The notes: a model not told the origin generated them from the sequence alone. A stretch of 64,000 bases of DNA from an uncultured beta proteobacterium (GCA_963721755.1 CAVRKV010000008.1:147453-211452), one strand, 5' to 3'; positions 1 through 64,000 are shown, counted from the first letter of the stretch. Numbers and translations are program-made.

Positions 1-306
1 AATGAGGCCGAGGCTGGCGACTTTGTATTTGCAGATCCACCCTATACTGTTAGGCACAATCTTAATGGATTCGTTAAGTATAATGAGAAGCTCTTCTCGT
101 GGCACGACCAAGAGCGCTTAGCTGAAGCCCTGATTAGAGCTAGGGATCGCGGTGTGATCATAGCGTCGACAAATGCCAGCCATCCTTCAGTTCATGATTT
201 ATATAAGAACAAACGATTTAGTTTGATTACCACGTCCAGATTTTCTTCTATATCAGCTTCATCTGGCAGCCGAAAACAGTTCGAGGAACTCATCATTCTT
301 TCTTAA
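1..306 (+). CDS. DNA N6-adenine methyltransferase, Dam/D12 family, C-terminal fragment (5' end outside window)
   Basis: Frame 1 is open from base 1 to TAA at 304-306. The translation NEAEAGDFVFADPPYTV...TSRFSSISASSGSRKQFEELIILS has the DPPY catalytic motif. Its C-terminal tail aligns by eye with E. coli Dam (FVYCDPPY ... RRSISSNGGTRKKVDELLA). Confidence 0.8.
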   Translation, partial: NEAEAGDFVFADPPYTVRHNLNGFVKYNEKLFSWHDQERLAEALIRARDRGVIIASTNASHPSVHDLYKNKRFSLITTSRFSSISASSGSRKQFEELIILS

Positions 307-320
307 TTACTCAGGCCATC

Positions 321-2318
321 ATGACAAATCTTAATAAACTGATTAATACGTCCGCCACTCAAGGCAATCCTATTGATGCGCTAAGAACGTTTCTTGATAA
401 CGAAGAGAGTACGGAAGCCGCTCGGCAAGTTGATAAGATGAGATTTGTTGGTTATGTACTTGAGCTTGGTTATGACTCAGCAAAAATAATTACAAGTGAT
501 CCATACAAACTTGCCGTTGGTGGAATACCTAGGGGCTCATTTCTCATTATGACACCTGTGAGCGCAGGCAGCGCTCCTCCTCACTTCACATTGCTTCGAG
601 TAACTGGAGTTTCGCCGACACCGCTCAGCAACCAAGTACAGCAGACATATTTCGAATTACATAAGAAATCGATGCCCGAACTGGATCGGTGGACGCAGAG
701 TGAGTTGCAGTGGGGTGCGCTTGATTGTGATGTGCTTGGAATGTTTTATGCAGATCCAACAAATATGCAGCGACTAGCATTTTCGGGTGACGTTAACAAT
801 GTAGTTAGCGCTCATCGTTACAAGGTATTTTCTCCAGACGAGGCCTTACTCAAACTAATCGTCAACGGAATTGTTAACCCAGAACAGCAGTTTGAAATCG
901 GGATGTTGCGAACAATGGAGTGTGGCCTTTCCAGTAATGGAGCCACGAGCAATATTCCGGTCAATATTTCAATACGTGACTTTAAGGGCTGTCGAACAGC
1001 CATGTTCGGCAAGACACGCCTTGGAAAATCGAATGTGGTTAAGCTAATTGCCCAAGGTATGTTAGAAGCAACTCAACAAGACAATGGTGTCGGACAACTA
1101 ATTTTTGATATTAACGGCGAGTACGCCAACGATAACCCACAAGATGGAAATAAATCCATTCGTTCGGCTTATGCAGATCGCTGCCAAGTTTATGCTCTCA
1201 CCAAAAGGGAGGCGACGCCATCGAAGCCGCTCAGAATTAACTTCTATGAGCAGCCTGACTCAGGTATTGAAATACTTGCTTCAATGTTGGAGCAGGACAA
1301 TAAAACATCGAATTACGTTCGAAGCTTCGCAAATGCCAAGTTACCTTCTATTGAGTCCATCGCTACTCTAGGGCCTGATGAAAAAACCCGTCCTATTAGA
1401 AAAATACAAATGTATTGGGCCATTTTGAAAAAGGCTGGCTTCCCAGCAGATGAAGCACGCCTAAAATTAAAAGGTCTGAGAGCGCGCTACACAAAAGACT
1501 TTGATTCGCACTTTAATGACACACTTAGAACAGCTGCATACCAGTCAATTCTGGGCTCTGCGCCGCCAAACCATCCAACCAATTTAGATGAGCTTGTAAA
1601 TGAACTTGAAGTAATGGCTGGCTTTCGAAGGGAGGACTCGAACAACCCAGCCCTTTTGTCTGGTGGCAAGCAAATGTTTGATGCTGATGATATTGCGCTA
1701 CTGGAATTTTTAAAGCCAGCTGGTGGGAGTTCTGGCCCATCTATTTTACGCAGTTACATGTCCTACCATGCTCCCAATGCAGGTGATTTTATTTCTGAAA
1801 TTCTCAATCTGCTTGATGCGGGAAAAACAGTTATTCTTGATCTTGGAAATGCCACTGATCAAGTACGCCGTTATTTTTCTGAAATGCTTTCGAAAAATGT
1901 TTTTAGTCATCAGGAGAGCAAGTTTGTAAGCAATGCTCTGGGGAATCACTTTGTTCAGCTTTATTTTGAGGAAGCCCATAATCTCTTTCCTCCAGAAAGC
2001 AAAGATTTGACTGGGGTATATGCACGTTTCGCTAAGGAAGGTGCGAAATTTCATATTGGGATGGTTTACTCGACTCAGTCTCCATCAACGATAAACAGTG
2101 AGCTACTTGCCCAAACAGAGAATTTCTTTGTAGGGCACCTATCGAGTCAGGACGAAACAAGAAGTTTGTCTCGGGTTCAAATTGCCTTTGCAGGAATTGA
2201 AGAGGATATTCTTAGAGCCAAGACGCCCGGCTACATGCGTATGCTCACTATGTCTAACCGTTTTGTTATCCCGGTTCAGGCATACAAGTTTGAGGCTGTC
2301 GCTGCAAAAACGAACTAG
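321..2318 (+). CDS. HerA/FtsK-superfamily P-loop ATPase (HerA-like, DUF87-type)
   Basis: 665-aa ORF starting 14 nt after the methylase stop. Walker A is GKTRLGKS (nt 1008-1031) and the Walker B-type motif is LYFEEAHNLF (EEAH at nt 1968-1979). A distal YSTQSPSTI block is typical of HerA-type ATPases. An N-terminal beta-rich segment (VGYVLELGYDSAKI..GSFLIM) sits where the HerA barrel domain would be. Assigned by motifs only. Confidence 0.7.
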   Translation: MTNLNKLINTSATQGNPIDALRTFLDNEESTEAARQVDKMRFVGYVLELGYDSAKIITSDPYKLAVGGIPRGSFLIMTPVSAGSAPPHFTLLRVTGVSPTPLSNQVQQTYFELHKKSMPELDRWTQSELQWGALDCDVLGMFYADPTNMQRLAFSGDVNNVVSAHRYKVFSPDEALLKLIVNGIVNPEQQFEIGMLRTMECGLSSNGATSNIPVNISIRDFKGCRTAMFGKTRLGKSNVVKLIAQGMLEATQQDNGVGQLIFDINGEYANDNPQDGNKSIRSAYADRCQVYALTKREATPSKPLRINFYEQPDSGIEILASMLEQDNKTSNYVRSFANAKLPSIESIATLGPDEKTRPIRKIQMYWAILKKAGFPADEARLKLKGLRARYTKDFDSHFNDTLRTAAYQSILGSAPPNHPTNLDELVNELEVMAGFRREDSNNPALLSGGKQMFDADDIALLEFLKPAGGSSGPSILRSYMSYHAPNAGDFISEILNLLDAGKTVILDLGNATDQVRRYFSEMLSKNVFSHQESKFVSNALGNHFVQLYFEEAHNLFPPESKDLTGVYARFAKEGAKFHIGMVYSTQSPSTINSELLAQTENFFVGHLSSQDETRSLSRVQIAFAGIEEDILRAKTPGYMRMLTMSNRFVIPVQAYKFEAVAAKTN

Positions 2319-2328
2319 GGAGATTTAA

Positions 2329-3678
2329 ATGTCTTACTCTAAAGGGGCAAATCTACCTGGTCAATCTGCATCAAAGCTAGGGCACTTGGCCGTTATTCAA
2401 AGTGACTGGGTACGATCTCTTGTCTCCGAATTCGATAAGGTTGAGCCGCAAAAAGAAGACCCTAGCAACACGCTATGGAAAGCATTTGACCGAACAGGAG
2501 TAATACCACTTCGAAATGTTTGGGCTGTTGATGGATCTTTTGTGTCGATTAAATCGGAGCAAAAGCCGCCAAGAGAAATGGCATTCGTTAAAACTGCTCT
2601 TTTGGCAGTGGACCGCGTACGCCTTGAAGCCATAGACAAAGAAAATCCGCATCCTTTGCTGTTGCAAGACGTTCTAACGGGCAGCGCCGTTTTCCATGCA
2701 ACAGTGTTTCCGCTAAATAATGTACGCACACCACTTGGCTCCAACTATGACGCGGTACGCCACATCGTGCGAGATTCATTGAAAATCGATGAGGGTGGAG
2801 CCTTTTATGAGACTCTAAAATGGTTGTCTTATCGTAAGTGGGACAAAACTATAAAATCACCTTCGCCTAGTTTTTTCTGTCCCCATTGTCATGAAGATAT
2901 GGTTCAAGGTTTACCTTATGATTGTGATGAGGGGACTTGTCCGAATCCGAAATGCAAAAAAATAGTTTTCCTGACTGACATGATTGGTTTCCACTTGGAT
3001 ATGGACGAGGATAGCGCGCCCGACTCTGTGGCCTCCGCCTACATGCTTGTGATGGAACACATCATGCTCTTTACTGCCATTCGCGTTCTTTGGGGGCACA
3101 CGGACAAGAGCTTGGTTAGCGACACATTATTTATTAAAGACGGCCCTTTGACTCTGCGAAGTCAATATTCAAAATTAGTACCAAATATTCGTAAGTTTTT
3201 GCAGTATGCAAAAGATATTGGTCGCCACATTCATGTTGTTGGTCAAGAAAAAAGCGGTGCCTTTTTTGATCACTTATCTTCAATCGCGCATTTTGCACCA
3301 CCACATGATAGAGGACAATCTCCTTCCTATGCTGTGCTATCGCATGAGTTTGTACGACGCGAAGTTCATCGATCACCTGATTTGAAGAACTCTTATGGAT
3401 CGAGAACCAACTGGGGGGAAAAGGTGTACTTCAAACTTGATCCCGGCACCTACTTGGTTCTCAATGTTCCGACAGGCGAATATCTAGATAATGAGAAAAT
3501 GCCTACTGACAAAGAGTTGATTGGGCTTTCTAGAATCCTAGCAACGCTACCAGACTTGATAAGTCATAAGTTCACAGGAGCCCTTTTCCCCATCGAACTT
3601 GCTGATGGAATCGCGTCAATGTCCAGCTATCCCTCAGCGACAATTCTTCAACGTTTCATTAACGAACAAGCGCCCTAG
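2329..3678 (+). CDS. NurA-like nuclease with inserted Cys4 zinc ribbon
   Basis: 449-aa ORF starting 10 nt after the HerA-like stop. NurA-type signature blocks appear in canonical order: WAVDGSF (D68, nt 2530-2532), FIKDGPL, and VVGQEKSG. A CPHC..(17)..CPNPKC insert lies at nt 2878-2955. Assigned by motifs only. Confidence 0.6.
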   Translation: MSYSKGANLPGQSASKLGHLAVIQSDWVRSLVSEFDKVEPQKEDPSNTLWKAFDRTGVIPLRNVWAVDGSFVSIKSEQKPPREMAFVKTALLAVDRVRLEAIDKENPHPLLLQDVLTGSAVFHATVFPLNNVRTPLGSNYDAVRHIVRDSLKIDEGGAFYETLKWLSYRKWDKTIKSPSPSFFCPHCHEDMVQGLPYDCDEGTCPNPKCKKIVFLTDMIGFHLDMDEDSAPDSVASAYMLVMEHIMLFTAIRVLWGHTDKSLVSDTLFIKDGPLTLRSQYSKLVPNIRKFLQYAKDIGRHIHVVGQEKSGAFFDHLSSIAHFAPPHDRGQSPSYAVLSHEFVRREVHRSPDLKNSYGSRTNWGEKVYFKLDPGTYLVLNVPTGEYLDNEKMPTDKELIGLSRILATLPDLISHKFTGALFPIELADGIASMSSYPSATILQRFINEQAP

Positions 3679-3735
3679 GATACAGATAATAAATGACCGC
3701 TTGTCTGAGATGAGTTTATCTCGTCATAGATCGTA

Positions 3736-4980
3736 CTATGCGCGCAGTGGAACTACCTCCGCACCTGCTTCAACCTTGTCGAGATAGTCAGCCCACTGTT
3801 GCATGATGTCGCGCCGCTCTTCAAAGTATGAAGTCCGCACGTATGCCGCTGCCGTCTGGTTTACCAGTGCATGGGAAAGCATAGCTTCTAGCGCCTCCCA
3901 CCTGTACCCCATGTCGCCCAGCACGGTGCGCGCCAAGCTCCTAAAACCGTGACCTGTCATCTTGCCTTTATAGCCGATTGTCTCAATAATTTTCAGAACC
4001 GTATTTTCGCTGATTACCTTGCCCGAATAATTGCGGTTTGGGAATACATAGTCACCTTGACCTGTGAAAGGCGTCAATCCGCGCAGAATTTTCACTGCTT
4101 GAGTGGATAGGGGTACAGCATGATCTCTGCGCTTGTCGCCCTTGCCCTTGCGTCCAACCTGTTCAGCAGGGATAACCCAACATCCGGCATCTAGGTCGAA
4201 GTCCCCCCACTTGGAATAGCGTACTTCGCTTGTGCGGGTTGCCGTCAACATAAGCAGGCGAAGGGCAGCTATTGCGATGGGCGAGACCTTAGCCATGTTC
4301 TGATAGGTGGTTACAGCGCGCAGGAAAGTGGGCAGTTCTGTCGTCGGAATGCAGTTGAAATGTTCTACCTTTGGCCTGTCAGTCAGTGCCATGCGGATTT
4401 CAGCTGGATTGTATTTTGCCCGACCAGTTGCGATTGCGTATTTGAACACTGCGCTGATTGATTGAAGCAGGCGATCCCGTGTCTCGAATGTACCGTTAGC
4501 CTCAATAATCCGCATGATGCCGACTAATTCCATTGGTTCAATCTCAGCAATAGGGCGCTCACCGATGATGGGCAAAGCGTACTTTTCCAAATTGCCCATC
4601 CATTGCTTGGCGTGTCCGGGTGTCCACGTCGGGGACTTTACCTTGTGAAGTTCAGTGGCGAGAGAGGCAAAGCTATTTTCGCTGCTAACTTGTAAAACTT
4701 TGGGGCTTATCTTTTTTGCTTCCTGTTTTATCTCGCTTGGGTCTACCCCGTTCGCCAGCAGCTTGCGTGCTTGTTCGCGCCGTTCTCGTGCTTCGGATAG
4801 GGTAACGTCTGGATACACGCCAATGGAAAGCATTTTTTCTTTTCCATCGATACGGTATTTGAGTCGCCAATACTTGCCGCCGTTCGGATGCACGAGCAAA
4901 TACATACCGCCGCCGTCCGTCATCTTGTATTGCTTGTCAGTGGGCTTTGCTTTTCTGACTGCCAATTCTGTGAGTGCCAT
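3736..4980 (-). CDS. int: Tyrosine recombinase/integrase, P4-type (DUF4102 N-terminal arm-binding domain)
   Basis: N-terminus MALTELAVRKAKPTDKQYKMTDGGGMYLLVHPNGGKYWRLKYRIDGKEKMLSIGVYPDVTLSEAR is the classic P4-like integrase signature. The C-terminal catalytic region contains HGFRS and a Y-containing tail. The ATG at 4980 is preceded by AAGGAG; the ORF-track start at 5001 is probably too long. Confidence 0.9.
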   Translation of the reverse strand: MALTELAVRKAKPTDKQYKMTDGGGMYLLVHPNGGKYWRLKYRIDGKEKMLSIGVYPDVTLSEARERREQARKLLANGVDPSEIKQEAKKISPKVLQVSSENSFASLATELHKVKSPTWTPGHAKQWMGNLEKYALPIIGERPIAEIEPMELVGIMRIIEANGTFETRDRLLQSISAVFKYAIATGRAKYNPAEIRMALTDRPKVEHFNCIPTTELPTFLRAVTTYQNMAKVSPIAIAALRLLMLTATRTSEVRYSKWGDFDLDAGCWVIPAEQVGRKGKGDKRRDHAVPLSTQAVKILRGLTPFTGQGDYVFPNRNYSGKVISENTVLKIIETIGYKGKMTGHGFRSLARTVLGDMGYRWEALEAMLSHALVNQTAAAYVRTSYFEERRDIMQQWADYLDKVEAGAEVVPLRA

Positions 4981-5082
4981 TTTTACTCCTTGGGGGTGCA
5001 TTTTGCGAACACTATAGCATACACCCCCAATTCGACCCCCATAAAACAGAGCTTAGATGATACAGGCTGATACCGCTTGAGC

Positions 5083-5120
5083 AACAAAAAACCCGCCAAA
5101 TCCTTACGCAGTGCGGGTTT
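5083..5120 (-). terminator. Intrinsic terminator-like hairpin downstream of tRNA-Ser
   Basis: Stem AAACCCGC/GCGGGTTT (5089-5096 / 5113-5120) with a 16-nt loop. On the minus strand it is followed by a T-run (the complement of the A-run at 5086-5091). Confidence 0.45.
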
Positions 5121-5154
5121 TAGAGATTGTTTGAGACAGGCTGAGAATGTGTTC

Positions 5155-5244
5155 TGGCGGAAGCGGTGAGATTCGAACTCACGGAGGACTCACATCCTCG
5201 CTAGTTTTCAAGACTAGTGCCTTCAACCGCTCGGCCACGCTTCC
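5155..5244 (-). tRNA. tRNA-Ser (anticodon UGA)
   Basis: The reverse complement reads GGAAGCGTGGCCGAGCGGTTGAAGGCACTAGTCTTGAAAACTAGCGAGGATGTGAGTCCTCCGTGAGTTCGAATCTCACCGCTTCCGCCA. Acceptor stem is GGAAGCG/CGCTTCC. Anticodon stem is CTAGT/ACTAG with loop CTTGAAA. There is a long variable arm, a T arm GTGAG-TTCGAAT-CTCAC, and an encoded CCA. Confidence 0.95.
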
Positions 5245-5364
5245 TAGTGTATTGCTGCGCAACATACGGCAGCCAGTGCCGGCTGCTGCAAGAACTTCAA
5301 GGCCGCGCATTCTGAACCAAGCGGCCCATCATGTCCAGAAAAAGCCTGCGTGTCCGCTATAAAT

Positions 5365-5817
5365 TCAGCCTCTCACGCAGTCCGCCCAGTTGTTGGGAGT
5401 CTCATAGAGTCGCACCCTCTCCAGCCGCAAATGATTGCCGTAAGTGTCCTGATAGGCCGGATCGAGAATATCGAAAACGGCCTGCGCGAGATTCTCCGCG
5501 GTCGGCACGACATCGAGGACAACGGTCTTGTGATCCGGCAGACTGGCCAGAAAGTCGCACACCGCCTTATCGCCGCGATACACCAAGAAGGCGTGATCCC
5601 ATTCGTCCACCAGCTTTTCGTTGGCGATGCGTTTGACATCGGAGAAGTCCATCACCATGCCCTGCTCGGATACCCCTTCTTTGGTGATGACGTCTCCGGA
5701 CAGCGTGACCTCGATCGCGTAGCGGTGGCCGTGCAGATGTTTGCACTGGCTGTTGTGGTTGGGGATGCGGTGTCCCGCATCGAATTCCAGGCGGCGTGTA
5801 ATTAACATGGTGTGCAT
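5365..5817 (-). CDS. queD: 6-carboxy-5,6,7,8-tetrahydropterin synthase (PTPS family)
   Basis: LEFDAGHRIPNHNSQCKHLHGHRY matches the Zn-binding His/Cys motif of the QueD/PTPS family. Size is 150 aa. Confidence 0.85.
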   Translation of the reverse strand: MHTMLITRRLEFDAGHRIPNHNSQCKHLHGHRYAIEVTLSGDVITKEGVSEQGMVMDFSDVKRIANEKLVDEWDHAFLVYRGDKAVCDFLASLPDHKTVVLDVVPTAENLAQAVFDILDPAYQDTYGNHLRLERVRLYETPNNWADCVRG

Positions 5818-5853
5818 TAGTTAGAGTGGCGCGGATTATACCCTGTCAGATTT

Positions 5854-7794
5854 TCAATGCCCCCGGATTTTCAATGCCCTGGCGCTTTGCAGAAATTCGC
5901 GCCGTGCGTGTTCGTCAGTGAGTGCACCATAGCGCAAAGTCGAATAGCGTGCGGCGAGATCGCGCAATCCGCCGGCAAGATCGGGACGCGCAATGGCGAC
6001 GCGCGCGGCATAGTCTTGCGCGCCCTCATGCGCGGCGCGCGGCAGTCCGGCGTCGGCCAGTTTACGGCACAGCTTGAGCCATGCGGCTTGCACCTTGTCC
6101 TGCTGGCGCGCGAATAGGTGGCGCAACATGAACAACGCCAGCAGGCCGGTCATCAGTCCCTGCCCGGCAGCCATGTTGAGCGCCATCTTCTGCCAGGTGA
6201 TCGATTCCATGCCGAGGCGCGTCAGGAAAGCGAATTGGCGTTCGGTGTCGTAGCCCAGCACCCACTGGTTCCATTGGTTGGCGAGCGCATCCAGGTTGAA
6301 GCGCAAGTCGCGCATCCACTGCGGCGGATTGCGTTCCATGAACGGCAGGGCCGCGTTGTCGGAGACGGAGGCCGACAGCCCACGTTCCACGCGTCCCGGT
6401 GCGATGATGCTCGTCGGGTCTACGCGCACCCAGCCCTGGCCTGCCAGCCACACTTCTGCCCATGCATGGGCATCGGATTGGCGCACGATGTAGTAGTTGC
6501 CGACATCGTTGAATTCGCCGCCCAGATAGCCTGTCACGACACGCGCCGGGATATTCGCCGCGCGCATCAGGAACACGAAAGCGGAAGCGTAGTGTTCGCA
6601 GAATCCCTGTCTGGTGCCGAACAGGAAGTCATCGATGCCGTCAGCACCGAGCAACGGCGGTTCGAGCGTGTATACGAATCCGTTTTTGCTGAAATAGGAC
6701 AGTGCGGTGTTGACGATGGCAGCATCATCCTTGCTGCCGGCGCGCCACCCGGCGGCGAGCTGGCGCGCGCGCGGATCGACCTGCCTGGGCAACTGCAAGG
6801 CGCGCTGCAGTTGCCGTTCCGACTCCTGGACATTGGCGTGATAGACCAGATTTGAGCGCGCTGCATAGCGCATCCGGGCATGAACCGGCTCCTTGTTCAA
6901 CAACTGAAAATCGTTGGTCAGCGTGGCCGGCACAGACAGCTTGTCCGGCACATCGAGCGCAAACAACCAATGCTTGTTGTGCGGTTCCAATGTGACGGCG
7001 TAATCGATCGGCTGGCCGAGTTCGGTAAATTTCGGTGCCACCGTGAGTGCTGTTATGCCCAGTGTCCAGGTGCGTCCGTCGAAATTCCACAGTACCGGAC
7101 CGCGCCAATACATCTGGTCGCGGCGCGGAGGTTTGCTGTTGTAGGTGACACGAAACGCCACCTCTTCCGACAGGCCCAACCGGCTCAGGCTACCCGGCGA
7201 CATGCGTTCATCCAGCCCGGTGCTGCCATAGGCATCCTGCGGCAAGCCCCACAGCGGGCCTGGCACGCGCGGGAACAGGATGAACAGGATCAGCGTCAGC
7301 GGGAGGGCTTGCAGCAGCAACACCGCAGCGATGCGCAACCGAGACATGAGCGAGATGTTTTGTGCTTGCAGATGCACCCAGGCGGTCACGATGACCATCA
7401 GTGTGGCGAGCAGATACAAGGCGGTGGGGATGCTTTGCGAATAGAAGAAGTTGGTGATGATGATGATGAAGCAGGCGAGGTAGATGAGCACCATCGCATC
7501 GCGCGCATTGCGCAGCTCCATGAGCTTGAGTGTGGCGAGCAGCATCAGCAGCGTGACGCCCGCTTCGCGCCCGAACAGCCTGTGAAAATCGAACACGATA
7601 CCGCCCGTGCCGGCAAAGGTAATCAGCATCAACAGCCAGCGTTTCGGCAATGGTTTGCCGCTGTATGTGAGATAGCCGCGCCAAAGCAGCAAGCCGGCGC
7701 ACATGCCGCTGACCCACAGCGGCAGATGTTCGGCATGCGGCGCGATGACCATCAGGATGGACAGCAGCAGGCCGTAGGTGAGGGATTTGTTCAT
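5854..7794 (-). CDS. Transglutaminase-domain membrane protein (TgpA-like, DUF3488 + transglutaminase core)
   Basis: Multi-TM N-terminus followed by the transglutaminase core GFCEHYASAFVFLMRAANIPARVVTGY...DAHAWAEVW (Cys-His-Asp triad context). It is the last gene of a MoxR-DUF58 operon. Confidence 0.85.
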   Translation of the reverse strand: MNKSLTYGLLLSILMVIAPHAEHLPLWVSGMCAGLLLWRGYLTYSGKPLPKRWLLMLITFAGTGGIVFDFHRLFGREAGVTLLMLLATLKLMELRNARDAMVLIYLACFIIIITNFFYSQSIPTALYLLATLMVIVTAWVHLQAQNISLMSRLRIAAVLLLQALPLTLILFILFPRVPGPLWGLPQDAYGSTGLDERMSPGSLSRLGLSEEVAFRVTYNSKPPRRDQMYWRGPVLWNFDGRTWTLGITALTVAPKFTELGQPIDYAVTLEPHNKHWLFALDVPDKLSVPATLTNDFQLLNKEPVHARMRYAARSNLVYHANVQESERQLQRALQLPRQVDPRARQLAAGWRAGSKDDAAIVNTALSYFSKNGFVYTLEPPLLGADGIDDFLFGTRQGFCEHYASAFVFLMRAANIPARVVTGYLGGEFNDVGNYYIVRQSDAHAWAEVWLAGQGWVRVDPTSIIAPGRVERGLSASVSDNAALPFMERNPPQWMRDLRFNLDALANQWNQWVLGYDTERQFAFLTRLGMESITWQKMALNMAAGQGLMTGLLALFMLRHLFARQQDKVQAAWLKLCRKLADAGLPRAAHEGAQDYAARVAIARPDLAGGLRDLAARYSTLRYGALTDEHARREFLQSARALKIRGH

Positions 7795-7810
7795 TTTATG
7801 TTGTCCGCTT

Positions 7811-7915
7811 TCACCCCCACCCTAACCCTCCCCCTCAAAGGGGAGGGGACGGGAATCTTGGCATTACACCAGTCCCTTCCCCCTGTTAGGGGGAAGGCTA
7901 GGATGGGGGTGAGAT
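7811..7915. repeat. Composite GC-rich palindromic (REP/BIME-like) element
   Basis: Two hairpins are present: CCCTCCCC-TCAAA-GGGGAGGG and CCCTTCCCC-CTGTTA-GGGGGAAGG. They are flanked by outer arms TCACCCCCACCCTAACC and the reverse complement of TCACCCCCATCCTAGCC. Related copies lie at 48735-48776 and 49573-49615. Confidence 0.7.
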
Positions 7916-7953
7916 ACGTGAAATACATAATGGTCCTAATGGATTATCTGGAC

Positions 7954-8937
7954 TCATGTTCGGATTTGCTGCGGCAAATTGAACAACGCGATCCTGCGCA
8001 AACATTCATCACGATGCGCAATGCCATTGTTGGTGGGAGAGTCACCATCCGGCAAACGCAGACCGTAGCGCAAACCCTGTGCCTCGGCGTCCAGCACCCA
8101 GCGGGCCATGCGCGCCAGTTTTTCTTCTTCGTTGCGATCCGGGGTATCGGAATAATCCAGCCACAATTCTTCGCCGAGCGGCGTGGAAAATTGCTTCACC
8201 TGCAAACCCCGTTCGTGCGCATAGGCTTTCCATGCAATGCGCGGCAAGGCATCGCCTGCGGCATATTTGCGCAGTCCTGAAAAATCCTCATCACCGGCTA
8301 CGCTGCGTTTTCCTGTGCCGTCCGGCGAGCTGCCGAACGGCAGCGGGGCATCACTCAAAGGTTTAGGGTAGACCAGGCAACGCGTATCGAAATGCAGATA
8401 CGTCCAGGCGTAGAACAAGCCGAGCGGGAATTCGGTGTACAGCGTCATGCGACCTAATTGAAGCCAGCCGCGCCTTGTGGCGGGTAGAGGAAAGGCGATT
8501 TCAGTATCTTGTTCGGCGGGGGCGTCGAACTCCAGCGGCGTGTTGGAGTTTTTCCAAAACGATACGCCGGTCTGCACCAGACAAATCTGGTAGCGCGACA
8601 ATTTGCTGCGATTGTTGAAGTGGAAAATGAATCGCGCGATTTTTCCGCTGAATACAGGTTCGGCACGACCCGCGCGTATCTTCAGATGTGCAAGATTGCG
8701 AAAAGCATGCAGCATGGACATCACTGCCATCATCGTCAGCAGAAAGGTCAGCACATAACCGAGGCTCAAGTTGTAGTTGATGTCGCCGAGCAGCAGCATC
8801 AGCAGCACGAAGCAAAGCGTGAAACCCTGTTTGGTGGGGATGATGAAGATGCGGCGCTGCGTCAGTGTGACCGTGCCGGTCTCTGCGGTGCGGCTGAACG
8901 CCCAATTGCGGAATTTTTGTTGGAGTGTGGCGAGCAC
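7954..8937 (-). CDS. DUF58 domain protein (MoxR-associated, vWA-like)
   Basis: GTG start. Contains the DUF58 signature GDEDFSGLRKYAAGDALPRIAWKAYAHERGLQVKQF. Sits between the MoxR ATPase gene and the transglutaminase gene, as in known MoxR operons. Confidence 0.8.
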   Translation of the reverse strand: MLATLQQKFRNWAFSRTAETGTVTLTQRRIFIIPTKQGFTLCFVLLMLLLGDINYNLSLGYVLTFLLTMMAVMSMLHAFRNLAHLKIRAGRAEPVFSGKIARFIFHFNNRSKLSRYQICLVQTGVSFWKNSNTPLEFDAPAEQDTEIAFPLPATRRGWLQLGRMTLYTEFPLGLFYAWTYLHFDTRCLVYPKPLSDAPLPFGSSPDGTGKRSVAGDEDFSGLRKYAAGDALPRIAWKAYAHERGLQVKQFSTPLGEELWLDYSDTPDRNEEEKLARMARWVLDAEAQGLRYGLRLPDGDSPTNNGIAHRDECLRRIALFNLPQQIRT

Positions 8938-8940
8938 AGG

Positions 8941-9195
8941 CTAGTTCGCTTGCTTCCCGAATAGCTTTTGGATTAATGCATCCTTTGTCATGCTGTGATG
9001 CGATGCAACATCTGAAAGTATAGCTGCCAGTGTGCCGATGCGTAGCGGGTCATGCAGCGGGACGGTTATGTGATGTTCCTTTGCGGAGTGGCTCGTTAGC
9101 CGCACATGGCTGCCGGTCTGGCGTGTTGTCCGATAGCCAAGTTGCTCCAATGTCTTGATGAGTTGCGCGCCAGTCAGGTTGCGCGGTAACTTCAT
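8941..9195 (-). CDS. hicA: HicA-family toxin (YcfA-like mRNA interferase)
   Basis: 84 aa. LTGAQLIKTLEQLGYRTTRQTGSHVRLTS..HHITVPLHDPLRIGTLAAILSDVA follows the HicA pattern (xxLIKxLExxGW...GSHxxx...VPxHxxxLxxGTLxxILKQAG). Its ATG overlaps the upstream hicB stop (ATGA). Confidence 0.75.
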   Translation of the reverse strand: MKLPRNLTGAQLIKTLEQLGYRTTRQTGSHVRLTSHSAKEHHITVPLHDPLRIGTLAAILSDVASHHSMTKDALIQKLFGKQAN

Positions 9196-9398
9196 ACTGC
9201 AAGCACTTCTTCGCGCGTGAAGTGCAGCCTGATGATCTTTGGCGCTTTCCCTTCCTCAAAATGGCAATGCACTGCCTCGCGTACTTGCCGGTGCAGGCTT
9301 TTAATGTCGTCTGCTTCGGTAAAAATGGATTCGCCCAGCGCACGAGCTGTTAACCCGCCTTCAGGCGCCTCTTCGACTATAAATAGAATCTCGTTCAT
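9192..9398 (-). CDS. hicB: HicB-like antitoxin, N-terminal fold only (no obvious DNA-binding domain)
   Basis: 68 aa counted from the internal ATG at 9398, which is preceded by AAAGGA. MNEILFIVEEAPEGGLTARALGESIFTEADDIKSLHRQVREAV resembles the HicB/DUF1902-type fold. It is translationally coupled to hicA. Confidence 0.6.
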   Translation of the reverse strand: MNEILFIVEEAPEGGLTARALGESIFTEADDIKSLHRQVREAVHCHFEEGKAPKIIRLHFTREEVLAV

Positions 9399-9447
9399 TT
9401 TGCATCCTTTCGATGGAAAGTGGCGCATATTCTAGCATTGCTCTGCG

Positions 9448-10380
9448 TCAAGGAATGGCAACCGCTTCAATCAATTCGCGAACCAGCACACCGCTATTTT
9501 GTTTGGCGTATTCGCCGACCGCCTGCAAGCGGTGGCTGGCCACGCCGGGCAACACGGCCTGCACATCTTCGGGGATCACGGCGTCGCGCGCATCCAGCAA
9601 TGCCCAGGCGCGTGCGGCGGACAACAGCGCGAGCCCGGCGCGCGGCGACAGGCCGTGCGTGTAGCGCGCTTCTTCGCGCGTGTAACGCAGGATAGCCTGC
9701 ACATAATCGAGCAATGCGGCTGAGACGAAAATTTCCCGCGCACGTTTTTGCAATGCGAGCAGCTCGCTGCTTTCCATTTGCGGATGAAGCTGGGCGACGA
9801 TCTCGCGCCTGTCCACGCCGGACAGCAGGCCGCGCTCCGCATGCGCATCGGGATAGCCCATCTGGATGCGCATCAGGAAGCGGTCGAGCTGCGATTCCGG
9901 CAGCGCGAAGGTGCCGATCTGGTATGCCGGATTCTGTGTGGCGATGACGAAGAACGGGGCGGGCAACGCGCGCGTCGTGCCTTCGATGGTCACCTGCTGT
10001 TCTTCCATCGCTTCCAGCAGCGCGCTCTGCGCCTTGGGCGTGGCGCGATTGATCTCGTCTGCCAGGATCATTTGCGCGAAGATCGGGCCGGGATGGAATT
10101 TGAATTCACCGACCCTTGCTTCGATACCAGGGCGCTCGTATACCGACACGCCGAGGATGTCGGCGGGTAGCAGGTCGCTGGTGAACTGGATGCGCTGGAA
10201 CTGCAAGCCCAGCGTGCGCGCCAGAACATGTGCCAGCGTGGTCTTGCCGACTCCCGGCAGATCCTCGATCAACAAATGGCCGCGCGCCAGCAGGCAGGCA
10301 AGCGCGAAGCGGATCTGTTGCGGCTTGCCGAGGATGATCTGCTCGGCCTGGCGGATGACGTTGTTCAGGTTTTGGCTCAT
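9448..10380 (-). CDS. MoxR-family AAA+ ATPase
   Basis: HLLIEDLPGVGKTTLAHVLARTLGLQFQRIQFTSDLLPADILG plus ADEINRATPKAQSALLEAMEE (Walker A/B and the sensor region of the MoxR class). Confidence 0.9.
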   Translation of the reverse strand: MSQNLNNVIRQAEQIILGKPQQIRFALACLLARGHLLIEDLPGVGKTTLAHVLARTLGLQFQRIQFTSDLLPADILGVSVYERPGIEARVGEFKFHPGPIFAQMILADEINRATPKAQSALLEAMEEQQVTIEGTTRALPAPFFVIATQNPAYQIGTFALPESQLDRFLMRIQMGYPDAHAERGLLSGVDRREIVAQLHPQMESSELLALQKRAREIFVSAALLDYVQAILRYTREEARYTHGLSPRAGLALLSAARAWALLDARDAVIPEDVQAVLPGVASHRLQAVGEYAKQNSGVLVRELIEAVAIP

Positions 10381-10389
10381 TGCCTTCCT

Positions 10390-10758
10390 TTAGATCAGAA
10401 TCGCGGCGGCTACTCTGCGACCTTCCGCCACCAGTATGTTGTATGTGCGGCACGCGGCAGGGGTGTCCATGCATTCCACGCCTATGCCCGCATCGGTCAA
10501 TGTCCGATAAAGGCGCGGATGCGGAAATTGCTGCGTTGACCCGGTGCCAAGCAGCAGCACATCCGGCTTGATGGCGACGAAATAGGTGAAATGCGCCTCA
10601 TTCAATTCGTCGAAGCTGGCGACGATCCAGTCGCTGCGCACCTCTTCAGCCAGCACCACGATGCTGCGTTCATGGCGTTCGCCATTAACCATCACATGAT
10701 CCGTGCCGTGGGCGGTGAACATTTTGGTATCGCCGGGATTGGCTAAGTGCAGTTTCAC
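10390..10758 (-). CDS. Mth938-like domain protein (DUF498/NDUFAF3 family)
   Basis: 122 aa. LLLGTGSTQQFPHPRLYRTLTDAGIGVECMDTPAACRTYNILVAEGRRVAAA matches the conserved C-terminal half of Mth938-domain proteins. Confidence 0.65.
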   Translation of the reverse strand: MKLHLANPGDTKMFTAHGTDHVMVNGERHERSIVVLAEEVRSDWIVASFDELNEAHFTYFVAIKPDVLLLGTGSTQQFPHPRLYRTLTDAGIGVECMDTPAACRTYNILVAEGRRVAAAILI

Positions 10759-10924
10759 GGTATTACCCCAACTTTCTCAATGGAATTTGCTGTGCGGAGG
10801 CTGCGCGGGTAAAATCCCGCCCTTTGCAGCTCCATGGCGAATTCTAACATTGTGACCTGGCATTGTGCCTTGGGCACCGGGCAGCACCCGAAAACTTGAA
10901 AAAACATCCAGAGTAAATATTAAA

Positions 10925-12163
10925 GTGAAACCAATCCTTAAATCCACCAAACTCTCCAACGTGTGCTACGACATCCGCGGGCCGGTGATGGAACGCGCCA
11001 AGCAGATGGAGGAAGAAGGCCAGCGCATCATCAAGCTGAACATCGGCAATCTCGCTCCGTTCGGCTTTGAGGCGCCGGAAGAGATCCAGCAGGACGTGAT
11101 TCTGAACCTGCCGAATTCGTCAGGCTATTCCGATTCAAAGGGCATGTTCGCGGCGCGCAAGGCGATCATGCATTACTGCCAGTCCAAGAAGATTACGGGT
11201 GTGATGCTGGAAGATATCTACATCGGCAACGGCGCGTCGGAACTCATCGTGATGTCGATGCAGGGCTTGCTCAACACCGGCGACGAAGTGCTGATCCCCA
11301 CGCCGGACTACCCGCTGTGGACCGCGGCAGTGACGCTGGCGGGCGGCACGCCGCGCCATTACGTCTGCGACGAGCAGAACGAATGGATGCCCGATCTTGC
11401 CGATATGCGCAGCAAGATCACGCCCAGGACGCGCGCCATCGTCATCATCAATCCGAACAATCCGACCGGCGCGCTGTACTCCGACGAGTTGTTGCGCGAA
11501 GTGGTGCAAATCGCGCGCGAGCGTGACCTGATCATTTTCGCCGACGAGATCTACGACAAGATGCTGTATGACGGCGCGACGCACACTGCAATTGCCTCGC
11601 TGGCCGATGACGTGTTGTTCGTGACGCTGAACGGCTTGTCGAAAAATTATCGGGCCTGCGGTTACCGGGCCGGCTGGATGGTGGTGTCCGGCGAGAAAAA
11701 GCACGCGCAGGATTACATCAACGGCCTGACGATACTGGCTTCGATGCGGCTGTGTTCCAACGTGCCCGGGCAGTTCGCGATCCAGACCGCGCTGGGCGGT
11801 TATCAGAGCATCAACGATCTGGTTGCACCCGGCGGGCGCTTGTGCAAACAGCGCGATCTCGCTTACAAGCTGCTCACCGATATCCCCGGCGTGACCTGCG
11901 TCAAGCCCAAGGCCGCGCTGTACCTGTTCCCGCGCTTCGATCCTAAGATATATCCGATCAAGGACGACCAGAAATTCATTCTCGAATTGCTGGAGACCGA
12001 GAAGGTACTGGTGGTGCAGGGCACCGGTTTCAACTGGATACACCCCGACCATATCCGCGTGGTGTTCCTGCCCAATGCCGATGACCTGACCGAAGCGATG
12101 GGGCGCATCGCAAGGTTTTTGGAGAACTACCGCAAGCACCACGGCACAGAAACCAGTCGCTAG
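10925..12163 (+). CDS. alaA: Glutamate-pyruvate (alanine) aminotransferase, class I PLP enzyme
   Basis: Collinear by eye with E. coli AlaA (KSxKLxNVCYDIRGPV...LNIGN.APFGF.AP...SKxYRxxGxRxGWMV). A GTG at 10925 gives the AlaA-like N-terminus; the ORF-track start at 10865 looks too long. Confidence 0.85.
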   Translation: MKPILKSTKLSNVCYDIRGPVMERAKQMEEEGQRIIKLNIGNLAPFGFEAPEEIQQDVILNLPNSSGYSDSKGMFAARKAIMHYCQSKKITGVMLEDIYIGNGASELIVMSMQGLLNTGDEVLIPTPDYPLWTAAVTLAGGTPRHYVCDEQNEWMPDLADMRSKITPRTRAIVIINPNNPTGALYSDELLREVVQIARERDLIIFADEIYDKMLYDGATHTAIASLADDVLFVTLNGLSKNYRACGYRAGWMVVSGEKKHAQDYINGLTILASMRLCSNVPGQFAIQTALGGYQSINDLVAPGGRLCKQRDLAYKLLTDIPGVTCVKPKAALYLFPRFDPKIYPIKDDQKFILELLETEKVLVVQGTGFNWIHPDHIRVVFLPNADDLTEAMGRIARFLENYRKHHGTETSR

Positions 12164-12220
12164 TCGCTAGTTAAATCAAAAATCCGCGTAGCGGACAACA
12201 CTAACTAACGACTAGTGGCT
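12155..12220. repeat. Imperfect hairpin repeat (TAGTCGCTAGT family) overlapping the alaA stop codon
   Basis: The arms AGTCGCTAGTCGCTAGTTA (12155-12173) and TAACTAACGACTAGTGGCT (12202-12220) are complementary at 16 of 19 positions. The loop holds a small CCGC-GTA-GCGG hairpin. Confidence 0.55.
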
Positions 12221-12249
12221 AACGATTTAATATCACACTTAGGATTGAA

Positions 12250-13575
12250 TTGATGAACGTACTTAAACCTATCAACGTAGGACTGCTGGGCATAGGCACA
12301 GTCGGCGGCGGCACCTTCACCGTGCTGCAGCGCAACGCCGACGAGATCGCGCGGCGTGCCGGTCGTCCGATCCGTATCACCGTGGTGGCGGACAAGAATC
12401 TGGAGCTGGCGAAGAAAGTCACCGGCGGCAAATGCCGCGTGACCGATGATGCGTTCTCGGTGGTGAGCGATCCCGAAGTGGACATCGTCATCGAGCTGAT
12501 CGGCGGCTATGGCGTGGCGAAAGAACTGGTGCTGAAAGCCATCGCGAACGGCAAACATGTCGTCACCGCGAACAAGGCGCTGCTTGCGACGCATGGCAAC
12601 GAAATCTTCAAGGCCGCGCAGGACAAGGGCGTGATGGTCGCGTTCGAGGCGGCGGTGGCGGGCGGCATCCCGATCATCAAGGCATTGCGCGAAGGGCTGA
12701 CTGCGAACCGCATCGAGTGGATCGCCGGCATCATCAACGGCACCACCAACTTCATCCTGTCGGAGATGCGCGACAAGGGCCTGAGCTTCGACACCGTGCT
12801 GAAAGAGGCGCAGCGCTTGGGGTATGCCGAAGCAGATCCGACCTTCGACATCGAGGGCGTGGACGCCGCGCACAAGATCACGATACTTTCTTCGTTAGCA
12901 TTTGGCATCCCGATGCAGTTCGACAAGGCATACATCGAAGGCATTTCCAAGCTGGATGCGATCGACATCAAATACGCCGAACAGCTCGGCTATCGCATCA
13001 AACTGCTGGGCATCACCAAGCGCACACCGGAAGGCGTGGAGCTGCGCGTTCATCCCACGCTGATCCCGGCCAAGCGCCTGATCGCCAACGTCGAGGGTGC
13101 GATGAACGCCGTGCTGGTGCAGGGCGATGCGGTCGGCGCGACGCTGTATTACGGCAAGGGCGCAGGCGCAGAACCTACCGCCAGCGCGGTGATCGCCGAT
13201 CTGGTGGACGTGACACGCATGCACACCGCCGATCCGGAGAACCGCGTGCCGCATCTCGCGTTCCAGCCGAACGCGATGGCCGACCTGAAGATTCTTCCGA
13301 TGGACGAGGTGCAGACCAGCTACTACCTGCGCCTGCGCGTGCAGGACAAACCCGGCGTGCTGGCCGACATCACGCGCATCCTCGCCGACGAGCAGATCTC
13401 GATAGACGCAGTGATCCAGAAGGAACCGGGCGAAGGCGAAGACCAGACCGACCTCATCATGCTCACCCACCTGACCCGCGAAAAGCGCATCAATGCGGCG
13501 ATCAGGAAGATCGAGGCTTTGGGCGTGGTGGCGGGCAAGGTGATCAAAATAAGGCTGGAAGAACTGGGGAAATAA
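12250..13575 (+). CDS. hom: Homoserine dehydrogenase
   Basis: N-terminal Rossmann motif GLLGIGTVGGG, the central homoserine dehydrogenase catalytic region, and a C-terminal ACT-like domain. Located directly upstream of thrC. Confidence 0.9.
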   Translation: MMNVLKPINVGLLGIGTVGGGTFTVLQRNADEIARRAGRPIRITVVADKNLELAKKVTGGKCRVTDDAFSVVSDPEVDIVIELIGGYGVAKELVLKAIANGKHVVTANKALLATHGNEIFKAAQDKGVMVAFEAAVAGGIPIIKALREGLTANRIEWIAGIINGTTNFILSEMRDKGLSFDTVLKEAQRLGYAEADPTFDIEGVDAAHKITILSSLAFGIPMQFDKAYIEGISKLDAIDIKYAEQLGYRIKLLGITKRTPEGVELRVHPTLIPAKRLIANVEGAMNAVLVQGDAVGATLYYGKGAGAEPTASAVIADLVDVTRMHTADPENRVPHLAFQPNAMADLKILPMDEVQTSYYLRLRVQDKPGVLADITRILADEQISIDAVIQKEPGEGEDQTDLIMLTHLTREKRINAAIRKIEALGVVAGKVIKIRLEELGK

Positions 13576-13724
13576 AAACCTGCTGCGCAGCCAGATTGCG
13601 GTGTTGCGCGGTGCTCGAAATCCTCATGCACTAACATGTGCATTCCGGTTTCTGCGCTCCGTGCGCCTTGCACTCTGACTGCTCGCTACGGTTTTTGGGT
13701 TCGGCCAAAAAACGAGAGGCGAAG

Positions 13725-14033
13725 ATGAATCAGTACCGAGTTTTGTTCGATGAGTTGGAATGGCAGGACGGGATTCGCGGTGCACGTTTCAAGGTGCATC
13801 GGGAAGGCAGTAAGCAGATACGGTTGCTCGAATTTACTTCGGAATTCGTAGAGCTGGAGTGGTGTACAAAAGGACATACGGGGCTCGTGCTGAAAGGTGA
13901 GCTGGAAATAGATTTTTGCGGCAAGCTTGTGCGGTTTCCGGAAGGAAGCGGACTGTTCATCCCTGCCGGAGAGAAACACAAAGGTCGCCCAATCACTTCA
14001 AGTGTGCTGCTTTTCCTGGTTGAAGACATTTAG
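13725..14033 (+). CDS. Cupin-domain protein
   Basis: 102 aa counted from the ATG at 13725, which is preceded by GAGAGG. A beta-rich sequence with the GHTGLVLKGELEI..G..FIPAGEKH pattern typical of small cupins. Confidence 0.6.
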   Translation: MNQYRVLFDELEWQDGIRGARFKVHREGSKQIRLLEFTSEFVELEWCTKGHTGLVLKGELEIDFCGKLVRFPEGSGLFIPAGEKHKGRPITSSVLLFLVEDI

Positions 14034-14061
14034 CGTTCTTTGAACGATAGCGAATATCAAG

Positions 14062-15495
14062 ATGAAATACATCTCCACACGCGGCAATGCGCCCGCCAAA
14101 ACATTCACCGAAATCCTGCTCGGCGGCCTTGCGCCCGATGGCGGCCTGTATCTGCCGGAGCAATATCCGCAGGTGACGCGCGCCGAGCTGGATGCGTGGC
14201 GCAAGCTGTCTTATGCTGACCTCGCGTTCGCGGTGTTGTCCAAATTTGCCACCGACATTCCGGCGGCCGATCTCAAGGCCATCATCAGCAAGACCTACAC
14301 CGCTGCGGTGTACAGCAACGGCCGCGCCGATTCCGATTTCAAACAGATCACTCCACTGCGCACGCTGGAGCCGGGCGTGCACATCCTCGAACTCTCCAAT
14401 GGCCCGACGCTGGCGTTCAAGGACATGGCGATGCAATTGCTCGGCAACCTGTTCGAATACGCGCTCGACAAGCAGCATGCCGAGTTGAACATCCTCGGCG
14501 CGACCTCCGGGGACACCGGTTCCGCAGCCGAATATGCGATGCGCGGCAAGCGCGGCATCCGCGTGTTCATGCTGTCGCCGCATGGCAAGATGTCAAGCTT
14601 CCAGCGTGCGCAGATGTATTCGCTGCAAGACCCGAACATCTTCAACATCGCGATCAACGGCATGTTCGACGACGCGCAGGACATGGTGAAGGCAGTGTCC
14701 AACGATCACGCCTTCAAGGCGAAGTACAAGATTGGCACAGTGAATTCGATCAACTGGGCGCGAGTGTCTGCGCAGATCGTTTACTACTTCAAGGGCTACT
14801 TCGCCGCGACCAAATCCAGCGACGAGCAGGTCGCGTTCTCGGTGCCGTCCGGCAACTTCGGCAACATCTGCGCCGGGCACATCGCGCGCATGATGGGCCT
14901 GCCGATCGGCCAGCTGATCCTCGCGACCAACGAGAACGACGTGCTCGACGAATTCTTCCGCACCGGCGTGTACCGCCCGCGCGACACCAAACACACTTAC
15001 GAGACCAGCAGCCCGTCGATGGACATCTCCAAGGCGAGCAACTTCGAGCGCTTCGTGTTCGACCTGGTCGGGCGTGACGGCGCGAAGGTGCGCGAATTCT
15101 GGAGCAAGGTGGACAAGGGCAGCTCTTTCGACATCAAGGGAACGGCTTACTGGGATGCGCTGCCGAAATTTGAATTCGCCTCCGGCAAAAGCGTCCATCA
15201 GGATCGTTTGAAAACCATCCGCGAGCTGTGGGAGGAATACGGCGTGATGATAGACACCCACACCGCCGACGGACTCAAAGTAGGGCTGGCGCAGCGCCGT
15301 CCCAACCTGCCGCTGATCTGCCTGGAGACTGCATTGCCCGCCAAGTTCGCCGAGACCATACAGGAAGCGTTGGGTCGCGAACCGGAACGCCCGGCTGCAC
15401 TGGAAGGCATCGAGAAGCTGCCGCAACGCTGCGAATTGATGGATGCTGATGCGGCCAAATTGAAAGCATACATCGCGGCAAGAGTGCCGGCGTAA
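14062..15495 (+). CDS. thrC: Threonine synthase (long form)
   Basis: MKYISTRG N-terminus and the PLP lysine context GPTLAFKDMAMQ. 477 aa, downstream of hom. Confidence 0.9.
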   Translation: MKYISTRGNAPAKTFTEILLGGLAPDGGLYLPEQYPQVTRAELDAWRKLSYADLAFAVLSKFATDIPAADLKAIISKTYTAAVYSNGRADSDFKQITPLRTLEPGVHILELSNGPTLAFKDMAMQLLGNLFEYALDKQHAELNILGATSGDTGSAAEYAMRGKRGIRVFMLSPHGKMSSFQRAQMYSLQDPNIFNIAINGMFDDAQDMVKAVSNDHAFKAKYKIGTVNSINWARVSAQIVYYFKGYFAATKSSDEQVAFSVPSGNFGNICAGHIARMMGLPIGQLILATNENDVLDEFFRTGVYRPRDTKHTYETSSPSMDISKASNFERFVFDLVGRDGAKVREFWSKVDKGSSFDIKGTAYWDALPKFEFASGKSVHQDRLKTIRELWEEYGVMIDTHTADGLKVGLAQRRPNLPLICLETALPAKFAETIQEALGREPERPAALEGIEKLPQRCELMDADAAKLKAYIAARVPA

Positions 15496-15523
15496 TCCAT
15501 ATTCTTAGAGCATCGAAGCATCC

Positions 15524-15736
15524 ATGGAAATTCAAACCAAATCAGTGCTTATCTGTCCCGTGTGCGGTTTCGCCAAGGAAGAAGAGATGCCTTCTGATGC
15601 GTGCCAATGGTTTTATGAATGCTCGAATTGTCGAACGCTACTCAAACCCAAAGCGGGCGATTGTTGTGTCTATTGCTCTTATGGAACGGTTCCTTGTCCG
15701 CCGATTCAGCGTGGTGGTAAGGTTGGTTGCTGTTAA
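15524..15736 (+). CDS. GDCCVxC-domain small Cys-rich protein (putative metal binding)
   Basis: 70 aa with CPVC, CSNC, GDCCVYC and a terminal GCC. This matches the family named GDCCVxC domain-containing (seleno)protein. Confidence 0.7.
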   Translation: MEIQTKSVLICPVCGFAKEEEMPSDACQWFYECSNCRTLLKPKAGDCCVYCSYGTVPCPPIQRGGKVGCC

Positions 15737-15797
15737 AAGCGCTCCAACATTCGGTCAATAAGTGTGCAGACATTTTTGATACGCATAATGTAACTAA

Positions 15798-16703
15798 GTG
15801 AATAACCTCCTCCTCCTCATTTTCTGCTTCGTCATCGGCATGCTGTTGCACCGCTTCAAGCGCATGCCGGTCAACACGCCAGCCGTTCTCAACAGTTTTA
15901 TCATCCATGTTTCCCTCCCCGCGCTGACGTTATTGTATGTGCATGACCTGAAGATCAGCGGCGATGTCGGCCTGATGGCGGCGATGGGATGGATTTGTTT
16001 TGCGCTGTCCGCGGGTTTTTTCCGGCTCGTCGGGCGCTGTCTGGATCTGCCGCGACGCACCGTGGGCGCATTGATATTGACCGGTGGATTGGGCAATACC
16101 TCATACGTCGGTTTGCCGATGATAGAGGCGTATTACGGTCACCAGGGACTCGCCAGCGGCATCATCGTCGACCAGCTCGGTTCCTTTTTGGTGCTCTCCA
16201 CATTGGGTATCACCTTTGCCGGCATCTATTCCTTGGGCCGCCCCAGCGCCGGTGAAATGGCCAGGCGTATCTTGCTGTTCCCCCCATTCATCGCATTGGT
16301 GATCGCGCTGCTGTTGATCCCTCTAGAGTATCCGGTATGGCTCACGATCGTGCTCAAGCGCATGGGCGATACCTTGGCACCGCTGGCGCTGTTCGCGGTC
16401 GGCTTTCAATTGCGTCTGGGCCATCTCGCGGGCAATGGCAGGAACCTCGCCATAGGCCTTGCATTCAAGCTGGTGCTGGCGCCGCTGGTATTGTTCTTGT
16501 TATATGTTCCGCTGCTCGGCGCGCATGGTCAGGCGATACAGATCACGCTGTTCGAAGCGGCCATGCCGCCGATGATCACCGCCGCGATCCTCGCGACCGA
16601 GCACGACCTCGATCCGCCGTTGGCGACGCTGATGATCACAGTGGGATTGGTACTTTCATTCGCGACCCTGACCGGCTGGTGGTGGCTGATGCAGGTCGTA
16701 TAA
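15798..16703 (+). CDS. AEC-family (auxin efflux carrier-like) transporter
   Basis: 301 aa, GTG start, about 10 hydrophobic segments, with the conserved GLGNTSYVGLPM block of AEC permeases. Confidence 0.75.
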   Translation: MNNLLLLIFCFVIGMLLHRFKRMPVNTPAVLNSFIIHVSLPALTLLYVHDLKISGDVGLMAAMGWICFALSAGFFRLVGRCLDLPRRTVGALILTGGLGNTSYVGLPMIEAYYGHQGLASGIIVDQLGSFLVLSTLGITFAGIYSLGRPSAGEMARRILLFPPFIALVIALLLIPLEYPVWLTIVLKRMGDTLAPLALFAVGFQLRLGHLAGNGRNLAIGLAFKLVLAPLVLFLLYVPLLGAHGQAIQITLFEAAMPPMITAAILATEHDLDPPLATLMITVGLVLSFATLTGWWWLMQVV

Positions 16704-16870
16704 AGAAAATGTGTTATTGCCTTGAGTGTATGACCGCTACCGCCCCAAAAGGAGACAGTGGGTCTCATCCAAGGCGCACACCCAAACATTTCCTATGGAA
16801 CATAGCTTGAAGCCTGCGCAGGGAACTTATTGATGGATATTCGACCTATCCAAGCGTTGGCGTAAGCCAT

Positions 16871-16957
16871 AACACGTTTCTCCCTCCCTGAACGTGTTGT
16901 CTTGACACCCTGTTGAGACGTTCTGCCCCTGATGCCTTTGGCTCAGGGGCATTTTTT
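16871..16957 (+). ncRNA. Candidate small RNA: hairpin with C/U-rich loop plus intrinsic terminator
   Basis: Perfect 8-bp stem AACACGTT/AACGTGTT (16871-16878 / 16891-16898) with the loop TCTCCCTCCCTG. The terminator at 16925-16957 follows. No plausible ORF ends here. The 5' end is unknown. Confidence 0.35.
16925..16957 (+). terminator. Rho-independent terminator
   Basis: Stem GCCCCTGA/TCAGGGGC with a 10-nt loop, followed by ATTTTTT. Confidence 0.7.
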
Positions 16958-17105
16958 CACTGGCGGTGCTGAAGACTTTTCCAAACCGTTAATTCACATA
17001 TTTGTCATGGAACCAAAGGCAAATCGTTTAGTCCGAAACAAGCCCGGTTCGTTTGGGTATAACTTGCAGTTATATTTTATCGATTATTTATTAAGGAGAT
17101 TCAGT

Positions 17106-17219
17106 ATGAACGTCGAAAACAAAGGCAATACCAATGAGCAAGACACCGAGTTCCATGTTGCATTAGGCTGGCTTGCGGCATTGTCTGTATCGATCGCCAG
17201 CTGGGCTGGTCTTTCTTAA
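17106..17219 (+). CDS. Small hypothetical protein (37 aa, C-terminal hydrophobic segment)
   Basis: The ATG is preceded by TAAGGAGA at good spacing. Sequence MNVENKGNTNEQDTEFHVALGWLAALSVSIASWAGLS. The hairpin at 17249-17271 follows. Confidence 0.45.
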   Translation: MNVENKGNTNEQDTEFHVALGWLAALSVSIASWAGLS

Positions 17220-17248
17220 AAGTTATTTCCAGTAACAAATTATGAAAC

Positions 17249-17271
17249 AAGGGGAGGTAAAGCCTCCCCTT
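17249..17271. terminator. Hairpin terminator (possibly bidirectional)
   Basis: AAGGGGAGG-TAAAG-CCTCCCCTT, a 9-bp perfect stem with T/A-rich sequence on both sides. Confidence 0.6.
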
Positions 17272-17484
17272 GTCATTTATTGTTGTAGAAGGCGGGCAGA
17301 AGAGTTTTTGTGTAAACGTTCATTGGGCGGGAAACTGCCTGACATCAAAGGGGAGTGGTCATGATCTCGCACCACATGCCGCTTTACTGCCAGTGCGATC
17401 CGAAGAGCAGTTCAAACTGCACCTTTTCCCCAAAAACAGCGTTGATGCTGCATCGCTCCTGGAAGATGAATTTTCTGAGAAAGT

Positions 17485-17613
17485 TCAACCATACAGGAGG
17501 AAATACAAGATAAGAAGAAACAATGCGGCAAGTAAAGTAACCACGATTTTCATGGTTCGTTCAGTTCGCTTTTTGTAATGAGCAAAAAGTTCTTCATCGA
17601 ATTTATCTTCCAC
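17485..17613 (-). CDS. Possible tail-anchored mini-protein (42 aa)
   Basis: GTG preceded by AAAGGA. Sequence MEDKFDEELFAHYKKRTERTMKIVVTLLAALFLLILYFLLYG has a charged N-terminal half and one TM helix. It is below the ORF-track cutoff; I found it by reading the minus strand. Confidence 0.3.
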   Translation of the reverse strand: MEDKFDEELFAHYKKRTERTMKIVVTLLAALFLLILYFLLYG

Positions 17614-17901
17614 AATAAGTCCTTTCCGTAAATTTTAGTTTTGCCCTGAAGGCTGTTATATAAGAAGCGAAAAACAGATGAAAAGGAATTCCACTGTTTA
17701 TCGTTTTCAATAAGCAGATTTCATGGACTCCGTCTTTCGTTTATAAACCACATGCAAAGCTTTCTTAAAGCTCTGCTGAATGACGAATTCTGGCACATTG
17801 CGGACCGATGTACTTTTCTTTATCAATTCAACAGCCCATTCCGACTCAGGATAAAACCATCCCATCATAGGCGGGGTTTTGTTTTCGTGCCACGCAATGG
17901 A

Positions 17902-19083
17902 TTATTCAGCCAGTTCCTTGTTTGCCGCATCCACCGCGACACCGTGCCTGATCGGCGCTTTCAGGCGGACGAGCACATCGTCCAGTGCGTTGAGGCAGAT
18001 CCGCACGTTGCGCGGGTTGCTGGCGTGTCCCATCAGACCGATGCGCCATACTTTGCCGGCCATCGCACCCAGGCCCGCGCCGATCTCCAGGTGATAGTCG
18101 GACAACAACAGGGCGCGCACCTCGGCTTCGTCCACGCCATCCGGCACCGAGATCGCATTCAGTTGCGGCAGGCGTTCCGCTTCCGGCACGACGAACTTCA
18201 GGCCCATCGCTTCCAGACCCGCGCGCAGCGCGAGGTGATTTTTGTGGTGACGTGCCCAGGCGTTATGCAGACCTTCCTCCTGCAGCATCACCAGCGCCTC
18301 GTGCAAGCCGTACAGCGCGTTGATCGGCGCGGTGTGGTGATAGGCGCGCTTGGTCGCGCCGCCCCAGTAGCCCATCACCAGATTCAGGTCCATGAACCAG
18401 CTCTGCACCCTGGTCTTGCGGTTCTTGATCTTTTCCTGCGCATTCGGGCTGAAGCTGACCGGCGAAAGACCGGGCGTGCACGACAGGCATTTCTGCGTGC
18501 CTGAATAGATCGCATCGATGTTCCACTCGTCCACCTTGACCGGCGTGCCGCCCAGCGAAGTGATCGCGTCGACGATGGTCAGGCAATGGTGTTTGTGCGC
18601 GATCTCGACCAGCGTCTTCGCATCCGATTGGGCGCCGGTGGAAGTTTCCGCGTGGACGAAAGCGACGATTTTTGTATCCGGATTGGCCTTGAGCGCATCC
18701 TCCAGTTTTTGCGGATCGACCGCGCGACCCCAGTCATCCTGAACCATCACCGCGATGCCGCCGCAGCGCTCGACGTTCTCTTTCATGCGTCCGCCGAACA
18801 CGCCGTTCTGGCATACGATGACCTTGTCGCCCGGCTCGACCAGATTGGCGAAGCAGGATTCCATACCCGCGGAACCCGGTGCGGAAACCGGCATGGTCAA
18901 TTCATTATCAGTCTGGAAAGCGAATTTCAGCAGTACTTTCATCTCGTCCATGAAGGACACGAACACCGGATCCAGATGGCCGATGGTCGGGCGCGACAAA
19001 GCTTCGAGTACGCGCGGGCTGACATCGGAAGGGCCGGGTCCCATCAAAATGCGTTGCGGCGGGTGGAACGGTGTTATTGCCAT
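17902..19083 (-). CDS. Class V aminotransferase (serine-glyoxylate / alanine-glyoxylate aminotransferase family)
   Basis: From the ATG at 19083 (preceded by AAGGAGAGG): MAITPFHPPQRILMGPGPSDVSPRVLEAL..., the typical class V N-terminus. Downstream of glcDEF. The ORF-track start at 19197 would overlap glcF. Confidence 0.85.
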   Translation of the reverse strand: MAITPFHPPQRILMGPGPSDVSPRVLEALSRPTIGHLDPVFVSFMDEMKVLLKFAFQTDNELTMPVSAPGSAGMESCFANLVEPGDKVIVCQNGVFGGRMKENVERCGGIAVMVQDDWGRAVDPQKLEDALKANPDTKIVAFVHAETSTGAQSDAKTLVEIAHKHHCLTIVDAITSLGGTPVKVDEWNIDAIYSGTQKCLSCTPGLSPVSFSPNAQEKIKNRKTRVQSWFMDLNLVMGYWGGATKRAYHHTAPINALYGLHEALVMLQEEGLHNAWARHHKNHLALRAGLEAMGLKFVVPEAERLPQLNAISVPDGVDEAEVRALLLSDYHLEIGAGLGAMAGKVWRIGLMGHASNPRNVRICLNALDDVLVRLKAPIRHGVAVDAANKELAE

Positions 19084-19124
19084 GTTATTTCCTCTCCTTG
19101 ATTTGAAATTAATATTATTTGATT

Positions 19125-20336
19125 CTAGCTTTGCCCCAACAACTCTACCCAATGCTTGACCGGCAGTTCGCTTGCGCTGGCCAGATGCATCTGACAACCG
19201 ACATTGGCGGAGACGATCACCTCGGGCTTGCCGTCACATAGCGCGGCCAGCTTGTTCCCCAGCAGTTGCCGGGAAAGTTTGGCTTGCAGCAGCGTATATG
19301 TCCCCGCCGCGCCGCAGCACAGGTGGCTATCCGCGACAGGCGTGAGTTCATAGCCGCAGCGCCGCAGTATCGCTTCCACCGTTCCGCCGAGTTTCTGGCC
19401 GTGCTGCAGGGTGCAGGATGATTGGTAAGCCACACGCATGCCCTGGCCGATATGTTCAAATGAACTCAAGTCTTCACGATTCAATATCTCGCTCAAGTCG
19501 CGTGTCAGTGCGCTGATGCGCGCTGCCTTGTCAGCATATCCGGCATCGTCTTTCAATGCATGGCCATAGTCTTTCACCATCAGTCCGCAGCCGCTGGCGG
19601 TCAAGACGATGGCCTCTGTGCCGCTCTCTACATGAGGCCACCACGCATCGATGTTGCGGCGCATCATAGCTCGCGCGCCTGCGCTGTCGGACAGATGCTG
19701 GTTCAGTGCGCCGCAACAACCGGCGCCCTGTGCGTTGACCAGCGAGATGCCCAGCCGGTCGAGTACGCGCGCTGCGGCGGCATTGGTGTTCGGCGTGCCC
19801 AGCGGCTGGACGCAGCCTTCCAGCACCAGCATGCGCCGCGCGTGGGACGTTACTGGTGCCGCAGCAGCAAGTTGTTTGGCCGGTATTTTTTTCTGTAACT
19901 GTGATGGCAACAGCGGGCGGAACATGCGCGCCAATGACAGTGCAACAGACATGCGCGCGGTGTAGGGGATGACTGCGAGCATGGACTTGCGCAACAGTTT
20001 TTCGGCCAGCGAACGCGGCGCCAGCTCTTCGACCCTCTCGCGCCCGATGTCGATCAGGCGCCCATACTGCACGCCCGACGGGCAGGTGGTTTCGCAGGAA
20101 CGGCAGGTCAGGCAGCGGTCCAGATGCAAGCGGGTCTTGTCGCTGGCCTGGCCGGTCTCCAGCATCTCCTTGATCAGATAGATCCTCCCGCGCGGGCTAT
20201 CCAGTTCCGACCCCAGCAACTGATAGGTCGGACAGGTCGCCGTGCAGAATCCGCAATGCACGCAGGTGCGCAGGATATCGTTTGCTTCCGCGATATCGGG
20301 TGAACTCAGCAGTTGGACAGGAATGGAAGTTTGCAT
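19125..20336 (-). CDS. glcF: Glycolate oxidase iron-sulfur subunit
   Basis: CVHCGFCTATCPTY and CLTCRSCETTCPSG ferredoxin-type clusters, plus C-terminal CCG domains. Confidence 0.9.
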   Translation of the reverse strand: MQTSIPVQLLSSPDIAEANDILRTCVHCGFCTATCPTYQLLGSELDSPRGRIYLIKEMLETGQASDKTRLHLDRCLTCRSCETTCPSGVQYGRLIDIGRERVEELAPRSLAEKLLRKSMLAVIPYTARMSVALSLARMFRPLLPSQLQKKIPAKQLAAAAPVTSHARRMLVLEGCVQPLGTPNTNAAAARVLDRLGISLVNAQGAGCCGALNQHLSDSAGARAMMRRNIDAWWPHVESGTEAIVLTASGCGLMVKDYGHALKDDAGYADKAARISALTRDLSEILNREDLSSFEHIGQGMRVAYQSSCTLQHGQKLGGTVEAILRRCGYELTPVADSHLCCGAAGTYTLLQAKLSRQLLGNKLAALCDGKPEVIVSANVGCQMHLASASELPVKHWVELLGQS

Positions 20337-20349
20337 TTAGAGGCTCCCA

Positions 20350-21429
20350 TTACAGTTCAGTGAACAGACGATTGCGATTGAAAACATTCTTCGGGTCGAA
20401 GCCGGCCTTGAGCCGCTGGTGTATCGCCAGCAGCGGCGTAGATAGTGGCTGGAAAATTTCGTCTGCTTGTGTGCCGCCGCGAAACACGGTGACATGTCCG
20501 CCAGCCGGTGCGACACGATGGCGGATCGCTGCGGCATCTTCATCGCTGTGCAGCCAGCGCTGCGCGCCGCCCCAGTCCAGCAGCCACGAACCTTCGATAG
20601 ACAATGGCGGTGTGTTGGGTTTGACCACGATGCGATACAGCGTACTGCTATGACGGAAGAAGGGCAGCTCATGTTCGCGCAGCGCATGCCAGAATGCTTC
20701 CGCATCCTGCGTCACGTTGCCGGGTATTTTCGTGCGCGCTTCCTGGACCGCCTGCGCGCTGCCGGAGATGCGCACATAGTATTGGTCACCATGATAGCAA
20801 GCGCCATCCACCGGATACGGCTTGCTCAGCAAAGCGCTCATTCTTGCTATCGCATCGGCCTCGCTGCATTCGCGCACTATGGTGATCGTGGCCGCCGGGC
20901 GCGGCAGCACCTTCAGGCTGATCTCGAGCAGGATGCCCAGCGTGCCGTGGGCACCGGCCATCAGCCGCGAGACATCGTAGCCCGCGACATTCTTCATCAC
21001 CTGCCCGCCGAAGCGCAAAATCTCGCCGCGTCCGTTCAGCAACTTGCAGCCCAGCACAAAATCGCGCGCCGATCCGCTATAGGGGCGGCGCGGCCCGGAC
21101 AATCCACAAGCAATCGTGCCGCCCAGCGTGGCGCTGTCACCGAAATGCGGCGGCTCGAACGCCAGCATCTGATTGGCTGAAGCCAGAACGGCTTCGATCT
21201 CCTGAAGAGTGGTGCCGCTGCGCGCCGTCAGCACCAGTTCACGCGGGTCATACTCGACGATGCCGCGATGCATGCTGACATCGATTGGCTGCGCATGCGT
21301 GTCATGGCCGGGACTGGAGTGTCCGAGAAAAGATTTGCTGCCGCCGCCGGCGATGTTCAGTGGCGTGTGATTTGCGATGGCTTGTTGCACCTGTTGCTGT
21401 AGCTGGCTGCTGATGTCTGAATCACGCAT
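20350..21429 (-). CDS. glcE: Glycolate oxidase FAD-binding subunit
   Basis: From the ATG at 21429: MRDSDISSQLQQQVQQAIANHTPLNIAGGGSKSFLG..., an FAD-binding PCMH-type domain of 359 aa. The 570-aa ORF in the track is an Arg-rich upstream read-through that overlaps glcD. Confidence 0.85.
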   Translation of the reverse strand: MRDSDISSQLQQQVQQAIANHTPLNIAGGGSKSFLGHSSPGHDTHAQPIDVSMHRGIVEYDPRELVLTARSGTTLQEIEAVLASANQMLAFEPPHFGDSATLGGTIACGLSGPRRPYSGSARDFVLGCKLLNGRGEILRFGGQVMKNVAGYDVSRLMAGAHGTLGILLEISLKVLPRPAATITIVRECSEADAIARMSALLSKPYPVDGACYHGDQYYVRISGSAQAVQEARTKIPGNVTQDAEAFWHALREHELPFFRHSSTLYRIVVKPNTPPLSIEGSWLLDWGGAQRWLHSDEDAAAIRHRVAPAGGHVTVFRGGTQADEIFQPLSTPLLAIHQRLKAGFDPKNVFNRNRLFTEL

Positions 21430-21437
21430 GGGTGTAT

Positions 21438-22952
21438 CTAGAATCGTTCCAGTTCGGGGTGGGTGAGTTGTCCGTGATGGACATGCATCGCGCCGAATTC
21501 GGCGCAGCGATGCAACGTGGGAACGGCCTTGCCGGGATTGAGCAGGCTGGACGGATCGAATGCGGCCTTGACGGCGTGGAACTGGGTTAATTCCGCGCTG
21601 CGGAATTGCACGCACATCTGGTCGATCTTCTCGATGCCGACGCCGTGTTCGCCGGTGATGGTGCCGCCGACTTCCACGCAGAGCTGCAGAATGCTGCGGC
21701 CGAATTCCTCGGTGCGTTGCAGTTCGCCAGCCTTGTTGGCATCGAACAGGATCAGCGGGTGCATATTGCCGTCCCCGGCGTGGAACACGTTGGCGACCGG
21801 CAAACCGTATTCCGCCGACATTTCGCCGATGCGGCGCAGCACATGCGGCAATTGGCGGCGTGGTATCGTGCCGTCCATGCAGTAATAATCCGGCGAGATG
21901 CGTCCCACGGCTGGGAAGGCCGATTTTCGCCCTTTCCAGAACAGTTGCCGTTCGGCTTCGTCCGCTGCGGTGCGCACTTCGGTCGCGCCGCTGTCGGTCA
22001 ATATCCTGCGCACCAGCATGATGTACTCGGACACTTCGGCGTGCGTGCCGTCCAGCTCGCACAGCAATATCGCCTCGGCATCGCGCGGATAGCCGGCGTG
22101 CACGAAATCCTCCGCGGCCTGGATCGCGAGCTTGTCCATCATTTCGAGACCGGCAGGGATGATGCCGGCGGCGATGATAGAGCCGACCGCCTCGCCCGCC
22201 TTCACCACATCGTCAAAGGCTGCAAGCACGACCTGTGCGCGTTCCGGTTTGGCCAATAATTTCACGGTGACTTCGACGATGATGCCGAGCATGCCCTCGG
22301 AGCCGTTCATCAGCGCCAGCAGGTCATATCCGGGTGAATCCAGAGTCTCAGCACCTATGGTCAGCAGATCGCCTTCCATCGTGACTACTTTCAGCATCAG
22401 AATGTTGTGCACCGTCAGGCCATATTTCAGGCAATGCACGCCGCCGGAGTTTTCCGCGACATTGCCGCCTATTGTGCAGGCGATCTGCGACGAGGGATCG
22501 GGTGCGTAATACATGCCATAGGCAGCCGCCGCTTCGGAGATCGCCAGGTTGCGCACGCCCGGCTGCACGGTCGCCATCGCGTTGTGCGGATCGATGTTCA
22601 GGATGTTCCTGAATTTCGCCAGGCTCAGCAGCACGCCATCCGCCAGCGGCAGTGCGCCGCCGGACAGGCCGGTGCCCGCGCCGCGTGCCACCACCGGCAC
22701 CTGCTGCGCATGGCACAGGCGCATGATGCGCTGCACCTGTTCGATGGTCTCGGGCAGCACCACGGCCATCGGCAGCTGCCGATATACCGCCAGCCCGTCG
22801 CATTCGAACGGGCGCAGGTCTTCGGCATCGACCAGCACGGATTCCGGCGGCAACAGGTTGCGAAGTGCCCTGATCAAGTCAATGTTCAGGGCAATATTAT
22901 TTTGATGCTGCTGCAAGGGGACTCCGGTGACTGGTATGCGGGCGGCTGGCAC
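21438..22952 (-). CDS. glcD: Glycolate oxidase subunit GlcD
   Basis: Collinear with E. coli GlcD over its whole length, for example PDPSSQIACTIGGNVAENSGGVHCLKYGLTVHN and the C-terminal IPTLHRCAEFGAMHVHHG..PELERF. Confidence 0.95.
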   Translation of the reverse strand: MPAARIPVTGVPLQQHQNNIALNIDLIRALRNLLPPESVLVDAEDLRPFECDGLAVYRQLPMAVVLPETIEQVQRIMRLCHAQQVPVVARGAGTGLSGGALPLADGVLLSLAKFRNILNIDPHNAMATVQPGVRNLAISEAAAAYGMYYAPDPSSQIACTIGGNVAENSGGVHCLKYGLTVHNILMLKVVTMEGDLLTIGAETLDSPGYDLLALMNGSEGMLGIIVEVTVKLLAKPERAQVVLAAFDDVVKAGEAVGSIIAAGIIPAGLEMMDKLAIQAAEDFVHAGYPRDAEAILLCELDGTHAEVSEYIMLVRRILTDSGATEVRTAADEAERQLFWKGRKSAFPAVGRISPDYYCMDGTIPRRQLPHVLRRIGEMSAEYGLPVANVFHAGDGNMHPLILFDANKAGELQRTEEFGRSILQLCVEVGGTITGEHGVGIEKIDQMCVQFRSAELTQFHAVKAAFDPSSLLNPGKAVPTLHRCAEFGAMHVHHGQLTHPELERF

Positions 22953-23151
22953 AAAAACAGGAATAGTAAGTTAGTCGAGTATAAAATTCCAGCAGAATGA
23001 GCGGCAAAATTCAAAGCAGGGCAGACAGGATTATGCAACCATTAAGTCTGGCAACACAGCAGTATCTGCTGAAGTCGGGGATGAGCAGCCTCCAGTGGCG
23101 GATATTGCAGAATGTGTGGGGTGAAAACGGCATGAAAGAGCGGACGCGACC

Positions 23152-23880
23152 ATGAAAAATCCTGTATTGCAAATGCAAAACTGGTTGGGCATGCAGGGGC
23201 TTTTCGTACGTGACAGCATGGTTCTGGTCGGGAAAGTTCTCCATGCATTGCCGGCGGTGGTCAAGTGGCCGGTACGAAATGCACTGCTCAAGCAGCTCTA
23301 TTTTACGGGTATTCAATCGGTGGGGCCGATCACGGTCATGGCCTTTCTGGCGGGACTGATCGTGGTGATGCAAGTCAGCAATCTGGTCGGGCGCAACGAA
23401 TTGCTGACGTTGCAAGCGCTGATCTGGACTGTGGTGCGGGAACTGGGACCTTTGCTGACCGCGATTGTGATCGTCGGGCGCAGCAGTTCGGCGATCGCCA
23501 GCGAACTCGCCGCGATGCAGGTGAATGGCGAAATAAAGAGTTTGCGGCGCATGGGCATCTCGCCCGTCGCCTATCTGGTGGTGTCGAGGATGCTGGCGAT
23601 GACGATAACCCTGGTGTTGACTTTTTATTTCCAGGTCATTGCTATCGGTACGGGCATGATCGTAACCGCCTGGCATATTGACGTTTCACTGTTCGGCGAA
23701 GTCGGCCATTTTTTCGAGATGATCAGTTATCCGGAGATATTTGCCGCATCATTGAAAAGCATCTGCTTCGGAATATTGATGTCGGTGGTGCCTTGCTATT
23801 ACGGGCTGACAGTGAAACGCGCCATGACAGAGATCCCGGTAGCCGCGTCACGAGCAAAGATGAGGATGTGCGATGAATAG
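23152..23880 (+). CDS. MlaE-family ABC permease, orphan and apparently C-terminally truncated
   Basis: LIWTVVRELGPLLTAIVIVGRSSSAIASELAAMQVNGEIKSLRRMGISP matches the MlaE core. Compared with E. coli MlaE, the last roughly 25-30 residues (the final TM helix) are replaced by KMRMCDE-stop. No MlaF- or MlaD-like genes are adjacent. Confidence 0.6.
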   Translation: MKNPVLQMQNWLGMQGLFVRDSMVLVGKVLHALPAVVKWPVRNALLKQLYFTGIQSVGPITVMAFLAGLIVVMQVSNLVGRNELLTLQALIWTVVRELGPLLTAIVIVGRSSSAIASELAAMQVNGEIKSLRRMGISPVAYLVVSRMLAMTITLVLTFYFQVIAIGTGMIVTAWHIDVSLFGEVGHFFEMISYPEIFAASLKSICFGILMSVVPCYYGLTVKRAMTEIPVAASRAKMRMCDE

Positions 23881-24475
23881 CTGGGACGAGCGCTACACGC
23901 AGGACGGTTATTTGTTCGGCACCGAGCCGAATGAATTTCTGGTATCGCAGCAGCATTTGCTGAAACCCGGTATGAGCTGCCTCGCGGTGGCGGACGGCGA
24001 GGGATGCAATGGCGTGTGGCTGGCACAGCAGGGGTTGCGCGTGTTGTCGGTCGAGGCATCAGCGGTGGCGCTGGAGAAAGCAAAAAAACTGGCGCAACAG
24101 CGCGGCGTGACGATCGATTTCGAGCAGGCCGATCTCGCGCAATGGCAATGGGGTGAGAAACGTTTTGATATAGTGGCGGCGATCTTCATCCAGTTCGCGC
24201 CGCCTGCGCTGCGCGAGCAGATGTTCGGGGGCATCAAGCGTTGCCTGAAACCGGGCGGGCTATTATTGCTGCAAGGCTACACCCCGCGCCAGCTCGAATT
24301 CAAAACCGGCGGCCCGCCGCTGGCGGAGAATACGTATACGGAAGCACTGTTGCGCAATGCGTTCGGCGAAATGGAGATATTGCATATGCGCGAGCATGAC
24401 GATCACATCGGCGAAGGTACCGCGCACAGAGGCATGTCGGCTTTGATCGATCTGGTGGCGCGCAAAAGCACATGA
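23873..24475 (+). CDS. Class I SAM-dependent methyltransferase (small-molecule type)
   Basis: Motif I LAVADGEGCNGVWLA and a post-I acidic residue. 200 aa. The start overlaps the preceding ORF by 8 nt. Confidence 0.75.
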   Translation: MNSWDERYTQDGYLFGTEPNEFLVSQQHLLKPGMSCLAVADGEGCNGVWLAQQGLRVLSVEASAVALEKAKKLAQQRGVTIDFEQADLAQWQWGEKRFDIVAAIFIQFAPPALREQMFGGIKRCLKPGGLLLLQGYTPRQLEFKTGGPPLAENTYTEALLRNAFGEMEILHMREHDDHIGEGTAHRGMSALIDLVARKST

Positions 24476-24666
24476 TCCAGGCCGAGATCGTTACCGGATG
24501 ATCCAATAAACCTACGTTATTTAGGAAACAGCATGTCCAATATTCCATTGCTAGCGTTCTTCTGAAACCTATCTTCATTAGTGTCATGTTATAAATGCCT
24601 GTAAACTCACCTCTGAATTTCAGGGGTAAGAACGATAAAACAATTGTCACGCAAATCGGAGGAATC

Positions 24667-25170
24667 ATGTTCTTGAAGCGTAAAGGAAAGGCGCTTGCGC
24701 TTTTCGGTCTTTTGCTGGCAGCGGGTTGTTCGTCCATGGGCGGCACGGGTAATTTATTTCCAAGCGCTGGAGATAATCCCATCAAGATCGAATCCGACCC
24801 ATCCGGCGCAGAGGTTTACGTGATGGGTGAAAAGATCGGCGTGACTCCCCTCCACATCAGCCAGAAGGGTGTCTTCCCTAATATTTACCCCAAGGAAAAA
24901 ATATCTCTTTACGGCAGCATAACCATCAAGAAAGCGGGATGTTCCGATTTCACCAGGACGGTCAATGCGGAAATAAGCAGCGCTGGATTACGAGCCAAGC
25001 TCGACTGCGGGAACATGAATCCCGTATCATCCGGGACATCCGGGAATGTTTCCCCGATCAGCGAAACCGTAGAGCAGCGGCTCGACAAAATCAAGGATCT
25101 CCTGAACAAGGGATTGATCACCGAAGAAGAGGCAGCGAAGGCGAGAGAGCGAGTCCTCAAAGATCTTTGA
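24667..25170 (+). CDS. Lipoprotein with PEGA-like and C-terminal SHOCT domains
   Basis: From the ATG at 24667: a signal peptide with a lipobox-like LLAAGC, then IKIESDPSGAEVYVMGEKIGVTPL (PEGA pattern), and the C-terminal RLDKIKDLLNKGLITEEEAAKARERVL (SHOCT pattern). Confidence 0.65.
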   Translation: MFLKRKGKALALFGLLLAAGCSSMGGTGNLFPSAGDNPIKIESDPSGAEVYVMGEKIGVTPLHISQKGVFPNIYPKEKISLYGSITIKKAGCSDFTRTVNAEISSAGLRAKLDCGNMNPVSSGTSGNVSPISETVEQRLDKIKDLLNKGLITEEEAAKARERVLKDL

Positions 25171-25218
25171 TTTCTGCGGTATCCCGCCCACGCATTCGCA
25201 ATTCAAAAATTTGATGAC

Positions 25219-25250
25219 AAAAAAAGAGTCACATTTTTAATATGTGACTC
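25219..25250 (-). terminator. Rho-independent terminator of the 84-aa gene
   Basis: GAGTCACAT-TTTTAAT-ATGTGACTC, a 9-bp perfect stem, followed on the minus strand by a T-run (the plus-strand A-run at 25219-25225). Confidence 0.7.
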
Positions 25251-25280
25251 CCTCGCAGAGGCGAATTTTGGGAAGAGTTT

Positions 25281-25535
25281 TTACCTCTCTCTTTTGGCGG
25301 CTTCTATTGCTTCATGAAGTTCGTGCTCTGCCCGGCGCAGTGCTTCTTCAGCCTTTGCGGCATGGCCTTTCATATCATAATGGTTTGCCGCTTGAGCCCG
25401 TTCCAATTCATGGATAGTGTCAACAATATGATTGTGAGCCTCTTCCAGGTCTTTCCAGTCGTGGAGTCTTTCTGCATAAGCAGAACTGAAAGACAGCATT
25501 GAAACACCCAAAATTACATACAATATCTTTTTCAT
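25281..25535 (-). CDS. Small secreted His/Glu-rich helical protein (84 aa)
   Basis: Signal peptide MKKILYVILGVSMLSFSSAYA followed by a charged, His-rich helical sequence. A terminator lies downstream. Confidence 0.55.
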   Translation of the reverse strand: MKKILYVILGVSMLSFSSAYAERLHDWKDLEEAHNHIVDTIHELERAQAANHYDMKGHAAKAEEALRRAEHELHEAIEAAKRER

Positions 25536-25733
25536 AAAAGCTCCTTTGATCTATATGATAAACAATGCGCCAAATTTGAATCGTTAGCCAAGCCAGACCC
25601 AGAAAAACAAGTGTAATTTTGAGTTATCCTGACTGGAGGGCCAAGAGGCGCTTGTAATCCAGCCTTTTTGACCAGCCGGTCGACATTGCACTCATTCCAG
25701 AATCCGCCACACCTGATGCTGACCAGATTGACG

Positions 25734-26078
25734 TTACTTGCCGATCTGGTTGCTAACCTTGTTTTCCTGCTGATTGAGTGTGTGCTGTTCTTGCTTGGTG
25801 ATGTGTCCGCCGTTCTGGCTGGCCATGTCTCGCTCTTCACTGCGAATTTGGTGATCTTCCTTGTGTAATTTTGCTGCCTGACCCTTGCTCATCTTGCCCT
25901 CTTTAACTTCCTGGTGGATGCGCTTGTTTTGATTATTGAGTCGTTTATTCACTTCATGACGGCGCGGATGGGTTTTGTCAAAATCGGATTCAGCTATGGC
26001 GCTTTCAGCCAAACCAGCCGCAAATACAGTCATAAGTGCGATTGCAACAATTTTTCCGGTTCCATTTTTATTAAACAT
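25734..26078 (-). CDS. Small secreted Lys/Gln/His-rich protein, possibly Spy/CpxP-like
   Basis: From the ATG at 26078 (preceded by AAAGGAGAA): signal peptide MFNKNGTGKIVAIALMTVFAAGLAESAIA. Two LTxxQ-like motifs (MSKGQ, ITKQEQ) are the only basis for the family suggestion. Confidence 0.45.
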   Translation of the reverse strand: MFNKNGTGKIVAIALMTVFAAGLAESAIAESDFDKTHPRRHEVNKRLNNQNKRIHQEVKEGKMSKGQAAKLHKEDHQIRSEERDMASQNGGHITKQEQHTLNQQENKVSNQIGK

Positions 26079-26464
26079 GTGTTCTCCTTTATTGCAGTTG
26101 GATGTCATTTTTTCTAACCACGTCGAATTTAACAAATAACCGGTGAGCAAGAATACTGAAGGATGTACTGATCGGTAATCGAGTTCGTTTCCACAGGTTG
26201 TTGCAAGGCGGTCGTCGTGGGAATACGCACTTGCAACGCAAACATTAACGCATGGCATTGATAATTCGCGGACATGAACCGATAAAAGGGAATGAATTCA
26301 AGATGAACGGTAATTGCCTGCTTTGGAAAGCAGGTTAATAAATGGCCCATTCAGACAGGCTCGGTTGGTTTGGGTTGATGCTAATAAAATGGTTATCCGC
26401 TTCCTGGACAGGCAACGGTATGCCTATTGTTGAAAAGCCCATTTTGCTTTTGGTTGCCCGAGGA

Positions 26465-27101
26465 TCATCGATTCATAAACACTTTTGCAATCGGTGAAAT
26501 TAATCGAGTTGCGAACGCTGTTTTCAAAAGGTGATTTGAAAGAACGGTGCTTACTAACACTGCGTCATTTCCGGATTGCGAGTCAAAGCGGATATCATCC
26601 CGGATACGGTCAAAGACTCGATGAACCGGTCTATGGTGCGGATGCAACTGCTGGGTTTGTTTATGAGTTCTTCGTCGGTGACATCTTTAAAATCCAGCGA
26701 CAGGACCGGCCCCGGAAAACATCGTTGCTGTCCATCGGCAAGCTGATCATAGCGCAGGATGAGCTGCAAAGCCGCTTTCAGCGATGCGTCGCCAGGCTGG
26801 GCAGCATGCTCGGGATGTTGCAGCAGGCTGCGCGCGCTGTCTCGCGGCTCGCGGCGTATTCGGATCAGTCCGCATTTTCTCCGAGCGGCCACGCATCAAA
26901 CCATGACATCGGCGTTGTGCAGAAGCGTGGGTCCTTGATGTCCCATATGCCTGCGCGGTATCGCCAATCCAGATTGGCGCGGCGCAAGTGTTCGACATTT
27001 CCTCGCGCGCGCAGCGTGACCAAGTCCGCATGCGCGAAAGCGCTATGGCCGGCGGATGCAACTAAATCATTGTTCGCTTGCAACACATCGGGCTGCTGCA
27101 A
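26465..27101 (-). pseudogene. Possible degraded gene (three abutting minus-strand ORF fragments in three frames)
   Basis: ORF-track fragments 26865-27101, 26554-26892 and 26465-26647 abut or overlap end to end on the minus strand in different frames. I do not recognise the family. Confidence 0.25.
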
Positions 27102-27302
27102 AATAGGTTGTTGTCGCGGTCGTCAGCCCTGTGCCACATGCAGACATTCAGAACGGCCTTGGCATAAATGGCCAGATCAAACTACATAGAGATTTTGCCT
27201 AGTATATGGGGCAAAAAGTATGGTTTAATATCCCAAATTCATTCGTTTCAAGTTACACCTTAGCATGTGTGCAAGCGGTAAATATTGCATGGGAGCGGGA
27301 TA

Positions 27303-28757
27303 ATGAAATTAACTAATCTTGCAGGTTTGATGTTCTGCGGATTGATGCTGGCGTCAAGCGGAGGCTATGCTCAAAAAGTCGACAATCAGGATGTAAGTAA
27401 CCCTGCAGCAAACGCAGCGCAAGCCAAGCATGAAGCTGAAGGGAAGAAAAAAGCCGAGAGCGACGCACGAGAAAAAACGCTGCTCGATGCCGATGCGCTG
27501 ATCAAAAGCGGTAAGCCTGCCGATGCCTATACCCTGCTGGAGCCGTTTGAGTTCGAACGATCCGGCGAAGTTCGCTTTGATTATCTGCTTGGTGTTGCCG
27601 CGCTGGACAGCGGCAAGCCGGACAAGGCAACACTCGCCTTCGAGCGGGTTCTGATGGTAGATCCGAATTTTGCTGGTGCGCGTATGGACATGGCCCGTGC
27701 CTATTACCAACTGGGCGATCTGCAACGCGCCAGTTCCGAATTCCAAACAGTCTTGAAACAAGATCCTCCCGAAGCGGCACGCGCCACCATCCAGAAATAT
27801 CTGGAAACGATTGCCGCGCAGGAATCCGCGAAACAGACGCGCATCAGCAGCTATGTTGAGGGCACGGTTGGGCGTGATAACAACGTCAACAACTCTACCA
27901 ACCTTTCACAATTCAGTATTCCCGCTTATCCTGGCAGTATTGCCACCCTGAATCCGACCAACGTGAAAACAGCCGACAATTACTTTGGGGTAGCTGCTGG
28001 AAGCGAAGTTGTTCACAGTCTGAATACCAACTGGGGATTATATGCCGGGGCGGATCTGCATCAGCGCGGCTACAACACGCAAACAAGTTTTAATTCACTC
28101 GATTTGAGTGGGCGCGCTGGTGTGATGTTTGGCGCGGAAGCCAACCGGTTACGCGCGGGTATGCTGGCAGAGGTGAACACCTTGGGCAATTCGCGCAACC
28201 TTGATGCAGGCGGCCTCGATGCGGAATGGACACATGTGCTTAGCCCAAGCAATCAATTGAATCTATTTGGTCAGTATGTGCAATATCGCTTTGCCCAGGA
28301 TGTTATGCAGGTGAATGACTTTAATCAGCAGGCTATTGGGGCCAGCTGGCTGCATGCGCTGGCAGATGGCAAGTCGACGCTGGCTGGCAGTTTTTATTAC
28401 GGCACGGAATCAGATGTCTCGACGATCATCACACCAGCCACTCCCAGTGGCGGACGAACCGACGGCGACATGCGTTTCAGCGGATTGCGCGTCGGCGGCC
28501 AGACATCTGTCAGTGAAAAAATGACACTGTTCGCCAATGCAGGTGAGCAATTGGGCGACTACAGCAAGGTCAATCCATTCTTTTTGACGCAACGCACTGA
28601 TCGGCTATCAAACCTGACACTGGGCGCGAATTGGCAGTGGTACAAATATTGGACTATGCGCCCGCAACTGGGTTATACGCGCAACAACTCGAATATTGTC
28701 ATCTATAGCTACAATCGCACCGATGTTTCGTTAACGCTACGGCGCGATTTCCAATAA
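27303..28757 (+). CDS. TPR + outer-membrane beta-barrel protein (Slam/DUF560-like)
   Basis: Signal peptide, then TPR repeats (for example MARAYYQLGDLQRASSEFQTVLKQDP). The C-terminal half has alternating beta-strand patterns and ends with SYNRTDVSLTLRRDFQ. This is the overall architecture of surface lipoprotein assembly modifiers. Confidence 0.55.
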   Translation: MKLTNLAGLMFCGLMLASSGGYAQKVDNQDVSNPAANAAQAKHEAEGKKKAESDAREKTLLDADALIKSGKPADAYTLLEPFEFERSGEVRFDYLLGVAALDSGKPDKATLAFERVLMVDPNFAGARMDMARAYYQLGDLQRASSEFQTVLKQDPPEAARATIQKYLETIAAQESAKQTRISSYVEGTVGRDNNVNNSTNLSQFSIPAYPGSIATLNPTNVKTADNYFGVAAGSEVVHSLNTNWGLYAGADLHQRGYNTQTSFNSLDLSGRAGVMFGAEANRLRAGMLAEVNTLGNSRNLDAGGLDAEWTHVLSPSNQLNLFGQYVQYRFAQDVMQVNDFNQQAIGASWLHALADGKSTLAGSFYYGTESDVSTIITPATPSGGRTDGDMRFSGLRVGGQTSVSEKMTLFANAGEQLGDYSKVNPFFLTQRTDRLSNLTLGANWQWYKYWTMRPQLGYTRNNSNIVIYSYNRTDVSLTLRRDFQ

Positions 28758-28780
28758 GCATACTTGAGCGGGGGTGTGGC

Positions 28781-29626
28781 ATGAAAAGCTTTGGCAAGGC
28801 GTTACTCTACCTGGCAGCCATACTGGCGCTGGCAAGTACTTGCGGCAGTGTTTATGCCGCCGTCGCGGGACATGTGCAGTTTGTGTATGGAGCCGTTCAG
28901 CTGACAACTGAGGCAGGAAAGACTCATCCGATACAGAAAGGCGAAGCGGTCAACGAAGGCGATACCCTGACTACTGCGCCAAGCGCCTCAGCGCAAGTCA
29001 AGATGGAGGATGGCGGTTTCATCGCCGTGCGTCCGGACACCAGACTCAAGTTCGACAGTTTCAAATTCAACGGACAGCAGGACGGGCACGAACAAAGTTT
29101 TTTTTCACTGTTTAAAGGCGGATTCCGTGCCATCACCGGCTTGATTGGCAAGATTAACAAGGCAAATTACCGCATCACCACGCCATCTGCAACCCTTGGA
29201 ATCCGGGGCACCGATCATGAAACCTTTGTGGTCGTGCCGGGCAGTCCGATGGCCTTATTCGCGCCCATCGGCACCTATAATAAGGTGAATCTGGGCGAGA
29301 CCACCATGACTACCACCAAGGGCACGATCTCCATTTTGTCTAACCAGATGGGTTTCGCCGGCGGTGCCGATCAAATGCCGCAATTGCAACCGCTTAACCT
29401 CAACATCTTCACAGTAGCGCCAGCCCCGACACCGCAAGCCAAGGGCAACAAGAAAGATGAGGGAATACGTGACAGTGCGGTAGTAGATAACGTTTTACAG
29501 GGGCAGGGTGCCGTGCTGGGGAGCACGCTGCCGACTAACACAAACTTTATACTGTTGCCCATTACTGCCAAAGTGACGACAACCTTAGGTACGGGGCTGC
29601 CAGTTACTACGGTTATAACATTCTGA
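28781..29626 (+). CDS. Secreted FecR-domain protein
   Basis: Signal peptide MKSFGKALLYLAAILALASTCGSVYA. FecR pattern GEAVNEGDTLTTAPSASAQVKMEDGGFIAVRPDTRLKF. Starts 24 nt after the preceding gene. Confidence 0.6.
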   Translation: MKSFGKALLYLAAILALASTCGSVYAAVAGHVQFVYGAVQLTTEAGKTHPIQKGEAVNEGDTLTTAPSASAQVKMEDGGFIAVRPDTRLKFDSFKFNGQQDGHEQSFFSLFKGGFRAITGLIGKINKANYRITTPSATLGIRGTDHETFVVVPGSPMALFAPIGTYNKVNLGETTMTTTKGTISILSNQMGFAGGADQMPQLQPLNLNIFTVAPAPTPQAKGNKKDEGIRDSAVVDNVLQGQGAVLGSTLPTNTNFILLPITAKVTTTLGTGLPVTTVITF

Positions 29627-29820
29627 CGGACTGCTGGTTCACGATGGGTGAAATATCGCTGGATATAATCCGCGGTGAGACCGGGTTTGCCGATAGTCGT
29701 ATCCTGAAACTTCTTTCGGAGACGCTGGGATTCATGGGAGATAGCATGGAGATCATCATGGCCGATCAAAGGGCAACAGTTGCATGTTAGGGTCTTAAAA
29801 CAACCTATTTTCCCATTGAG

Positions 29821-29849
29821 AATGGGCAGCCGCAACGGTTGCCCATTTT
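29821..29849 (+). terminator. Hairpin between convergent genes
   Basis: AATGGGCAGCC-GCAAC-GGTTGCCCATT (11 pairs including one G-T), followed by TTTA. Confidence 0.4.
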
Positions 29850-29871
29850 ACTTGTGCAGGTTACTGTGGAA

Positions 29872-30306
29872 TCAAATCTTGCTGCGTGCCCACTGCACGA
29901 TGCCGCCTGCGTCCATTGCGCCTGCCTGTCGCGCGATCTCGCGCCCGCCCACGAACAGTGCGAGGGTTGGGATGCTGCGGATGTTGTAACGGACCCCGAG
30001 TTCCTGAGCCTCCTCGGTGTTCAACTTTGCTAGGCGCATCCCCGGTTCCAGCTGCTTCGCGGCCTGTACGAAGGCAGGAGCCATCATGCGGCATGGGCCG
30101 CACCAAGGCGCCCAAAAATCCACCAGAACGGGAATGTCATTGCGGCTGATGTGCAGAGTAAAATTGCCGTTGCACAGTTCTACGGGGTGCGCATCGAACA
30201 AGGGCTGTTTGCACTTGCCGCAAGCCGGGTGTTCAGCCAATTTGTCGGCGGGCACGCGATTCACCCCGTCGCAATGCGGGCAGACGATGTGCAACGAGTC
30301 ACTCAT
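29872..30306 (-). CDS. trxC: Thioredoxin 2 (N-terminal zinc finger + thioredoxin fold)
   Basis: CPHC..(16)..CGKC zinc finger followed by the DFWAPWCGPCR active site. Collinear with E. coli TrxC. The ATG at 30306 is preceded by AAGGAA. Confidence 0.9.
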   Translation of the reverse strand: MSDSLHIVCPHCDGVNRVPADKLAEHPACGKCKQPLFDAHPVELCNGNFTLHISRNDIPVLVDFWAPWCGPCRMMAPAFVQAAKQLEPGMRLAKLNTEEAQELGVRYNIRSIPTLALFVGGREIARQAGAMDAGGIVQWARSKI

Positions 30307-30361
30307 GGATATTTCCTTTTCAGATTGCGACACGCACGAGGTGGGGACGCATCATGTAAAT

Positions 30362-31174
30362 TCAAATCCCACCCATCGAGTTGACCGGGCTCGGCAGAGT
30401 ATCAAGCCGAGCCGCAGCCTCGCCTTCGTGGAACATCCACAGGGAGCCGGGTTGCATGATCGCCCACGGTTCGTTGTCAGTAAGCGGCTGGGTGGCAATG
30501 ATTGCCACACGATCATTCGGCGTGGTCACCTGGCTGAAATCCACCGTCACGTCCTCATCTTTCAGGTGCGCCACGTTGAATGGGGCGCGCCGGATTATGT
30601 AGCTCAATTCGGTGGAGGAGTGTGCGAACAGGCAGTCCCCGTTGGAGAGCAAATAGTTGAAGATGCCCATGCCGGCGAGCGGGCAGGTGAGTTCATGCAG
30701 CACGGTGAACAACGCATCGCGTGATGGCGGCGCATCGCCGAATCGCCGGCGCAGGCTTTGCAGCAGCCAGCAAAAAATGAGCTCGCTGTCGGTATTGCCG
30801 ACCGGCACGAAGTCGCCATCCAGCACGGGCTGGAACTGCGGCAGGTTGCCGTTATGCGCGAATACCCAATAGCGTCCCCACAGTTCGCGCATGAAAGGAT
30901 GGGTGTTTTCCAGCGAGACCACGCCCTGCGTTGCTTTGCGGATATGCGCGATGACATTGAGCGAATGGATCGGATAGTTGCGCACCAGTTCGGCGATGGA
31001 AGATTGCATCGAAGGTTGCGGGTCGAGAAACAGACGAACGCCTTTGCCCTCGAAGAAGGCGATGCCCCAGCCGTCGGCATGGATGTCCGTACCGCCGCCG
31101 CGCTTCTGGAATCCGGTGAAGGAAAAACAGATGTCGGTCGGGATGTTGCAGTTCATGCCTAATAGCTGGCACAT
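30362..31174 (-). CDS. Class II glutamine amidotransferase (YafJ-like)
   Basis: MCQLLGM N-terminus with the catalytic Cys2, and a GHNG-type block (FAHNGNL). Confidence 0.8.
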   Translation of the reverse strand: MCQLLGMNCNIPTDICFSFTGFQKRGGGTDIHADGWGIAFFEGKGVRLFLDPQPSMQSSIAELVRNYPIHSLNVIAHIRKATQGVVSLENTHPFMRELWGRYWVFAHNGNLPQFQPVLDGDFVPVGNTDSELIFCWLLQSLRRRFGDAPPSRDALFTVLHELTCPLAGMGIFNYLLSNGDCLFAHSSTELSYIIRRAPFNVAHLKDEDVTVDFSQVTTPNDRVAIIATQPLTDNEPWAIMQPGSLWMFHEGEAAARLDTLPSPVNSMGGI

Positions 31175-31186
31175 AGCATAGCCATG

Positions 31187-32029
31187 TTATGTTCCGAGGC
31201 GCATTGAAAAATCGAGCGCCTCAATATCCTTCGTTAGAGCGCCTATCGAGATGCGATCAACACCAGTCAGCGCGACTTCGTGCAGGTTGTCCAGGGTGAT
31301 GCCGCCGGATGCTTCCAGTTCTGCGCGTTTGGAGGTGTGCCGCACTGCTGCGCGCAAATTGTCCAAATCAAAGTTGTCGAGCAGTATCAGTTTTGCTCCG
31401 GCATTCAAGGCTTCATCGAGTTGATCCAGGTTCTCCACCTCGATCTGCACGCTGATGCCCGGTTTGGCCAGGCGGTATGCTTGCGTCAATACAGCCTTGA
31501 TACCTCCGGCTGCGGCGATGTGGTTTTCCTTGATCAGAATGCCGTCGAATAAGCCGGCGCGCTGGTTATGTCCTCCGCCCACCCGCACCGCGTATTTTTG
31601 CGCCTGCCGCAGCCCTGGCAAAGTCTTGCGCGTATCCATGATCTTGACATTGATTCCTGCCACTGCATCCACATATCGTTTGGTGAGTGTGGCCGTGCCG
31701 GAAAGGGTTTGCAGCAGGTTCAAGGCGCTGCGCTCGGCGCTGAGCAAGGCGCGTGAATGACCGCGTATCGCGCACAGGGTTTGACCCGCGCTGATCCGGT
31801 CGCCATCCTTTGCCAGCCAGGTGATCTCGCAGTCCGGGTCCAGCAAACGAAAACATTCATCGAACCATTGTGTGCCGCACAATACACCTTGTTGCCGCGT
31901 GGTGACTTGTGCGGTCGAGAGTTGGTCCGCGGGCAACAGTTGTGCGGTCAAGTCGCCAGTGTGGACATCTTCATTGAGCGAGTTGGTGGCAATGTGATGT
32001 ATATATGCCGCAAGTTCGGACTCGAACAT
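31187..32029 (-). CDS. nadC: Nicotinate-nucleotide pyrophosphorylase (carboxylating)
   Basis: LDTRKTLPGLRQAQKYAVRVGGGHNQRAGLFDGILIKENH is the conserved quinolinate phosphoribosyltransferase core. Confidence 0.9.
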   Translation of the reverse strand: MFESELAAYIHHIATNSLNEDVHTGDLTAQLLPADQLSTAQVTTRQQGVLCGTQWFDECFRLLDPDCEITWLAKDGDRISAGQTLCAIRGHSRALLSAERSALNLLQTLSGTATLTKRYVDAVAGINVKIMDTRKTLPGLRQAQKYAVRVGGGHNQRAGLFDGILIKENHIAAAGGIKAVLTQAYRLAKPGISVQIEVENLDQLDEALNAGAKLILLDNFDLDNLRAAVRHTSKRAELEASGGITLDNLHEVALTGVDRISIGALTKDIEALDFSMRLGT

Positions 32030-32211
32030 GTATATTCCTATTGCAGGTTTGAATGAGCGTGCAGATTAACCCATGCGGGACCGTTCAGGAAGATTTGCCG
32101 GCATGTTCTGCGAGTGGCAGAGTCAGACAGAGAGAGCGGCCGGCAGGGAAAATGCCTGGAATACCGGCTTGGATCGCGGCCGGTTCCGTTTGCCAGAAAC
32201 CGCCGTTTATA

Positions 32212-33003
32212 CTAAAACCCATAAGAGACCGCAGCACCGACACTACGGTCCGGGTTGCCAGTGGAGAAGTCCTCCAGTAAGTAACCTCTGGCTTTGAAAC
32301 TTTTGTTGATGTTGTGACTTACATATGCGCTGAGCTGCCGTTGTCCTTGTTCCAAAGGCGTGGGACTTTGCGATAACCAGAAATCGATCCCTCCGCTTAT
32401 CTGATCATTGAGTTGATAAGCACCGCCGACCGAACCGTAGACTACCCTGTTCATGCTTATCCCGGCAGGATCCCCGTGAATCTTGTAGCCCAGCGAGCCC
32501 AGCGCCCTGAATTTATCGAAACTCTGATAGGCATCGGCCTGAGCCGCATAGTCGTTGAGCATAGAACCCAGGCTGAAAGATTTATCGGCAAGGCCGAGTT
32601 TAAACTTGCCGGTCAAATTGACTCCGAAAGTTGAAGCATTGCCTGTGTTAATGTTGTAAGTAGCCGCCGCTTCGCTGTCAATCAAGCCAGATTGGATGCT
32701 GTTGGCGGTGCTGCCGGCAACAATACCAATCCCGGGAATTGCGCTTCCCACAGCGGAGGCGCCCGCATTGGGAACTGTAAGTTTGAACGCCCAGGGACCG
32801 GTTTCGTACTTTCCGACCGTCGGTGTGGTGAGCATACCAGTGGTTTTGGCTGTGCCGTATTCGCCGGGGCTGACAAATCCGCTGAACAGGCTGAACTGCC
32901 CTGGGTCAGCCCGAGCATCCAAGGTTGCAAGTGTCGCGGCGCCAGCCAATGTGCCTGCCAGCAAAATCATCAATACCCTATTTCCCAAGCTGTATTTTTT
33001 CAT
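32212..33003 (-). CDS. Putative outer-membrane beta-barrel protein
   Basis: From the ATG at 33003: signal peptide MKKYSLGNRVLMILLAGTLAGAATLATLDARA, Gly/Ser/Tyr-rich alternating strands, and a terminal ...AVSYGF (aromatic C-terminus). Confidence 0.6.
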   Translation of the reverse strand: MKKYSLGNRVLMILLAGTLAGAATLATLDARADPGQFSLFSGFVSPGEYGTAKTTGMLTTPTVGKYETGPWAFKLTVPNAGASAVGSAIPGIGIVAGSTANSIQSGLIDSEAAATYNINTGNASTFGVNLTGKFKLGLADKSFSLGSMLNDYAAQADAYQSFDKFRALGSLGYKIHGDPAGISMNRVVYGSVGGAYQLNDQISGGIDFWLSQSPTPLEQGQRQLSAYVSHNINKSFKARGYLLEDFSTGNPDRSVGAAVSYGF

Positions 33004-33406
33004 GATCTGTAGCCTTTCCAGCCTGCCCGTTAATTCAGCATGGCATTTGCTTACTGCCCGAGGCACATTTTATCATTTTTTGGGGTTCTGGCTTGGCACT
33101 TCGTTTCATGCCGAAAACGTTGTTTCGTAATGCTTTTTTATTGTTCGATGCGGTTTGGTTAATGCAGAGCAAAACAAAATCAGCCAGCGTGTCTCTTGAT
33201 CGACGCTGATGGACGGCAGGGCGTTTAAAGGGCGCGAGTCATGGATGGCAAGGCGGTGCTTAACCCGCCAACAAATGCTCCATCACCTGGTCATTTCACC
33301 CTATCCGATGATCAACACACGTGTTGGCTTCTGAGGCATGGGTGTTTTAACGGAGGCAATGGGCAAGGTTGAATGCGAATGCGATCGATTCTAACCGTTG
33401 TATATC

Positions 33407-33835
33407 CTACTGATGATGTATCCCTATGCTTGCTGCGGCCAGGAAAACTTCACGAAGGAAGCATAGCAAACCGGAAATCAACGTCAGCATCGCTAAAATG
33501 AAAAGTAGTGACACGGCGCGAGATGGATCACTGCCTGTCTCCGAACCCACAAAAAGTGCTGCAATCACGATACAGATGAAGAGTGCAGACATTGTGCAGA
33601 GGCTGACTGCCCAATGAACCCATCGTGCTCTCCAGGTAAGAATCACCATTTCTTCCTTCTGCGCGGATTGTTCCTGATCACTTGCGTTGTTCAACACTCT
33701 GGTGCGATCGACGATGCGAGCCAGACGATTCGTGATCACGGAGAGAATGGCGCCTATACCGGTCAACAGAAAGACTGGCGCAACGGCCAGTTGAATGACA
33801 TGAGCGACAGTTGTAATGTCAGTAGCGTTTTGCAT
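33407..33835 (-). CDS. DUF2721-like membrane protein
   Basis: 142 aa with three TM segments. The N-terminal block VIQLAVAPVFLLTGIGAILSVITNRLARIVDR resembles DUF2721. Confidence 0.5.
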   Translation of the reverse strand: MQNATDITTVAHVIQLAVAPVFLLTGIGAILSVITNRLARIVDRTRVLNNASDQEQSAQKEEMVILTWRARWVHWAVSLCTMSALFICIVIAALFVGSETGSDPSRAVSLLFILAMLTLISGLLCFLREVFLAAASIGIHHQ

Positions 33836-33966
33836 GGTAATACCCCGTTCCTTGGTTCATTATTAATGAACAGATGTATTTTCGATCGATACAGGACAGG
33901 CAAAAACCAGGGCAATCACTTCTGCCCTGGTTTTGGCGCCGCCCGTTATCTTGCAAACAAGCCGGA

Positions 33967-36009
33967 TTAAAGCAGTGGCACGATCATCAACGCAACGATG
34001 TTGATGATCTTGATCAGCGGATTCACCGCAGGTCCCGCAGTGTCCTTGTAGGGGTCGCCAACGGTGTCGCCTGTTACTGCGGCCTTGTGTGCCTCCGAAC
34101 CTTTGCCGCCGAAGTTGCCTTCTTCGATGTATTTCTTGGCGTTGTCCCATGCGCCACCGCCGGCGGTCATCGAAATTGCGACGAAGATACCGGTGATGAT
34201 GGTGCCGACCAGTACGCCGCCGAGCGCTTGTGCGCCCAATGTCAAACCAACTATCAAGGGTACTGCGATGGGCAGAAGTGACGGGACGATCATTTCCTTG
34301 ATCGCGGCCTTGGTCAGCATGTCAACACAAGTACCGTATTCAGGTTTGCCGGTGCCTTCCATGATGCCGGGGATTTCCTTGAACTGGCGGCGCACTTCCA
34401 CCACTACCGATCCTGCGGCACGGCCAACCGCTTCCATGCCCATCGCGGCAAACAAGTAAGGCACCATGCCGCCGATGAACAGGCCGATGATGACCATGTG
34501 GTTGGACAGGTCGAAGGTCGTGACCACGCCACCCATCTTGGCCTGCAGAGCATGGGTGTAGTCGGCGAACAGTACCAGCGCGGCCAGACCGGCGGAACCG
34601 ATGGCATAGCCTTTGGTGACGGCCTTGGTGGTATTGCCTACTGCGTCCAGCGCATCGGTGATCTTGCGCACGTCAGGCGGTAATTTGGACATTTCGGCGA
34701 TGCCGCCGGCATTGTCGGTGATCGGGCCATAAGCATCCAGTGCCACGATGATACCGGCCATGGACAGCATCGAGGTCGCGGCGATGGCAATGCCGTAAAG
34801 TCCCGCCAGATGGTAGGCTCCCCAGATCGCCAGACATACGACGAGCACCGGCGCGGCGGTGGCCTTCATTGACACGCCCAAGCCCGCGATCACGTTGGTG
34901 CCGTGACCGGTAGTGGATGCTTCGGCGATATGACGCACCGGCGCAAATTCGGTGGCGGTGTAGTATTCGGTGATCCACACCATGGCTGCAGTCAGTGCCA
35001 GACCGATCAGGGTGGCATAATAAATATGCCGTGCCGAAACGATCATGTCACCTATGGTCACGCCATCGCCCATCATCATCGTGGTGATGGGATAGAAAGC
35101 GATTGCTGCCAGCACTGCCGAGACGGTCAGGCCGCGATACAGTGCGTTCATGATCTTGCCGCCTTCGCGTGCCTTGACAAAGAATGTGCCGACGATGGAA
35201 GCGATGATGGAGAAGCCGCCCAGTACCAGCGGATAGATCACCGCGTTGGGGCCGGCATCTTTCATCAGCAAGCCACCGAGAAGCATGGTGGCGATGATGG
35301 TGACCGCATAGGTTTCGAACAGATCGGCTGCCATGCCGGCACAATCGCCGACGTTGTCGCCGACGTTGTCGGCGATCACCGCCGGATTGCGCGGATCATC
35401 TTCAGGGATGCCAGCCTCGACTTTGCCCACCAGATCGGCACCCACGTCAGCGCCCTTGGTGAATATGCCGCCGCCAAGACGGGCGAAGATGGAAATCAGC
35501 GATCCGCCGAAGGCCAGGCCCACCAAGGCATGTGTCGCTTCCTCGGTATTGTTGCCCAGGATCATGGCGAGGAAAGCGTAATAGCCCGCCACACCGAGCA
35601 GACCCAGTCCCACCACCAGCATACCGGTGATCGCGCCACCCTTGAAAGAGACGTTCAGGGCTGCGTTCAGGCCCTCTTTGGCCGCTTCAGCCGTACGCAC
35701 ATTGGCGCGCACGGATACGTTCATGCCGATGTAGCCGGTCAATCCCGACAGGACCGCGCCGATGGCGAAGCCGACGGCAGTTGGCCATTTCAGCGCGACA
35801 AGAATAACGACAAACAAGATTGCACCGACTATGCCTATCGTGGTGTATTGCCGATTGAGGTAGGCGGAAGCGCCTTCCTGTATTGCGGCGGCAATCCCGC
35901 GCATTTTTTCGTTGCCGCTTGGTTTGCCTACAATCCATTTGATGGAAAATATGCCGTACAAGATTGCAACAGCAGAGCATAACAACGCAAATCCCAGACC
36001 ACCTGACAT
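33967..36009 (-). CDS. hppA: Membrane-bound H+-translocating pyrophosphatase
   Basis: From the ATG at 36009 (preceded by GGGGAGG). Contains the [29 protein letters not shown] and [14 protein letters not shown] signature motifs. Confidence 0.95.
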
Positions 36010-36296
36010 AATACCTCCCCTAAAGATAAGATAAATCAGCCAACCGCCCCAGCATCCAAATACATGGCATCCAAATGCATGGTAGAGCACCCAGAAGCAA
36101 CTTCAGGTGTCCCGGAAGCAACTCCAAGAGTCTAGGATACTTCGGATTCCGGATAATGACATGATATTTTGAAATGCCGCTTTTCTACGCTTGAAATTTG
36201 TGCTTGGGTATTTCAAATCTGGCAAGCGCTTTTTATAGGAGCATGACGATGTGGAAACTGAATTGGGCCATGCGGCATGGCCGTGCGTTCGCGGGG

Positions 36297-36824
36297 CTAT
36301 TTGACTACAGGGAGCAGACCGTCGGCATAGCGCGCCAAGAGTTCCACGTAGTGAGCTATGTTGGCGTGCAGCGCGGCTATTTCGGCATCAGTCAATGCGC
36401 GCACCACTTTCCCCGGTGAACCAATCACCAGTGAGTTATCGGGGATAACCTTGCCCTCAGTGATCAGGGTGTTTGCGCCTATCAAACAGTTTTTGCCGAT
36501 GATGCTGTGGTTGAGTATCGTTGCCTTGATGCCGATCAGGCTGCCTTCGCCTATGGTGCAGCCATGCAGCATGGCCTGATGCCCGACCGAGACGTTTGCG
36601 GCGATGGTAAGAGGAGTGCCGAGGTCGGTGTGCAGCACTGCACCATCCTGGATGTTGCTGTTCGATCCGATGTGGATGGGTTCATTGTCGCCGCGCAGCA
36701 CCGCGTTGAACCACACGCTGACATTGCTTTCCAGAATGACGGTGCCGATGACGGCGGCACTGTCGGCGATGTAATGCCGCTCGCCGCGCAGTTCGGGGAT
36801 ACGTTCGTTCAGGCGATACAGCAT
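36297..36824 (-). CDS. Gamma-class carbonic anhydrase family (hexapeptide-repeat) protein
   Basis: Left-handed beta-helix repeats, with [24 protein letters not shown] as in YrdA/PaaY-type proteins. Confidence 0.8.
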
Positions 36825-36826
36825 GG

Positions 36827-37233
36827 CTAGATTTTCGCCAGGGCAGCCACACCCGCGGCTGCGATCTGTCCGTCCTGGAACGAGCGCACGCCGCTGATCC
36901 CAAGACCACCCACGAGCACGCCATCGATCTGCAGCGGCACGCCGCCTTCGGCAGGGATTACGCCGGGCAGGGCCAGGTGTATCAATCGGCCGCCCACTAC
37001 GGCATCCTCCGATAGCTTGGTCGGGCGTTGAAAAGCCGCTGCTGCATGGGCTTTTTTGATCGCCGTTTCCACACTGCCGAACTGGGTGTCGTGGCTGCGC
37101 TCAAGATAGAGCAGATGACCGCCATCGTCGACCACGGCGATGACCACACGCCAGTCATTGGTGAGCGCTTCGGCCTGTGCAGCCGCGGCGATGCGCTTGG
37201 CATCTTCCAGCGTGAGAACGGGTTTGCTTGCCA

Positions 37234-37234
<1 letters not shown>
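36827..37234 (-). CDS. GlcG/HbpS-like (DUF336) protein
   Basis: 135 aa. [27 protein letters not shown]...[19 protein letters not shown] matches the DUF336 pattern. Confidence 0.75.
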
Positions 37235-37896
<662 letters not shown>

Positions 37897-38670
37897 CTAT
37901 TCTCTATTGATTGAAGCTCCAAAAGCCCGTCGAGCAACTTGTAAATCCTGTTCGGTATCCACGCCGGCAGGCGGGGCATGTTCGGCGATAACCACACCTA
38001 TCCTGTAGCCATGATACAACGCGCGCAGTTGTTCCAGTGCTTCAAAGTGTTCGATTGCTGCCGGAGCAAGCTGTCCATAGGCGCGCAGGAAGCCGGCGCG
38101 GTAAGCGTAGATACCGATGTGGCGCAATACGGGCAAATCGGCCGGCAATGGCTGCTGTTGTGCGAAGGCATCACGCGGATACGGGATGGACGCGCGGCTG
38201 AAATACAGCGCGTTGCCATTCTTATCCAGCACCGTCTTGACGATGTTCGGGTTGCGCATCAATGCTTCGTCGTGAATAACATGGCAGGCCGTGGCGATCG
38301 CACACTCAGGATGGCTGTGCAGGTGTTCGGCAACAGAGTGTATCAGTGCGGGCGGAATCAGCGGTTCGTCACCCTGCACATTAACCACGATCGTATCATC
38401 CGGCCAGCCTTGCAGTTCAACGACCTCGGCGATGCGATCCGTTCCGCTGGCGTGGTTGTCTTTGGTCAAACAGGCTTTAAAACCATATTCGTGCACCACG
38501 TTGGCGATCGCATGATGGTCGGTGGCGATCCAGATCTGTTGCGCACCGCTTTGCGCCGCTTGTTCTGCAACCCTCACTACCATAGGCTTTCCCGCAATCA
38601 ACAAGAGCGGCTTGCCGGGCAAGCGCGTGGACGCATGGCGTGCCGGAATGACGACATGGAAACCGGTCAT
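37897..38670 (-). CDS. kdsB: 3-deoxy-manno-octulosonate cytidylyltransferase
   Basis: [18 protein letters not shown]-terminus as in E. coli KdsB. The ATG at 38670 is preceded by GGGAG; an alternative ATG lies at 38682. Confidence 0.9.
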
Positions 38671-38681
38671 TTGGGCTCCCA

Positions 38682-38867
38682 TTAAATTTTTTCGGCTTCT
38701 TCGGGAGTCAGCTTGCGGGCTTCATCGACCAGCATCACCGGAATATCGTCGGTGATTTGATAGGCCAGCCGGTCTGCCTTGCAGATCAGTTCTTGCGCGG
38801 TCTTTTGATAGACCAGCGGCGATTTGCACAACGGACAGACGAGGATATCAAGCAGTTTTGGATCCAT
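38682..38867 (-). CDS. ycaR: Trm112/YcaR-family small zinc-ribbon protein
   Basis: [18 protein letters not shown]...[12 protein letters not shown] is the canonical YcaR pattern. It sits between lpxK and kdsB, as in many proteobacteria. Confidence 0.85.
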
Positions 38868-39840
38868 GGGATTCGATTTTCCTCAGTATTTGTTCGAGCA
38901 GTGCCGGATCGATCTGGGCATCAACACGCAACACCCAATATCGCGCATCGGCGAATGCTGCGCATTTTACCGCATCTTTTTCGGTCATGAGTATCGCATC
39001 GCAATCCGCGAAGGACAGATCATCCGCCCGGTAAGGATAATGGTCAGGAAAAGCGTGCGGCGTGCATGTAATTCCCAATGTTTCCAGATGCCGGAAGTAG
39101 CGTTGCGGATTTCCGATGCCCGCGACGGCATGGTTTCTCAGGTTATGAAAATACTCTGCAGAGGTTTTTTTTTCGGGATCAAGCAGGTTGTAGAAAACAT
39201 CTCCCGACAAGCGCATCACAAACCGACCTGCTGGCGCATCTTCGCCATTTACCACCACAGCATCCACTTCCTGCAAGCGAGATACCGGTTCGCGTAAAGG
39301 GCCGGCGGGAAGCATCAAGCCATTGCCGAAACCACGCGCCCCATCGATGACCGCGATCTCGACATCACGTTGCAGGCGATAGTGCTGCAAGCCGTCATCG
39401 CACAGGACCACGTCGCATTGCGGATGCGCTTGCAACGCTGAGCGCGCAGTTCTGGCTCGGTCCCTGCCTATCCATACCGGGCATATGTTTCGGCGTGCCA
39501 TCAGCAAAGGCTCGTCGCCCACCTTCGGTGCATTGCTGGCCTCGCTGACGTATTGGGGCTGTTGTGTCGTGCCGCCGAAGCCGCGACTTACTATGAGCGG
39601 ATGCCAGCCGTGTTCGACAAGCTGCTGCGCCAAGGCCAGTGTGAGGGGGGTTTTGCCGGTACCGCCGACATTGATGTTGCCGACCACGATAACAGGCAGC
39701 AGCAATTGATCACTGGCCAGCATTCCGTTGCGATACATGTCGCGTCGCAACGTCACCAGCGCGCGAAATACCATGCTAATCGGGAAAAGAATCAGGTGCA
39801 GAGGGGTGATGCGATACCAGTGGGTTTGCAGCCAGCGCAC
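38848..39840 (-). CDS. lpxK: Tetraacyldisaccharide 4'-kinase
   Basis: [19 protein letters not shown]-loop. A GTG at 39840, 4 nt after the exbD stop, gives an N-terminus ([21 protein letters not shown]) of the same length as E. coli LpxK. The upstream ATG at 39915 would overlap exbD by 71 nt. Confidence 0.85.
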
Positions 39841-39844
39841 TTTG

Positions 39845-40267
39845 TTATTTGGACTGGCTCTGCGTGGTGAACGTAATGCGTCCGTACCCTGCACGGCGCG
39901 CCGCTTCCATGACATTTATTACGGACTGATGCGTGGCTTTGGCATCGGCATTTATAACGATGGTGGGGTCGGCTTGATCGCCAGCCGCATTTTTCAGGGA
40001 GGCTGCCATCGCGTCTACGCCGGTGTAAGGAAGCCCTTGGTTGTTTATGGCATAGTGCTCCGAGGCATCCACTGCGACATTGATGGTTTTTGCCTGTGAT
40101 TTGCTTGCTTCACCGCCTGCTTCAGGCAGGTTGATCTGTAACTCGGAAAACTTGGCGTAACTGGTGGTCACCATCATGAAAATCAAAATCACCAGCAATA
40201 CGTCTATCATCGGGATCAGGTTGATTTCCGGTTCTTCACGGCGACGGAGCCCACGTTTAAAATTCAT
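39845..40267 (-). CDS. exbD: ExbD/TolR-family biopolymer transport protein
   Basis: From the ATG at 40267: MNFKRGLRRREEPEINLIPMIDVLLVILIFMM, the typical ExbD N-terminus and TM segment. Confidence 0.85.
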   Translation of the reverse strand: MNFKRGLRRREEPEINLIPMIDVLLVILIFMMVTTSYAKFSELQINLPEAGGEASKSQAKTINVAVDASEHYAINNQGLPYTGVDAMAASLKNAAGDQADPTIVINADAKATHQSVINVMEAARRAGYGRITFTTQSQSK

Positions 40268-40271
40268 GGCC

Positions 40272-40880
40272 TCAGTCTTTGCGTTGGCCGTGCACAACTT
40301 CGACCAGTTTGATCGCCTCCTGCTCCATCTCGGTGGTCAGGGTATCCACCCGGGCACGGAAGTGGCGGTAGAAGATCATGCTGGGGATCGCCACGATCAG
40401 GCCGAAGGCGGTGTTGTATAGCGCCACAGAAATCCCGTGTGCCAGAACCGCCGGCGAGTTGCCCACCGCAGACTGCGAGCCGAATATCTCGATCATGCCG
40501 ACCACCGTGCCGAATAGCCCAAGCAAGGGGCTGATCGAGGCTATCGTGCCCAATGAGGTGAGAAAACGATCCAGATCGCGCGTGACCGCACGCCCCGCTT
40601 CTTCGATGGACTCTTTCATTATCTCTGGAGGGCTTTTGATATTCTTGAGTCCGGCAGAGAATATGCTTCCCAGTGGCGAGCTGGCGGCAAGCTTGGTCAG
40701 CATGCTGTCGCTGACCCCGCGTTGCTTGAGTTCCTTGACGACCTCGTCCAGCAGGGCGGGAGGGGCGATACGACTACTGCGCAAAAATATCATGCGTTCA
40801 ATGATCAAGCCGACTGCGATGATGGATGCCAGGATCAAAAACCAGATAGGCCAGCCGGCCGCTTCTACGATTGCAAACAC
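40272..40880 (-). CDS. exbB: MotA/TolQ/ExbB proton-channel protein
   Basis: Three TM segments, with LGLFGTVVGMIEIF and ALYNTAFGLIVAIP conserved blocks. Confidence 0.85.
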   Translation of the reverse strand: MFAIVEAAGWPIWFLILASIIAVGLIIERMIFLRSSRIAPPALLDEVVKELKQRGVSDSMLTKLAASSPLGSIFSAGLKNIKSPPEIMKESIEEAGRAVTRDLDRFLTSLGTIASISPLLGLFGTVVGMIEIFGSQSAVGNSPAVLAHGISVALYNTAFGLIVAIPSMIFYRHFRARVDTLTTEMEQEAIKLVEVVHGQRKD

Positions 40881-41009
40881 GCGTATTCTCCAAATGTGCT
40901 TAAATTATCAGGGCGCAACTGTAACGTGTCGTATCCAGTTGAGCAAGATTTCTAAAGTTTTTCTTCAATGATATTTTGCTAACCTGCCATTTGAAAAGAG
41001 TATTTTTGT

Positions 41010-41043
41010 TTACCCACAAAACCTGTGGATAACTTTGTGGATG
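41010..41043. promoter_or_regulatory. Cluster of DnaA-box-like 9-mers in the exbB/xseA divergent intergenic region
   Basis: TTACCCACA (41010-41018, 1 mismatch to TTATCCACA). TGTGGATAA (41024-41032, a perfect box on the other strand). TTGTGGATG (41035-41043, 2 mismatches). A further TGTGGATTA lies at 41203-41211 (1 mismatch). An AT-rich stretch spans about 41095-41145. Confidence 0.4.
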
Positions 41044-41226
41044 GCTCTTGGGAATGGTGCTTTAATGTGGCGTGGCATAAGGAATCTTGTTACTTTGCCT
41101 ATTTTTTACTTGGCTGCTATTTATATTAAAATCAATTAGTTATCGTAAGTGCTTGGTTGTTGCACAGGTTGAAACAGCGAAAAGCGGCGAATTTCCTTGG
41201 AGTGTGGATTATTTTGGATTGTCAAT

Positions 41227-42573
41227 ATGTCTTTTGATCTTTTTTTTGAAGAAAAAGGCCACGTTTTTCGAGTCGCCGAACTCAACTTTGCAATCAAGCA
41301 GTTGCTGGAAAGCAACGTCCCTTTGTTGTGGGTGCGCGGAGAAATTTCCAATTTGGTCAAGGCCGCTTCCGGACATTTTTATTTTTCGCTGAAGGATGAT
41401 CAGGCGCAAGTTCGTTGCGTGATGTTCCGGCATAAAAACCAGTTATTGAGAGAGCCGATCGCCAACGGCCGGCAGGTCGAAGTATTAGCGGTCGCTACTT
41501 TATATGAACAGCGCGGCGATTTTCAGCTGACCGTCGAGCAGATGCGTCCGGCAGGATTAGGCATACTGTATGAACGATTCGAGCGGCTGAAGCAATTGTT
41601 ACAAAGCGAAGGACTGTTCGCCGCCGAACGCAAACATCCTTTGCCTGCCTTCCCCAAATGCATAGGCATCATCACCTCGCCGCAGGCCGCCGCATTGCGC
41701 GATGTGCTTACTACTCTAAGGCTGCGCCTGCCGAGCGTGCCGGTGGTGCTGTATCCCGCACCTGTACAAGGGGCAGGAAGCGCGGAAAAGATCGCCGCAG
41801 CCATCCAGCTCGCCAACCGGCGCGGGGGTTGCGACGTGTTGATCGTGTGCCGCGGCGGAGGCAGCATCGAAGACCTGTGGGCATTCAACGAAGAAGTCGT
41901 GGCGCGCGCCATCGCCGCCAGTAAAATCCCCATCGTCAGCGGGATCGGGCACGAGACCGATTTCACGATCGCCGATTTCGTCGCTGACGAACGCGCGCCG
42001 ACTCCCACCGCAGCGGCACAGCGCGCAGCCCCGGATCGCCATGCCCTGCTCAGGGGTTTGCAAGACCAAGCCCAGCACCTGCAACGTGCGCAGCGCAATC
42101 GTTTTCAAAATTCCATGCAGGCGCTGGATTACCTGCAGCGTCGCCTGGTGCATCCCGCGCAGCAGTTGCAACGCCAGACCCAGCAATTGGGCCAACTGCA
42201 ACAGCGCATGCAGCGTGCCTTTGCCTATCGCAAGCAGCATCAGCACTGGCTGTGGCAAGCGCTGGCGCAACGCCTGCGCGCAGCGCGCAGCGATTTTCCC
42301 CGTTTGCAAGACCGGCAAACCAATCTGACGGAACGTTTGGTAAACGCGATGCGCGCGACGCAAGCGCAGCGATTGTTGCAAGTGAACAATGCCGCGCAGC
42401 ACTTGATCTTGCTCGATCCGACAAAAGTCTTGGCGCGCGGCTATAGCATGGTACAGGACGCAAGCGGCACTGTGGTGTCGGATGCGGAGCAACTGGCCAT
42501 CGGAGCGGAACTGCGCATCACCTTTGCCAACGGATGGGCGCGGACTGAAGTGAAAGAGCGGGGCGGGGAATGA
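41227..42573 (+). CDS. xseA: Exodeoxyribonuclease VII large subunit
   Basis: From the ATG at 41227: VAELNFAIKQLLE...LWVRGEISN..KAASGHFYFSLKD (OB fold), then GIITSPQAAALRDV, CDVLIVCRGGGSIEDLWAFN and a Gln-rich coiled coil. Confidence 0.9.
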   Translation: MSFDLFFEEKGHVFRVAELNFAIKQLLESNVPLLWVRGEISNLVKAASGHFYFSLKDDQAQVRCVMFRHKNQLLREPIANGRQVEVLAVATLYEQRGDFQLTVEQMRPAGLGILYERFERLKQLLQSEGLFAAERKHPLPAFPKCIGIITSPQAAALRDVLTTLRLRLPSVPVVLYPAPVQGAGSAEKIAAAIQLANRRGGCDVLIVCRGGGSIEDLWAFNEEVVARAIAASKIPIVSGIGHETDFTIADFVADERAPTPTAAAQRAAPDRHALLRGLQDQAQHLQRAQRNRFQNSMQALDYLQRRLVHPAQQLQRQTQQLGQLQQRMQRAFAYRKQHQHWLWQALAQRLRAARSDFPRLQDRQTNLTERLVNAMRATQAQRLLQVNNAAQHLILLDPTKVLARGYSMVQDASGTVVSDAEQLAIGAELRITFANGWARTEVKERGGE

Positions 42574-42694
42574 CATCTTTCACGCTGTGAATGATGAGAT
42601 GTTGAAGAGGTTTAGTGAAATGAAAAAACAATTCAATCTGCTCCATTTGTTCACAAACAAAAGGCGACCCCGGTTTGCCGCCCCTGCGGGGTTC

Positions 42695-42874
42695 CCTCGA
42701 TCAGCCGCAAGCAAGCGGGGCTACGCAGGCCGACTTGGCGGGGTGTGCGCTCCACTGCGGGACTCGAACAAAACGTGTTGGTTACGACATAACCTGAAGG
42801 TTAGTCTCCATCGCAACAAGCCGCTACGCGGCGTGCTGTCGCCTAAACCTCCGCTCACTTGCGGCTGATCGAGG
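42695..42874. repeat. Inverted-repeat-bounded element of about 180 nt (structured RNA or MITE-like remnant)
   Basis: CCTCGATCAGCCGCAAG (42695-42711) is perfectly complementary to CTTGCGGCTGATCGAGG (42858-42874). Pairing extends inward (AGCGG/CCGCT) after a 2-nt mismatch. The interior carries a tRNA 3'-half-like string on the minus strand. Confidence 0.5.
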
Positions 42875-43060
42875 TGGCGCACAGGGGAAATGGGAGGTGC
42901 GCAACGCGCGCATCATAAATGGTAAACTGAAAAAATGGGAAGCTATGTGCAGACGGTCGAGTAGTTCCCCAATTAAGTTTCCTCCTTCTTGAAGGTTAAA
43001 GCTTTCACAGCACACAGTGTCATCGTGATAGGTTAGGCTGAACAAATATGGGATGTGCTT

Positions 43061-43756
43061 TCAGACAACAGCCAGTCTGTAACCGACCCCGACTTCAGTC
43101 AGCAGGAAACGCGGACGCGCCGGCTCTTTCTCCAGTTTGTGCCGCAGGATGCCCATGTAGATGCGCAGGTAGTGGGCGCGCTCCACGTAGTTCGGCCCCC
43201 AGACTTCCTGGAGCAGCAAGCGGTGCGTCAGCACCTTGCCTGCATGCTTTATCAGTACGGTCAGCAGGCGGTATTCAATCGGGGTGAGGTGAATTTCCGT
43301 GCCGCTGACAGTGACCTTGCGATGAATCATGTCCACCTTCAGGTCGGCTACAGAGAAAACGCCGTCTTCCTTCTCATTCGTAGTAGAAGACACGTGACGT
43401 AATGCCACGCGTATCCGTGCCAGCAACTCGCCTACGCCGAAAGGTTTGACCAGGTAATCATCCGCACCTGCATCCAGGGCGGAAATTTTGTCGCTTTCCA
43501 GCGAGCGCGCGGACAGGATGATGATGGGAACGGAAGACCACGCGCGCAATTCCTTGACCACTTCGGCGCCATCCATGTCAGGCAGGCCGAGATCGAGAAC
43601 AATCAGGTCAGGCTTGCGCGTCGCAGCTTCGGTTAAACCATACTTGCCGGTTTCTGCTTCGATTACCTTATAGCCTTCCGAGGCCAGCGTAGTCCGCAGG
43701 AAGCGGCGTATCTGCGCTTCATCTTCGATGACGATGATGGTGGCGGAATTCTTCAT
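43061..43756 (-). CDS. kdpE: OmpR-family response regulator KdpE
   Basis: Receiver domain (DLIVLDLGLPDMDG) plus a winged-helix output domain. ATGA overlap with kdpD. Confidence 0.9.
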   Translation of the reverse strand: MKNSATIIVIEDEAQIRRFLRTTLASEGYKVIEAETGKYGLTEAATRKPDLIVLDLGLPDMDGAEVVKELRAWSSVPIIILSARSLESDKISALDAGADDYLVKPFGVGELLARIRVALRHVSSTTNEKEDGVFSVADLKVDMIHRKVTVSGTEIHLTPIEYRLLTVLIKHAGKVLTHRLLLQEVWGPNYVERAHYLRIYMGILRHKLEKEPARPRFLLTEVGVGYRLAVV

Positions 43757-46497
43757 GATTGAGTAGCTTCTTCATGCTCGATCAAAGGCGGCTCGGTCAA
43801 TGGTAATGTGAAGTGGAATGCCGCTCCGCCGGTAGGCAAATTATCCGCCCATATCCGCCCGCCGTGTGCTTCCACAATGGAGCGGCAGATAGTCAGGCCA
43901 AGTCCCGCTCCGCCCTGATTGCCCTCGCGGGTGACGCGGTGGAATTTTTCGAAGATCAGCTTTTCTTCGCCCGCTGGAATTCCATGTCCCTGATCAGAAA
44001 CGGTCACCACCAATTCGTTCGGTCCGGTTGTGGCAGAAATTTCGATGGGAGTTCCAAGCGGCGTGTACTTCACCGCATTTTCCAGCAGGTTCGCAAATAC
44101 ACGTTCGATCAGCAGGCTATCTATCTCGACCAATGGCAAGTCATGAGGCAACTTGACAGTTACCGGATGATTTTCCATGCGCGTTCTCAGTCCTGCCAAT
44201 GCCCCGCCGACCACTTCTTCCAGCGGTTGCCATTGCCGGTTCAGCGCGACAGCGCCCGCCTCAAGTCGTGCCATGTCCAGCAAATTGTTTGCCAGTCCGG
44301 ACATGCGTATGGCTTCGTCATAAATCGCCTGGCCGAGTTCATTGCGTGCATGGCTGGCCAGTCTGTCGCCATCCCGTACCAGGCTGCTGGAGGCGCCAAC
44401 AATCGCTGCCAGCGGCGTGCGCAAATCATGTGAGATCGCAGACAGCAAGGTGTTGCGCAACTGTTCCGTTTCCATTTTTAACTGGGAGTTGTGCGCTTCG
44501 GTTGCCAGCCTGACCCGCTCCAGCGCCTGCGCGATCTGGCTGGTAAAAGTTTCCAGCAGCCGCTGCTGCTCGGGCAAAGCAAGCCGCGCCGGGTTAAGCG
44601 GCAACAACGCCAACACGCCTATCATTCCGGAAGAGGCTTTCAGCGGCAGGTAAACCACCTCCCCTCCCGGCAGGGTGTCCGTGCCCTGTCCCGCCATCTG
44701 TCCATGGTCATACACCCATTGCGCCACACTCAGGTCGCTGCCGTGGCAGGATTGCGCCGAGCCCTCGTCCTTGGGATAAACGATGCGCCCCGTTTCATTG
44801 GGCAGCAACACCACTGCCTGCGCTTCAAATACCTCCGCCACATGTTTGACCGCAATGCGCACGACATTTCCCTCGCCGCGTGTCGCGGCCAGTTCACGGC
44901 TCATGGCGTACAGCGATGCGATCCGGCGCTCGCGGTGGCCGGCGACCTTGGCCTGGTGGCGGATGCTTACCGTCATGTTGCTGATCACCAACGCGACCGC
45001 TAACATGACGGCGAAAGTAATCAGGTACTGGGTATCCGAAACGGCAAAACTGAATCGCGGCGGCACGAAAAAGAAATCGAACGATACCACGCTCAGCAAC
45101 GAACTCAGCACCGATGGTCCGCGCCCGTAGCGCGCGGCGACCACCACCACACCCAACAGGTAAACCATGATCAGATTGGCCAGCTCGAAATGGCGAAGCA
45201 TGAACCAGGCTATGGCGGTGCAGATTACCGTCGCGACAACCGCCCAAGCATAGCCTGCGCGCCATTTGAACAACGGGCGCTGCTCCCCGGATTCCAGGCC
45301 CAGATACAAGCGGCTGCGCGAAAAATAGGGGTTCTCACTCATCTGTGACAGGAAATCGGATTCCTTGCCCACCACATGTATGCCGATATCGCCGGCTTGA
45401 CGGACGACAGTGTCAACCAGCGATCCGAACAGCCAGCGTCTCCATCCTGACCGTGTCGGCTTGCCCAGCACGATGCGGGTGACATTGCGGGTGCGGGCGT
45501 AGGAAATCACTTCCTCGGACAGTTTGCGGCCGCCCAGAGTGACGGTTTCCGCACCCAGTTCTTCCGCCAGCTTCAGTGTGCGCAGCACGGCATCGCGCTG
45601 TTCCCTGGAAAGATGCTGGAGCTTAGCCGTCTCGACATACACCACGATCCATTCCGCCTTCAGCGACTGCGCCAAGCGGTACGCTGCGCGCACCAGGTTC
45701 TCAGCATAGCTGCCCGGCCCGATACAGACCAGCAGCCGTTCTTTCACCTGCCACACCTCCTGGATGGCATGGTCTTCGCGGTAGTCGCGCATCTGCGCAT
45801 CGACACGGTCCGCGGTGCGCCGCAATGCCAGTTCACGCAGCGCGATCAGGTTGCCCTTGCGGAAAAAATTTTGCGCTGCGCGTTCCGCCTGCTGTGGGAT
45901 ATAAACCTTGCCTTCCTTCAGCCGCTGCAGCAACTCATCCGGGGGCAGATCGATCAATTCAATTTCATCGGCGCCTTCCAGCACCGCGTCGGGTACGGTC
46001 TCCCATACCGGGATGCCGGTAATTTGCGAGACCACATCGTTGAGGCTTTCGATGTGCTGGACGTTGATCGTGGTATAGACATCAATACCCGCATCCAGCA
46101 ATTCCTCCACGTCCATCCAGCGTTTGGGATGACGTGAGCCCGGCGCATTGGTGTGCGCCAATTCGTCCACCAGGATCAGCGCCGGTTGGCGCTTGAGCGC
46201 GGCATCCAGATCAAACTCGCGCAATTGCGTGTCACGGTATTCCACCAGGCGCGGCGGCAGGGCTTCCAGCCCTTCCAGCAACTGCTCGGTCTCGGCCCGC
46301 TTGTGCGCTTCCACATAGCCCGCCACCACGTCCAGCCCTTCCGCGCGCCGCTCGCGCGCCGCCAGCAGCATGCCGAAGGTTTTACCGACACCGGCAGAAG
46401 CGCCGAAGAATATCTTCAGGCGGCCGCGGCGGCGTTTGGCTTCTGCGCGCTGCACTCTTTCCAGTAAAGAGTCGGGATCGGGACGTTGGTCAGCCAT
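43753..46497 (-). CDS. kdpD: Sensor histidine kinase KdpD
   Basis: N-terminal KdpD domain with the P-loop GASAGVGKTFGML, a Usp-like region, 4 TM segments, a GAF-like region, the H-box SHDLRTPL and an ATPase domain. 914 aa. Confidence 0.95.
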   Translation of the reverse strand: MADQRPDPDSLLERVQRAEAKRRRGRLKIFFGASAGVGKTFGMLLAARERRAEGLDVVAGYVEAHKRAETEQLLEGLEALPPRLVEYRDTQLREFDLDAALKRQPALILVDELAHTNAPGSRHPKRWMDVEELLDAGIDVYTTINVQHIESLNDVVSQITGIPVWETVPDAVLEGADEIELIDLPPDELLQRLKEGKVYIPQQAERAAQNFFRKGNLIALRELALRRTADRVDAQMRDYREDHAIQEVWQVKERLLVCIGPGSYAENLVRAAYRLAQSLKAEWIVVYVETAKLQHLSREQRDAVLRTLKLAEELGAETVTLGGRKLSEEVISYARTRNVTRIVLGKPTRSGWRRWLFGSLVDTVVRQAGDIGIHVVGKESDFLSQMSENPYFSRSRLYLGLESGEQRPLFKWRAGYAWAVVATVICTAIAWFMLRHFELANLIMVYLLGVVVVAARYGRGPSVLSSLLSVVSFDFFFVPPRFSFAVSDTQYLITFAVMLAVALVISNMTVSIRHQAKVAGHRERRIASLYAMSRELAATRGEGNVVRIAVKHVAEVFEAQAVVLLPNETGRIVYPKDEGSAQSCHGSDLSVAQWVYDHGQMAGQGTDTLPGGEVVYLPLKASSGMIGVLALLPLNPARLALPEQQRLLETFTSQIAQALERVRLATEAHNSQLKMETEQLRNTLLSAISHDLRTPLAAIVGASSSLVRDGDRLASHARNELGQAIYDEAIRMSGLANNLLDMARLEAGAVALNRQWQPLEEVVGGALAGLRTRMENHPVTVKLPHDLPLVEIDSLLIERVFANLLENAVKYTPLGTPIEISATTGPNELVVTVSDQGHGIPAGEEKLIFEKFHRVTREGNQGGAGLGLTICRSIVEAHGGRIWADNLPTGGAAFHFTLPLTEPPLIEHEEATQS

Positions 46498-46515
46498 CGT
46501 TTTTTCCTGGGAAAA

Positions 46516-47481
46516 TTACAGCCAGTCTGAGCGCTTGAAGCGCAGGTAAAGAAAGCCGCAGACCGCAATGATGACGAGCAGCGCAACAGGGTAGCCGTAA
46601 TCCCATTGCAGTTCCGGCATGAGCTTGAAGTTCATGCCCCAAATGCCGGTGAAAACAGTAGCGATGGCAAAGATCGCAGCCCATGCGGCCAGGCGTTTGT
46701 TGATTACGTTTTGTTCGATGGATACCGTGGACTGGCTGACCAGAATCGCGGTGGTGATGGTGTCGCGCATGGCATCTATCGTGGCGTTGATGCGGGTCAG
46801 GTGGTCATAGACATCGCGAAAATACTCCTGGGTGCTGGTACAGACCGGAGGCACGCGCCCGCCGGATAGTTTTCCGGTGGCTTCCATCATCGGTGTGACC
46901 GCATGTTTGAGTACCGCGACCTTGCGCTTGAGTTCATAAAGCTGCTCAATGTTAGTGAGGGCATTCCCCTTATCGAACAGGTGTTCCTCAATGGATTCCA
47001 GTTGCGACTCCAGGTCATCTATCACCGGAAAGTAGAGGTCTACCACCGCGTCCATCAACGCATAGAGCACGAAGCCCGAGCCCAGCTGCAGCAGTTCCGG
47101 CTCGCGCTGGCAGCGTTCGCGCACCCCAAGTAAACTTCGGCTGCTGCGGTTGCGCACAGAAAGGATAAAATTGTGCCCGGCGAAGATGCTGATTTCACCG
47201 ACCGTAAGATCGGGATGGACAACCTCTACCAGGTGCATCACCACGAACAGCGTATCCCCGTACTCCTCGATCTTGGGGCGCTGGTGTCCATGCCGGGCAT
47301 CCTCGACCGCCAGATCGTGCAGCCCGAATTCTTCCTGCATTTTATCGAGTTCACCATCGGTCGCATCGCGCAACGCAACCCAGATTAAACAGTTTGGTTG
47401 TTTAAGATATTCGCTGATATCATTAACGGATGGTTCGGCAAGTTTGACGCCGTTCTGGTAGGCGACGCAATTGATCAGCAT
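46516..47481 (-). CDS. corA: CorA-family divalent cation channel
   Basis: C-terminal GIWGMNF (GMN motif) followed by the second TM segment. 321 aa. Its stop lies 18 nt upstream of the kdpD start. Confidence 0.85.
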   Translation of the reverse strand: MLINCVAYQNGVKLAEPSVNDISEYLKQPNCLIWVALRDATDGELDKMQEEFGLHDLAVEDARHGHQRPKIEEYGDTLFVVMHLVEVVHPDLTVGEISIFAGHNFILSVRNRSSRSLLGVRERCQREPELLQLGSGFVLYALMDAVVDLYFPVIDDLESQLESIEEHLFDKGNALTNIEQLYELKRKVAVLKHAVTPMMEATGKLSGGRVPPVCTSTQEYFRDVYDHLTRINATIDAMRDTITTAILVSQSTVSIEQNVINKRLAAWAAIFAIATVFTGIWGMNFKLMPELQWDYGYPVALLVIIAVCGFLYLRFKRSDWL

Positions 47482-47645
47482 AGCAGTAAGGTCGGTTAAG
47501 AGTGCTAAGAGTGCGCGAAGTATAAGTGTTTGTTACTTACAACGTCCACTCTGCCCACTACTAAGTCGCTGCATATCCAGCCTCCAGCTCTGCTCCTTGG
47601 TCACGCCGCTTGCGGCCGATCCTGTCGATCAAAACGTGACATGAC

Positions 47646-47870
47646 TCATTTTGAGTGTTGCTCAAGGTAATGCTTAACATCGTGGATCAAATGTTGCAGG
47701 TCCCCGTGTAGCCGCCATCCTTGACTAATGCGTGCTTCGATTTCATGGACTTGCTGGAGAGTAAGTCGCTCTGGTTCTATGCGATGAAGATAGCTCTGGC
47801 AGTAACCACAAAGATGATCATTTGATTTAAAAAGATGAACATTCGATTTAATCTGAACATTTGTTTTCAT
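47646..47870 (-). CDS. Hypothetical protein (74 aa)
   Basis: ORF only. No recognisable motif apart from CGYC. AT-richer region. Confidence 0.3.
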   Translation of the reverse strand: MKTNVQIKSNVHLFKSNDHLCGYCQSYLHRIEPERLTLQQVHEIEARISQGWRLHGDLQHLIHDVKHYLEQHSK

Positions 47871-47925
47871 TATAAAGCTCCTAATTGAGACAGCATTAAC
47901 TTAAATCAAGACAGATAGTACGGCA

Positions 47926-48120
47926 TTATCGTGCAGCGTGTTTTTCCTCGGCACGGGATAATTCCGTCCTTTTCTGCAGCAGATCATCGCGTGTAATTGC
48001 AGATACTTTCGGGCAACTGCAATCTGGCTTGCGCGATTGCAATAATACGATGACATACGCCAATCCAAGTGGAACGACGATGACGAGCATGGCGAGCAAC
48101 GGCTCCAGAATAGTGTCCAT
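47926..48120 (-). CDS. Hypothetical single-pass membrane protein (64 aa)
   Basis: N-terminal TM helix LLAMLVIVVPLGLAYVIVLL followed by a charged tail. Confidence 0.35.
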   Translation of the reverse strand: MDTILEPLLAMLVIVVPLGLAYVIVLLQSRKPDCSCPKVSAITRDDLLQKRTELSRAEEKHAAR

Positions 48121-48130
48121 GTTTGATTAA

Positions 48131-48165
48131 ACCACTGATGGAACTACTAGCCAATCCACTAAGCC
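48131..48165. repeat. Left arm of an imperfect 33-35-nt inverted repeat flanking the P-II-like gene
   Basis: ACCACTGATGGAACTACTAGCCAATCCACTAAGCC. The 19-nt core CTGATGGAACTACTAGCCA (48135-48153) is the exact reverse complement of 48710-48728. Confidence 0.65.
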
Positions 48166-48227
48166 ACCAAACAACGGCAGCAAGTGGCTGGTTATAGCCA
48201 TGACCAAGCTGTAAAAACCGCAGCAAG

Positions 48228-48536
48228 TCATTGGTTATAGGCGGCGCACCTGTGTAGCCTGTCATCATGCGAGGCAAGGACAATTTTCCCGACATGCGCC
48301 ATTCTTTGAATGGCAGAAACAATGCCGCTATAGTGACTGTCATCCGCCCTCACTTCGAGGCGAACATGCGCTCCCTTTGGTGCGGCAGACTGCTCGCAGT
48401 ACCATTCCTCAAGGTCGATGGAACACAGGCGCTGTGGCATCGGAGTAATCACGATACGTTCTCCCCCGGCAACACAAACAGCCTTGCGCACAGCCATCGC
48501 TTCCGACTCTTTCAACACTGTAGTGATTCGTTTCAT
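48228..48536 (-). CDS. Small P-II-like (GlnB-fold-like) protein, weak similarity
   Basis: 102 aa. MKRITTVLKESEAMAVRKAV..GG....VRLEVRADDSHYSGIVSAIQRMAHVGKIVL follows the beta-alpha-beta spacing of P-II proteins when aligned by eye to GlnB. This is not a confident family call. Confidence 0.35.
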   Translation of the reverse strand: MKRITTVLKESEAMAVRKAVCVAGGERIVITPMPQRLCSIDLEEWYCEQSAAPKGAHVRLEVRADDSHYSGIVSAIQRMAHVGKIVLASHDDRLHRCAAYNQ

Positions 48537-48650
48537 ACAATCCTCCTGTTTTTGATGGACTGCATGCTATGAGAAGCAGCATAAAAACGGCGTAAATTGT
48601 TAATCATCGGATGTAAAAAATTCATCAAGAATTCACACCGTGGTTAACGC

Positions 48651-48827
48651 GAAACTCGCGTAGCGATAACCAGCGACTTGCCCGGCGTTTTTTGCTGGGC
48701 TTAGTCGAGTGGCTAGTAGTTCCATCAGACCGCGTCCCTCTCTCCCGCTTGCGGAAGAGAGCTAGGATAGAGGGAGCGGAATGGCGAGCTTCATGATTAA
48801 GGGCGGCATTTTGTCCCATGCCCGTTA
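48651..48827. repeat. Modular intergenic repeat, copy B (also contains the right inverted-repeat arm at 48698-48730)
   Basis: Shares three blocks with copy A (49552-49680): GAAACTCGCGTAGCGAT (16 of 17 identical), a C/T-rich versus G/A-rich hairpin followed by CTAGGATAGAGGG, and GGCATT..CCATGCCCGTTA. Confidence 0.6.
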
Positions 48828-48854
48828 GGATAGCTCCACACATTCAATATGCGC

Positions 48855-48898
48855 CAAAATAAAATGCGCATAGCGAAGACTGATTCGCTATGCGCATT
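48855..48898 (-). terminator. Strong rho-independent terminator after kdpC
   Basis: Perfect 15-bp stem AATGCGCATAGCGAA/TTCGCTATGCGCATT (48863-48877 / 48884-48898) with loop GACTGA. On the minus strand it is followed by TTATTTTG. Confidence 0.8.
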
Positions 48899-48957
48899 CT
48901 GTAGACGGTGCCGCGTGGCAACACCAGCAGGCAAGTTAATTTTTAAAAATTGCAGAT

Positions 48958-49530
48958 TCAGTGCAATGCATCAAGCGCCAGGTTGAGTTCCAGCACATTC
49001 ACCCGAGGCTCGCCCAGAATGCCGAACTGCCGTCCCTCGGTATGCTCAGCCACCAGCTTATGCAAGGTATCCGGGCTGAGATTGCGCACCCGTGCTACGC
49101 GCGCAAGCTGGTATTCCGCCGCAGCCGGACTGATGTGCGGATCCAGTCCACTGGCGGAAGCGGTGACCAGATCCACCGGCACCGCTTGCTGATTACCGGG
49201 ATCGGCATCGCGCAAGGCTTGAACCCTGCCTTTCACCGCGTCCATCAACGCCGGGTTGGTCGGCCCCAGATTCGATCCACTGGAGGCAGTTGGATTATTG
49301 GGCATCGGGCCGGTTGCCGAAGGGCGGCTCCAGAAATACTTGGGATCGGAGAACGACTGGCCGATCAGGCTGGAGCCGACCGGCTTGCCGTCTTTCATGA
49401 TCAGGCTGCCGTTGGCCTTGTCGGACATGACCACTTGGGAAACTCCTGTCACCAGCAGGGGATAGGCGATTCCGGTAAGCAACGTCAGCAGCAGAAAGCT
49501 GACAACAGCGGGACGAATTTCTTTCAACAT
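48958..49530 (-). CDS. kdpC: K+-transporting ATPase subunit C
   Basis: N-terminal TM segment, [12 protein letters not shown] and [15 protein letters not shown] signature blocks. 190 aa. Confidence 0.95.
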
Positions 49531-49551
49531 GGCAATTCCTTTCTTTAAAGT

Positions 49552-49677
49552 GAAACTCGCATAGCGATTCGTTCACCCCCTCTCCCTCCGGGGGAGGGTT
49601 GGGGTGGGGGAGAGCGGTAGCGAGGGGGCATCGGGCATGGTATTTCATCATTAGGTATGGCATTCCTGCCATGCCCG

Positions 49678-49680
<3 letters not shown>
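49552..49680. repeat. Modular intergenic repeat, copy A, filling the kdpB-kdpC spacer
   Basis: GAAACTCGCATAGCGAT, then the hairpin CCCTCC-GGG-GGAGGG followed by TTGGGGTGGGGGAGAG, then the stem GGGCATGG...CCATGCCC and GTTA. The last 3 nt are the kdpB stop codon. Confidence 0.6.
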
Positions 49681-51750
<2,070 letters not shown>

Positions 51751-51882
51751 GCAAATCTCCTATAAAACGTTACGAGAGGCGATCAGGCAAGGCGGAAAAC
51801 GGGGAAGAAGCGGAATTTACACTTAGGTAAATGAGCATTCTGAGCCGGTTTCCAACACAGCATCATCGCCTCGCAGTAGTTT

Positions 51883-53691
51883 TTAATGTGTGCTAATCAT
51901 GTTCAGGTGTTCGATCACCGGCCCCAGTGCAAGCGCCGGTACAAAGTTCAGCGCGCCCACCAGCATCACCGTGCCGATCAGCAGCCAGACGAACATCTGC
52001 GTATGGGTCGCCATGCTGCCTATGCTGGCGGGAATGCGTTTCTTGGCCGCCAGCGAACCGGCCAGCGCCAGCACCGGGATCATCAGCCAGATGCGGCCGA
52101 AGAACATCTCGAAGCTGAGCGCAGTGTTATAGAACGGCGTGTTGGCAGAGATGCCGGCGAATGCGCTGCCGTTGTTGCCGACAGACGACGAGAACGCATA
52201 CAGGATCTCGCTGAAGCCGTGGGCGGCGGGGTTGGCGACACCCGCCTTGCCTGCATCCATCAGCACGGCTATGGCCGTCCCGCCGAGGATGATCATCGGC
52301 GGGATCAGGATCACCAGCGAAGCCATCTTGATGTCGAACGCCTCGATCTTCTTGCCCAGGTATTCCGGCGTGCGGCCTATCATCAGTCCGGCGAGGAACA
52401 CCGCGATCACGGCATACACCAGCATCCCGTACAAGCCGGAACCGACCCCGCCGAAAATCACTTCGCCCAGCTGGATTTGCGCCATCGGCACCATCCCGCC
52501 CAGCGGCGTGAAGGAATCATGCATGGAATTCACCGCACCGCAGGAAGCCCCTGTAGTAATGGTGGCGAACAGCGCGGAATTGACGATGCCGAAGCGCGTT
52601 TCCTTGCCTTCCATATTGCCGCCGGATTGCGTCGCGGAAGCCGTTTGATCCACTCCCAGCGCAGCGAAGGCGGGGTTGCCCTTTTGCTCAGCGTATTCCG
52701 CAACAGCGAGGAAGCCGACGAACAACAGCGTCATCGCAACGAGGATCGCCCAGCCCTGGCGCGTGTCACCCACCATGCTGCCGAAGGTGAAGCACAGCGC
52801 GGCGGCAATCAGGAACATCGCTATCATCGCCAGGAAATTGGAGAATGGCGTAGGATTCTCGTAAGGATGAGCCGAGTTGGCGTTGAAGAAGCCGCCGCCG
52901 TTGGTGCCGAGCTGCTTGATCGCCTCCTGCGAGGCGACGGGGCCGAGGGCAATGCTCTGCTCTTTCGTAGTTGCCTTCTCGGTAACCGGGTTGCCGGCAG
53001 CGTCTTTCACCGGGTTGCCGGCGGCGTCCATCTTGGGATTATCGTACGTAATCGTTTCCATTGTTGGCACGGTCTGATAGGCAGACAAGTTCTGTATCAC
53101 TCCCTGGCTGACCAGCGCCAACGCCAGCACCGTGGAGAGCGGCAGCAGGATATAGATGATGCTGCGTGTCATATCCACCCAGAAGTTGCCGATGGTTTCC
53201 ATCGTGTGGCGTGCAAAGCCGCGTATCAGCGCCACCAGCACGGCCATACCGGCAGCGGCGGAGAAGAAGTTCTGCACCGCGAGTGCCGCCATCTGGACCA
53301 GATAGCTCATCGTGGATTCACCGCTATAGCCCTGCCAGTTAGTGTTGGTCAGGAAGCTGATCGCCGTGTTGAAGGACGAATCAGGACTGACCGCGCCGAA
53401 TCCCTGCGGATTCAGCGGCAGCATGCCCTGCAGGCGCTGCATCGCATACACTGTCAGCACGCCGAGCAGAGCAAACCACAGCATCGCCAGCGCATAACGG
53501 GTCCAGCGCATTTCCTGCTTGCTATCCACGCCGCACAGGCGGTAAAAAAGATTTTCGATCGGAGCCATCCAGCGCACGAACGCCGGCAGCTTGCCCTCGT
53601 AGACTCGCGCCATGTACCAGCCGAGTGGCTTCGCCAGCGCGATAAGCACGCCGAGGAACAGTGCAATTTGCAGCAATCCATTGGCACTCAT
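51883..53691 (-). CDS. kdpA: K+-transporting ATPase subunit A
   Basis: 602 aa, 10-12 TM segments, KdpA selectivity-filter-like blocks (NTNWQGYSGE, GTNGGGFFNANSAHPYENP). ATGA overlap with kdpF. Confidence 0.97.
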   Translation of the reverse strand: MSANGLLQIALFLGVLIALAKPLGWYMARVYEGKLPAFVRWMAPIENLFYRLCGVDSKQEMRWTRYALAMLWFALLGVLTVYAMQRLQGMLPLNPQGFGAVSPDSSFNTAISFLTNTNWQGYSGESTMSYLVQMAALAVQNFFSAAAGMAVLVALIRGFARHTMETIGNFWVDMTRSIIYILLPLSTVLALALVSQGVIQNLSAYQTVPTMETITYDNPKMDAAGNPVKDAAGNPVTEKATTKEQSIALGPVASQEAIKQLGTNGGGFFNANSAHPYENPTPFSNFLAMIAMFLIAAALCFTFGSMVGDTRQGWAILVAMTLLFVGFLAVAEYAEQKGNPAFAALGVDQTASATQSGGNMEGKETRFGIVNSALFATITTGASCGAVNSMHDSFTPLGGMVPMAQIQLGEVIFGGVGSGLYGMLVYAVIAVFLAGLMIGRTPEYLGKKIEAFDIKMASLVILIPPMIILGGTAIAVLMDAGKAGVANPAAHGFSEILYAFSSSVGNNGSAFAGISANTPFYNTALSFEMFFGRIWLMIPVLALAGSLAAKKRIPASIGSMATHTQMFVWLLIGTVMLVGALNFVPALALGPVIEHLNMISTH

Positions 53692-53777
53692 GAGAACAAC
53701 TCCGGTTTAAGTAATGCGATGAAGAGATAAACTATCAACCCAAGAGCCACGATGCCGCCCAGAATGTAAAAGGTCAT
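53688..53777 (-). CDS. kdpF: K+-transporting ATPase subunit F
   Basis: 29 aa counted from the ATG at 53777, which is preceded by GGGGAGG. MTFYILGGIVALGLIVYLFIALLKPELFS fits the KdpF pattern (..YL..ALL.PE.F). Confidence 0.85.
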   Translation of the reverse strand: MTFYILGGIVALGLIVYLFIALLKPELFS

Positions 53778-53866
53778 GATGGCCTCCCCAGTTTTTCGAT
53801 GCCGCGTATCAGCAGCACGCTCAGGCCGAAGAAGGCCAGGGTCAGCAATAGATAGATCCAGTCCAT
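53774..53866 (-). CDS. Unannotated 30-aa hydrophobic peptide, translationally coupled to kdpF
   Basis: Hand-translated as ATG GAC TGG ATC ... CCA TCA TGA = MDWIYLLLTLAFFGLSVLLIRGIEKLGRPS. AAGGAG lies 8 nt upstream of the ATG. Its TGA overlaps the kdpF ATG (ATGA). Confidence 0.5.
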   Translation of the reverse strand: MDWIYLLLTLAFFGLSVLLIRGIEKLGRPS

Positions 53867-54202
53867 GCTCTTTCTCCTTGTAGGAATTACACAAAAAATG
53901 CAACTGCGAATGTTAGGAAATGGCGAATCAAAACGGTGTAAAAATAAGTCTTGGGCGTGTATAAAAGTTGTAAAGATTCTGGTTGGAGGTACACAATGCG
54001 CTGACTTATAGCAATAAGCAATCAGAGAATCCCGAGGAAGCCACGCATTGGAGTAAACCAGGCCGATTTGAAGGTAGCCTTGAGTATTTGCCCAATTAAA
54101 GGGGCCGAATTAGTTAAGTAGAGAGTGGCGATCCCATCGCAGCTAGTCTTAGCTTTGCGGTATCATCTCGCCCTTGCAAATCTGCCATGCAGTTCAATCG
54201 CA

Positions 54203-56260
54203 ATGACATCCGTAAATTTTATTGATCTTCCTCCTCTGCTCAGTGCGCGCGGCACGATCACGTTGCCCGGATCGAAAAGCATCTCCAATCGCATTTTGCT
54301 GCTGTCTGCGCTGGCGCAGGGCACGACCGAGATACGCGATGTGCTGTTGTCGGATGATACCGAGCGCATGCTGGACGGCTTGCGCACGCTGGGTGTTGCC
54401 GTGGAGCAACTGGAGCCGCATGTGTTCCGTGTGACTGGCTGTGGCGGCAATTTTCCGGTCAAGCAGGCGGAGTTGTTTCTAGGGAATGCGGGCACGGCGT
54501 TTCGTCCGCTGACGGCGGTGCTGGCATTGTCCGGCGGCGAATACAAATTGTCCGGTGTGCCGCGCATGCACGAGCGGCCGATAGGCGATCTGGTGGATGC
54601 GTTGCGCGAACTCGGCGCGGACATCGAATATCTGGACAACGAAGGTTTTCCGCCGCTGCAGATCCATCCGGCGACATTGACTGGGGTTGATCGCATAAGC
54701 GTGCGCGGCGATGTGTCCAGCCAATTCCTCACCGCGTTGTTGATGGCGCTCCCATTGCTGAATCGCACGATCAATATCGAGGTGGTGGGTGAGTTGATTT
54801 CTAAACCTTACATCAAGATTACGCTGGCGATGATGGCGCGCTTCGGTGTGGTTGTTCAGAGAGATGGCTGGCGCAGCTTCACGGTGGCGGCGGGCAGCCG
54901 CTATGTTTCTCCCGGTGTGATCTATGTGGAAGGCGATGCGTCGTCGGCGTCGTATTTTCTTGCGGCGGGTGCGATCGGCGGCGGTCCGCTGCGCATCGAA
55001 GGGGTCGGCAGCGGCAGCATACAGGGCGATGTGCGCTTCGCCGATGCGCTGGCGCTGATGGGCGCACAGATCGAAATGGGTGCGAACTGGATGGAGGCGC
55101 GTGCGCCGCTCTCGGGAAAACTTAAGGCCATCGACCTTGATTGCAACCATATTCCGGATGCGGCAATGACGCTGGCGGTGGTCGCGTTGTTTGCAGAGGG
55201 CACCACCACGCTGCGCAACATCGCCAGTTGGCGCGTCAAGGAAACCGACCGCATCGCGGCGATGGCGACAGAGTTGCGCAAGGTCGGGGCGACGGTGGAA
55301 GAGGGCGCAGATTTTATTCGCATCACTCCACCAAAAACAGCAGCGAGAAAAAACAGCGGTTACGGTTTAGCATCTATTATTGCCTCTTGGCTGCGCTCTC
55401 CTCAATTCTCCACTCCCCACTCCTCGATCCTCAATCCTGCCTCAGGCATAGACACTTACGATGATCACCGTATGGCGATGAGTTTCTCACTCGCCGCCTT
55501 TGGCGCGGAAGGCATACGCATCAATGATCCGCGCTGTGTCGCCAAGACCTTCCCGAATTATTTCACGCTGCTGCATGATGTGGTGCAGGGCGTGCCGGTG
55601 ATCGCGATAGACGGGCCATCGGCATCCGGCAAGGGCACGGTGGCAAAGCTTGTCGCGGCCAGGCTAGGCTATCACTATCTGGACAGCGGCGCGCTGTATC
55701 GTTTGCTGGCGTTGGCGGCGCAGCGCGACGGTGTTCTGCTGACCGATGAATCGGGCCTGGCGGAATTGGCCGAACGCATCGAGATACGTTTCGAGGGCGA
55801 GCAGATCTGGCTGGATGGGGCGCTGGTCGGCGACGAGTTGCGCGGAGAACAATGTGCGGCTGCGGCTTCCAAAGTGGCTGCCTTGCCTAGGGTGCGCGCT
55901 GCGCTGCTCGCCAAGCAGCACGCGTTCCGCCGCGCGCCGGGCCTGGTGGCGGATGGGCGCGACATGGGTTCGGTGGTGTTCCCGGACGCCGCATTGAAGA
56001 TTTTTCTCACCGCCAGCGCCGAGGCACGCGCCGACCGGCGTTATAAGCAGTTGATGGAAAAAGGAATCGGTGCTAATATCGCCGCCCTTTTGCTGGATAT
56101 ACGTGTGCGCGACGAGCGAGATACTCAGCGCAGCGCATCTCCGCTGCAACAGGCACCGGGTGCAAGTCTGCTGGATACCACTGCTCTGAACATCGAGCAG
56201 GCGGTACAGGAAATATTGGCACGCTACCCGGCGGAAGGCTCCAAGAACCAGGCCCCATAA
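54203..56260 (+). CDS. aroA: Bifunctional 3-phosphoshikimate 1-carboxyvinyltransferase / cytidylate kinase (AroA-Cmk fusion)
   Basis: From the ATG at 54203, the AroA domain ([22 protein letters not shown] ... [16 protein letters not shown] ... AKTFPNYF) runs directly into the Cmk domain ([20 protein letters not shown] ... [13 protein letters not shown]). It contains an in-frame insertion at about 55333-55447. Confidence 0.9.
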
Positions 56261-56333
56261 GACTCTCCGTCAATGGGAACTTTAACCAACCCTCTGTTGT
56301 TTGTTATAGACAGAAATTTATTGGGTGTATCCG

Positions 56334-58055
<1,722 letters not shown>

Positions 58056-58070
58056 GCACGGGGTTCGTTC

Positions 58071-58358
58071 ATGATTCGTTCTGATTTGATTGCCAAACTG
58101 GCCGAGATGCATCCGCAACTGCAGGCCAAGGATGCCGAGTTCGCTGTAAAAGTGATTCTGGATGCCTTGTCCGCCACCCTGTCGCGCGGTGGGCGTGTCG
58201 AGATTCGCGGCTTCGGCAGCTTTGGCCTGAATTACCGGCCTCCGCGTCAGGGGCGTAATCCCAAGACCGGCGACAAAGTGAAAGTTCCGGCCAAGTACGT
58301 GCCTCACTTCAAAGCCGGCAAGGAGCTCAGGGAGCGGGTCTGCGAACAGAAGTCTTGA
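58071..58358 (+). CDS. ihfB: Integration host factor beta subunit
   Basis: [10 protein letters not shown]......[48 protein letters not shown] is the HU/IHF fold, beta type. Downstream of rpsA. Confidence 0.95.
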
Positions 58359-58451
58359 TTCTGGTTTGAAACAGTTCAAGTGGCGGCATATCGCAAGGTA
58401 TTGCCGCCATTTTTTATGCTATCGTTGCATCGGTCTTTTTCCGGGTGAGCC

Positions 58452-58748
58452 ATGTCTTATTTCAATTGGATTTTGCGGGCAGCGCTGTTTATTGTGCTGC
58501 TGGGCTTTGCGGTCAAAAATGACCAGCCGGTCACGCTGCGCTATTTTTTCGGTTATGAGTGGCAGTCTTCATTGGTGATTGTGTTGCTGATTTTTTTTGC
58601 CGCCGGCACTGCTGTCGGAGTAATCTCCATGCTTGCCAATGTGCTGAGACAGCGCCGTGAGATCGCACGTTTGAAGCAAGATATCAAGATCAAAAACAAG
58701 CTGACCGATATCAGCGAGAAGCAACAAAATCCCATCCAGTCCCACTGA
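58452..58748 (+). CDS. lapA: Lipopolysaccharide assembly protein LapA (DUF1049)
   Basis: Two TM helices, 98 aa, immediately upstream of lapB. Confidence 0.75.
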   Translation: MSYFNWILRAALFIVLLGFAVKNDQPVTLRYFFGYEWQSSLVIVLLIFFAAGTAVGVISMLANVLRQRREIARLKQDIKIKNKLTDISEKQQNPIQSH

Positions 58749-58754
58749 TATATT

Positions 58755-59936
58755 TTGCATATGGAATTTGAAACCTGGATGTTGCTGGTCTTCCCGCTAT
58801 TTTTTGGAATGGGATGGCTGGCTGCACGCATCGACATCAAAGAGTTGCTCTCGGAATCAAGTGCATTGCCACAGTCTTATTTTCAGGGGCTGAATTTCCT
58901 GCTCAATGAGCAACAGGACAAAGCGATCGAAGCCTTCATCGAGGTGGTGAAGGTCGATCCGCAAACCGTCGAATTGCACTTCGCGCTGGGCAGCCTGTTC
59001 CGCCGTCGCGGCGAAGTTGACCGCGCTTTGCGCATGCACCACAACCTGGTGGACAGAGCCGATCTGGATGATGACAAGCGCCAGCAGGCGATTTTCGAGT
59101 TGGCGCAGGATTATCTGAAAGCGGGGATCCTTGATCGTGCCGAGAAACTGTTCAGCGAGTCGGAGAACACCCCGTATGCCAAGCAATCCCTGGAGTTCCT
59201 GCTGGAATTGTTCCAAAAGGAACATGACTGGCTCAAGGCGATTGCCGTCACGCAACGGCTGACGGCGGTCTCCGGGCAGTCCCAAAGCAAGCAGGCATCG
59301 TTTTTTTATTGTGAGCTGGCGAGTGAGGAGATTGAACAGGGCAACCTGATTGCTGCACGCGAACATCTACAGCAGGCGTTGAGAGATTGTCCCGGTGCGG
59401 TGCGTGCCACCATGATGCTGGGTGATATGCTGGTAGGAGAAGGCAGGCAGCAGGATGCCATCGATATTTGGAAGAATATCGAAACTCAGGACGCACAATA
59501 TCTGCCGCTGGTCGGGGAGCGCTTGTTAAATGCCCATCGCAGCCTTGATCGTGAGGCGGATGGAATTGCTTTGTTGCGCGAATATCTGAATAAATATCAC
59601 TCGCTTGACTTGATGAATGTGGTGTTCGATGTTGTTCTGAAGAACGAAGGTTCGGCAGCTGCATACCAATTGGTGCTCGATGAACTGGAGCGCAACCCGA
59701 CTTTACTGGGACTGGATAAACTGCTTGAAGCGCGACTGCTTGAGGTGTCGATCGATAGACGTTCTGACATTGAACTGGTAAAGGATTTAGTCCATAAACG
59801 CACACGCAATCTGGCAACGTATCGTTGCGCTCATTGCGGCTTCAAGGCGCGCCAATTCTATTGGCACTGTCCGGCTTGCCAAGCCTGGGACAGCTACTCG
59901 CCGCGTCGCAGCGAAGAAACCGGAATGCCTTTATGA
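58755..59936 (+). CDS. lapB: Lipopolysaccharide assembly protein LapB (YciM)
   Basis: N-terminal TM segment, TPR repeats, and the C-terminal rubredoxin-like CAHCGF....WHCPAC. Confidence 0.9.
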
Positions 59937-60634
59937 GCGACCCAAAAATCATCATCGCGCTTGATTACCCGGAAGCCAGGCCCGCACTGGTTTTGGCGGA
60001 TAAATTGCAGCCCTCTTTGTGCCGCCTGAAAGTCGGCAAGGAATTATTTACCGCCACCGGCCCGGCCTTGATCGAGCAATTGATGAAGCGCGGTTTTGAA
60101 GTTTTCCTCGATCTGAAATTTCACGATATTCCCAACACCACCGCACAGGCCTGCAAAGCGGCGGCCGGCTTGGGAGTGTGGATGGTTAACGTGCATGCGC
60201 TGGGCGGACGCAAGATGCTGGATGCTGCGCGCGAAGCGATTGCCAACAATGCGCGGCGGCCCAAATTGATCGCCGTCACCCTGCTCACCAGCATGGCGCA
60301 GGATGATCTCGCCGATATCGGTATCAATGCGACGCCTGTTCAAATGGTGCTGCGTCTGACAACCCTGGCACGCGACTGCGGGCTGGATGGCGTTGTATGT
60401 TCTGCACAGGAAGCAGCGCTGTTGCGCAAACATTGCGGCAACGATTTTTGCCTTGTGACCCCGGGCATCCGGCCTGCACATGCCAATCTCGACGACCAAT
60501 CGCGGGTGATGACTCCGCAAGCCGCTATGCAGGCGGGTTCCAGTTATCTGGTGATAGGCCGCCCGATCACGCAGGCGGCAGATCCTTTGCAGGCTTTGCT
60601 TGACATCAGCAAAGAGATTGGAGTGATGCAATGA
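59933..60634 (+). CDS. pyrF: Orotidine 5'-phosphate decarboxylase
   Basis: From the ATG at 59933 (ATGA overlap with lapB): [20 protein letters not shown], and VIGRPIT motifs. Confidence 0.95.
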
Positions 60635-60656
60635 ATCAGGAATGCGAAAGGCGGGC

Positions 60657-61610
60657 ATGACTATGTTGCCAAAATTCGAAAACGCGAAAGTGCTGGTGGT
60701 TGGCGATGTGATGCTGGATCGCTACTGGTTCGGCGACGTAAACCGCATCTCGCCGGAAGCCCCGGTGCCGGTGCTCAAGGTGGAACGTGTGGAAGAACGG
60801 CCGGGCGGTGCGGCCAACGTGGCGCGCAATATCGCGGCACTCGGCGCGCAAGCTACCTTGCTGTCGGTGGTGGGCGATGACGAAGCGGGCGCGTGTCTGG
60901 AGAAATTGCTCAATGAGCACAGCAACCTCAACGCGCTGCTGCACCGCGATAACAGCATCTCCACAATCATCAAGCTGCGTGCCATTGCGCGTCATCAGCA
61001 GTTGCTGCGCATCGATTTTGAAACTCCGCCCAGCCACGAAGTGCTGCATACTGCATTGGAAGATTTTCGTGCGCAATTGCCGCGCGCCGATGTGGTGATC
61101 CTTTCCGATTACGGCAAGGGCGGGCTGGCGCATATCGGCGAGATGATGAAGCTGGCACGTGCTGCAGGCAAGCCGGTGCTGGTCGATCCCAAGGGCGACG
61201 ATTACGCCCGCTATCGCGGTGCGACCCTGCTCACGCCGAACCGCAGCGAGTTCCGCGAAGTGGCGGGCAGTTGGAAAAACGAAGCGGAGCTCAGCGCCAA
61301 AGCGGAAAAACTGCGCACGGAACTGCAACTGGACGCGCTGCTGGTCACGCGCAGCGAGGATGGTATGAGCCTGTATCGTGCCAACGAAATATTGCACGAA
61401 CCGACCCAATCGCGTGAAGTGTTCGATGTCAGCGGTGCGGGCGATACCGTGATTGCGACACTGGCAGTGATGCTGGCGAGTGGCGCAGGTTTGCCCGATG
61501 CCGTGCGTGTCGCCAATCGGGCGGCGGGTATCGTGGTGGGCAAGTTGGGGACGGCTGTGGTAAGCCGCGAAGAAATCATTCAGGATATGAGATTAACGGC
61601 AGAAGGTTAA
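60657..61610 (+). CDS. hldA: D-glycero-beta-D-manno-heptose-7-phosphate kinase (RfaE domain I only)
   Basis: Collinear with the N-terminal kinase half of E. coli HldE (VLVVGDVMLDRYW.G...RISPEAPVPV, DVSGAGDTVIATLA). No adenylyltransferase half is present. The start is chosen by N-terminal alignment. Confidence 0.9.
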   Translation: MTMLPKFENAKVLVVGDVMLDRYWFGDVNRISPEAPVPVLKVERVEERPGGAANVARNIAALGAQATLLSVVGDDEAGACLEKLLNEHSNLNALLHRDNSISTIIKLRAIARHQQLLRIDFETPPSHEVLHTALEDFRAQLPRADVVILSDYGKGGLAHIGEMMKLARAAGKPVLVDPKGDDYARYRGATLLTPNRSEFREVAGSWKNEAELSAKAEKLRTELQLDALLVTRSEDGMSLYRANEILHEPTQSREVFDVSGAGDTVIATLAVMLASGAGLPDAVRVANRAAGIVVGKLGTAVVSREEIIQDMRLTAEG

Positions 61611-61652
61611 GGTTCAAGGTTCAAGGGCGAGCGAGTTATTTCTTGCACCTTG
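61603..61652. repeat. Tandem AAGGTT(C) units forming a hairpin over the hldA stop codon
   Basis: AAGGTT AAGGTTC AAGGTTC AAGGG. CAAGGTTCAAG (61615-61625) pairs with CTTGCACCTTG (61642-61652) at 10 of 11 positions. Confidence 0.55.
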
Positions 61653-61690
61653 CCTCTGTTCCTTACACCTGAAAATGTGAGGAGAAAGCA

Positions 61691-62689
61691 ATGTACTACA
61701 TCGTCACCGGCGCAGCCGGATTTATCGGATCCAATCTGGTTAAGGCACTCAACAAACGCGGTGAAAATAACATCATTGCTGTTGATAATTTCAAGCACGC
61801 AGAGAAGTTCAAGAATCTGGTGGACTGTGAAATCGCCGATTACTTAGACAAAGTTGACTTCCTGAAAAAGCTGCAGGAAGGTTTTTTCGATGGTTTGGTC
61901 ACCGCAGTGCTGCATCAGGGCGCTTGTTCCGACACCATGGAAACGGACGGGCGTTACATGATGGAGAACAATTACCAGTACACCCTGGAATTGCTGAATT
62001 ACTGCCAGATCGAAGAGATACCGTTCCTGTACGCTTCTTCCGCGTCGGTTTATGGAGGCAGCAGCGTGTTCAAGGAAAGCCGTGAATATGAAGCCCCGCT
62101 CAACGTGTATGCCTATTCCAAATTCCTGTTCGACCAGATCGTGCGCCGCCGCTGGCACAAGCGCAGCGCGCAAATAGTCGGATTGCGCTACTTCAACGTT
62201 TACGGCCCGCGCGAACAGCATAAGGGGCGCATGGCCTCGGTCGCCTATCATTTTTTCAACCAGTATCAGTCAGACGGGAAAGTGAAATTGTTTGAAGGCT
62301 GCGATGGCTACGCCAACGGCGGACAGTTGCGCGACTTCGTCTCAATCGAAGATGTGGTCAAAGTTAACATGTATTTTCTCGACCACCCGAACAAGTCCGG
62401 CATCTTCAACCTGGGCACGGGGAAGGCGCAAAGCTTCAACGACGTGGCGGTGGCGACCATCAACACCCTGCGTACCGCCGAGGGTAAGCCTGCGTTAAGC
62501 CTGGCCGAGTTGCAACAGCAAGGACTGATCGGCTACATCCCATTCCCGGACCAGCTGCGCGGCAAATATCAGAGCTATACGCAGGCCGACATCGGTGCGC
62601 TGCTCAGCAGCGGTTATATCGAACCGTTCCTCAGCGTGGAGCAAGGCGTGGCTAGCTACGTGGAGCAGTTGAGGAAGGCTGCCGGATAG
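61691..62689 (+). CDS. hldD: ADP-L-glycero-D-manno-heptose 6-epimerase
   Basis: [17 protein letters not shown] Rossmann motif, the YAYSK catalytic motif, and the [11 protein letters not shown] block. Confidence 0.95.
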
Positions 62690-62721
62690 ATTCACTTGTT
62701 TTGTCAAAGCAGATAACCAGC

Positions 62722-63609
62722 ATGTACCCATCCATAGAAAACTTCGTCGGCAACACACCGCTGGTGCGGCTGAAGCGCATTCCGGGCGGCACAAGCAATG
62801 TGTTGCTCGCCAAGCTGGAAGGAAATAATCCTGCCGGTTCGGTCAAGGACAGGCCCGCGCTGTCTATGATCGTTCACGCCGAGCAGCGCGGTGAGATCAA
62901 GCCGGGTGATACCCTGATCGAGGCGACCAGCGGCAATACCGGCATCGCGCTGGCAATGGCGGCGGCGATGCGCGGCTACAAGATGGTTTTGGTGATGCCG
63001 GAGAATCAGAGCATGGAGCGCCGCCAGACCATGCGTGCTTTCGGTGCGGAACTGCTGTTGACGGCCAAGGAAGGCAGCATGGAGTTGGCGCGCGACACGG
63101 CGGAGAAACTGCGCGACCAGGGCAAAGGCATCCTCCTCGATCAGTTCGCCAACCCCGACAATCCGCTGGCGCACTACGAAGGCACAGCCCCGGAGATATG
63201 GCGTGATACCAACGGCAAGCTCACCCACTTCATCAGCAGCATGGGCACGACCGGCACCATCATGGGTTGCTCGCGTTACTTCAAGGAAAAGAATCGTGCC
63301 ATCCAGATCATCGGTGTGCAGCCGGAAGAGGGCGCGCAGATACCGGGAATCCGCAAATGGCCGCAAGCCTATTTGCCTAAGATTTATGACGGAAAATATG
63401 TGGATAGGCTGGAGTATGTCAGCCAGCAGGATGCCGAGGAGATGACGCTCCGTCTGGCGCGCGAGGAGGGGATTTTCTGCGGGATTTCATCCGGGGGGGC
63501 GCTAGCCGTGGCATTGCGCGTTTCAAAACATGTTGAGAATGCGGTGATCGCGTTCATGGTGTGTGACCGCGGCGACCGCTATCTCTCTATGGGGGTTTTC
63601 CCCGCTTGA
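62722..63609 (+). CDS. cysM: Cysteine synthase B
   Basis: From the ATG at 62722: IGNTPLVRL..LEGNNPAGSVKDRPALSMI (PLP lysine) and TSGNTGIALAM. About 295 aa, CysM-like. Confidence 0.9.
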   Translation: MYPSIENFVGNTPLVRLKRIPGGTSNVLLAKLEGNNPAGSVKDRPALSMIVHAEQRGEIKPGDTLIEATSGNTGIALAMAAAMRGYKMVLVMPENQSMERRQTMRAFGAELLLTAKEGSMELARDTAEKLRDQGKGILLDQFANPDNPLAHYEGTAPEIWRDTNGKLTHFISSMGTTGTIMGCSRYFKEKNRAIQIIGVQPEEGAQIPGIRKWPQAYLPKIYDGKYVDRLEYVSQQDAEEMTLRLAREEGIFCGISSGGALAVALRVSKHVENAVIAFMVCDRGDRYLSMGVFPA

Positions 63610-63676
63610 CAGGGCTGAACACGCTTTATGCAAATAGAATCATGCACAGAAGAATTGATACGTCGATAGCCTGTTG

Positions 63677-64000
63677 ATGAGAAAAGAGACGTTTCACCGT
63701 GCTGGCGATATCGTCAGGTTATGGATGTTTTCCATGGCTGTCCAAATTTCGACCAGTGCAAATGCCATAGGGCTGGATGGCATGCAAGCAAACGGAAGCG
63801 GGCTTCTCGCAGTGCGGACAGTGCTGCTTGCAACTGCCGGGCAAGCGGAAGATTCACCGGGTTCTGATAAAGCAGAATTCTGGCCGGACTCCCCGGATAG
63901 CATTGCTGCATTCAGGCAAAAAAGGACGAAATCATCCAGAATCAAAATACCGCTTGCACGTGGTTTAAAACAAGGAGAACGCTTACCGGATTCAGCGCCG
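63677..64000 (+). CDS. Open-ended ORF running off the right edge (function unknown)
   Basis: Hand-translated 108 codons without a stop from the ATG at 63677 (MRKETFHRAGDIVRLWMFSMAVQISTSANAIGLDG...). It is absent from the ORF track because it has no stop in the window. No family recognised. Confidence 0.3.
   Translation, partial: MRKETFHRAGDIVRLWMFSMAVQISTSANAIGLDGMQANGSGLLAVRTVLLATAGQAEDSPGSDKAEFWPDSPDSIAAFRQKRTKSSRIKIPLARGLKQGERLPDSAP

Follow-up and report, generated by a model that had tools for sequence, protein, structure and literature searches.

The left end of the window, by which we mean the whole 64,000-nt stretch of DNA analysed from an uncultured beta proteobacterium, carries a cassette encoding a Dam-like methylase, a HerA-like ATPase and a NurA-fold nuclease, which probably constitutes a three-gene, ATP-dependent, restriction-modification-like defence module. 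Homology and gene context point to this function, and the cassette looks like a widespread, uncharacterised restriction-modification system whose nearest studied relative marks DNA with sulfur. An earlier note on this DNA had described three same-strand genes separated by 14 and 10 nt. The ORF coordinates in the window agree, with 14 nt between methylase and ATPase and 10 nt between ATPase and nuclease (Table 1). The methylase is the first gene of the operon, and each of the three proteins has its catalytic motifs intact.

Table 1. Features of the cassette and its surroundings, in window coordinates.
Feature	Position	Strand	Basis or remark
D12-class, DpnM/Dam-like m6A DNA methylase, 3' end	1..306	+	101 codons + stop
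HerA/FtsK-superfamily ATPase, TdpA-like, 665 aa	321..2318	+	Pfam DUF87; PDB match TdpA
NurA-fold (RNase H-like) nuclease, TdpB-like, 449 aa	2329..3678	+	AF2 model; Foldseek; Pfam NurA matches of relatives
Tyrosine integrase, P4-type architecture, 421 aa	3736..5001	-	Pfam; NCBIfam
tRNA-Ser (anticodon UGA), integration target of the island	5155..5244	-	ARAGORN; Rfam tRNA, 60 bits
16-bp direct repeat AGCGGTGAGATTCGAA (att core), right copy, in the tRNA 3' end	5162..5177		Exact-repeat search

The frame of the methylase closes with a stop codon at positions 304-306 of the window, and the gene extends to the left of base 1. Contig L001, which is identical to the window over a 2,787-nt overlap, provided the full methylase sequence (264 aa, L001 4749-5543), which starts 489 nt before base 1 of the window. 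The Dam/D12 family assignment was confirmed by Pfam MethyltransfD12 (PF02086), which matched the window fragment with an E-value of 1.6e-8 and the complete 264-aa protein with 2.7e-46, and by the DPPY motif at residues 12-15 of the fragment (nt 34-45). PADLOC MTase_II matched at 2.9e-30. The best PDB matches were DpnM (M.DpnII-1, E 2.6e-53) and E. coli Dam (1e-29), and these two closest enzymes both act at GATC. The residues K9, R124 and P134 of Dam are retained, and L122 is exchanged for isoleucine; all four are positions that we take to contact GATC in the Dam-DNA structure. Judging from homology and the conserved contact residues, the methylase may likewise be specific for GATC.

The second gene product was recognised by Pfam DUF87/HerA (1.8e-13) and by PADLOC HerA models (up to 1.6e-19). 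When compared with PDB sequences by phmmer, its best match was TdpA (8wet_A, E 1e-26), with the next HerA at 1e-8, and the alignment with TdpA spans the Walker A region, the Walker B region and the YSTQSP block. All motifs on which the HerA/FtsK assignment had originally been based are present, namely GKTRLGKS (residues 230-237, nt 1008-1031, with K236 as the Walker A lysine), the Walker B-type YFEEAHN (residues 548-554, nt 1962-1982) and STQSPS (residues 584-589, nt 2070-2087). No transmembrane segment is apparent in the ATPase sequence. Scores for the NCBIfam HerA_antiphage equivalogs lay far under the cut-offs (NF042943, 54 vs 800 bits; NF042944, 34 vs 850), and in the PDB comparison the ATPase is much nearer to TdpA than to the HerAs partnered with SIR2 or DUF4297.

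The nuclease found no direct match among the Pfam, NCBIfam or PADLOC profiles, NurA models included; hence its assignment is based on structure and on transitive evidence. Foldseek analysis of the AF2 model (pLDDT 93.7, pTM 0.92) returned seven significant PDB matches, all of the NurA family, and nothing else at E <= 1e-3. The top match was TdpB (8wfd_G, E 1.1e-9, TM 0.50/0.60), and further matches included the NurA proteins of T. kodakarensis (9x1n, 3.9e-7) and D. radiodurans (7f6d, 4.6e-5) as well as TM1739 (1zup, 6.6e-5). Sequence similarity to TdpB was not detectable (profile E 0.99), the link being one of fold only, with TM 0.50-0.60. Pfam NurA did match 10 of 82 distant relatives of the nuclease (best E 8.5e-26), and three plasmid proteins annotated as NurA were matched over their full length by tblastn (E 8e-30 to 2e-26). 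The earlier identification as a NurA nuclease is thus upheld by fold and relatives, but not by a profile of its own. The signature blocks WAVDGSF (residues 65-71, containing D68), FIKDGPL (268-274) and VVGQEKSG (303-310) are present. PADLOC covers the cassette with its HerA models and MTase_II and has no model for the nuclease. The acidic residues D68, D217, E243, D271 and E307 are near-invariant across the family alignment. The protein also carries an inserted, conserved four-Cys zinc ribbon (CPHC, nt 2878-2889; CPNPKC, nt 2938-2955).

The trio is strongly co-conserved across genomes of three phyla. A full HerA gene lies directly upstream of the nuclease in 45/46 metagenomic loci with enough upstream sequence, and a D12 methylase is present in 38/39. 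Among these 39 loci, the window-type D12 gene is directly upstream in 35 and another D12 gene in two, while in one a ParB-like gene separates the D12 methylase from the rest of the cassette. No methylase is adjacent in one locus (L042), nor in cyanobacterial plasmid relatives. Burkholderia multivorans, Puia (Bacteroidota) and Oscillibacter (Firmicutes) share this gene order, in genomic surroundings that are unrelated; the first two have the trio among housekeeping or defence genes. Comparing Proteobacteria with Bacteroidota gives a nuclease identity of ~70%, and the Firmicute protein is 59% identical; together with the shared order in unrelated neighbourhoods, this identifies the cassette as horizontally mobile. 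Co-evolution is tight between ATPase and nuclease (r = 0.82) and looser for the methylase (r = 0.32-0.35). Three loci (L024, L025, L033) encode a methylase that is 38% identical to that of the window and still DpnM/Dam-like, alongside a near-identical ATPase and nuclease, and N6_N4-class methylases adjoin distant relatives in Deferribacter and Halorarius plasmids. A constant ATPase-nuclease core with an exchanged methylase is a pattern typical of restriction-modification systems.

In the window, the cassette resides on an island of 8,641 bp, integrated at tRNA-Ser(UGA) and ending on each side in a 16-bp direct repeat. These ends were located by an exact-repeat search on the joined L001 and window sequence, the left copy lying at L001 1774-1789, 3,464 nt before base 1 of the window. 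The GC content is 45.7% between the repeats and 55.8-56.0% outside; in the window it drops to about 44-46%, compared with 56% in the flanks. The integrase matched Pfam Arm-DNA-bind_3, Phage_int_M and Phage_integrase, and NCBIfam PRK09692 at 7.9e-68. An AT-richer integrase island beside a tRNA gene, as proposed in the earlier note, is therefore present. Its genes are two for HTH proteins, a T5orf172 gene, the D12 methylase, ATPase, nuclease and integrase; no conjugation, relaxase or replication genes are among them. Upstream of the window, the recovered sequence completes the methylase and adds one accessory T5orf172 gene and two HTH regulators. No further ORF of at least 80 aa is listed for this recovered stretch, and a prophage replication or recombination module, the context that would have counted against the reading of the earlier note, was not seen in it. 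The T5orf172/GIY-YIG-like gene lies 29 nt upstream of the methylase and was not found in any of the other 89 loci examined, and the window-type integrase was found in just 2/80 metagenomic loci. The conserved system does not include the integrase, the att sites at tRNA-Ser, the pair of HTH genes or the T5orf172 gene, all of which belong to the carrier island.

The closest described machinery is TdpABC, reportedly a phosphorothioate-based defence of thermophiles presented by An et al. in 2025 (Nat Chem Biol 21:1160; PDB 8wet, 8wfd, 8y1k), of which TdpAB is said to be the restriction half and TdpC the phosphorothioation enzyme. Both systems have three genes, one of them for modification, and the HerA-like ATPase TdpA and the NurA-fold nuclease TdpB are the nearest solved structures to both window proteins. 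Since the two candidate restriction proteins are nearest to the components of one modification-dependent complex, a restriction function gains support, and the composition is a variant of restriction machinery already described rather than unprecedented. The earlier note had recognised no named system of this make-up. The combination of methylase, HerA and NurA does differ from Tdp, but a named relative, TdpAB, exists. Here a D12 m6A methylase takes the place of TdpC, so that the mark would be on the base, not the backbone; no sulfur-transfer or PAPS-reductase-like match was obtained among the island genes scanned. The nuclease has 449 aa compared with 375 in TdpB, from which it also differs in its conserved zinc ribbon and undetectable sequence similarity, and it occurs in mesophiles (Proteobacteria, Bacteroidota and Firmicutes), whereas the hosts of Tdp are thermophiles. 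The reported Tdp consensus is G(ps)ATC (PMC12914056), and the methylase described here is nearest to GATC methylases.

Other known systems share single components with the cassette. There is clear homology between the methylase and M.DpnII-1 (DpnM) of DpnII-type Type II restriction-modification, but the ATPase-nuclease pair replaces the ATP-independent, single-polypeptide restriction endonuclease of those systems. A conventional single-protein endonuclease is absent from the cassette, the sole nuclease candidate being the NurA-fold protein with its ATPase. SIR2-HerA and DUF4297-HerA (Gao_Her / Nezha) likewise build a defence complex on a HerA-family ATPase as scaffold. They differ from the cassette, which has a NurA-fold effector and a methylase; profile scans of the island genes showed no SIR2 or DUF4297 gene beside HerA.

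In the mechanism that we propose, the DpnM/Dam-type methylase would place m6A on host DNA, most probably at GATC. The HerA-like ATPase would form a hexameric dsDNA translocase capped by a dimer of the NurA-like nuclease, comparable to archaeal and bacterial HerA-NurA and to TdpAB; a 6:2 complex with translocation-coupled nuclease activity is what homology predicts. This complex would load on DNA and degrade unmarked molecules processively. On self DNA, the mark would block loading, translocation or cleavage, its counterpart in Tdp being the phosphorothioate at G(ps)ATC. Methylation may be the self signal. Several points argue against this module. A ring translocase grips the backbone, whereas the methyl group sits in the major groove, and the sensing is unexplained; the Tdp mark is on the backbone. 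Moreover, nuclease and TdpB are linked by fold only, PADLOC has no model of the nuclease, some relatives lack an adjacent methylase, and ICEth1, an element of similar architecture, acts in DNA donation.

The cassette might instead serve defence or abortive infection with another trigger (a phage protein, for instance, or DNA ends), the methylase being an orphan, regulatory, or a guard against a different nuclease. To our knowledge, modification does not gate the bacterial HerA defences characterised so far (SIR2-HerA, DUF4297-HerA), which fits this possibility, as do the matches of PADLOC HerA models to the ATPase, the few relatives without an adjacent methylase and the position of the T5orf172/GIY-YIG-like gene just ahead of the methylase. 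Nevertheless, we consider it unlikely. The near-universal presence of the methylase and its substitution by other methylase families in distant relatives argue for modification as an integral part of the system; the ATPase resembles TdpA far more than it does the HerAs of those defences, and the T5orf172 gene is missing from all other loci examined. Housekeeping double-strand-break end resection, as in archaea and Deinococcus, with a methylase adjacent by chance, would draw on the same two folds, which form an end-resection complex in archaea and bacteria (PMC9960219, PMC12977600); a hexamer plus dimer with translocation-coupled nuclease activity is also presumed here. The structures 9x1n, 7f6d and 1zup are significant Foldseek matches, and PGAP labels distant plasmid relatives 'DNA double-strand break repair nuclease NurA'. 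This explanation is very improbable, however, given a cassette on a low-GC, 8.6-kb integrative island, with a patchy distribution and horizontal transfer across phyla. The repair pairs of T. kodakarensis and D. radiodurans are housekeeping, linked to mre11/rad50 in archaea, and free of methylase and mobility, whereas the cassette almost always forms an operon with a methylase and never has mre11 or rad50 alongside in the loci examined. The HerA-NurA repair proteins are also more distant matches to the window proteins than TdpA and TdpB, the repair NurAs being structurally further off than TdpB.

A role in mobile-element DNA processing or donation, in which the ATPase would pump DNA, the nuclease would trim it for export or transfer and the methylase would serve elsewhere, is suggested by ICEth1 of Thermus thermophilus HB27. 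This element bears an integrase, lies in the 3' end of a tRNA gene between direct repeats, and has an operon of Tth111II, the NurA-like TTC1878, the HerA-like TdtA and the N4/N6 methylase TTC1880; NurA and TdtA are needed for transjugation, that is, DNA donation (PMC5365140). At the level of architecture, at which the two were compared, both have a NurA-like nuclease, a HerA-like hexameric ATPase and a methylase in an operon on a tRNA-integrated element, here with tRNA-Ser, an integrase and 16-bp direct repeats. ICEth1 differs in its gene order (nuclease-ATPase-methylase), in the PF01555 class of its methylase, in the Type IIG enzyme (Tth111II) of its operon, which has no equivalent on this island, and in its demonstrated donation role. 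We regard donation as quite unlikely for the present trio, which mostly travels without an integrase (window-type integrase in 2/80 loci), has housekeeping or defence genes around it in B. multivorans and Puia, and sits here on an 8.6-kb island devoid of conjugation, relaxase and replication genes. A transfer role would also leave the near-obligate methylase linkage and the swapping of methylases unaccounted for.

The restriction-like reading of the earlier note thus appears favoured by homology and context, and the computational tests that might have overturned it were all run without doing so. The nuclease family comprises ~1,900 clusters at 90% identity and ~650 at 50%. We give an even chance to the further idea that this cassette is the prototype for a large class of ATP-dependent restriction-modification systems, as yet uncharacterised, in which a TdpAB-type translocase-nuclease would be gated by m6A on the base, probably at GATC, and not by phosphorothioate, the mark acting as a stop or no-entry signal for processive degradation rather than as protection of a cleavage site. 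If true, the HerA-NurA core would be a general chassis for chemically different self-marks, set by D12 or N6_N4 methylases or by TdpC phosphorothioation. The cassette is often beside known defence genes in other genomes: in a survey without background control, neighbours within 5 kb included Type III methylases, a Type IV restriction enzyme, a DRT reverse transcriptase, AbiEii, PD-T4-2 and PDC candidates.

The methylase, ATPase and nuclease genes lie on the same strand with spacers of 14 and 10 nt, and the ORF coordinates are exactly those proposed in an earlier note on this DNA. Every motif quoted in that note is present at its assigned residue, including Walker A K236 and nuclease D68, and the AT-richer island with integrase and tRNA gene was correctly recognized (GC ~44% over the cassette versus ~56-62% beyond 5.5 kb). 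An exact look-up of the ATPase retrieved L001, an 8-kb public contig that is identical to the window across a 2,787-nt overlap and supplies the sequence left of window base 1. A direct repeat of 16 bp, AGCGGTGAGATTCGAA, has exact copies inside the tRNA 3' end (window 5162-5177) and at L001 1774. The island delimited by this repeat is 8,641 bp long, with a GC content of 45.7% inside and 55.8-56.0% outside.

Features of the cassette and its carrier island
Feature	Position	Strand	Remark
Methylase, 3' end	window 1-306	+	frame open from base 1, stop at 304-306
ATPase ORF, 665 aa	window 321-2318	+	
Nuclease ORF, 449 aa	window 2329-3678	+	
Tyrosine integrase, 421 aa	window 3736-5001	-	convergent with cassette
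tRNA-Ser(UGA)	window 5155-5244	-	
T5orf172/MUG113 (GIY-YIG-like) gene, 213 aa	L001 4078-4719	+	29 nt upstream of methylase

The earlier suggestion that the operon continues past base 1 was also correct. Judged from the gene content of L001 and the island limits, the extension consists only of the missing part of the methylase gene plus an accessory T5orf172/MUG113 gene on the same strand, whose product has a C-terminal half without a Pfam match. As it was not detected at the 89 other loci examined, the T5orf172/MUG113 gene was rejected as a fourth cassette component; it seems to be accessory and confined to this island. Further left on L001 are two divergently oriented HTH regulators, followed by an RND-adaptor gene with host-like GC. 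The recovered upstream sequence holds no prophage replication or recombination module, and promoter and terminator scans gave no signal beyond shuffled expectation.

The ATPase matched Pfam DUF87/HerA (E 1.8e-13). Its scores against the NCBIfam HerA equivalogs, whether of the repair or the anti-phage type, were far under the cut-offs. One match stood out among all PDB sequences: TdpA (E 1e-26), the HerA-like ATPase of the phosphorothioate-based defence system Tdp. The two proteins are near-identical in the Walker A and Walker B motifs and in the YSTQSP block. The SIR2- and DUF4297-partnered HerA proteins and archaeal HerA were matched at 1e-8 or weaker. Together, the DUF87 match and the matches to TdpA and HerA structures bear out the proposed assignment to the HerA/FtsK superfamily. 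MADS was rejected, since a match to mad8 (4e-10) reflects the shared ATPase core only and the other mad genes are absent.

The 449-aa protein had no direct match in Pfam, NCBIfam, PADLOC or PHROGs profiles and none among PDB sequences by phmmer or a close-family HMM; an HMM of the divergent family reached TdpB, the NurA-fold nuclease of Tdp, only at E 0.99. Consequently, the NurA call of the earlier note, which was based on motifs, required independent support, and this came from relatives, tblastn and fold. The family comprises 1,876 clusters in a 90%-identity database (652 representatives at 50% identity), and 10 of 82 divergent full-length members matched Pfam NurA, the best at E 8.5e-26. 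Three plasmid proteins named NurA by PGAP were full-length tblastn matches (23-25% identity, E 8e-30 to 2e-26). An initial AF2 run on a shallow alignment, limited to sequences of at least 68% identity, yielded a poor model (pLDDT 60.7) that already indicated TdpB. This model was replaced by an AlphaFold model from an 82-sequence divergent alignment (pLDDT 93.7, pTM 0.92), for which the PDB structural matches at E <= 1e-3 were exclusively NurA-family chains. These included TdpB in the TdpAB-DNA complex (E 1.1e-9, TM 0.50/0.60), Thermococcus kodakarensis NurA from HerA-NurA (3.9e-7), Deinococcus radiodurans NurA (4.6e-5) and TM1739 (6.6e-5). Residues near-invariant in the family, among them D68-G69, R144, D217, E243, D271-G272 and E307-K308, would fit an active RNase H-like nuclease. 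Inserted in the fold is a zinc ribbon of four cysteines (C184, C187, C204, C209) that is conserved across the family. The nuclease is annotated as hypothetical, and PADLOC v2 and NCBIfam (June 2026) contain no model for it.

The complete methylase, recovered from L001, has 264 aa and is of the D12 class (Pfam E 2.7e-46). Its nearest solved structures are DpnM (M.DpnII-1, E 2.6e-53) and Escherichia coli Dam (1e-29), both GATC m6A enzymes, in agreement with the Dam/D12-family call made from the 3' part. In the alignment, Dam residues K9, R124 and P134 are retained and L122 is changed to I; we take these four to be the GATC-contacting residues in the Dam-DNA structure. The site of the cassette methylase is probably GATC.

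The three genes form a unit that is co-conserved in other genomes. Their order is shared by Burkholderia multivorans, Puia sp. (Bacteroidota) and Oscillibacter (Firmicutes), in unrelated neighbourhoods. A scan with a nuclease alignment of intermediate divergence yielded 80 metagenomic loci. Where enough upstream sequence was available, a full HerA gene lay immediately upstream of the nuclease in 45 of 46. Among the 39 loci with room for a further gene, a window-type D12 methylase directly precedes the ATPase in 35, a different D12 methylase occurs in two (L060, L065), the D12 methylase is parted from the ATPase by a ParB-like and an unknown gene in one (L018), and one (L042) has no methylase. 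In the L018 variant (1947-6974), the inserted ParB-like product has 316 aa and a ParB N-terminal domain, and the unknown one has 275 aa. ATPase and nuclease covary tightly (r = 0.82, 40 loci), the methylase only loosely with either (r = 0.32-0.35). At three loci (L024, L025, L033) the methylase is 38% identical to that of the window, the ATPase 76-77% and the nuclease 71%; the replacement methylase is again nearest DpnM and Dam.

Separate tblastn searches with the ATPase and the nuclease found the same five plasmids. An N6_N4-class methylase gene is the neighbouring modification gene on the Deferribacter plasmid and on that of the archaeon Halorarius. The three cyanobacterial plasmids show no adjacent methylase in their incomplete gene tables and may represent a methylase-less variant. 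On the Tolypothrix plasmid (L008, 4659-11362), an HTH gene is followed by DUF87, NurA and an 816-aa exonuclease-domain protein, and the Nostoc and Calothrix plasmids are similar. On Deferribacter desulfuricans pDF308 (L009, 3141-6939), an IS200/IS605 element (tnpA and a TnpB-family gene) splits the DUF87/HerA gene and has thereby probably inactivated this cassette, which consists of an N6_N4 methylase, the ATPase and NurA. A decayed copy was seen in L086 (6621-8101), where a truncated nuclease is preceded by no more of the ATPase than its last ~100 residues. No copy of the cassette was found in 5,426 complete E. coli genomes or in 50,697 phage records, and an E. coli or phage-borne origin was therefore rejected. 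PADLOC was run on 100 neighbouring ORFs (<=5 kb, 27 loci), a qualitative listing and not an enrichment measure; it reported Type III methylases, a Type IV restriction enzyme, a DRT reverse transcriptase, AbiEii, PD-T4-2, NsnA and several PDC candidates.

The cassette is best read, with reasonable though not high confidence, as an ATP-dependent restriction-modification-like module. The methylation-gated function envisaged in the earlier note is assigned by homology and context, and is supported by what was observed here: the identity of each protein, the close packing of the genes in one operon, the co-conservation of the trio, its mobility across phyla and the swapping of its modification gene. 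The solved HerA-NurA and TdpAB complexes suggest by homology that dsDNA would be translocated by a HerA hexamer into a NurA dimer. The methylase, judged from its context, would provide a self mark, probably at GATC, that spares host DNA from attack, and one might speculate that the zinc ribbon of the nuclease is a candidate sensor of the base methyl group. The weak point of this mechanism, and the question it poses, is how a ring-shaped translocase-nuclease, moving along the DNA backbone, would sense a base methyl group. TdpAB is the structurally nearest relative, and the cassette may work in a similar manner; the analogy is close. In Tdp, phosphorothioate reportedly blocks TdpAB translocation and cleavage. 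The cassette differs in that it lacks the phosphorothioation gene that defines Tdp and has a D12 methylase instead; hence it is not a Tdp system. According to PMC12914056, the Tdp modification is made by the single gene tdpC with the consensus G(ps)ATC. Membership tests likewise placed the cassette outside classical Type II systems, SIR2-HerA, DUF4297-HerA and the repair HerA-NurA pair.

A HerA-NurA complex set off by a trigger other than missing methylation is unlikely, given the methylase linkage in 38 of 39 loci. A role in DNA donation is kept in play by the striking architectural likeness to Thermus ICEth1, a tRNA-integrated element with an integrase and an operon of Tth111II, NurA-like, TdtA (HerA-like) and N4-N6 methylase genes, in which NurA and TdtA are needed for transjugation (PMC5365140). 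We nevertheless consider such a role quite improbable, as the trio mostly travels without an integrase (the window type occurs in only 2 of the 80 metagenomic loci), no transfer genes were seen on the island, and methylase swapping would be left unexplained. It is possible that the ICEth1 operon itself belongs to this broader HerA-NurA-methylase family. Housekeeping double-strand break repair is very hard to reconcile with a mobile cassette that lies on an island.

Neither HerA-based defence nor the TdpAB architecture is new. The full-text literature searched describes no methylase-HerA-NurA system; the primary Tdp paper lies outside this scope and might mention methylase-linked homologues. 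If confirmed, the restriction-like reading would add to the restriction-modification repertoire a common methylation-based class overlooked by PADLOC v2 and NCBIfam models. The recently described TdpAB would then belong to a wider family of HerA-NurA restriction cores, which combine with exchangeable self-marking enzymes. Abundant, mobile, unannotated and readily testable, the family of the present cassette extends a very recent discovery.

Some further observations concern base composition and the host flank. GATC is over-represented in the flank (window 5300-64000; 381 observed versus 223 expected from base composition, O/E 1.71) and not in the island (L001 1774 to window 5177; O/E 0.87). 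A second GC dip (~43-49%, window 16900-17750), flanked by a membrane-transporter-like gene and an aminotransferase gene, contains no convincing long ORF, only ORFs of 95 and 102 aa, and may represent what is left of another insertion, or else a regulatory region. On the minus strand at window 8941-9428, the gene of a HicA toxin (84 aa, Pfam E 6.5e-13) shares 4 nt with an upstream 78-aa ORF, which has no Pfam match and likely encodes a HicB-type antitoxin. The pair sits between a 327-aa ORF without a Pfam match (7954-8937) and a MoxR-type AAA ATPase gene (9448-10380).
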